NCBI GenBank assembly: GCA_044371145.1
Contig: JBILUI010000013.1
Span: 1-26,796, forward strand
Direction of reading: 5' to 3'
DNA from: Chthoniobacterales bacterium
GTDB lineage: Bacteria; Verrucomicrobiota; Verrucomicrobiia; Chthoniobacterales; JACTMZ01
Length of the DNA: 26,796 nt
Under the pieces are notes generated by a model. That model did no database searches and was not told the DNA's origin. It worked only from the letters and a program-made list of their open reading frames with translations. The position numbers were made by a program, and so were the translations under genes. Of this stretch, positions 1 to 26,796 are shown piece by piece; the first letter of the stretch is position 1, and every line of letters begins with the position of its first letter.

Positions 1-670
1 CGCCCGACCAACATGCGACCGCAAAAACAAACGGCACGGCGACGCCGGATTCTTTGGCCAGCACGGCAAAGAAACTGGCGAGAACGAGGACAACATTGCG
101 CGTCCAACGCGAATGATTTTGCTCTGCAGCGATGAAGAGCAAGCCGACAAGCATGGGAAACAGAACGAGCAAATCTTCGCGATTCGAAGGCTCGGCCACG
201 GCTTCGACCACGAGCGGGTGCAGGGCGAAGATGAAGGCGCCGAAGGCGGCGGTAAGCAAAACGGCCGGCGGCGGGGACGCCGCCGCTACAAAATCTGTAG
301 CGTCGCCGTTCGCAGCGACGACCGTTCCTGGCCTCAACGCCAACGCAATGAAAACAAACAACAGCGCCGCATTCAGCGCGTGCAGCAGCACGCTGCTTAG
401 CCGGTAGCCGGACGGATCTTTGCCCCAGATCGCCGCGTCGAGCATGAGCGAGGCAAGATGCAGCGGACGGTTGCGATCGAGTTCGTCCTGCCCGACCACA
501 CGCAGGGTGAGCACATCGCCCCAATGCGATGGCGTGTGGATGTAATCGCTGTAGAGAACCTGAGCGATGGAGTCGTAGACAAACCCGCCGCGCAACGTCG
601 GCCAATACAGTGCAACCACGGCGACAAAAACCGCCAACGCCCCGAGAGCTGTCCGCCGACCATCCGTCAT
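1..670 (-). CDS. Integral membrane protein, N-terminal part (gene runs off the left edge). Resembles PMT/TMTC-type (GT39 / DUF1736-like) membrane glycosyltransferase domains that are often fused to TPR repeats.
   Basis: Absent from the ORF track because no stop codon lies in the window. Hand translation of the minus strand from ATG 670..668 gives MTDGRRTALGALAVFVAVVALYWPTLRGGFVYDSIAQVLYSDYIHTPSHWGDVL...WGKDPSGYRLSSVLLHALNAALLFVFIALAL... and stays open to position 1. An in-frame TAA lies at 682..680 and AAGGTGG lies 4 nt upstream of the ATG. The translation has several hydrophobic helices. The YDS and GY(R/H)LxSxLLHxxN pattern is typical of this family. Confidence 0.55.
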   Translation of the reverse strand, partial: MTDGRRTALGALAVFVAVVALYWPTLRGGFVYDSIAQVLYSDYIHTPSHWGDVLTLRVVGQDELDRNRPLHLASLMLDAAIWGKDPSGYRLSSVLLHALNAALLFVFIALALRPGTVVAANGDATDFVAAASPPPAVLLTAAFGAFIFALHPLVVEAVAEPSNREDLLVLFPMLVGLLFIAAEQNHSRWTRNVVLVLASFFAVLAKESGVAVPFVFAVACWSG

Positions 671-873
671 CCGGCCACCTTATCCGCCGCCGTCAGGCAA
701 AAACCAGACCCGCCACGAAGCGGTTGAAGCGCCACGCACGGGTGCCATTGCAAAGCATCCATCCAAAAACCCGCTGGCTCGCCCCCCGAAGACGACACAT
801 CTACTTTTGGCAAAACATCGCTGTGTGATCCAAGCCGTTCAACCGCAAAGTTTTTTGCGAAATGGAACAGCCC

Positions 874-2190
874 CTAGGAGTTCAGGGCGGCGGAGAGGCG
901 CTTCTCCACAAGGCCCTCGATGCGGCTGCGGAGTTGGGCATCCGGCAGGCGATCGAGGACGGTGTTGAAGAAGCCCATGACGAGCAACTGCCGCGCGGCG
1001 GCGGGGCGGATTCCCCTCGCCTCGAGGTAGAAGATCTCGCGGTCATCAACTTGTGCGGTGGTCGCGCCGTGGGTGCAGCGGACGTCGTCCGCTTCGATCT
1101 CAAGGCCGGGCATGCTGTTGGCTTCGGCATCGTCACTCAGGACGATGTTGCGCACCTTTTGATAGGCGTCCGTCTTATGCGCACCGGGCTCGACACGGAT
1201 GACCCCCGAGAAAATGGTGCGGCCTTTGCCGGTCAACGCGTTCTGGTAGAGGAGGTCGCTCGTCGCATTGGGCTTGGCATGATCTTGGAACGTGCGCTGG
1301 TCGATCATTTGTTCGTCCGAGGCAATGTTGACCGAAAGCATGTCGCTGCGAGCGCCTTCGGCCACCATGCGGCTGTAGTTCTCGTTGCGCACGAATTTGC
1401 CGCCGAGGTTGACCTGCATACCGAGACAACTCGCATCGCGTCCGACCGTGGTGGAGTTGAGATGGAACGCGGTGGCAGCGGGGCTCCATTGCTGCACGCC
1501 GACGTAGTTCAATTTGGCGCCGTCCTCGACCACGAGGTCATTGACCCCGCAGGCGAGCGCCGGTGCGTCATCTGCGCTGCGGAAACAATCAACAACGGTC
1601 GCGCTGCTGTGGCGTTCGCAAACAACGAGCGTGTGCGGGAAGACGGCAGAATTCGCGCCCTCGACCCAGTGGAAAATTTCGATCGGTTTCTCCACAACAA
1701 GGTCCTTGGGAACACGGACAAACACGCCAGCCACGGGACCCGAGCGGTGGAGCGCGGCATATTTGGCCGAGCCGAGCTTGGCTTCCTGCGCCATGAAATG
1801 CTTTTGTACGAGATCGGCATGCTTTGTCGCGGCTTCCTCGAGGGTCATGACCACTAGGCCGGCTTTGACCAAGTCCGCGGCAGGCGCGGTGGCACCCAAG
1901 AGGCGGTTGTTGCCGAAAACGAAGCGCGCGGCGGATTCACCGAGTCCGGTGGAGCGTTCGACCAAGGCAGCGGCGTTGCTCACGGCACCGGGATAGCGGA
2001 AGCCATCGAGCGCGAGGGCTTTGACGTTGGAGAAGCGCCATTTTTCGTCCTTCGCGGCGGGCGCGGGAAGTTTTTGGAAATCCTCCCAACCACGCTGACG
2101 CGAGGCGACGAACCATTCGGGCCATTGGCCTTCGACCAGGGCGCCTTCCATTAAAGGGACGCCGGAAACGGGTGATGCTGCCATAATCAT
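874..2190 (-). CDS. sufD: Fe-S cluster assembly protein SufD
   Basis: 438-aa ORF with the SufB/D-family C-terminal motif RCTHGATTAQVDDREIFYLEARGI. ATG at 2190 is preceded by AGGAGG 7 nt upstream. It lies 19 nt downstream of sufB. Confidence 0.9.
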   Translation of the reverse strand: MIMAASPVSGVPLMEGALVEGQWPEWFVASRQRGWEDFQKLPAPAAKDEKWRFSNVKALALDGFRYPGAVSNAAALVERSTGLGESAARFVFGNNRLLGATAPAADLVKAGLVVMTLEEAATKHADLVQKHFMAQEAKLGSAKYAALHRSGPVAGVFVRVPKDLVVEKPIEIFHWVEGANSAVFPHTLVVCERHSSATVVDCFRSADDAPALACGVNDLVVEDGAKLNYVGVQQWSPAATAFHLNSTTVGRDASCLGMQVNLGGKFVRNENYSRMVAEGARSDMLSVNIASDEQMIDQRTFQDHAKPNATSDLLYQNALTGKGRTIFSGVIRVEPGAHKTDAYQKVRNIVLSDDAEANSMPGLEIEADDVRCTHGATTAQVDDREIFYLEARGIRPAAARQLLVMGFFNTVLDRLPDAQLRSRIEGLVEKRLSAALNS

Positions 2191-2209
2191 ATTCGGACCT
2201 CCTGTCCGC

Positions 2210-3619
2210 TCAACCGACCGAGCCTTCCATCTCGAGGTCGATGAGGCGTTTCAGTTCGACGCTGTATTCCATGGGAAATTCCCGGACCAAGTCGTTGATG
2301 AATCCGTTGACGCTCAGGCTCATGGCCTGTCCCTCGGTAAGTCCGCGCTGCTGCATGTAGAAGATTTGCTCTTCGCTGACCTGGCTGACGCTGGCCTCGT
2401 GCTGGCAGGCATTGCCGGTGCCGCGCACGGTGATGGCCGGGTAAGTGTCGGTGCGGCTGTTCGTGTTGATGAGCAATGCGTCGCATTCGGTGTTGTTTTT
2501 GCAGCCCTTGAGGTGGCGCGGAACATTGACCAATCCGCGGTAGGTGGCGCGGCCGGTGCCGATGCTGATCGACTTCGAAACGATGTTGCTCGTCGTGTCG
2601 TCGGCGGCATGGATCATCTTCGCGCCGGTGTCTTGGTGCTGTCCGTCGCCGGCCAAGGCGATGGAAATCACTTCGCCGCGGGCCCCGCGCCCCTTCATGA
2701 CGACGCCGGGATATTTCATGGTCAGGCGCGAACCGATGTTGCAATCGATCCATTTGACCTCGGCATCTTCCATGGCGAGGCCGCGCTTGGTCACGAGGTT
2801 GAACACGTTGTTCGACCAGTTTTGCACGGTGATGTATTGAATCTTCGCGCCCTTGAGCGCGACGAGCTCGACGACCGCGCTGTGCAGCGTGGCCGTGTCA
2901 AACTTTGGTGCGGTGCAACCTTCCATGTAGGTCACCTCGGCGCCCTCGTCGGCGATGATGAGGGTGCGCTCGAACTGTCCGAAGTTTTCCGCATTGATGC
3001 GAAAGTAAGCCTGCAACGGGTGCGAGACTTTCACGCCGGGCGGGACGTAGATAAACGAGCCGCCGCTGAAGGCCGCGCTGTTCAGCGCGCTGAATTTGTT
3101 GTCACCAGTCGGGATGACTTTGCCGAACCACTTGCGGAAAATTTCCGGGTGCTCTTTGAGTCCTTCGGTGCTGCCGACAAAGATGACGCCCTGCTTGCCG
3201 ACCGCCTCTTTTATGTTGGAGTAGGCCGCCTCGCTGTCGAATTGCGCTTCGACACCGGCAAGGAACTTGCGTTCCTGCTCGGGAATACCGAGGCGTTCGA
3301 AAGTTTTTTTCACTTCGTCCGGCACCTCGTCCCACGAACGCTTGGGCTTCTGGTTTTGCGAGAGGTAGTAGCGGATGTTGTCGAAAATGATGTTGTCGAG
3401 GTCCTTCGAGGCCCAATGGGTCGGCATGGGCTTCTCGAGAAATTTCTTCAGCGCGTCCTTGCGGAATTCGCGGATCCAGTCCGGCTCGTTTTTGACGTCG
3501 CAGATGTAATCGATCGTCTTGTCGTTCAGCCCGGTGCCGGCGTCGAATTCGTAATCGACGTCATAGCGGAAGTTCCCCTTCTCGCGGTCGATTTCCAGTT
3601 GGTTTTGTGCGTCGCTCAT
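2210..3619 (-). CDS. sufB: Fe-S cluster assembly scaffold protein SufB
   Basis: Strong SufB-like sequence throughout ([55 protein letters not shown]). I place the start at ATG 3619 ([11 protein letters not shown]), with AAGGA upstream. The longer track ORF (to 3670) would overlap the 3' end of sufC. Confidence 0.95.
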
Positions 3620-3630
3620 GGTGTGTCCTT

Positions 3631-4395
3631 TCAGGCGCCGACGGGCTCGGCTTCCGGCTCGGTGGCCCAATCGTAGCCTTCCGCTTCGAGTTTGAGGGCG
3701 AGTTCCTTCGTGCCGCTCTCGACGATGCGGCCGTTGACCATAACGTGGACAATGTCCGGCACGATGTAATTGAGGAGGCGCTGGTAGTGGGTGATGACAA
3801 GCATGCCGGTGTCCGGCCCGCGCAGCGAATTGACGCCGTGCGAAACAATCTTGAGCGCGTCGATGTCGAGACCGGAGTCGGTTTCGTCGAGCAAAGCAAA
3901 GGTCGGCTGGAGCATGGCCATCTGAAGGATCTCGCAGCGCTTTTTCTCGCCGCCGGAGAAGCCTTCGTTGACCGAGCGCGAGGTGAAAGTGCGCGGCATC
4001 TCGAGGAGGTCCATCTTCTCGTAGAGCTTGGCGTAGTATTCCGTCGCCTCGAGTTCCTCGCCCTCGGGCAAGCGGGCCTGCAGGGCGGCGCGGAGGAAAT
4101 TGGCGATGGTCACGCCGGGGATTTCGCTCGGGTATTGGAAAGCGAGGAAGATGCCTTTGCGCGCGCGCTCGTCGGGCTCCATTTCGAGGATGCTCTCGCC
4201 GTCGAAGAGGATGTCGCCCGAGGTCACCGTGTAATCGGGATGTCCGGCGATCACTTTGGCCAGCGTGGACTTGCCCGAGCCGTTCGGGCCCATGATGGCG
4301 TGCACTTGGCCGGTCGGCAGATCGAGGCTGAGGCCGCGCAGAATTTCGCGGTCGCCGATGCTGACGTGGAGGTTGTCGATTTTGAGGTGCTTCAT
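3631..4395 (-). CDS. sufC: Fe-S cluster assembly ATPase SufC
   Basis: Walker [10 protein letters not shown], signature FSGGEKKR, Walker [12 protein letters not shown], and ITHYQRLL. I place the start at ATG 4395 ([12 protein letters not shown]). The track ORF's 41-aa N-terminal extension overlaps the Fur-family gene. Confidence 0.95.
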
Positions 4396-4399
4396 AGGA

Positions 4400-4846
4400 T
4401 TATTTTTTGCGGCAGTCCGCGCAGAGACCGCGCAGGGATACTTCCTGCTGGGTGACGGCATAGCCGCGCGGGAGTTGGTGGAGCTTTTCCAGTTCGGCGC
4501 CGGGGAGCAGCGGAACATCCATCACGCCGCCACATTGCGTGCAGGTGAAGTGCCCGTGTTTGGAATTGTTGGCGCAATAGCGGGTCGAGCCACTGTCGAG
4601 ATGGACTTTGCGCACCAGGCCACGGTCTGCCAGCGTCTCGAGGACATTGTAGACCGTGGCCAAAGAGAGCGATTCCATTTCCGGCTTGGCCCGAAGAAAG
4701 ACCTCCATGGCGGTCGGGTGGTCCTGCCGGCCGAGGAGAACCTCGTAGACGTGCTTGCGCTGCCTAGTCAAACGGAGGCCGTCCTGCGCAATCGATTCCT
4801 CGTAACGCTTGAGTTGCGACTTCTGGTTGGACATTTTGACCGTCAT
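4400..4846 (-). CDS. Fur-family metalloregulator (Fur/PerR/Zur type; subfamily not resolved)
   Basis: Winged-helix region [14 protein letters not shown]...[16 protein letters not shown]. Metal-site motifs [10 protein letters not shown] and CADC (two CxxC pairs). The stop (TAA 4402..4400) lies 4 nt before the sufC start. The start is ambiguous: ATG at 4846 or 4834, or upstream ATG 4873 / TTG 4876. Confidence 0.85.
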
Positions 4847-4884
4847 TGCGGAGGCGGGAAGGTATCGGCGCATCAAATTGTTTC

Positions 4885-4907
4885 AAGAATAATTCTTAAT
4901 AAGAATT
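4885..4907. promoter_or_regulatory. Candidate Fur-family operator: AT-rich array of AAGAAT/ATTCTT hexamers forming two overlapping perfect palindromes
   Basis: AAGAAT-A-ATTCTT (4885..4897, 6-1-6) overlaps AATTCTTA-A-TAAGAATT (4891..4907, 8-1-8). This is the only strongly AT-rich stretch I noticed in the window. It sits in the divergent intergenic region between the Fur-family/suf operon and the metal-chelate ABC importer. Confidence 0.4.
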
Positions 4908-4958
4908 CGCTCCGGAGCGGGACGGCGGATGCACGGGATGTTATGTAGGCGGGTGTTC

Positions 4959-5741
4959 ATGATCCGCTTCCGAGCCATTTTCCTGATTCTCTGCCTGAGC
5001 GGCGCCTGCTTTGCGGGGGAAACACCCCGGAGAGTGGCCAGTCTCGCCCCGAGCATCACACAGACCGTGCGGCGTCTCGGAGCGAGTGACAGGTTGGTCG
5101 CGGTGACGTCGTTTTGCGACGCGCCGGAGAGCATTGCCCGCGTTTCAGGGGGAATCCTGGCCGATCCGGAAGCCGTGCTTGGACTCGCCCCCGATCTCGT
5201 GCTTTGCACGACGATGACACCCGAGACCACACGGCGGCAGCTTGCCGCGCTGGGTTTGCGCGTCGAGGTCATTGATACACCGTCCCTCGAAGCGATCCGC
5301 GCGGAAACCGCACGCATCGCCGGGATACTCGGCGTCGATGCGCCTACGGAACAGACGCCCTCGCCCGTGGCGGCTGGACCGACGACGGCTCTGCTCTTCG
5401 GCGCAGATACCGGCTACAGTGCGGGCTGCGGGTCGCATGCCCACGAAATTCTCGAAGCCGCAGGACTGCGCAACATTGCGGCAGAAGTCTCCGGCCCATG
5501 GCCGCAACTCGGCGAGGAATTCCTCCTAGCCAAAGATCCGGAATTTATCGTCATCGCCGATTATAGTGACGCCAAGCGCGAGGATTTCCTGGCGAAGTTG
5601 CGCGCGCATCCGGTGCGGAGTCATTTGCGGTCGGTGCGAAACGGAAAGATGATTGTTTTTCCGGCGGCTGCTCTCACCGTGCCGGGCCCCGATGCTCTGA
5701 CTGCCGCACCGCAGCTGCGCGCCGCTGTTGATTCCCGATGA
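4959..5741 (+). CDS. ABC transporter periplasmic substrate-binding protein, metal-chelate type (BtuF/FhuD/FecB-like)
   Basis: Signal peptide MIRFRAIFLILCLSGACFAG, followed by VASLAPSITQTVRRLGASDRLVAVTSFCD, which is typical of this family. Alternative upstream ATGs lie at 4929 and 4938. The stop overlaps the next gene's start (ATGA at 5738..5741). Confidence 0.85.
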   Translation: MIRFRAIFLILCLSGACFAGETPRRVASLAPSITQTVRRLGASDRLVAVTSFCDAPESIARVSGGILADPEAVLGLAPDLVLCTTMTPETTRRQLAALGLRVEVIDTPSLEAIRAETARIAGILGVDAPTEQTPSPVAAGPTTALLFGADTGYSAGCGSHAHEILEAAGLRNIAAEVSGPWPQLGEEFLLAKDPEFIVIADYSDAKREDFLAKLRAHPVRSHLRSVRNGKMIVFPAAALTVPGPDALTAAPQLRAAVDSR

Positions 5742-6523
5742 AGCCCCCCGCTCTCTCCGCCTCCGATCTGCGCGCCGGCTACGGCAGCATGGATGTTTTA
5801 CGCGGCGTGGGCTTCACGCTCCATGCCGGCGAAGTGCTCGGTGTTGTCGGTCCGAACGGCTGTGGCAAGAGCACACTGCTGCGGGCGCTCACCGGTCTTC
5901 TGCCGCTACGCGGCGGATCGGTGCACCTCCGAGATCGCGCGCTGTCCGAACTTGGTCCGCGCGAACGCGCCCGCCTCTGCGCCGTGCAACCCCAGACCGA
6001 GGCGCCGGTTTTCGATTTCGACGTGCGGCGTTTTGTTCTGCTCGGGCGCCACGCGTTGCGTCCGCTGCTCGGGTGGGCCGGAACGGCGGACATGGCCGCG
6101 GTGCACAGCGCACTGGGTTGCGCGGATTTGGAAGATCTCGCCGATCGTAGCGTGCGCGAATTGAGCGCGGGCGAATGGCAACGCGCCCTGCTCGCGCGCG
6201 CGCTGGCCCAGGAAACGCCGGTGCTTTTGCTCGACGAGCCGGTGGCCCACCTCGATCCGGGTCATCGTCACGAAGTTCACGTGCTCCTTCGCGATCTGGC
6301 CCGCAACCAAAACAAAGCGATCCTCTGCGTTTCGCACGACCTCAACTTGGCGGCGGAATTCAGCGACCGCCTCATGGTCATGCAAAATGGGACAATCCGC
6401 GCGCTCGGAACACCCGAGGAGGTGTTGCGCGACGATCTGCTCCAGGAAGTGTTCGACTGCAACTCTCTGCGGTCCGGGAAAAATCCCTTCAGCGGAAAAC
6501 CGGGGGTCTTCTTCGCGTCATGA
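5738..6523 (+). CDS. ABC transporter ATP-binding protein (FecE/BtuD/HmuV-like)
   Basis: Walker A GPNGCGKST, signature LSAGEWQR, Walker B LLLDEP, H-loop VSHDLN. Confidence 0.9.
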   Translation: MKPPALSASDLRAGYGSMDVLRGVGFTLHAGEVLGVVGPNGCGKSTLLRALTGLLPLRGGSVHLRDRALSELGPRERARLCAVQPQTEAPVFDFDVRRFVLLGRHALRPLLGWAGTADMAAVHSALGCADLEDLADRSVRELSAGEWQRALLARALAQETPVLLLDEPVAHLDPGHRHEVHVLLRDLARNQNKAILCVSHDLNLAAEFSDRLMVMQNGTIRALGTPEEVLRDDLLQEVFDCNSLRSGKNPFSGKPGVFFAS

Positions 6524-7500
6524 AAACCGGCATGCGTCTCATCCTTCTCGCCGCTGCGGTGCTGGCGGTGATCTGCGCGGCCCTTTGCATCGGTCCGACG
6601 CAACTGCTCGATCTGCCCAAGCTTCTCGCCTTGCTGGGCGGCGAACCACGGACTCCCGAACTCGAACGTGCCGCGCTCGTGCTGTGGGAGTTGCGGTTAC
6701 CGCGTGTTCTGCTTGCCGCCGCGGCGGGCATCAACCTCGCTTTGGGCGGATTGCTGCTGCAGACCATCTTCCGCAATCCGCTGGCCGAACCGTATCTGCT
6801 CGGACTTTCCTCGGGCGGCGCACTCGGTGCCGTGGCCGCACTCGCGGTGGGAGCGACCGCAACTGTGTGGCCCGCGCTGGCCGGAAGCCTAGCCGTCGCC
6901 GCGATTGTCCTTTTGCTTTGCCGCCGACGGATCGCATCGGATCTGCCATCCCTGCTCCTCGCCGGTGTGGCGTTGGGTGCTTTGGCCCAGGCTTTCACCA
7001 CGGCGATCATCCTGCGCTTCGATCCGGGTGCCATGCGGAGCATTTTGTTCTGGCTGATGGGCAGTTTCGCCGGACGCGGATGGAACGAGGTGTGGTTGCT
7101 GGTTCCCACAGCACTCGTTGGATGCGCGCTTGTCGTCTTGCTGCACCGACCCCTCGATCTTTTAGCGCTCGGCAGCGAAAGCGCTCACCATCTCGGCGTC
7201 CGGGTCAAAGCGTTGCAACTCGGAGGCATCGCCCTCGCCGCCATCCTCGCTGCACTCACCGTGGCGACGTGCGGCACGATCGGGTTTGTCGGGCTGATGG
7301 CCCCGCACCTCGCACGGCGGATTGTCGGCGCTGGTCACGCGACGACCGCACCGGCCGCAGCGCTGGTCGGAGCTGGATTGACCGTGGCATCAGATCTTGC
7401 CGCGCGAACCGTCTTCGCTGGAACCGAGTTACCCGTCGGGGTGGTAACCGGCGCGCTGGGTTGCGTGTTTTTCCTCGCGCTGTTGCTGCGCAAACGTTGA
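6520..7500 (+). CDS. ABC transporter permease, FecCD family
   Basis: Hydrophobic multi-helix protein beginning MKTGMRLILLAAAVLAV. Contains RLPRVLLAAAAGINLALGGLLLQTIFRNPLAEPYLLGLSSG, typical of the FecCD/BtuC family. ATG 6520 overlaps the ATPase stop (ATGA). The 5' 345 nt of track ORF 6175..7500 is an out-of-frame overlap with the ATPase gene. Confidence 0.9.
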   Translation: MKTGMRLILLAAAVLAVICAALCIGPTQLLDLPKLLALLGGEPRTPELERAALVLWELRLPRVLLAAAAGINLALGGLLLQTIFRNPLAEPYLLGLSSGGALGAVAALAVGATATVWPALAGSLAVAAIVLLLCRRRIASDLPSLLLAGVALGALAQAFTTAIILRFDPGAMRSILFWLMGSFAGRGWNEVWLLVPTALVGCALVVLLHRPLDLLALGSESAHHLGVRVKALQLGGIALAAILAALTVATCGTIGFVGLMAPHLARRIVGAGHATTAPAAALVGAGLTVASDLAARTVFAGTELPVGVVTGALGCVFFLALLLRKR

Positions 7501-7509
7501 GCTGGGCGA

Positions 7510-7920
7510 ATGGTCAAAATTTCCATCCGTTACGAAGGCGGCTTGCGCTGCGAGGCGGTGCACGGGCCGTCGGGACAAAAGCTTTTCACCGACGCGCCCG
7601 TCGACAACCACGGCAAAGGCGAATCATTTTCTCCGACTGATCTCGTGGCCACGGCGCTCGGGAGTTGCATGGCGACCATCATGGGCATCGTGGCCGAGCG
7701 CCATCAATTGGACCTCGCCGACATGAAGATCGAAGTGACCAAGGAAATGTCGAAAGACACTCCGCGCCGCATCGCGCGGCTAGCGACAGTGATCGACGTG
7801 CCCCTACCCGCGGATCATCCGGACCGCGAGATCCTCGAGAGGGCCGCGCTGACCTGCCCGGTGCACCAAAGCCTGCATCCCGAGATAGAAAAGCCCCTCG
7901 AATTCCGTTGGAGCAAGTAA
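7510..7920 (+). CDS. OsmC/Ohr-family peroxiredoxin-like protein
   Basis: 136 aa. GKGESFSPTDLVATALGSCM and TCPVHQSL carry the two conserved Cys of the family. The gene starts 9 nt after the permease stop. Confidence 0.85.
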   Translation: MVKISIRYEGGLRCEAVHGPSGQKLFTDAPVDNHGKGESFSPTDLVATALGSCMATIMGIVAERHQLDLADMKIEVTKEMSKDTPRRIARLATVIDVPLPADHPDREILERAALTCPVHQSLHPEIEKPLEFRWSK

Positions 7921-7963
7921 CCGCGCATTGCCCGCACGGCCTGCGTGGTTCATTCTCCTGCCC

Positions 7964-9247
7964 ATGCGCATCGTCCGCCCACGCGACAAAAACTACGCAA
8001 GATTCATCCGTTCCCTCGACCGCCGCGCGCGCGCCACGCCGGCCGTGGAGAAAACAGTGCGCGACATCATTGCGGCGGTGGAGAACGAGGGCGATGCCGC
8101 GTTGCTTCGGTTGACCAAAAAGTTCGGCGGACCTTCCCTGGCTGCAAAGGATCTGCGTGTTCCGGCGCGCGAATTGTCAGTTGCTTGGAGGAATCTCGAT
8201 GTGCCAACGCGCCACGCCCTGCTTGCCGCTCACAAAAACATCCGCGCTTTCGCCGCGCGCAGCCTGCGGAAAAACTGGTCGGCTCGCAATGCACAGGGAG
8301 CGAAAGTCGGTGAGCGGTTCGACCCATTCGGCCGCGTTGGCATCTATGTTCCCGGAGGAACCGCACCGTTGGTCTCCACAGCCCTGATGACCTGCACCTT
8401 CGCCGCGGCGGCGGGGGTTCCCGAGATTGTCGCCGTCACACCAGCCGGCAAGGACGACAAAGTAAACCAAGCGCTCCTCGCCGCTTTGCATCTGGCTGGA
8501 GCAACCGAAGTCTACAAAGTCGGCGGTGCACAGGCCGTGGCCGCGCTAGCTTGCGGGACGAGGACAATCCGTCCAGTGGCGAAAATCTTCGGTCCGGGCA
8601 ACAGCTACGTGGTCGAGGCGAAGCGGCAACTTTTCGGACGCGTGGCGGTCGATCTTCTACCGGGACCGAGTGAAGTTCTCGTCATCGCCGACCGCAAAGC
8701 GAATCCCGCGTGGGTCGCTGCTGACTTGTTGGCCCAAGCCGAGCACGGGGCGGACAGCATCGCGCTGCTCCTTACGGACTCCGCACCGCTTTTGAAATCG
8801 GTCGAACGCGAGATCGACCGGCAGGCGTCCGAATTGACGCGCGGGGCGATCCTGAAAAAATCACTCCATTCGGCGGCGCTCGTCCTTGCGCCGCGCATGA
8901 CCGATGCCGTGGCAATCGCGAACAACTTTGCCTCGGAGCACGTTTCCTTGCAGGTGACGGAACCGTTCAAAATCGCGCCGAAGCTGACCACCTCGGGCGC
9001 GATTTTCCTCGGCGGCTACTCGCCGGTGGCGGCCGGAGATTTTCTGGCCGGCCCGAGCCACGAGTTGCCGACGGGCGGCGCAGGCAAGTCCTTCGCTGGC
9101 CTCACCGCCGACCAATTTCAGCGCCGCACCAGCTTGGTCGAACTCGGACGCTCTTCGCTGCGCAAATCCGTTCCGATCATCGAGGCCTTCGCCCGAGTCG
9201 AGGGGCTCGACGCGCACGGACGTTCGGCGTCCATCCGCCTGGAATGA
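7964..9247 (+). CDS. hisD: Histidinol dehydrogenase
   Basis: VYKVGGAQAVAALACGT, IFGPGNSYVVEAKR, VAVDLLPGPSEVLVIAD and DLLAQAEHG motifs. I use ATG 7964 (MRIVRPRD). The track start at 7928 is a TTG. Confidence 0.93.
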   Translation: MRIVRPRDKNYARFIRSLDRRARATPAVEKTVRDIIAAVENEGDAALLRLTKKFGGPSLAAKDLRVPARELSVAWRNLDVPTRHALLAAHKNIRAFAARSLRKNWSARNAQGAKVGERFDPFGRVGIYVPGGTAPLVSTALMTCTFAAAAGVPEIVAVTPAGKDDKVNQALLAALHLAGATEVYKVGGAQAVAALACGTRTIRPVAKIFGPGNSYVVEAKRQLFGRVAVDLLPGPSEVLVIADRKANPAWVAADLLAQAEHGADSIALLLTDSAPLLKSVEREIDRQASELTRGAILKKSLHSAALVLAPRMTDAVAIANNFASEHVSLQVTEPFKIAPKLTTSGAIFLGGYSPVAAGDFLAGPSHELPTGGAGKSFAGLTADQFQRRTSLVELGRSSLRKSVPIIEAFARVEGLDAHGRSASIRLE

Positions 9248-10071
9248 TCTGGCAGACAAGCCGGCGCACGTTCGACTTGGGCGAACGGGGCGTGATCATG
9301 GGCATCCTCAATGTGACGCCCGATTCGTTTTCCGACGGCGGAAACTACATCAACGCGGAAACCGCCGTAGCGCACGCACTGCAAATGATCGAGGAAGGTG
9401 CAGAGATTATCGACGTGGGCGGCGAATCGACGCGTCCGGGTGCAGCGGAGGTTTCGTCTGCAGAGGAAATCCGGCGCGTCGTTCCCGTCATCAAAATGCT
9501 ACGCGAGAGATCGGAGACCGCCATCAGCATCGACACATCGAAGGCCGAAGTGGCCCGCGCAGCGCTGGAGGCAGGAGCGGAGATCATCAATGACGTCACC
9601 GCGCTGACCAGTGATCCGTCCATGGCCGCTGTCGCGGCGGAGAGCAAAGCGGGCGTGGTGCTCATGCACATGCATGGCACGCCGCGCAGCATGCAGAAGG
9701 ACCCCCGCTACGAAGACGTTGTCCTCGAGGTGAAGGACTATCTCGCGTCACGCCTTGTCACCGCGGGCAAAGCGGGCATCGAAGAGGAGCGCATCGCCGT
9801 CGATCCGGGCATCGGTTTTGGCAAGACCGCCGATCACAACTGGGCCTTGATTCGTGAACTCGGTGTTTTCGCGCAATGGGGTCGACCGGTCCTGCTCGGC
9901 GTATCGCGCAAATCGCTGCTCAAAGACATCGCGGGAGACGATATGTCGCGGCGCGACGCGGCCACGGCTGCACTGACTGCCATCGGGCGTTCAAAAGGTG
10001 CGCGAATCTTCCGCGTGCACGAAATCGCGGGGAATCTGGCCGCCTTGCGCGCGGCGGAAGCTGCAGACTGA
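9244..10071 (+). CDS. folP: Dihydropteroate synthase
   Basis: MGILNVTPDSFSDGG, IIDVGGESTRPGA and DPGIGFGKT motifs. ATGA overlap with the hisD stop. Confidence 0.93.
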   Translation: MIWQTSRRTFDLGERGVIMGILNVTPDSFSDGGNYINAETAVAHALQMIEEGAEIIDVGGESTRPGAAEVSSAEEIRRVVPVIKMLRERSETAISIDTSKAEVARAALEAGAEIINDVTALTSDPSMAAVAAESKAGVVLMHMHGTPRSMQKDPRYEDVVLEVKDYLASRLVTAGKAGIEEERIAVDPGIGFGKTADHNWALIRELGVFAQWGRPVLLGVSRKSLLKDIAGDDMSRRDAATAALTAIGRSKGARIFRVHEIAGNLAALRAAEAAD

Positions 10072-10072
10072 G

Positions 10073-10552
10073 CTACTCGCTCTTGCGGTTGTCCCGCTGG
10101 ACAACAAACGAGTTGTTGATGATATCGATGATGCGCTGTCCGGGCAGCACTTTGTCCGAGAGCGCGTCAATATTACCGTCCTCGCCGATGACGAACACGG
10201 CGAAGTTGCCCTGCACTCCGTAGATGGAGGAGACGTAATTGGGATCGGCGGCAAGGACGAAGGGGATGTTCGAACGGATGACGCCCGATTCGCGCGTAAA
10301 GGCGGCGATGGCGACCATCTTTTCGTTGCCGAGGAGCTGATAGAGTTTTTTGAGCTGGCCGACTTGCGCGCGGAAAATCCGCTGCCGTGGCGACTCGGCA
10401 ACAATGAGCACGACGGGTTGCCCGCGCAGCGACTTGAGACTTTTGCCTTTGGCGCTGGAGGAGAGCCAGACGAAGTCGGGGGCGGGACGGACGACTTCAG
10501 CCGCCGCGAGCGACGGGAGAAGCAGGGCCAGGGCAAGAATGAGGATACGCAT
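10073..10552 (-). CDS. Secreted thioredoxin-fold (TlpA/AhpC-TSA-like) protein lacking any cysteine
   Basis: Signal peptide MRILILALALLLPSLAAA, then APDFVW...GKSLKSLRGQPVVLIV, which resembles the redoxin N-terminal beta-alpha unit. AESPRQR occupies the place of the CxxC motif, and the 159 aa contain no Cys. The gene starts 14 nt downstream of frr. Confidence 0.55.
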   Translation of the reverse strand: MRILILALALLLPSLAAAEVVRPAPDFVWLSSSAKGKSLKSLRGQPVVLIVAESPRQRIFRAQVGQLKKLYQLLGNEKMVAIAAFTRESGVIRSNIPFVLAADPNYVSSIYGVQGNFAVFVIGEDGNIDALSDKVLPGQRIIDIINNSFVVQRDNRKSE

Positions 10553-10566
10553 AGGAGTGGGGAGCG

Positions 10567-11121
10567 CTAGACGCGCATGATCTCGGCTTCCTTCGATCCG
10601 ACATGCGAATCGACGTCGGCCACGTATTTGTCGGTCAGTTTTTGGATTTGGGCTTCGGCGCTTTTAAGATCGTCTTCGGTCAGGCCGCCATCCTTCTGCA
10701 ATTTCTTGGCGGCGTCCATGGCGTGGCGCCGTGCCGCGCGGATGCGCACGCGCGTTTCCTCGGCCATGGTCTTGATTGTTTTGACCAGATCTTTGCGGCG
10801 CTCCTCGCTCAACTCGGGAATGGGCAGACGGATGATTTTGCCGTCGACCGAAGGCGTGATGCCGACCTTCGATTCGTTGATCGCTTTTTCGATGGCTTTG
10901 GAGTTGGAGACATCGAAGGGCGTTATGACAATAAGCCGGGCTTCTGGCGTGCTGATCAGCGCGAGCTGCTTCAGCTTCATCGATGATCCGTAGGCGTCGA
11001 CATCGATGCCCTCGACCAAGGCGGGCGAGGCCTTGCCGGTGCGCACGCTGGAGAATTCGTGCTTCATGAAATCGAGGGCTTTGTCCATGCCCTCCTCGGC
11101 GGTGAAAAGAATTTCGTCCAT
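10567..11121 (-). CDS. frr: Ribosome recycling factor
   Basis: SVRTGKASPALVEGIDVDAYGS, ISTPEARLIVITPFD and LSEERRKDLVK motifs. ATG 11121 (MDEILFTAEEG) lies 7 nt after the pyrH stop. Confidence 0.95.
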   Translation of the reverse strand: MDEILFTAEEGMDKALDFMKHEFSSVRTGKASPALVEGIDVDAYGSSMKLKQLALISTPEARLIVITPFDVSNSKAIEKAINESKVGITPSVDGKIIRLPIPELSEERRKDLVKTIKTMAEETRVRIRAARRHAMDAAKKLQKDGGLTEDDLKSAEAQIQKLTDKYVADVDSHVGSKEAEIMRV

Positions 11122-11128
11122 GGAAAAA

Positions 11129-11851
11129 TCAGGCGGAGACCAGCGTGCCGACCGGCTCGCCAAGCACGGCGCGTTGGATGTTGCTCGGTTCGGACATGTT
11201 GAACACCACTATCGGCATCTTGTTGTCCATGCAAAGGCTGAATGCGGTCGAGTCCATGACCTGCAGGCGGCGCTGCAGGGCCTCGGCGAAAGTGATGTGG
11301 TCGAATTTTTTCGCACCGGGGTTGGTTTTCGGGTCGGCGTCGTAGACACCGTCGACTTTGGTCGCCTTGAGGATGACGTCCGCCCCGATCTCGTTGGCGC
11401 GCAGGGCGGCGGTGGTGTCGGTGGAAAAGAAAGGATTGCCCGTGCCGGCGACGAAAATGACGACACGCCCCTGCTCGAGGTGGCGCATGGCGCGGCGGAG
11501 AATGAAAGGTTCGGCCACGTTGTTCATCTCGATGGCGGTCTGCACACGCGTGGTAACGCCGATGTCCTCGAGCCCGCTCATCAGCGCCATGCCGTTGATC
11601 ACCGTGGCGAGCATGCCCATATAGTCGGCAGTCGCGCGGTTCATGCCGCGGTGCGACGCGGCAAGGCCGCGCCAGATATTCCCGCCGCCAATGACCACGG
11701 CGAGCTCGACCCCGAGAGCCTGCACTTCCTTGATCGCATTGGCCAGCGAGTTGACGATCTGGGGTGAGATGTTGTCCTTGCTGCCGGGCTCGCGCAGGGC
11801 TTCACCGCTGAGTTTAAGGACGATGCGGCGGTATTTCGGCGTTTGCGGCAT
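11129..11851 (-). CDS. pyrH: UMP kinase
   Basis: [23 protein letters not shown] and [39 protein letters not shown] motifs. I use ATG 11851. The track start at 11878 is a GTG. Confidence 0.95.
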
Positions 11852-11937
11852 CCGGGCAAGGTAGCGAAGGCTGCGCACCCTCTAGAAGCGAAAAAGAAAC
11901 ATCCCCCCCGCCGGCCATCCGGCGTAGAATGATTTAG

Positions 11938-12558
11938 ATGACGACATCTCCCGTCGAATTGCCGCAGACCATCCCGGTCATGGCCCTCAGCGGCGTGACG
12001 CTTTTCCCCAACGCCCTGCTGCCGCTCTGCATTTTCGAGCCGCGCTACCGTCAGATGCTCGAGTCGGTGCTAGCCGGGGACCGCATTTTCGCGGTCGGCA
12101 TGGTCCGCCCTGACACGGGAGAAGAGAGCATTTTTCCCGTGGCGGGAGCCGGCTTGGTGCGGGCCTGCGTGGGACAGCCCGACGGCACGAGCCAACTCAT
12201 CCTGCAGGGCATCGGGCGCGTGCGTTTCGAGAGCTTCCCGCAGACCGAACCCTACCTGATCGGACGTGCGGAGCCGGTGCTGACGGTCAATGACGACGAG
12301 GAGGCGGCGCGCAAACTGGGCGCGGAACTGCAGGACATTTGTATGGGTCTTGTTTCGCGCGGGGTCGAATTGCCCGAGCCGTTCACGCGTGCGGTCGGCG
12401 AAATGAACGACCCGGCGGTGCTCGGCGACCTCGTCGCTCAGCACCTCGTGCGCGAACCGCTCTCCGCCCAGGAAATCCTCGGCGAAACAAATCTTCCCGC
12501 GCGTCTGCGCCGGCTTGTCGGGGTCCTGCGGCAGGAATGGCAGCAGTTCCCCGCCTGA
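11938..12558 (+). CDS. Stand-alone Lon protease N-terminal (substrate-binding, PUA-like) domain protein
   Basis: The 206-aa sequence LPVMALSGVTLFPNALLPLCIFEPRYRQML... matches the LON N-domain pattern. It has no AAA+ or protease module. Confidence 0.8.
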   Translation: MTTSPVELPQTIPVMALSGVTLFPNALLPLCIFEPRYRQMLESVLAGDRIFAVGMVRPDTGEESIFPVAGAGLVRACVGQPDGTSQLILQGIGRVRFESFPQTEPYLIGRAEPVLTVNDDEEAARKLGAELQDICMGLVSRGVELPEPFTRAVGEMNDPAVLGDLVAQHLVREPLSAQEILGETNLPARLRRLVGVLRQEWQQFPA

Positions 12559-12608
12559 ACCGCGTTTGCACCGTGCCAACAGGCTCGGTATCGCGCTAAA
12601 ACACCGGA

Positions 12609-13970
12609 ATGTTGGAGCTTTTTGCGGAAACCGACGACTCGCGCAAACCGTGGTCGGTCACGCGTCTCAACCGCGAAGTGCGCGCGTGCCTCGAGGGATC
12701 AATCGGCACGATCCGGGTCGAGGGCGAGATTTCCAATCTCCGCCGTCAGCCCTCCGGGCACCAATATTTCAGCCTGAAAGACGAGGCGTGCCAGGTCTCG
12801 TGCGTCCTTTTCCGCAGCGCGGGGGCGTCGGGGCCCGCTTTGCGCGACGGCATGCAGGTCGAGCTTTCGGGACAGATCAGTGTCTACGAACCGCGCGGAC
12901 AATACCAAGTGGTGGTGCGCCGCGTACAACCGCGCGGCGCCGGCGAACTTGAAGCCAAGCTGCGGGCGCTGCAGGAAAAACTGCGGGACGAGGGGTTGTT
13001 CGATCCCGCGCGGAAACGCACACTGCCGCCGCATCCTTCTCGTGTCGGCGTGGTGACATCACCGAGCGGCGCGGCCATCCGTGATTTCCTCCATATCCTG
13101 GGCCGGCGCGCGCCGCATCTCGCCGTCTTCATCGCTCCGGTGCGCGTGCAGGGACGTGGTGCCTCGCTCGAAATCGCCGCGGCCATCGAGTCGTTCTCCG
13201 AGACCGGACGCAGCGGATTTCCCAACGTCGACGTGGTCGTGGTCACACGCGGCGGCGGCAGCCTGGAGGATTTGTGGGAATTCAACGAAGAGGTGGTGGC
13301 CCGCGCCATCGCAGCCTGCCGTATTCCGGTTATCTCCGCCGTGGGACACGAAATCGACCACACCACGTCGGACCTCGCCGCGGACGTGCGCGCCCCCACC
13401 CCGAGTGCGGCGGCGGAAATCCTCAGCGCGGACCGCGCCGAGACATTGCAGCGATTGTCCTCGCTGCTGCACCGGCTGCAACGCGAAACGGAAGCGATGC
13501 TCGATGTGGCCCGCGCGCGCCTCGATGCGCGCCTTTCCTCGGCAGGATTTCTCCTCCCTTCGCGGCGCATCACCGATCTGCGCCAGTTGACCGACGATTT
13601 GCGCGAGCGCGGCGCCGACGCGATACGCAGCCATCTCGATTCGCTGATCCAGCGGACACAACACGCCGCCTCGGTCCTGCGCGCCAGAGAGCCTTCGGCG
13701 CGCCTTGCCGCTTGGCGCGAAAGCTTGGGGCAGCTTGAGCTTCGTCAAACCCGCGCGGTCGACACCTCGATGACCGTCCGCCGCCAGGCACAATCGCGCG
13801 CTGCACACGCGCTGGAATTACTCGGTCCGCGCCAGACACTGGCCCGCGGCTTCACCATGACCCTTGACGCCCAGCGCCGCCCCCTCACCTCTGCAGCCGA
13901 AGCGGTGCGTAAGGACAAAATCACCACCGTCTTCGCCGACGGGGAAGTCGCGTCGCGCCCCGAAAACTAG
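12609..13970 (+). CDS. xseA: Exodeoxyribonuclease VII large subunit
   Basis: N-terminal OB fold (VTRLNREVRACLEGSIGTIRVEGEISNL...SGHQYFSLKD), catalytic core (VVTSPSGAAIRD, VTRGGGSLEDLWEFN, ISAVGHEIDHT) and a C-terminal coiled-coil tail. Confidence 0.92.
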   Translation: MLELFAETDDSRKPWSVTRLNREVRACLEGSIGTIRVEGEISNLRRQPSGHQYFSLKDEACQVSCVLFRSAGASGPALRDGMQVELSGQISVYEPRGQYQVVVRRVQPRGAGELEAKLRALQEKLRDEGLFDPARKRTLPPHPSRVGVVTSPSGAAIRDFLHILGRRAPHLAVFIAPVRVQGRGASLEIAAAIESFSETGRSGFPNVDVVVVTRGGGSLEDLWEFNEEVVARAIAACRIPVISAVGHEIDHTTSDLAADVRAPTPSAAAEILSADRAETLQRLSSLLHRLQRETEAMLDVARARLDARLSSAGFLLPSRRITDLRQLTDDLRERGADAIRSHLDSLIQRTQHAASVLRAREPSARLAAWRESLGQLELRQTRAVDTSMTVRRQAQSRAAHALELLGPRQTLARGFTMTLDAQRRPLTSAAEAVRKDKITTVFADGEVASRPEN

Positions 13971-14644
13971 GCGGCGAATTCGCGCTCGCGTGGGGTGGCG
14001 CGGTTCCAGAGCGGCCACTCGCCCTCCGCATGGAAGACGCAGTGCTGGCCCATCGCTTGCTCGAGAAGCTTGAGGTAGGCAGCACGCCGGATTTCCACCG
14101 CGCCGAACATTTCGAGGTGATCCGTCACCCACTGGATATCGAGCAGGCCGAAGTTGCGCTCGCGCAGGATCTCGACAAGCGAGAGCAAGGCCAACTTCGA
14201 CGCTTCGCTCACCCGCGAGAACATGGACTCGCCGAAGAACGCGCCGCCGAGCTGCACGCCATAAAGGCCGCCGGCCAGTCGCCCCTCAGACCAAACTTCC
14301 ACGCTGTGCGCCGCACCCTGCGCGTGCAACTGCGAGTAGACACGCGCGATGGACGGATCGATCCAAGTCTCAGGGCGCTCGGCGCAGCCCGAGACGACTT
14401 CGTCGAACGCGCTATTGATCGTCACGGTAAAATCGAGCCGTGGCAAAGCACGACGAAAACCGTGCGGCAGGCGGAACTCATCGATCGGCAGGATTCCGCG
14501 CGGGTCCGGCGAAAACCAGCGCAGGCGCCCATCCCCGCACCCCATGGGAAAAAACCCGTCGCGGTAAGCGCGCAGCACCGAGACAGGGCTGAGCCGCTCC
14601 GGCGGGAAGGACTGGGAGACGAGGTCCGACATCGCCCCATACAT
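13967..14644 (-). CDS. aat: Leucyl/phenylalanyl-tRNA--protein transferase
   Basis: LRAYRDGFFPMG, WFSPDPRGIL, AHSVEVW and GGLYGVQLGGAFFGESMFSRVSEASKLAL closely parallel E. coli Aat. The first ATG is at 14644, an alternative ATG is at 14632, and the track start 14653 is a TTG. Confidence 0.9.
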   Translation of the reverse strand: MYGAMSDLVSQSFPPERLSPVSVLRAYRDGFFPMGCGDGRLRWFSPDPRGILPIDEFRLPHGFRRALPRLDFTVTINSAFDEVVSGCAERPETWIDPSIARVYSQLHAQGAAHSVEVWSEGRLAGGLYGVQLGGAFFGESMFSRVSEASKLALLSLVEILRERNFGLLDIQWVTDHLEMFGAVEIRRAAYLKLLEQAMGQHCVFHAEGEWPLWNRATPREREFAA

Positions 14645-14742
14645 TTGCCGCAAACCCGCCGTCCACGCAACCCGGTCATTACGGATTGCCGCCCTGACCG
14701 TCCGGGCCTATTAAAGAGGGCTACGCCGAAACCGACCGCCAC

Positions 14743-16458
14743 ATGATCTCCGACAACGCTAACCCGCCATCGCTCTCCAAAGTCGAGGGCGTCAAAGAAG
14801 CCAGCAATTACCTGCGCGGCACCCTTGCGGCCAGCCTCGAGGACCGTTCGACCGGCGCCATCGCCGACGACGACACAACCGTCTCCAAATTCCACGGCAT
14901 CTACCAGCAGGACCACCGCGACCAGCGCAACGAACGGAAGAAAGCGGGGCTCGAGAAGGCTTTCATCTTCATGATCCGCATCCGCGTGCCCGGCGGTGTC
15001 TGCACTCCGGAGCAATGGCTCAAAATCGACGCGCTGGCGGACCAATACGGCAGCCACACCCTCAAGCTGACCACGCGTCAGGCTTTCCAGCTGCATTTCA
15101 TCACCAAAGACGTCCTCAAAACAACCATGCAGGGGATCGACAAGGCCGTGATGGATTGCATCGCGGCCTGCGGCGACGTGAACCGCAACGTCATGGCCAA
15201 CCCGAACCCGTATCAGTCGGCCCTGCACGGACCCGTGCTGGACGACGCCCGCGCGGTCAGCACCCACCTCACCCCGCGGACCCGCGCGTATCACGAGGTT
15301 TGGTTGGATGGCGAAAAAATCTCGGCCGAAGACGAGGAAGAGCCGATCTACGGAAAGACTTACCTCCCGCGCAAATTCAAAACCGGCTTCGCCGTGCCGC
15401 CGAGCAACGACGTCGATATCTACACGCAAGACCTCGGATTCATCGCCATAGGCGAGAACGACAGACTTCTCGGCTACAACCTTTCGGTCGGCGGTGGCCT
15501 TGGCATGTCGCACGGCGACACCAAGACATACCCGCGTCTGGCCAATGTCATCGGCTACCTACCGCGCGAGAAAGTGGTCGAAGTCGCGGAAAAAGTCCTC
15601 ACCGTGCAGCGCGATTTCGGCGACCGCACCAACCGGAAGCACGCCCGCCTCAAATACACCATCGAGGACCGCGGCGTGGAATGGTTCAAAAACGAGCTCG
15701 AATCACGCCTCGGCTGGAAACTCGGCGAGACGCGTCCTTTCGAATTCACCAGCTCAGGTGACCGCTATGGCTGGACCAAAGGCACGGACGGCAACTGGCA
15801 CTACGGGCTCTTTATCCAGAACGGGCGCCTGCGCGACACCGAGGATCAGCCCGCCAAGACCGGCCTGCGCGAGATCGCCAAGATCCATACCGGCGACTTC
15901 CGCCTCACCGCGAATCAAAACGTCGTCATCGGCGGCGTGACCGAGGAGCAAAAGCCGCGCATCGAGGCCATGCTCAAGCAATACAAACTCGATATCCCCG
16001 AGCGCATCACCGGACTGCGTTTGAACTCCATGGCCTGCGTCGCCCTGCCAACCTGCGGCCTCGCGCTGGCCGAAAGCGAACGCTACCTGCCGCAGCTCGT
16101 CACCGAACTCGATCAAGTGATCGAAGAATGCGGATTGCGCGAGACGGAGATCGTCATCCGCATGACCGGATGCCCCAATGGCTGCGCGCGTCCCTACCTC
16201 GGCGAGATCGGTTTCGTCGGCCGTGCCCCCGGCAAATACAACATCTACCTCGGCGCGGCCTTCGACGGCGCGCGGCTGAACAAGCTCTACAAGCCGTCAG
16301 TCAAATCGGAGGACATCGTCAACGAACTCGCTCCGATCATTCGGCGCTACGCCAAGGAACGGCAGGAAGGCGAACACTTCGGCGATTTCACCATCCGCGC
16401 CGGTTACGTCAAAGCCACGACCGAAGGTCGCCTCTTCCACGAGGACATCATGGCCTGA
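14743..16458 (+). CDS. cysI: Assimilatory sulfite reductase hemoprotein (CysI-type, siroheme/4Fe-4S)
   Basis: Collinear with E. coli CysI as I remember it: [26 protein letters not shown]. Cluster/siroheme cysteines occur in [14 protein letters not shown] and [11 protein letters not shown]. Confidence 0.92.
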
Positions 16459-16480
16459 GGCGCGCTCGACCGCCCTCAAA

Positions 16481-16591
16481 TTGTAGCGGCGGTCAGCCGA
16501 GCGAAGCGAGACAGGTCGCCGCGGCGACCAACTGATATGACCGCCGGACCATTCACCATAAATTCACCGACGGACATAGTCCGCCGCTACA
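16481..16591. repeat. REP/MITE-like element: inverted copies of a TGTAGCGGCGG-core unit flanking a 16-bp perfect palindrome
   Basis: TTGTAGCGGCGGTC lies at 16481..16494 (+). The 27-nt unit CACCGACGGACATAGTCCGCCGCTACA lies at 16565..16591 (inverted). GGTCGCCGCGGCGACC lies at 16514..16529. The element fills the convergent cysI/transglutaminase junction. The 27-mer matches the unit at 24666..24692 at 23 of 27 positions. Confidence 0.5.
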
Positions 16592-17438
16592 CATCGGGGC
16601 GACGGGAAATCGCAAGCTTCGTCTCCAACCGGTGCGGAATTTTCCGGTCGCCGAAATACAGTCCGGTCACGGGCGCGATGTCGCCGGGCGCGATCCCAAC
16701 GGCGGTCGCGAGGTAATGGTGGTCGGCCAGAACACCATTCGAGGGATCCATTCCCACCCACCCCGCGCCAGGGAGAAACACTTCAGTCCACGCGTGGAGC
16801 GAGCCGTCAGCTTTGCGTTCGGCCGGATCGCTGACGCTTTCCCAGAGATATCCGCTGACCAAACGCGCGGCGAGGCCTTGAGCCCGCAGCGCGGCGGCGA
16901 GCAAGGCAGCCGCGTCGCGGCAGGCCCCGCGGCGCAGTCGCAAGGTTTCGGCGGGCGGATGCGCTTCGCCGTCCTCGCGCCGCTCGTAGGCGATGTGCGT
17001 GTGCATCCATTGGTTCATGGCAACGAGCGCACCGACCGTCTCGCCGCCGGACATGGGCCGCAAAGCGGCTGGTAATTCGACCGGTTCCGTGACGGTGAAA
17101 GCGGCGAGCAACTCGCGTTCGCGCACCGTGTATTCGGGCGGCCACTGCAGCGCGCGGCTATCCAGTAGGAACCCGAAAGGATTGCGCTCTTCCACTTCGA
17201 TTTGCGCATCGAGTGAAAAGACGAGGCGATCCTCCTGGCGCGGGTAGAAACATTGGGCGACGATATTGTCGAACAAGTCGTGCCGCCAGTTGACGGAACC
17301 GCTTTCGTTCGTGGCAAAGCGCAGAGCGCGCACCCGCGCCTGCAGTGCGTCGCGGGGAAACAGGCGCAGGACGTGGGGCGAGAGGCTGACTTTGCCCTCG
17401 TAGCGGTATTCAGCCCTGTATTCGACAGTGAGATTCAT
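16587..17438 (-). CDS. Transglutaminase-like cysteine peptidase family protein (paralog 2)
   Basis: N-terminal Bact_transglu_N-like start (VEYRAEYRYEGKVSLSPHVLRLFPR). Core triad Cys173 (RRGACRDAA), His215 (LHAWTEV) and Asp231 (GMDPSNG). The ATG overlaps the stop of the upstream paralog (ATGA). Confidence 0.85.
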   Translation of the reverse strand: MNLTVEYRAEYRYEGKVSLSPHVLRLFPRDALQARVRALRFATNESGSVNWRHDLFDNIVAQCFYPRQEDRLVFSLDAQIEVEERNPFGFLLDSRALQWPPEYTVRERELLAAFTVTEPVELPAALRPMSGGETVGALVAMNQWMHTHIAYERREDGEAHPPAETLRLRRGACRDAAALLAAALRAQGLAARLVSGYLWESVSDPAERKADGSLHAWTEVFLPGAGWVGMDPSNGVLADHHYLATAVGIAPGDIAPVTGLYFGDRKIPHRLETKLAISRRPDV

Positions 17439-18295
17439 GTGATGCGCTTCATGACAACCTTGACCGACATCTCCTGTCCGCCGCTGCCCTTGAACGTCCC
17501 GCGCAGCGGTGCAGCGTCGGCAAAATCACGTCCGAAAGATACCGCGACATGGCGCTCGCCACACCATTGATTGTTGGTTGGGTCGAGGGCGACCCATTCC
17601 ATGCCCGGCACAAGCACCTCCACCCATGCGTGTGTGGCCACCGCACCGACCAGCCGTGCCGCGCCTTCGGGTGGATCGGTCTCGATGTAACCGCAGACAT
17701 AGCGCGCGGGGAGACCCGAGGTCCGGAGCACGCTGAGCATGATGTGGGCGAAATCCTGGCAGACCCCGCAGCGCGTCTTCCACACCTCGGCCAGCGGGGT
17801 GGACAAGTCCGTGCTGCCCTTGGCGTATTTGAACCCGTGGTGAACTTCCTTGTTCAGTGCGGATAAAGCTTCGCGCAGCGGAGTGTCGGATGGCAGCAAT
17901 CTGCGCCCCCACTTGGTCGCCTCGCCGCCGTTCAGCGCGGCCAACGTCCCGCGCAGATGATCAAAGACGTCGGTGGCCACCGAGGAAAATATCTGGCGGG
18001 CCTCACCGACAGTGAGGTCGAGCGCTTCCTCGGGAAGAACAGGCGGGACTGTCTCCACGCTCAAGCGGCTGGTCACGGCCAGTCTCTCGTGACGCCGGAT
18101 CATCGAATAAAAGACCGTCGGATTTCCAAAGTAGTCGGTGTAGCTCGTAACGGGAGAAGCCGGCGCGAATTCGACCGCGTGCGACAGGATCTTCTGGGTC
18201 GGCCTCGGCGGCGGCGTGAGGCGTGCCTCGACATAGGCTTCGCTGGCCGGTTGCTCGTAGCGGTAGTCGGTGACGTGCGTTATGTCGAAGCGCAT
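17435..18295 (-). CDS. Transglutaminase-like cysteine peptidase family protein (paralog 1)
   Basis: MRFDITHVTDYRYEQPASEAYVEARLTP (Bact_transglu_N-like). Core triad Cys179 (RCGVCQDFAH), His222 (THAWVEV) and Asp238 (ALDPTNN). The gene starts 5 nt after the stop of the ATP-grasp/alpha-E gene. Confidence 0.88.
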   Translation of the reverse strand: MRFDITHVTDYRYEQPASEAYVEARLTPPPRPTQKILSHAVEFAPASPVTSYTDYFGNPTVFYSMIRRHERLAVTSRLSVETVPPVLPEEALDLTVGEARQIFSSVATDVFDHLRGTLAALNGGEATKWGRRLLPSDTPLREALSALNKEVHHGFKYAKGSTDLSTPLAEVWKTRCGVCQDFAHIMLSVLRTSGLPARYVCGYIETDPPEGAARLVGAVATHAWVEVLVPGMEWVALDPTNNQWCGERHVAVSFGRDFADAAPLRGTFKGSGGQEMSVKVVMKRIT

Positions 18296-18300
18296 AGGGT

Positions 18301-20838
18301 TCAGTCCGCCGGTTGGTGATTGATGAATCCGTCGGTCACCACGTCGTGGACTTGGTGGGTCTGCTCATTGATCTCCTCGAGCCGGCGCACCAACCCGTCG
18401 AGCGAGGGCGCCTGCAGAGATGCACCCGGGAAAAACATTTCCCAGTCCGAGACTTCGATCAATCGCACGACGCCATTGACGGTGTCTTGCGACCGGGCGG
18501 CACCGGCCGATTCGTGTCCGTGCTCCGCGAGCAGGCGCGCGCACTCGCCGAGACACTTGCGAACCGAGCGCGGCACTTCCTCATTCGCGTAAAGCATGCG
18601 CAGAACGGGAACAGGCTCGGCGCGCATCTGGTAAAGCCGGTGGTAAGCGTCGCGCGAGGCCAACATGCGGAGAAAGGCGGACAACTCGATTTCCACCGGG
18701 TGATCGTCGTTGTCCGCGGATTTCGCCGCGCGCTTGGCCAGAGATTTGAAAACAGTGACCCCCGCGTTGCAGGTGATCACCGCACGTTCGAACTGCTGGC
18801 CGAAGCGGCAAAAGTTCCATCCGCGGTCGGAAAGCATGGTCGCCTCGGCCAGACCGAAGAATTCCGCGACAGCCGAGCCCGTGTCGGAGCAGAGGCGCTG
18901 CGTAGCCAAAGAAAGACGGGTTTCGTCGCCCTCGGGCTTGAACTTCACCCGGCCGAATTTTTCCTCGAGGTTGTTGAGAGCGCCGGATGCCTCCATGCTC
19001 AGCGACTCTTGGATTTGCCGGGCATTCCACCAGGCGCGCTGCAAAGTTCCGAGCAACGACCCCTCTTCGCGCGCATCGAAAACGATGCGGTAGCGTTCTG
19101 ACGGCGTGTTAATGCTGCGCTTGCGACCGGAATCCGTCTGCTCGAGCGGAGGAAGCATGCGGTTCCAGACGGGACGATAAAGCTGCCTTTCCTCCCGGGT
19201 AAGCTCCTCGGTCTCGAGGCTTTCCACCACGCCCACCATGCAGGCGAGGCTGGAGGCACGCTCGAGGTAGCGCCCGAGCCAGTAAAACGAGTCCGCCACG
19301 CGGCTGGTCACGCGCGCCGCGGGACCAGCTTGATCGGGAGGCAGCGCGACCCGCGGCCGTTGCGGGTCGGCGTGATCCGACAAGACCCACGTGTCTTTGC
19401 CGCCACCGCCAAGCTCGGACGCGGTGAAAATGCGGTCGGGCGCCGAGACGCGCGTCAGCGCCCCGGGAAAAACATCATATTCGCCTCCGGGACTACGCAA
19501 GGCGAAGACGATGTGATCCTGCCTGCGGTCGTCGAGCGCCCCGCGCCGGTCGAGACAGACGGTCGTCGCCCCCGAATCACGGGGCTGAGCGACATAGTGC
19601 TGCGGTTCCTCGGACAGAAGCTTTCGCAGCTTCTTGCCGTCTGTGGCCGTGGAGGCAGCACTGTGCACGATTTGCTCGCCGTAAAGAGGACGGATATCGA
19701 AATCATCGAGACGGTCAAGAACGTGGTCACGCTGGTCGAGATCGCCCAACCACCACGTGCGCAGAGTCGGCAGTTTTTCGTTCTCACCGAGGTAGAACCG
19801 GATGATCTGCGAGCTGAAAGGCAGGATAGCCCGGTCATCGGCCAGCCTCGTGCCGATGGCATTGGCCACGGCGACATGGCCATGCCGGACGCATTGAAGC
19901 AGACCCGGAACACCGAGGAGCGAGTCGCGACGGAAGACCATGGGATCGATCCATCCGTCGGCCACGCGCGTGTAAAGCACGTCGATTTTTTCGAGGCCGC
20001 TCACGCTTTTCAAATAAAGATGGTCGTCGAGAACGATGAGGTCTCCGCCTTGCACCAGCGGAATGCCCATGCGCCGGGCGAGGAAGCTGTGCTCGGAATA
20101 CGCCGCGTTGCCCGATCCCGGCGTAAGCAGGGCGACAACGGGATCGGATTCGCCGGACGGCGCCAAGGCGCGCAGCGATTCGAGCCATTGCAGAGGGATC
20201 TCCGCGATGCTCTGCGGGTTGTGATCGCGGAAGACCTCTCCGAAGACACGGGAGAGAGCGCGCCGGTTTTGCATCATGTAGGAAATGCCGGAGGCATCGC
20301 TGAAGTAATGGTGGGACACCGCCATGCGCCCGTCGGGCAATCGTGCCAGGGCGAAACCCGCCAGATGCAGAAAGGAGCCCCCGGGGGCAGGCAGGCCGAC
20401 TGCGGCCCTTTGGAAACAAGGACTTCCCAGCACCGGTTGAGCGGGGACGACGCGCTGGCGCAGGATCTCCTTCGGCCCGTGCATGTCGCGGAGAAAAAGT
20501 TCGAAGGCCCGCAGTCGCTGCCGGAAGCCCGCCTCGAGTTCGACCCACTCGGCGGCGTGGAAAATCTCCGGCAAAACATCGCAAAACCACGGGCTTTGGC
20601 GCCACTTCTGGCGTCCGCGCGACACATCGAAGTTGACCCCCATCTCGCGCATGGCCGCCTCGAGCCTCTCGATGACCGAGCGCAACTCGGGACGCGGGGT
20701 GGAAAGAACTCTGTCGAGAAGCGCGCGGTAAGCTTCGCGCGGCGCGCCGTCCGCGCCGAATACCTCGTCCCAAAGCGGACTCTTGCGGGCTTTTGCTTTC
20801 ACCGCCAAGACGGTTTCCGCCGCGCCCGACAGGGTCAA
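18301..20838 (-). CDS. Fusion protein: circularly permuted type-2 ATP-grasp domain (residues ~1-487) plus alpha-E domain (residues ~509-845)
   Basis: The N-terminal half carries [84 protein letters not shown] and [10 protein letters not shown], as in COG2308-type proteins. The C-terminal half starts [21 protein letters not shown], as in alpha-E (COG2307-type) proteins. The track start at 20838 is a TTG. Alternative in-frame TTG 20808 and GTG 20802 exist. Confidence 0.85.
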
Positions 20839-20848
20839 GGAGATACAA

Positions 20849-21562
20849 TCAGACTTTCTGCGTGACGCGCGCGCCGCGCGGCTTGCTGCGCAGGCGGAAC
20901 CAGTTGTTCCACGTCTTGCGGATGGTCTGGCGCGTGCTCAAGTATTGCTGCTCGAGCTCGGATCCTTTTTTCAACGCGGCGAGAACCCCGGCCACGGAAA
21001 AATTGTCGGTGTCGAGAATGGTGCAGGCCACACCGACCGCGGCCGCGTGGTGCGCATCACTTCCCGCCGTCATGGGCAAACCGCGTTTCTCCGCATATTG
21101 ATACGCTTTGCGGTTGTGGCGTTTGAGTGTGGTCGCGGCATTGAAGACCTCGAGCCCGTCGAGCGGCAAAGTATCCAGAACGCTCTCGCGGATCCCCGCG
21201 CGGAACAGATCGTAGGGATGCGGCGCCACGCAGATGCCCCCCGCCTCGCGGGCCAGACGACAAACATCAAGCGAGGGTTTTCCTTTGAGCGACGAGGGCA
21301 AATGACAACCGAGGCAAAGGAGATGTCCGTCGGCGGTCGTCACCTCGACGCCGGGAATGACAAGGAAGCCGTCGACCGGCTTGCCGTCCGCACGCATCAG
21401 GCCCTTGCCGAGCATATAGTCAACCGCGTCGCACGTGTTGTGGTCCGTAATGGCGAAGCCGTTGAGCCCCGCCGCGCGCGCCGCGGCAATCAGGTCCTCC
21501 GGACTGCTCACGCCGTCCATAGAGAAAAACGAGTGGACATGGAAATCGATCCGCAGGGGCAT
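20849..21562 (-). CDS. PHP-domain metal-dependent phosphoesterase
   Basis: [17 protein letters not shown] (HxH), AITDHNT, GVEV, VAPHP and GSDAHH motifs of the PHP fold. I use ATG 21562. The upstream 29 codons of the track ORF lack support. The stop lies 10 nt before the ATP-grasp gene. Confidence 0.85.
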
Positions 21563-21658
21563 GGCAAAATAGTCCGGTCTGACCCTCTCCTTTGCCAAGA
21601 GGAAAGACCGCTCTTTCGCCCTTGCGGGAAAATTCCCCGTGTTGTGCAATGCTCCCCC

Positions 21659-22411
21659 ATGGTTCTTCTCGGCATCGACATCGGGGGGTCGGGCATCAAG
21701 GGCGCGCCCGTGGACACTGCCACCGGCGAACTCAAAGCGGAGCGCTCGCGCATCCCCACCCCCGTGCCCTCCACGCCCGATGCCGTCACCGAGGTCATCC
21801 GGGAAACCCTCGGCAAATTCCCGGATGTCTCAGGACCCGTCGGCATCACCTTCCCCGGCGTGGTCAAATCCGGACGCGTCCTCACTGCGGCCAACGTGGA
21901 CCCGCAATGGCAGGGCTTCGAAGCTGCCACCTTTTTCACAGCCAAACTCGGTCGCCCGACCATCGTCATGAACGACGCCGACGCCGCCGGCATCGCCGAG
22001 ATGCGCTTCGGGGCCGGCCGCAACATGCAGGGCGTCGTTGTCCTACTGACCCTCGGCACCGGCATCGGCAGCGCGGTTTTTCTCGACGGCAAGCTCCTGC
22101 CTAACACCGAGTTCGGCCACATCGAAATCCGCGGCAAGGACGCCGAATCCCGCGCCGCCGCCCGCATCCGCGAAGAGAAAGACCTGGGCTGGCAGGAGTG
22201 GGGCGAAAAAGTGGGCGAAGTCGTCGCCCGCCTGGCCGCACTGATCAACCCCGACCTCTTCATCATCGGCGGTGGCGTGAGCCGCAAAGCGGACAAATTC
22301 ATCCCCGTGGTCCAATCGATGGTCAAAACACCGATTGTTCCAGCCCAACTCCAGAACGCCGCGGGCTTGGTCGGTGCCGCAGTGGTCGCGGGCGAGAACC
22401 CCGTGGCGTGA
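21659..22411 (+). CDS. ppgK: Polyphosphate/ATP glucokinase (ROK family, PpgK-like)
   Basis: [36 protein letters not shown] and [28 protein letters not shown] motifs. There is no ROK zinc CxCGxxGC motif, as in PpgK. The 5' 876 nt of track ORF 20783..22411 is antisense to the PHP gene. Confidence 0.82.
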
Positions 22412-23496
22412 AAGCCGAACCCGCCATCGAAGTGCCCGTGAACATTCCGGGCGCAGCCTGTCGCGTTCTGGTCGGAACCGGCTTGCTCTCCCGTGCCGGC
22501 ATGCTGAGCACGGAAGCTGGTCTGCGCGGCAAATGCGCCGTAATTACGGACGACAATGTCGGCAAACTTCACGCGCAGACCGTGCTCGATTCGCTGAGCG
22601 CCGCGGGATTCGATCCCGTGCTGCTCACTGTCCCGGCCGGAGAAAAATCGAAAAGCCTCGCTGCGGCGGAGAATCTGATCGACGACATGTTGGCTGCGGG
22701 GCTCGACCGCAGTTCCTTCGTTGTCGCTTTGGGCGGGGGCGTGATCGGAGATCTGGCAGGATTCGTCGCTGCGATCTACCAGCGGGGTATTCCTTTCGTA
22801 CAAATCCCAACGACCATCGTCGCACAAGTGGACAGCTCGATCGGCGGAAAAACCGGAGTGAATGCGAAGGCCGGCAAAAACCTGGTCGGCGCGTTCCATC
22901 AGCCGTGCCTGGTGCTGGCCGACATCGATACCCTCGCCACGCTGCCCGACCGCGAATACCGCGAGGGCTTCGCCGAGGTGATCAAGCATGCCGCCATCCG
23001 CGACGCGGAGATGCTCGATACGATCGATCCCGCAGCCCCGCGCGAGTCTCTTGCCCCTCTCATTGCAAGGAATATCACGATCAAAGCGGCCATCGTTGCG
23101 GAGGACGAAAAAGAACACAGCGGCGCGCGTGCTCTGCTCAATTTCGGGCACACCGTGGGCCATGCCATTGAGAACGTGGCCGGATACGGCGAGTTGCTGC
23201 ACGGCGAAGCGATCAGTCTTGGTCTGGCCGCCGCGATCGTTGTCTCCGAGCGGAAAGGCGGACTTTCCGCGGGGGAAGCCGACCGCGTGCGCGCGAAACT
23301 TTCCGCTTTCGGGTTGCCACTCACCTTGCCCACGCATCTGAAAACGGACGCTCTGCTTGCCGCGGCGGCCAAGGACAAAAAATTCAGCGGCGGAAAAATC
23401 CGTTTTGTCGTCGCACCACGCCTTGGGCACGCAGAACTGAGCTCTGATGTCACCGAAGCCGACCTGCGCGAGTCAATCGACGCGATCCGCGCTTAG
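22408..23496 (+). CDS. aroB: 3-dehydroquinate synthase
   Basis: [59 protein letters not shown] and [11 protein letters not shown] motifs. GTG 22408 overlaps the ppgK stop (GTGA) and gives about 362 aa, the usual AroB length. An alternative GTG lies at 22432. Confidence 0.9.
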
Positions 23497-23513
23497 CTGC
23501 GCGGCCAAAAGAC

Positions 23514-24656
23514 ATGACGGTTGAGAGAGAAACGCTCGTCACCCGTCACCCGTCACTCGTCACCGGTGCGAAGCACCTGTATTTGCACATCCCCTTCTGC
23601 CTGCAAATCTGCCCGTATTGCAGCTTCTACAAAGACATCGCGGGCCCGGGCAAAGCCGACCCGTTGGTCGATGCGGTTATCCGCGAAGCCGAACTCTTCG
23701 GCGGCCACTGCGCGCCGGAAACCGTTTTCATCGGCGGCGGAACGCCCACCGCGCTCTCCGTCTCGCAGCTCGATCGTCTTTTTGTCGGATTGCAGAACCA
23801 CCTCAATCTCTCACGCGTCGCCGAGTTCACCATCGAAATGAACCCGGCCACGGTGACCGCGCGCAAAGCGGATCTCCTCCGCGCGCACGGCGTCAATCGG
23901 GTCAGCATGGGTGTGCAATCTTGGGATCCGGAACTGCTCAAAACACTCGGACGCGTCCATGATGCGGAGCAGGTCCGTCGGTCCTTCGCTATTCTGCGCT
24001 CGGCAGGCTACGACAATCTCAACCTCGACCTGATCTACGGCGTGCCGGGGCAAACGCTGGAGCAGTGGGAAGACAGCCTGCGGCAAACCATTGCGCTGCA
24101 CCCCGACCATATCTCGGCTTATTGCCTGACCTACGAGGAGGACACCGAATACTTCGAGCGCTTGCAACGAGGGGAATTCCGCGAAAACAGCGAACAGGAT
24201 GCCGGATTTTTCGAGCGCGGCGTCGAACTCCTCTCCGCCGCCGGCTACAACCAATACGAAATTTCCAACTACGCGCGACCGGAACGCGCCTGCCGCCACA
24301 ACCTCGCTTATTGGGAGGGTGCCGATTACCTCGGACTCGGCCCCAGCGCATGGTCCACCGTCGGCGGCCGCCGCTGGCAAAACGTGCCAGACACCGCGGC
24401 ATATGTCCGGTCGATCCAAGCCGGCGTGCGTCCCATATCCACCGAGGAACTTCTCCCCGCCGAAACCCGCGAGTCCGAAAAAATCGCCTTCGGTCTGCGC
24501 ATGAACGCCGGCATCGATCCGGCGCGGTTGGCCGGCAACCACGATCTTGTCACCGGTCTACGCGAGGAAGGCCTGCTAGAGGACCACGGCCCCCGCGTCC
24601 GTCTCACCGCCCGCGGAAGATTGCTCGCGGATGAGATTGCCGCGCAGTTGATCTGA
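23514..24656 (+). CDS. hemW: Radical SAM heme chaperone HemW / HemN-like protein
   Basis: LYLHIPFCLQICPYCSFY (CxxxCxxC), GGGTP, RVSMGVQS and LDLIYGVPGQT motifs, plus a C-terminal HemN_C-like region. Confidence 0.9.
   Translation: MTVERETLVTRHPSLVTGAKHLYLHIPFCLQICPYCSFYKDIAGPGKADPLVDAVIREAELFGGHCAPETVFIGGGTPTALSVSQLDRLFVGLQNHLNLSRVAEFTIEMNPATVTARKADLLRAHGVNRVSMGVQSWDPELLKTLGRVHDAEQVRRSFAILRSAGYDNLNLDLIYGVPGQTLEQWEDSLRQTIALHPDHISAYCLTYEEDTEYFERLQRGEFRENSEQDAGFFERGVELLSAAGYNQYEISNYARPERACRHNLAYWEGADYLGLGPSAWSTVGGRRWQNVPDTAAYVRSIQAGVRPISTEELLPAETRESEKIAFGLRMNAGIDPARLAGNHDLVTGLREEGLLEDHGPRVRLTARGRLLADEIAAQLI
23537..23564 (+). repeat. Four tandem copies of a heptamer (CGTCACC CGTCACC CGTCACT CGTCACC) inside the hemW 5' coding region
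   Basis: Read directly from the sequence. In the hemW frame it translates as LVTRHPSLVT, upstream of the conserved radical-SAM core. Confidence 0.7.
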
Positions 24657-24664
24657 AATGACAG

Positions 24665-24737
24665 TTGTAGCGGCGGTCTGCGACCGTCGGTGCATTCCTT
24701 TCTCTTCTGTTCCGGCGGTCGCAGACCACCGCTACAA
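24665..24737. repeat. REP-like long hairpin: two inverted 26-nt copies of the TGTAGCGGCGG-core unit around a 21-nt loop
   Basis: TTGTAGCGGCGGTCTGCGACCGTCGG (24665..24690) and CCGGCGGTCGCAGACCACCGCTACAA (24712..24737) are complementary at 24 of 26 positions. Each arm also contains its own short palindrome (GGCGGTC-TGC-GACCG). The element lies between the convergent hemW and lipoprotein genes. No flanking U-tract on either strand. Confidence 0.6.
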
Positions 24738-24749
24738 GTTGGGCCGACC

Positions 24750-25364
24750 TCAGCGTTGCCCCTGCAGGTGCAGATAAGCAGAGAGCACGCGGCGCATGTC
24801 GTCCAACTCGGGGCGGCCGAGACGGATCTCTGCGCTGTCGGTCGTGCGGATGACGGCGGCTTGGCCGTTGATCATGGCCAGCACGAGCGGGCGCACATCA
24901 TCAAAGTGAATATCGGCCAACTGCATCACCTTTCCGCCGGGGAGATTCTCGAATTCATTGGGCGCAGGTGAGAAAGAGCCGGCCTCGATGCCATCGACCA
25001 TGACCGCGCAGTTGCCGAGGTTAGCCGCCCGCGAACCCTCGTGGCGCACGACAAAGCGGAGCGTTGAAGCCCCCTCGCCCAACTTTCCTAGGTAAAGGTA
25101 AGCCGTGCTGCCCGTGGCCGCGACATTGCCTTGGAACCAAGTCGCACCGTGCGCCACATCGGACCGGACACCCAACCCGGACATGGCCTGCGCGCCGTCG
25201 CGGGCGATTTCAGACATCGATTCTTGCTCGATCGCTGTCGGAGGCGGCGGTATTTTTATCTCGACGGGCTGAGGGGACGCGACAGGTGGCTCCGGCGCGG
25301 GCCGTTGGCAACCCGCCGGTTGCAGCACGAACACGGCAACCGCCACAGTGACCGCACGCCGCAC
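24750..25364 (-). CDS. Hypothetical lipoprotein (no family recognised)
   Basis: GTG 25364 with AAGGA about 10 nt upstream gives VRRAVTVAVAVFVLQPAGC: a signal peptide plus a lipobox-like LQPAGC. A Pro-rich linker (PAPEPPVASPQPVEIKIPPPP) and a ~150-aa globular region follow. The 35 upstream codons of the track ORF overlap the preceding gene's 3' end. Confidence 0.6.
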   Translation of the reverse strand: MRRAVTVAVAVFVLQPAGCQRPAPEPPVASPQPVEIKIPPPPTAIEQESMSEIARDGAQAMSGLGVRSDVAHGATWFQGNVAATGSTAYLYLGKLGEGASTLRFVVRHEGSRAANLGNCAVMVDGIEAGSFSPAPNEFENLPGGKVMQLADIHFDDVRPLVLAMINGQAAVIRTTDSAEIRLGRPELDDMRRVLSAYLHLQGQR

Positions 25365-25377
25365 TGCGCTTGATTCC

Positions 25378-26796
25378 TTACTGACCGTTGGTCGGCTGCA
25401 GGGTGAAGCGGAGGCGCATGAAGGTCTGCGCATTGGACGAGGCATTGATGGTGTAGATGCGGCGCTCAAAGCCCGCGGACACGCCGACCTGGTTGGTATG
25501 TGGCGCTCCAGACAGCGGTGTTCCGGACCAGCCGGACGAGATGTTGGTCGAAGTCTGCACGTGCGAGCTCAAGCGCTGATCATTGGTTCGCACCACGGCG
25601 GTCAACGAGAGCCTCGAGCCCGGCTCGAGGTAAGGCATGAGAGCTTGGTCGTTACTCGAGGACGTTCCGCCGATGCCATATTCAGTCAGAGCCGGGATGC
25701 CATCGAAGTCGATGTCACTGGTGGCCGACTGGCCAGGGAATGTCTGCTCGAAAGACGGCTGCGAACTCTGGCTGACGAAGATGGTCTGCGTGACATCCGT
25801 TGCCGCCGAGTAGTTGTCGTCGCCCGCCTGCTTGGCCGTGATGATGACTTCGCCCGGACCGCTGAGCGTGAGAATGCTGCCGTTGACCGAGGCCGCGGAG
25901 GCGTTCGAAGAGGTATAATTCACGGTCAACCCCGAGGACGCAGATCCGGTCAAGGTCACCGGTGAATCGCTGGTGGAGAGCGTGTTGTCGGCAACCTCGA
26001 AGGTGATGGTTTGGGACGCCTTATCGAATGTGATGGTTTTGTTTTCGGAAGACGCACCTTCGCGGTCAGCCGTGGCCGCTACTGTGGCACGGACAACGAC
26101 CGAACCTGTGCCCGAGTTGATGGTTAACTGGTTACCGACGAGCGTGACTTTGTTCGTATCCCCGGAGACCAGCGAATAGATAACCGGTGCGGCGGGCGAG
26201 ACCGTTGCGCTCAGGGCCACGGTCGTGCCGAAAGTAGCAGACTGCGGCGGCAGAAAGCTGATGGCGGGCGCCGAGCGGTCCACCAATTGCAGGTATTGGG
26301 CTTGGTAGCTCCCGGTGACGGCGGAGGAGTTCGGAAGGCCCACGAAGAGGCCGTTGTCGATGAGGTCGGCTCCGGTGCGATTGTTCGTCCAAACATAGGT
26401 GTTCGGGTTCGTTGCGTAATCGTCCGAGAGCAGATCCTTCACGTTGTAACTGCGACCGCGATCGATGCCGAAGTAGTTGAGATCCGTTCCGGGCACCTTG
26501 GCGTTGAGATCGTAGGTGGCCGCCACATTGGTATTGGCCCACGGATTGTTGTTAACGAATGCGAAGACCACGCTGTTGCCGGCAGCCCCGGCGGATTGCC
26601 CGAGGTTCCGGACTTTGCCCACAGCGAAGATGTTGTCGTCGTAGCCGCCGTTGGTTTGCCTTTTGTTCAGGTAGTAGACGTTTTGGCTCATCAATGCCGG
26701 GGCATTGAGGCGGGCGCGATTCATGCGGCCGTAGAAATCCTGCAAACGCCACTCGTCCGACGTCCGGTTGGTCCAGACGGAAGACATGTGGTTGTA
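25378..26796 (-). CDS. C-terminal part of a large secreted/surface protein (5' end beyond the right edge): possible alpha-amylase-like glycosidase C-terminal region, two Ig-like repeats and a C-terminal sorting-like module
   Basis: The frame stays open to the window edge (..YNHMSSVW..). RMNRARLNAPALMSQ...NSVVFAFVNNN resembles the post-catalytic region of GH13-type enzymes; this is a weak call. Two ~80-aa repeats follow (..TVALSATVSPAAPVIYSLVSGD..VVVRATVAAT.. and ..VTLTGSASSGLTVNYTSSN..VIITAKQAGDDNYSAAT..). The tail DGIPALTEYGIGG...FMRLRFTL resembles C-terminal modules common in verrucomicrobial surface proteins. Confidence 0.65.
   Translation of the reverse strand, partial: YNHMSSVWTNRTSDEWRLQDFYGRMNRARLNAPALMSQNVYYLNKRQTNGGYDDNIFAVGKVRNLGQSAGAAGNSVVFAFVNNNPWANTNVAATYDLNAKVPGTDLNYFGIDRGRSYNVKDLLSDDYATNPNTYVWTNNRTGADLIDNGLFVGLPNSSAVTGSYQAQYLQLVDRSAPAISFLPPQSATFGTTVALSATVSPAAPVIYSLVSGDTNKVTLVGNQLTINSGTGSVVVRATVAATADREGASSENKTITFDKASQTITFEVADNTLSTSDSPVTLTGSASSGLTVNYTSSNASAASVNGSILTLSGPGEVIITAKQAGDDNYSAATDVTQTIFVSQSSQPSFEQTFPGQSATSDIDFDGIPALTEYGIGGTSSSNDQALMPYLEPGSRLSLTAVVRTNDQRLSSHVQTSTNISSGWSGTPLSGAPHTNQVGVSAGFERRIYTINASSNAQTFMRLRFTLQPTNGQ

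Follow-up and report, generated by a model that had tools for sequence, protein, structure and literature searches.

The system that combines a circularly permuted ATP-grasp ligase with Alpha-E and transglutaminase-like proteins was reportedly described by Iyer, Abhiman, Burroughs and Aravind in 2009. That description is cited in PMC6376114, PMC5666114, and PMC3495828. Homologous ligase, Alpha-E, and transglutaminase-like families make up the Anbu operon of Pseudomonas and Yersinia (e.g., P. putida PP_2685-PP_2688), in which ligase and Alpha-E are encoded by separate genes and whose function is equally undefined. A second arrangement occurs on plasmid p1 of Caballeronia sp. SL2Y3 and p1 of Azospirillum brasilense Sp7, where a gene for a fused ligase is followed by a small transglutaminase-like gene and where a long transglutaminase-DUF2126 protein is also encoded. 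The Rv2566-Rv2569c region of Mycobacterium tuberculosis presumably has the same make-up as these proteobacterial fused-ligase clusters. In Escherichia coli, GspSA combines two activities on one bond, an amide ligase driven by ATP and a cysteine amidase of the papain-like kind. ATP-grasp and transglutaminase-like hydrolase also come together in tubulin tyrosine ligase-like enzymes and ciliary transglutaminase-like peptidases, for which tag reversal is predicted (Zhang and Aravind 2012, PMC3495828), although this system is eukaryotic, acts on proteins, and has an unpermuted ATP-grasp and no Alpha-E.

Our literature search for biochemical function returned only ATP hydrolysis in Yersinia and negative data on Rv2411c and Rv2567: the Yersinia ATP-grasp homolog releases phosphate from ATP, the proteins of the Yersinia operon gave neither stable complexes nor peptidase activity (PMC6376114), and neither Rv2411c nor Rv2567 produces GABA-trehalose (preprint). 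The search gave no substrate, product, or phenotype, in agreement with the initial annotation of this locus, which had called the function of the system undefined. As further background, a Pseudomonas putida homolog is induced ~16-fold on nitrate relative to ammonium (PMC8050072), and Rv2569c is reported to degrade proteins in vitro with an inhibitor profile unlike that of a cysteine enzyme (PMC11081392).

The window (the whole stretch of 26,796 nucleotides that was analyzed) is part of a Chthoniobacterales (Verrucomicrobiota) chromosome and carries, at positions 16587-20838, genes for a fused ligase and for two transglutaminase-like proteins, TG1 and TG2 (Table 1). We are highly confident that these three genes form an autonomous cassette, with the anatomy ligase-TG1-TG2, that belongs to the circularly permuted ATP-grasp/Alpha-E/transglutaminase-like system. 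The ligase, Alpha-E, and transglutaminase-like parts of the 2009 system are all present above Pfam thresholds; here, however, ligase and Alpha-E form a single polypeptide, the transglutaminases represent two lineages, and both Anbu and DUF2126 are missing. The cassette represents the fused, Anbu-less subtype of a widespread and already known system, and is an ordinary, slightly reduced copy of it.

Table 1. Positions, in window coordinates, of the cassette genes, their domains and motifs, and adjacent features.
Feature	Position	Strand	Remarks
TG2	16587-17438	-	ORF list and Pfam
TG1	17435-18295	-	ORF list and Pfam
Fused ligase, ORF as first called	18301-20838	-	TTG start, 845 aa
Fused ligase, likely gene	18301-20802	-	GTG start at 20802, 833 aa
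Circularly permuted ATP-grasp domain	19444-20571	-	Residues 90-465 (845-aa numbering)
Alpha-E domain	18325-19308	-	Residues 511-838; all-helical
Alpha-E ER motifs	19258-19263 and 18784-18789	-	E526/R527 and E684/R685
TG1 triad	C179 17759-17761; H222 17630-17632; D238 17582-17584	-	Invariant in 71 orthologs
TG2 triad	C173 16920-16922; H215 16794-16796; D231 16746-16748	-	Invariant in 67 orthologs
-35-like hexamer TTGACC	20833-20838	-	Earlier taken for the ligase TTG start codon
-10-like hexamer AACCGT	20810-20815	-	Family consensus AAsssT; 17 nt past TTGACC, 7 nt before GTG
PHP-domain metallohydrolase gene	20849-21562	-	237 aa; adjacent, outside the cassette; Pfam PHP and PHP_C
Spacer between convergent TG2 and sulfite/nitrite reductase genes	16459-16586		128 nt; long hairpin

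The initial annotation had read this region as a tightly coupled, complete four-gene operon headed by the PHP gene and without Anbu. The four minus-strand genes and the domains that they encode are confirmed by ORF coordinates and by Pfam profiles, which recovered PHP and PHP_C, CP_ATPgrasp_2, Alpha-E, Bact_transglu_N, and Transglut_core. Tight packing also holds within the cassette, where the sequence gives a 5-nt gap between ligase and TG1 and an ATGA overlap at the TG1/TG2 junction; the 10-nt gap between PHP and ligase falls away, as it depends on a TTG start at 20838. Assignment to the orphan ATP-grasp/Alpha-E/transglutaminase neighborhood is borne out by the Pfam domains and by linkage across 80 Chthoniobacterales genome loci (denominators differ by gene), in which TG1 is linked to the ligase in 75/78 and TG2 in 68/70, whereas the linkage of PHP to the ligase is not kept. 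The ligase, Alpha-E, and TG components lie on the same strand across the 80 genomes, with the same partners in Caballeronia and Azospirillum, and natural variants exist that lack the whole cassette, DUF2126, TG1, or TG2. The absence of Anbu is likewise upheld: Pfam detected no proteasome or Anbu domain in the large ORFs of the window, and none appeared among the conserved neighbor clusters of the 80 loci. PADLOC gave no defense-model match for any of the four proteins, Rfam and tRNA scans returned no matches, and a search for flanking repeats, as expected of a mobile element, produced only chance-level matches.

The two-domain composition that had been read from the 845-aa ORF is supported by Pfam for both domains and by a structural match for the ATP-grasp fold. 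CP_ATPgrasp_2 covers positions 1-374 of its 374-position profile (8e-115, 384 bits against a cut-off of 32), CP_ATPgrasp_1 scores 313 bits on the same protein, and Alpha-E is found at 4e-47 (161.7 bits, cut-off 20.8); Pfam GSP_synth has no match in the ligase. Sequence searching identifies PDB 3n6x as a solved relative (2.7e-86), and the same structure is the best Foldseek match of the AF2 model (TM 0.83), followed by eukaryotic glutathione synthetases, YgiC, and trypanothione synthetase (E values of 1e-3 to 4e-9). The likeness to these small-peptide ligases is one of fold, with sequence identity of only 9-14%, and the AF2 models of both the ligase and TG2 are of only moderate confidence (pLDDT of ~75). 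In the ligase model the Alpha-E region is helical with high pLDDT; as a fold it has no significant Foldseek match in the PDB. Both ER motifs of Alpha-E are invariant among 47 homologs. The two domains lie in one ORF, and the best 150 cluster representatives are also mostly of 820-890 aa; fused and unfused ligase homologs together amount to 1,529 clusters at 50% identity (E <= 1e-30). The fused 860-aa ligase of Caballeronia is 28% identical to that of the cassette over its full length.

Each of the two downstream proteins contains Bact_transglu_N and Transglut_core domains, and the complete Cys-His-Asp triads noticed at the outset are invariant among their orthologs. The two are not equivalent, and comparison with Caballeronia and Azospirillum places them in distinct orthologous lineages. 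TG1 is 37% identical to a 302-aa Caballeronia protein (9e-55) and 34% identical to its Azospirillum counterpart, and matches the long transglutaminase-DUF2126 proteins more weakly (2e-18); these comparisons make TG1 orthologous to the small transglutaminase whose gene comes after that of the fused ligase in Proteobacteria. TG2 aligns with residues ~3-273 of the long Caballeronia and Azospirillum proteins (34-36% identity, 2e-40 and 9e-41) and, judged from this alignment, is a stand-alone version of their N-terminal transglutaminase module. A homolog search with the cassette TG2 returned close Chthoniobacterales proteins only and did not directly reveal fusion partners, which were taken instead from the Caballeronia and Azospirillum plasmid records. 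The dN/dS of the cassette TG2 is 0.10-0.13. The best structural match of its AF2 model is 3isr (2.7e-13), annotated as a putative cysteine protease, and the model also matches ciliary and axonemal transglutaminase-like proteins and protein transglutaminases, the fold matches including transglutaminases TG2 and TG3, factor XIII, and TgpA.

Whereas the proteobacterial clusters carry the TG2 ortholog as the N-terminal module of the long protein, Chthoniobacterales split that protein into TG2 and DUF2126, placed after TG1. Of 66 sister loci, 39 have a gene for the DUF2126 putative amidoligase immediately after TG2. Neither a DUF2126 match nor a remnant was found anywhere in the window, and the system is therefore not complete here, contrary to its first description; this is a reduced copy, in a lineage that has lost the DUF2126 partner of TG2. 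The place taken by DUF2126 in sister loci corresponds to the 128-nt spacer, which has a fold energy of -59 kcal/mol (z = -1.9) and encloses a 33-aa ORF (16476-16577), the sole small ORF near the cassette. This ORF is not conserved, because the equivalent spacer measures only ~43 nt in L004, and the 80 loci yielded no conserved cluster of small ORFs among the neighbors. An ATP-grasp RiPP cluster of the microviridin type was considered and rejected, there being no adjacent precursor-peptide ORF other than this unconserved one.

The length of 845 aa first given to the ligase depends on TTG 20838, which we reject as a start codon on the basis of an 81-locus comparison, in which this TTG is part of a conserved, noncoding TTGACC hexamer. 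The pattern TTGACC-N17-AAsssT-N6-8-GTG occurs in 62 of the 81 loci, with TTGACC itself in 61 of the 62. Because TTGACC is out of frame with the ligase ORF in 38 loci, among them that of L010, a close relative, and a conserved in-frame GTG invariably stands 35-37 nt downstream of it, the ligase probably starts at GTG 20802. Among 61 unique sequences the 17-nt spacer is variable and the -10-like hexamer is conserved; the element is kept whatever gene stands upstream, and the window contains no exact match to the pattern other than the ligase element. The cassette has its own promoter-like element, and the position of the GTG, 7 nt past the -10-like hexamer, predicts a leaderless mRNA. A generic scan for sigma-70 promoters and terminators gave no signal above chance and none in the spacers. 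The sigma-54 box TGGCAC-N5-TTGC had 30 matches against 31 expected, none of them near the cassette, whereas an RpoN box or a response to nitrogen limitation is seen in proteobacterial homologs.

With the likely start at GTG 20802, the spacer between PHP and ligase measures 46 nt and contains the promoter-like element, and the proposed translational coupling of the two genes loses its support. The PHP protein contains a CehA/McbA family metallohydrolase domain (NCBIfam, 102 bits, cut-off 80), and its sequence finds only distant PHP matches in the PDB. A coupled four-gene operon in which PHP would be a functional member, for instance by hydrolyzing a phosphorylated intermediate, could draw on its same-strand position, on a short spacer devoid of any terminator-like site, and on its adjacency to the ligase in 11 of 75 related Chthoniobacterales loci. 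Those 11 loci, however, also keep a divergent ROK gene and, where sequence reaches, the sulfite/nitrite reductase gene, and the adjacency is thus plain clade synteny. PHP is missing from the other 64 ligase loci, and only 2 of 80 PHP-ortholog loci have a ligase nearby; among the 78 without, L081 and L083 encode a PHP protein 89-93% identical, lack the cassette, and have the PHP gene directly beside the one for sulfite/nitrite reductase, and more distant PHP orthologs lie downstream of an MsbA-like exporter gene. Divergence is also discordant: the window and L001 share a nucleotide identity of 92-97% that gives way to one of 71-81% where the ligase gene begins, at its 5' end, and PHP has a dS of 0.36, against ~1.1-1.3 for the cassette genes. 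Together with the loss of the TTG start behind the 10-nt gap, these comparisons largely refute the four-gene operon, which we regard as very improbable, and PHP is in all likelihood a bystander, an unrelated and more conserved neighbor. Its cotranscription with the cassette by read-through is possible given the terminator-free 46-nt spacer.

The best overall explanation, to which we assign a probability of about 0.45, is that the autonomous three-gene cassette runs a ligase/amidase cycle. With ATP, the ligase would convert a carboxylate of a short, peptide-like molecule into an acyl-phosphate and join an amine (an amino acid, peptide, or polyamine) to the activated carboxylate; the fused Alpha-E would be a substrate-binding or regulatory partner, and TG1 and TG2 would be cysteine amidases that hydrolyze or trim the resulting amide. 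The cassette may in this way control how much of an amide-linked conjugate is present at steady state, following the logic of glutathionylspermidine synthetase/amidase. This mechanism is proposed by analogy only, and the analogy with GspSA is one of logic and not of membership, given that the amidase here has a transglutaminase rather than a CHAP fold and that Alpha-E has no counterpart. That the cycle acts on a small peptide or metabolite is itself tentative, with odds somewhat short of even. It is favored by the Foldseek neighbors of the ligase model, all of which are small-peptide ligases, and the overall explanation also draws on the phosphate release by the Yersinia homolog (PMC6376114) and on the nitrate induction in Pseudomonas putida (PMC8050072); against the overall explanation, the Anbu association of related ligases and the proteolysis reported for Rv2569c (PMC11081392) point to proteins rather than metabolites as substrates, and the -10-like hexamer is G+C rich, unlike TATAAT.

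The Anbu association and the Rv2569c proteolysis belong to a different reading, protein or peptide tagging, in which the ligase attaches an amino-acid or peptide tag to side-chain or C-terminal carboxylates of target proteins, Alpha-E recruits the target, and TG1 and TG2, as peptidases, take the tag off again or process it. Such tagging is the Iyer/Aravind prediction given for the system in PMC3495828 and in the Anbu papers, and it fits with the proteasome homolog Anbu in related operons, with the matches of the TG2 model to ciliary transglutaminase-like proteins and protein transglutaminases, with the in vitro protein degradation by Rv2569c (PMC11081392), and with an Alpha-E of 330 residues that could serve as a protein adaptor. 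We nevertheless think it rather unlikely, for the nearest folds of the ligase are those of small-molecule peptide ligases; neither the cassette nor its surroundings yielded a tag, a target, or a conserved precursor ORF; the Yersinia operon proteins showed neither stable complexes nor peptidase activity (PMC6376114); and the Rv2569c inhibitor profile misfits a cysteine enzyme (PMC11081392). One specific form of it, also doubtful to us, would make ligase-TG1-TG2 a minimal, self-contained, and reversible protein or peptide tagging system expressed from a leaderless transcript, with Alpha-E as target adaptor and TG1 and TG2 as tag-removing isopeptidases. TG1 and TG2 might instead be true transglutaminases that, by acyl transfer or cross-linking, attach the ligase product to proteins or carry out ammonia-releasing glutamine chemistry on them, within nitrogen-starvation physiology. 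A Cys-His-Asp triad suits transamidation as well as hydrolysis, the fold matches include the transglutaminases TG2 and TG3, factor XIII, and TgpA, Pseudomonas homologs are induced under nitrogen limitation (PMC8050072), and ammonia release has been raised as an idea (PMC6376114). We hold this to be improbable, since no experimental transglutaminase activity is reported for the family, the best structural match (3isr) is a putative cysteine protease, and the prediction in papers on the family is that these proteins act as peptidases or amidases (PMC3495828).

The widespread ATP-grasp/Alpha-E/transglutaminase system has had no known substrate since 2009, a problem that this locus sharpens and does not solve. 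Its conserved core consists of three genes, not four; PHP is to be omitted from reconstitution, and the ligase construct should probably begin at GTG 20802. TG1 and TG2 come from different lineages, and TG2 normally partners a second ligase, DUF2126. If the cassette does perform reversible tagging, it would add to the prokaryotic counterparts of pupylation and ubiquitin-like tagging, and targets could readily be sought by comparing near-identical Chthoniobacterales genomes that naturally have or lack it. More generally, the natural variants without the cassette, DUF2126, TG1, or TG2 could guide experiments.

All four minus-strand open reading frames placed at 16587-21562 by the initial annotation are present, and profile-HMM searches (Pfam) recovered the predicted domains in each: PHP plus PHP_C in a 237-aa protein; CP_ATPgrasp_2 (8e-115, full profile), CP_ATPgrasp_1, and Alpha-E (4e-47) in the long protein (the ligase); and Bact_transglu_N plus Transglut_core in both small downstream proteins (TG1 and TG2). 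Read directly from the sequence, the ligase and TG1 genes are 5 nt apart, and TG1 and TG2 overlap as ATGA. The Cys-His-Asp triads described in the two small proteins are complete and invariant across orthologs of both, which share about 25-29% identity with each other and are each conserved across the order. "Phosphoesterase" as a label for the PHP protein is not established, since its NCBIfam match is a CehA/McbA family metallohydrolase domain (102 bits against a cut-off of 80). As stated earlier for the locus, Anbu is missing: no Anbu/proteasome domain occurs anywhere in the window. The surroundings are those of a housekeeping chromosome (suf genes, an iron-type ABC transporter, hisD, folP, frr, pyrH, and xseA, together with a convergent sulfite/nitrite reductase gene, a divergent ROK kinase gene, aroB, and a HemN-like gene). 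Also encoded are a leucyl/phenylalanyl-tRNA protein transferase and a protein with a Lon N-terminal domain.

The ligase, TG1, and TG2 genes form an autonomous cassette, and PHP, originally counted as a fourth member, is a bystander outside the system. Among 80 genome loci encoding the ligase, in which partner genes were sought by tblastn and denominators are testable loci, the proposed linkage holds for TG1 (75/78) and TG2 (68/70) but not for PHP (only 11/75). Those 11 loci also keep the divergent ROK gene and, where sequence reaches that far, the reductase gene, so the association is plain clade synteny; upstream of the ligase in other clades lie rplM/rpsI (divergent) or ribF (co-directional). 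The ligase, in turn, is next door in only 2 of 80 metagenome loci encoding PHP orthologs (64-93% identity). In two close relatives among the PHP loci, L081 and L083 (PHP identity 93% and 89%), the convergent PHP and reductase genes meet or overlap at their 3' ends, and none of the three cassette genes is present. More distant orthologs (64-73%; loci L093-L160) lie about 100 nt 3' of an MsbA-like ABC exporter gene in 29/68 loci, with a glycosyltransferase-9-like gene further upstream and a convergent tyrosyl-tRNA synthetase gene downstream. Divergence is likewise discordant: across 16587-22400, nucleotide identity between the window and the ligase locus L001 is 92-97% over ROK and PHP but falls, with a break near 20740-20800, to 71-81% from about 20740 to the end of TG2, and dS is 0.36 for PHP versus about 1.1-1.3 for the cassette genes. 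This mosaic indicates that recombination replaced the cassette independently of PHP. Repeats of the kind that flank a mobile element were not found around the cassette.

The 10-nt gap reported between PHP and the ligase arose from a misread start codon. Using the conserved PLWDE motif as the anchor for upstream regions from 81 loci reveals a bipartite element in 62 (the exceptions being two loci and the 17 of ribF type): TTGACC, a variable 17-nt spacer, AAGCCT, AACGGT, or AACCGT, and then, after 6-8 nt, GTG. In 60 of the 62, the in-frame GTG lies 35, 36, or 37 nt from TTGACC. The hexamer is out of frame with the ligase in 38 loci (among them L010, a close relative also carrying PHP), and in many of these 38 GTG is the sole possible start. 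At the ribF-type loci (L031, L041, L044, L050, and 13 more), which lack the TTGACC element and express the same cassette in a different way, the ligase ATG overlaps the stop codon of ribF (FAD synthetase) as ATGA, and the N-terminus extends only ~7 residues beyond the conserved core. Given this spacing, frame, and N-terminal evidence, TTG 20838 is the first half of a -35-like hexamer and is rejected as the start; translation likely begins at GTG 20802, giving 833 aa and a 46-nt PHP-ligase spacer. Two conserved hexamers separated by 17 variable nucleotides, with a start codon at the expected transcription start, would be the promoter signature of a leaderless mRNA; the -10-like hexamer is unlike TATAAT, and a generic promoter scan did not flag the element.

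The locus was also called complete, but a 671-aa DUF2126 "putative amidoligase" gene (Pfam 1e-135), which begins a few nucleotides after TG2 in 39/66 sister loci (including L003, L005, and L011, all with PHP upstream), is absent from the window; no remnant was found there, and a 128-nt hairpin-forming spacer stands in its place. The corresponding spacer in L004 measures only about 43 nt, so the 33-aa ORF found in the window's spacer cannot be a conserved one. In the proteobacterial version, taken from annotated plasmid and chromid records, a transglutaminase-DUF2126 protein of 1,165 aa accompanies a fused ligase of 860 aa and a transglutaminase-family protein of 302 aa. TG1 of the window matches the last of these (37% identity, 9e-55), TG2 matches residues 3-273 of the 1,165-aa protein (34%, 2e-40; TG1 far more poorly, 2e-18), and the sister-locus DUF2126 protein aligns to its residues 325-1123; Azospirillum gives the same pattern. 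By these alignments to separate parts, TG2 and DUF2126 are the long protein in split form, of which the window keeps TG2 only, still under purifying selection (dN/dS 0.10-0.13). Natural losses elsewhere remove only TG1 (L041, L045, and L068) or only TG2 (L055 and L066), the ligase being kept. Downstream of DUF2126, eight loci encode a histone-deacetylase-family amidohydrolase (3.6e-45) and a 293-aa protein that has no Pfam match but shows a GNAT-like motif on visual inspection; this arrangement may point to a connection between the system and acyl-amine or polyamine chemistry. On one Caballeronia replicon (L162/L163), a split ATP-grasp and Alpha-E pair adjoins a fused-ligase cluster, separated from it by an opposite-strand zinc metallopeptidase gene, so both subtypes coexist.

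Coordinates of features in the window and at compared loci
Feature	Position	Strand	Remark
PHP gene	20849-21562	-	
TG1 gene	17435-18295	-	
TG2 gene	16587-17438	-	
TG2/reductase spacer	16459-16586		long hairpin, -59 kcal/mol, z -1.9
Spacer ORF	16476-16577	-	
Transferase gene	13967-14653	-	Pfam 9.5e-63
ORF overlapping transferase gene	14030-14746	+	no Pfam match; probably spurious
Lon N-terminal domain protein	11938-12558	+	
PHP without cassette	L081:6001-6720; L083:590-1324		
293-aa protein and amidohydrolase	L077:13322-14203; L080:14195-15139		
Split pair and fused cluster	410517-422357		Caballeronia sp. SL2Y3 plasmid p1

The ATP-grasp/Alpha-E/transglutaminase neighborhood was reportedly defined by Iyer et al. 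in 2009. Later papers present it as a predicted peptide ligase system, with the ligated tag being reversed by the transglutaminase-like protein (PMC3495828; PMC5666114). Few experimental results are available: the Yersinia ATP-grasp protein released phosphate from ATP, and neither complexes nor Anbu peptidase activity was found for that system (PMC6376114); in P. putida, growth on nitrate rather than ammonium induces PP_2685 and PP_2688 (PMC8050072); and protease activity with a serine-type inhibitor profile was reported for Rv2569c (PMC11081392). GABA-trehalose is not made by Rv2411c or Rv2567. An RpoN box is predicted for a homolog in Bradyrhizobium; no sigma-54 box was found near our locus.

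When the ligase was modeled with AF2 (pLDDT 74.6, pTM 0.66), its N-terminal half came out as alpha/beta and its C-terminal half, predicted with confidence, as entirely helical. Its top PDB match (Foldseek) is 3n6x (E 5e-27, TM 0.83); eukaryotic glutathione synthetases (E about 1e-7 to 4e-9) rank next, ahead of E. coli YgiC and trypanothione synthetase, and nothing in the PDB significantly matches the fold of the Alpha-E half. For the TG2 model (pLDDT 74.9), the best hit is 3isr, a putative cysteine protease (2.7e-13); behind it come TgpA, axonemal transglutaminase-like proteins, and animal transglutaminases. The structural neighbors of the ligase all act on the carboxylate of small peptides, and glutathionylspermidine synthetase/amidase is likewise built from a ligase and a cysteine amidase. 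These likenesses lead us to favor tentatively (probability about 0.4) a ligase/amidase cycle on a small peptide or metabolite conjugate over tagging of proteins by the cassette, which we consider somewhat less likely. In such a ligase/amidase cycle, the ligase would form an acyl-phosphate and then an amide bond, Alpha-E would bind substrate or regulate the ligase, and TG1 and TG2 would hydrolyze the amide.

Ligase homologs number >5,300 at E <= 1e-20, the nearest named relatives being Chthoniobacterales (Verrucomicrobiota), and the ligase matches 1,529 clusters at E <= 1e-30 among 1.84 billion cluster representatives searched. Since most of the best 150 representatives are 820-890 aa long, the fused ATP-grasp/Alpha-E architecture is common and old. 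The orphan system recognized in the initial annotation is real, and the locus, with three genes and neither Anbu nor DUF2126, belongs to a kind that is known and very common.
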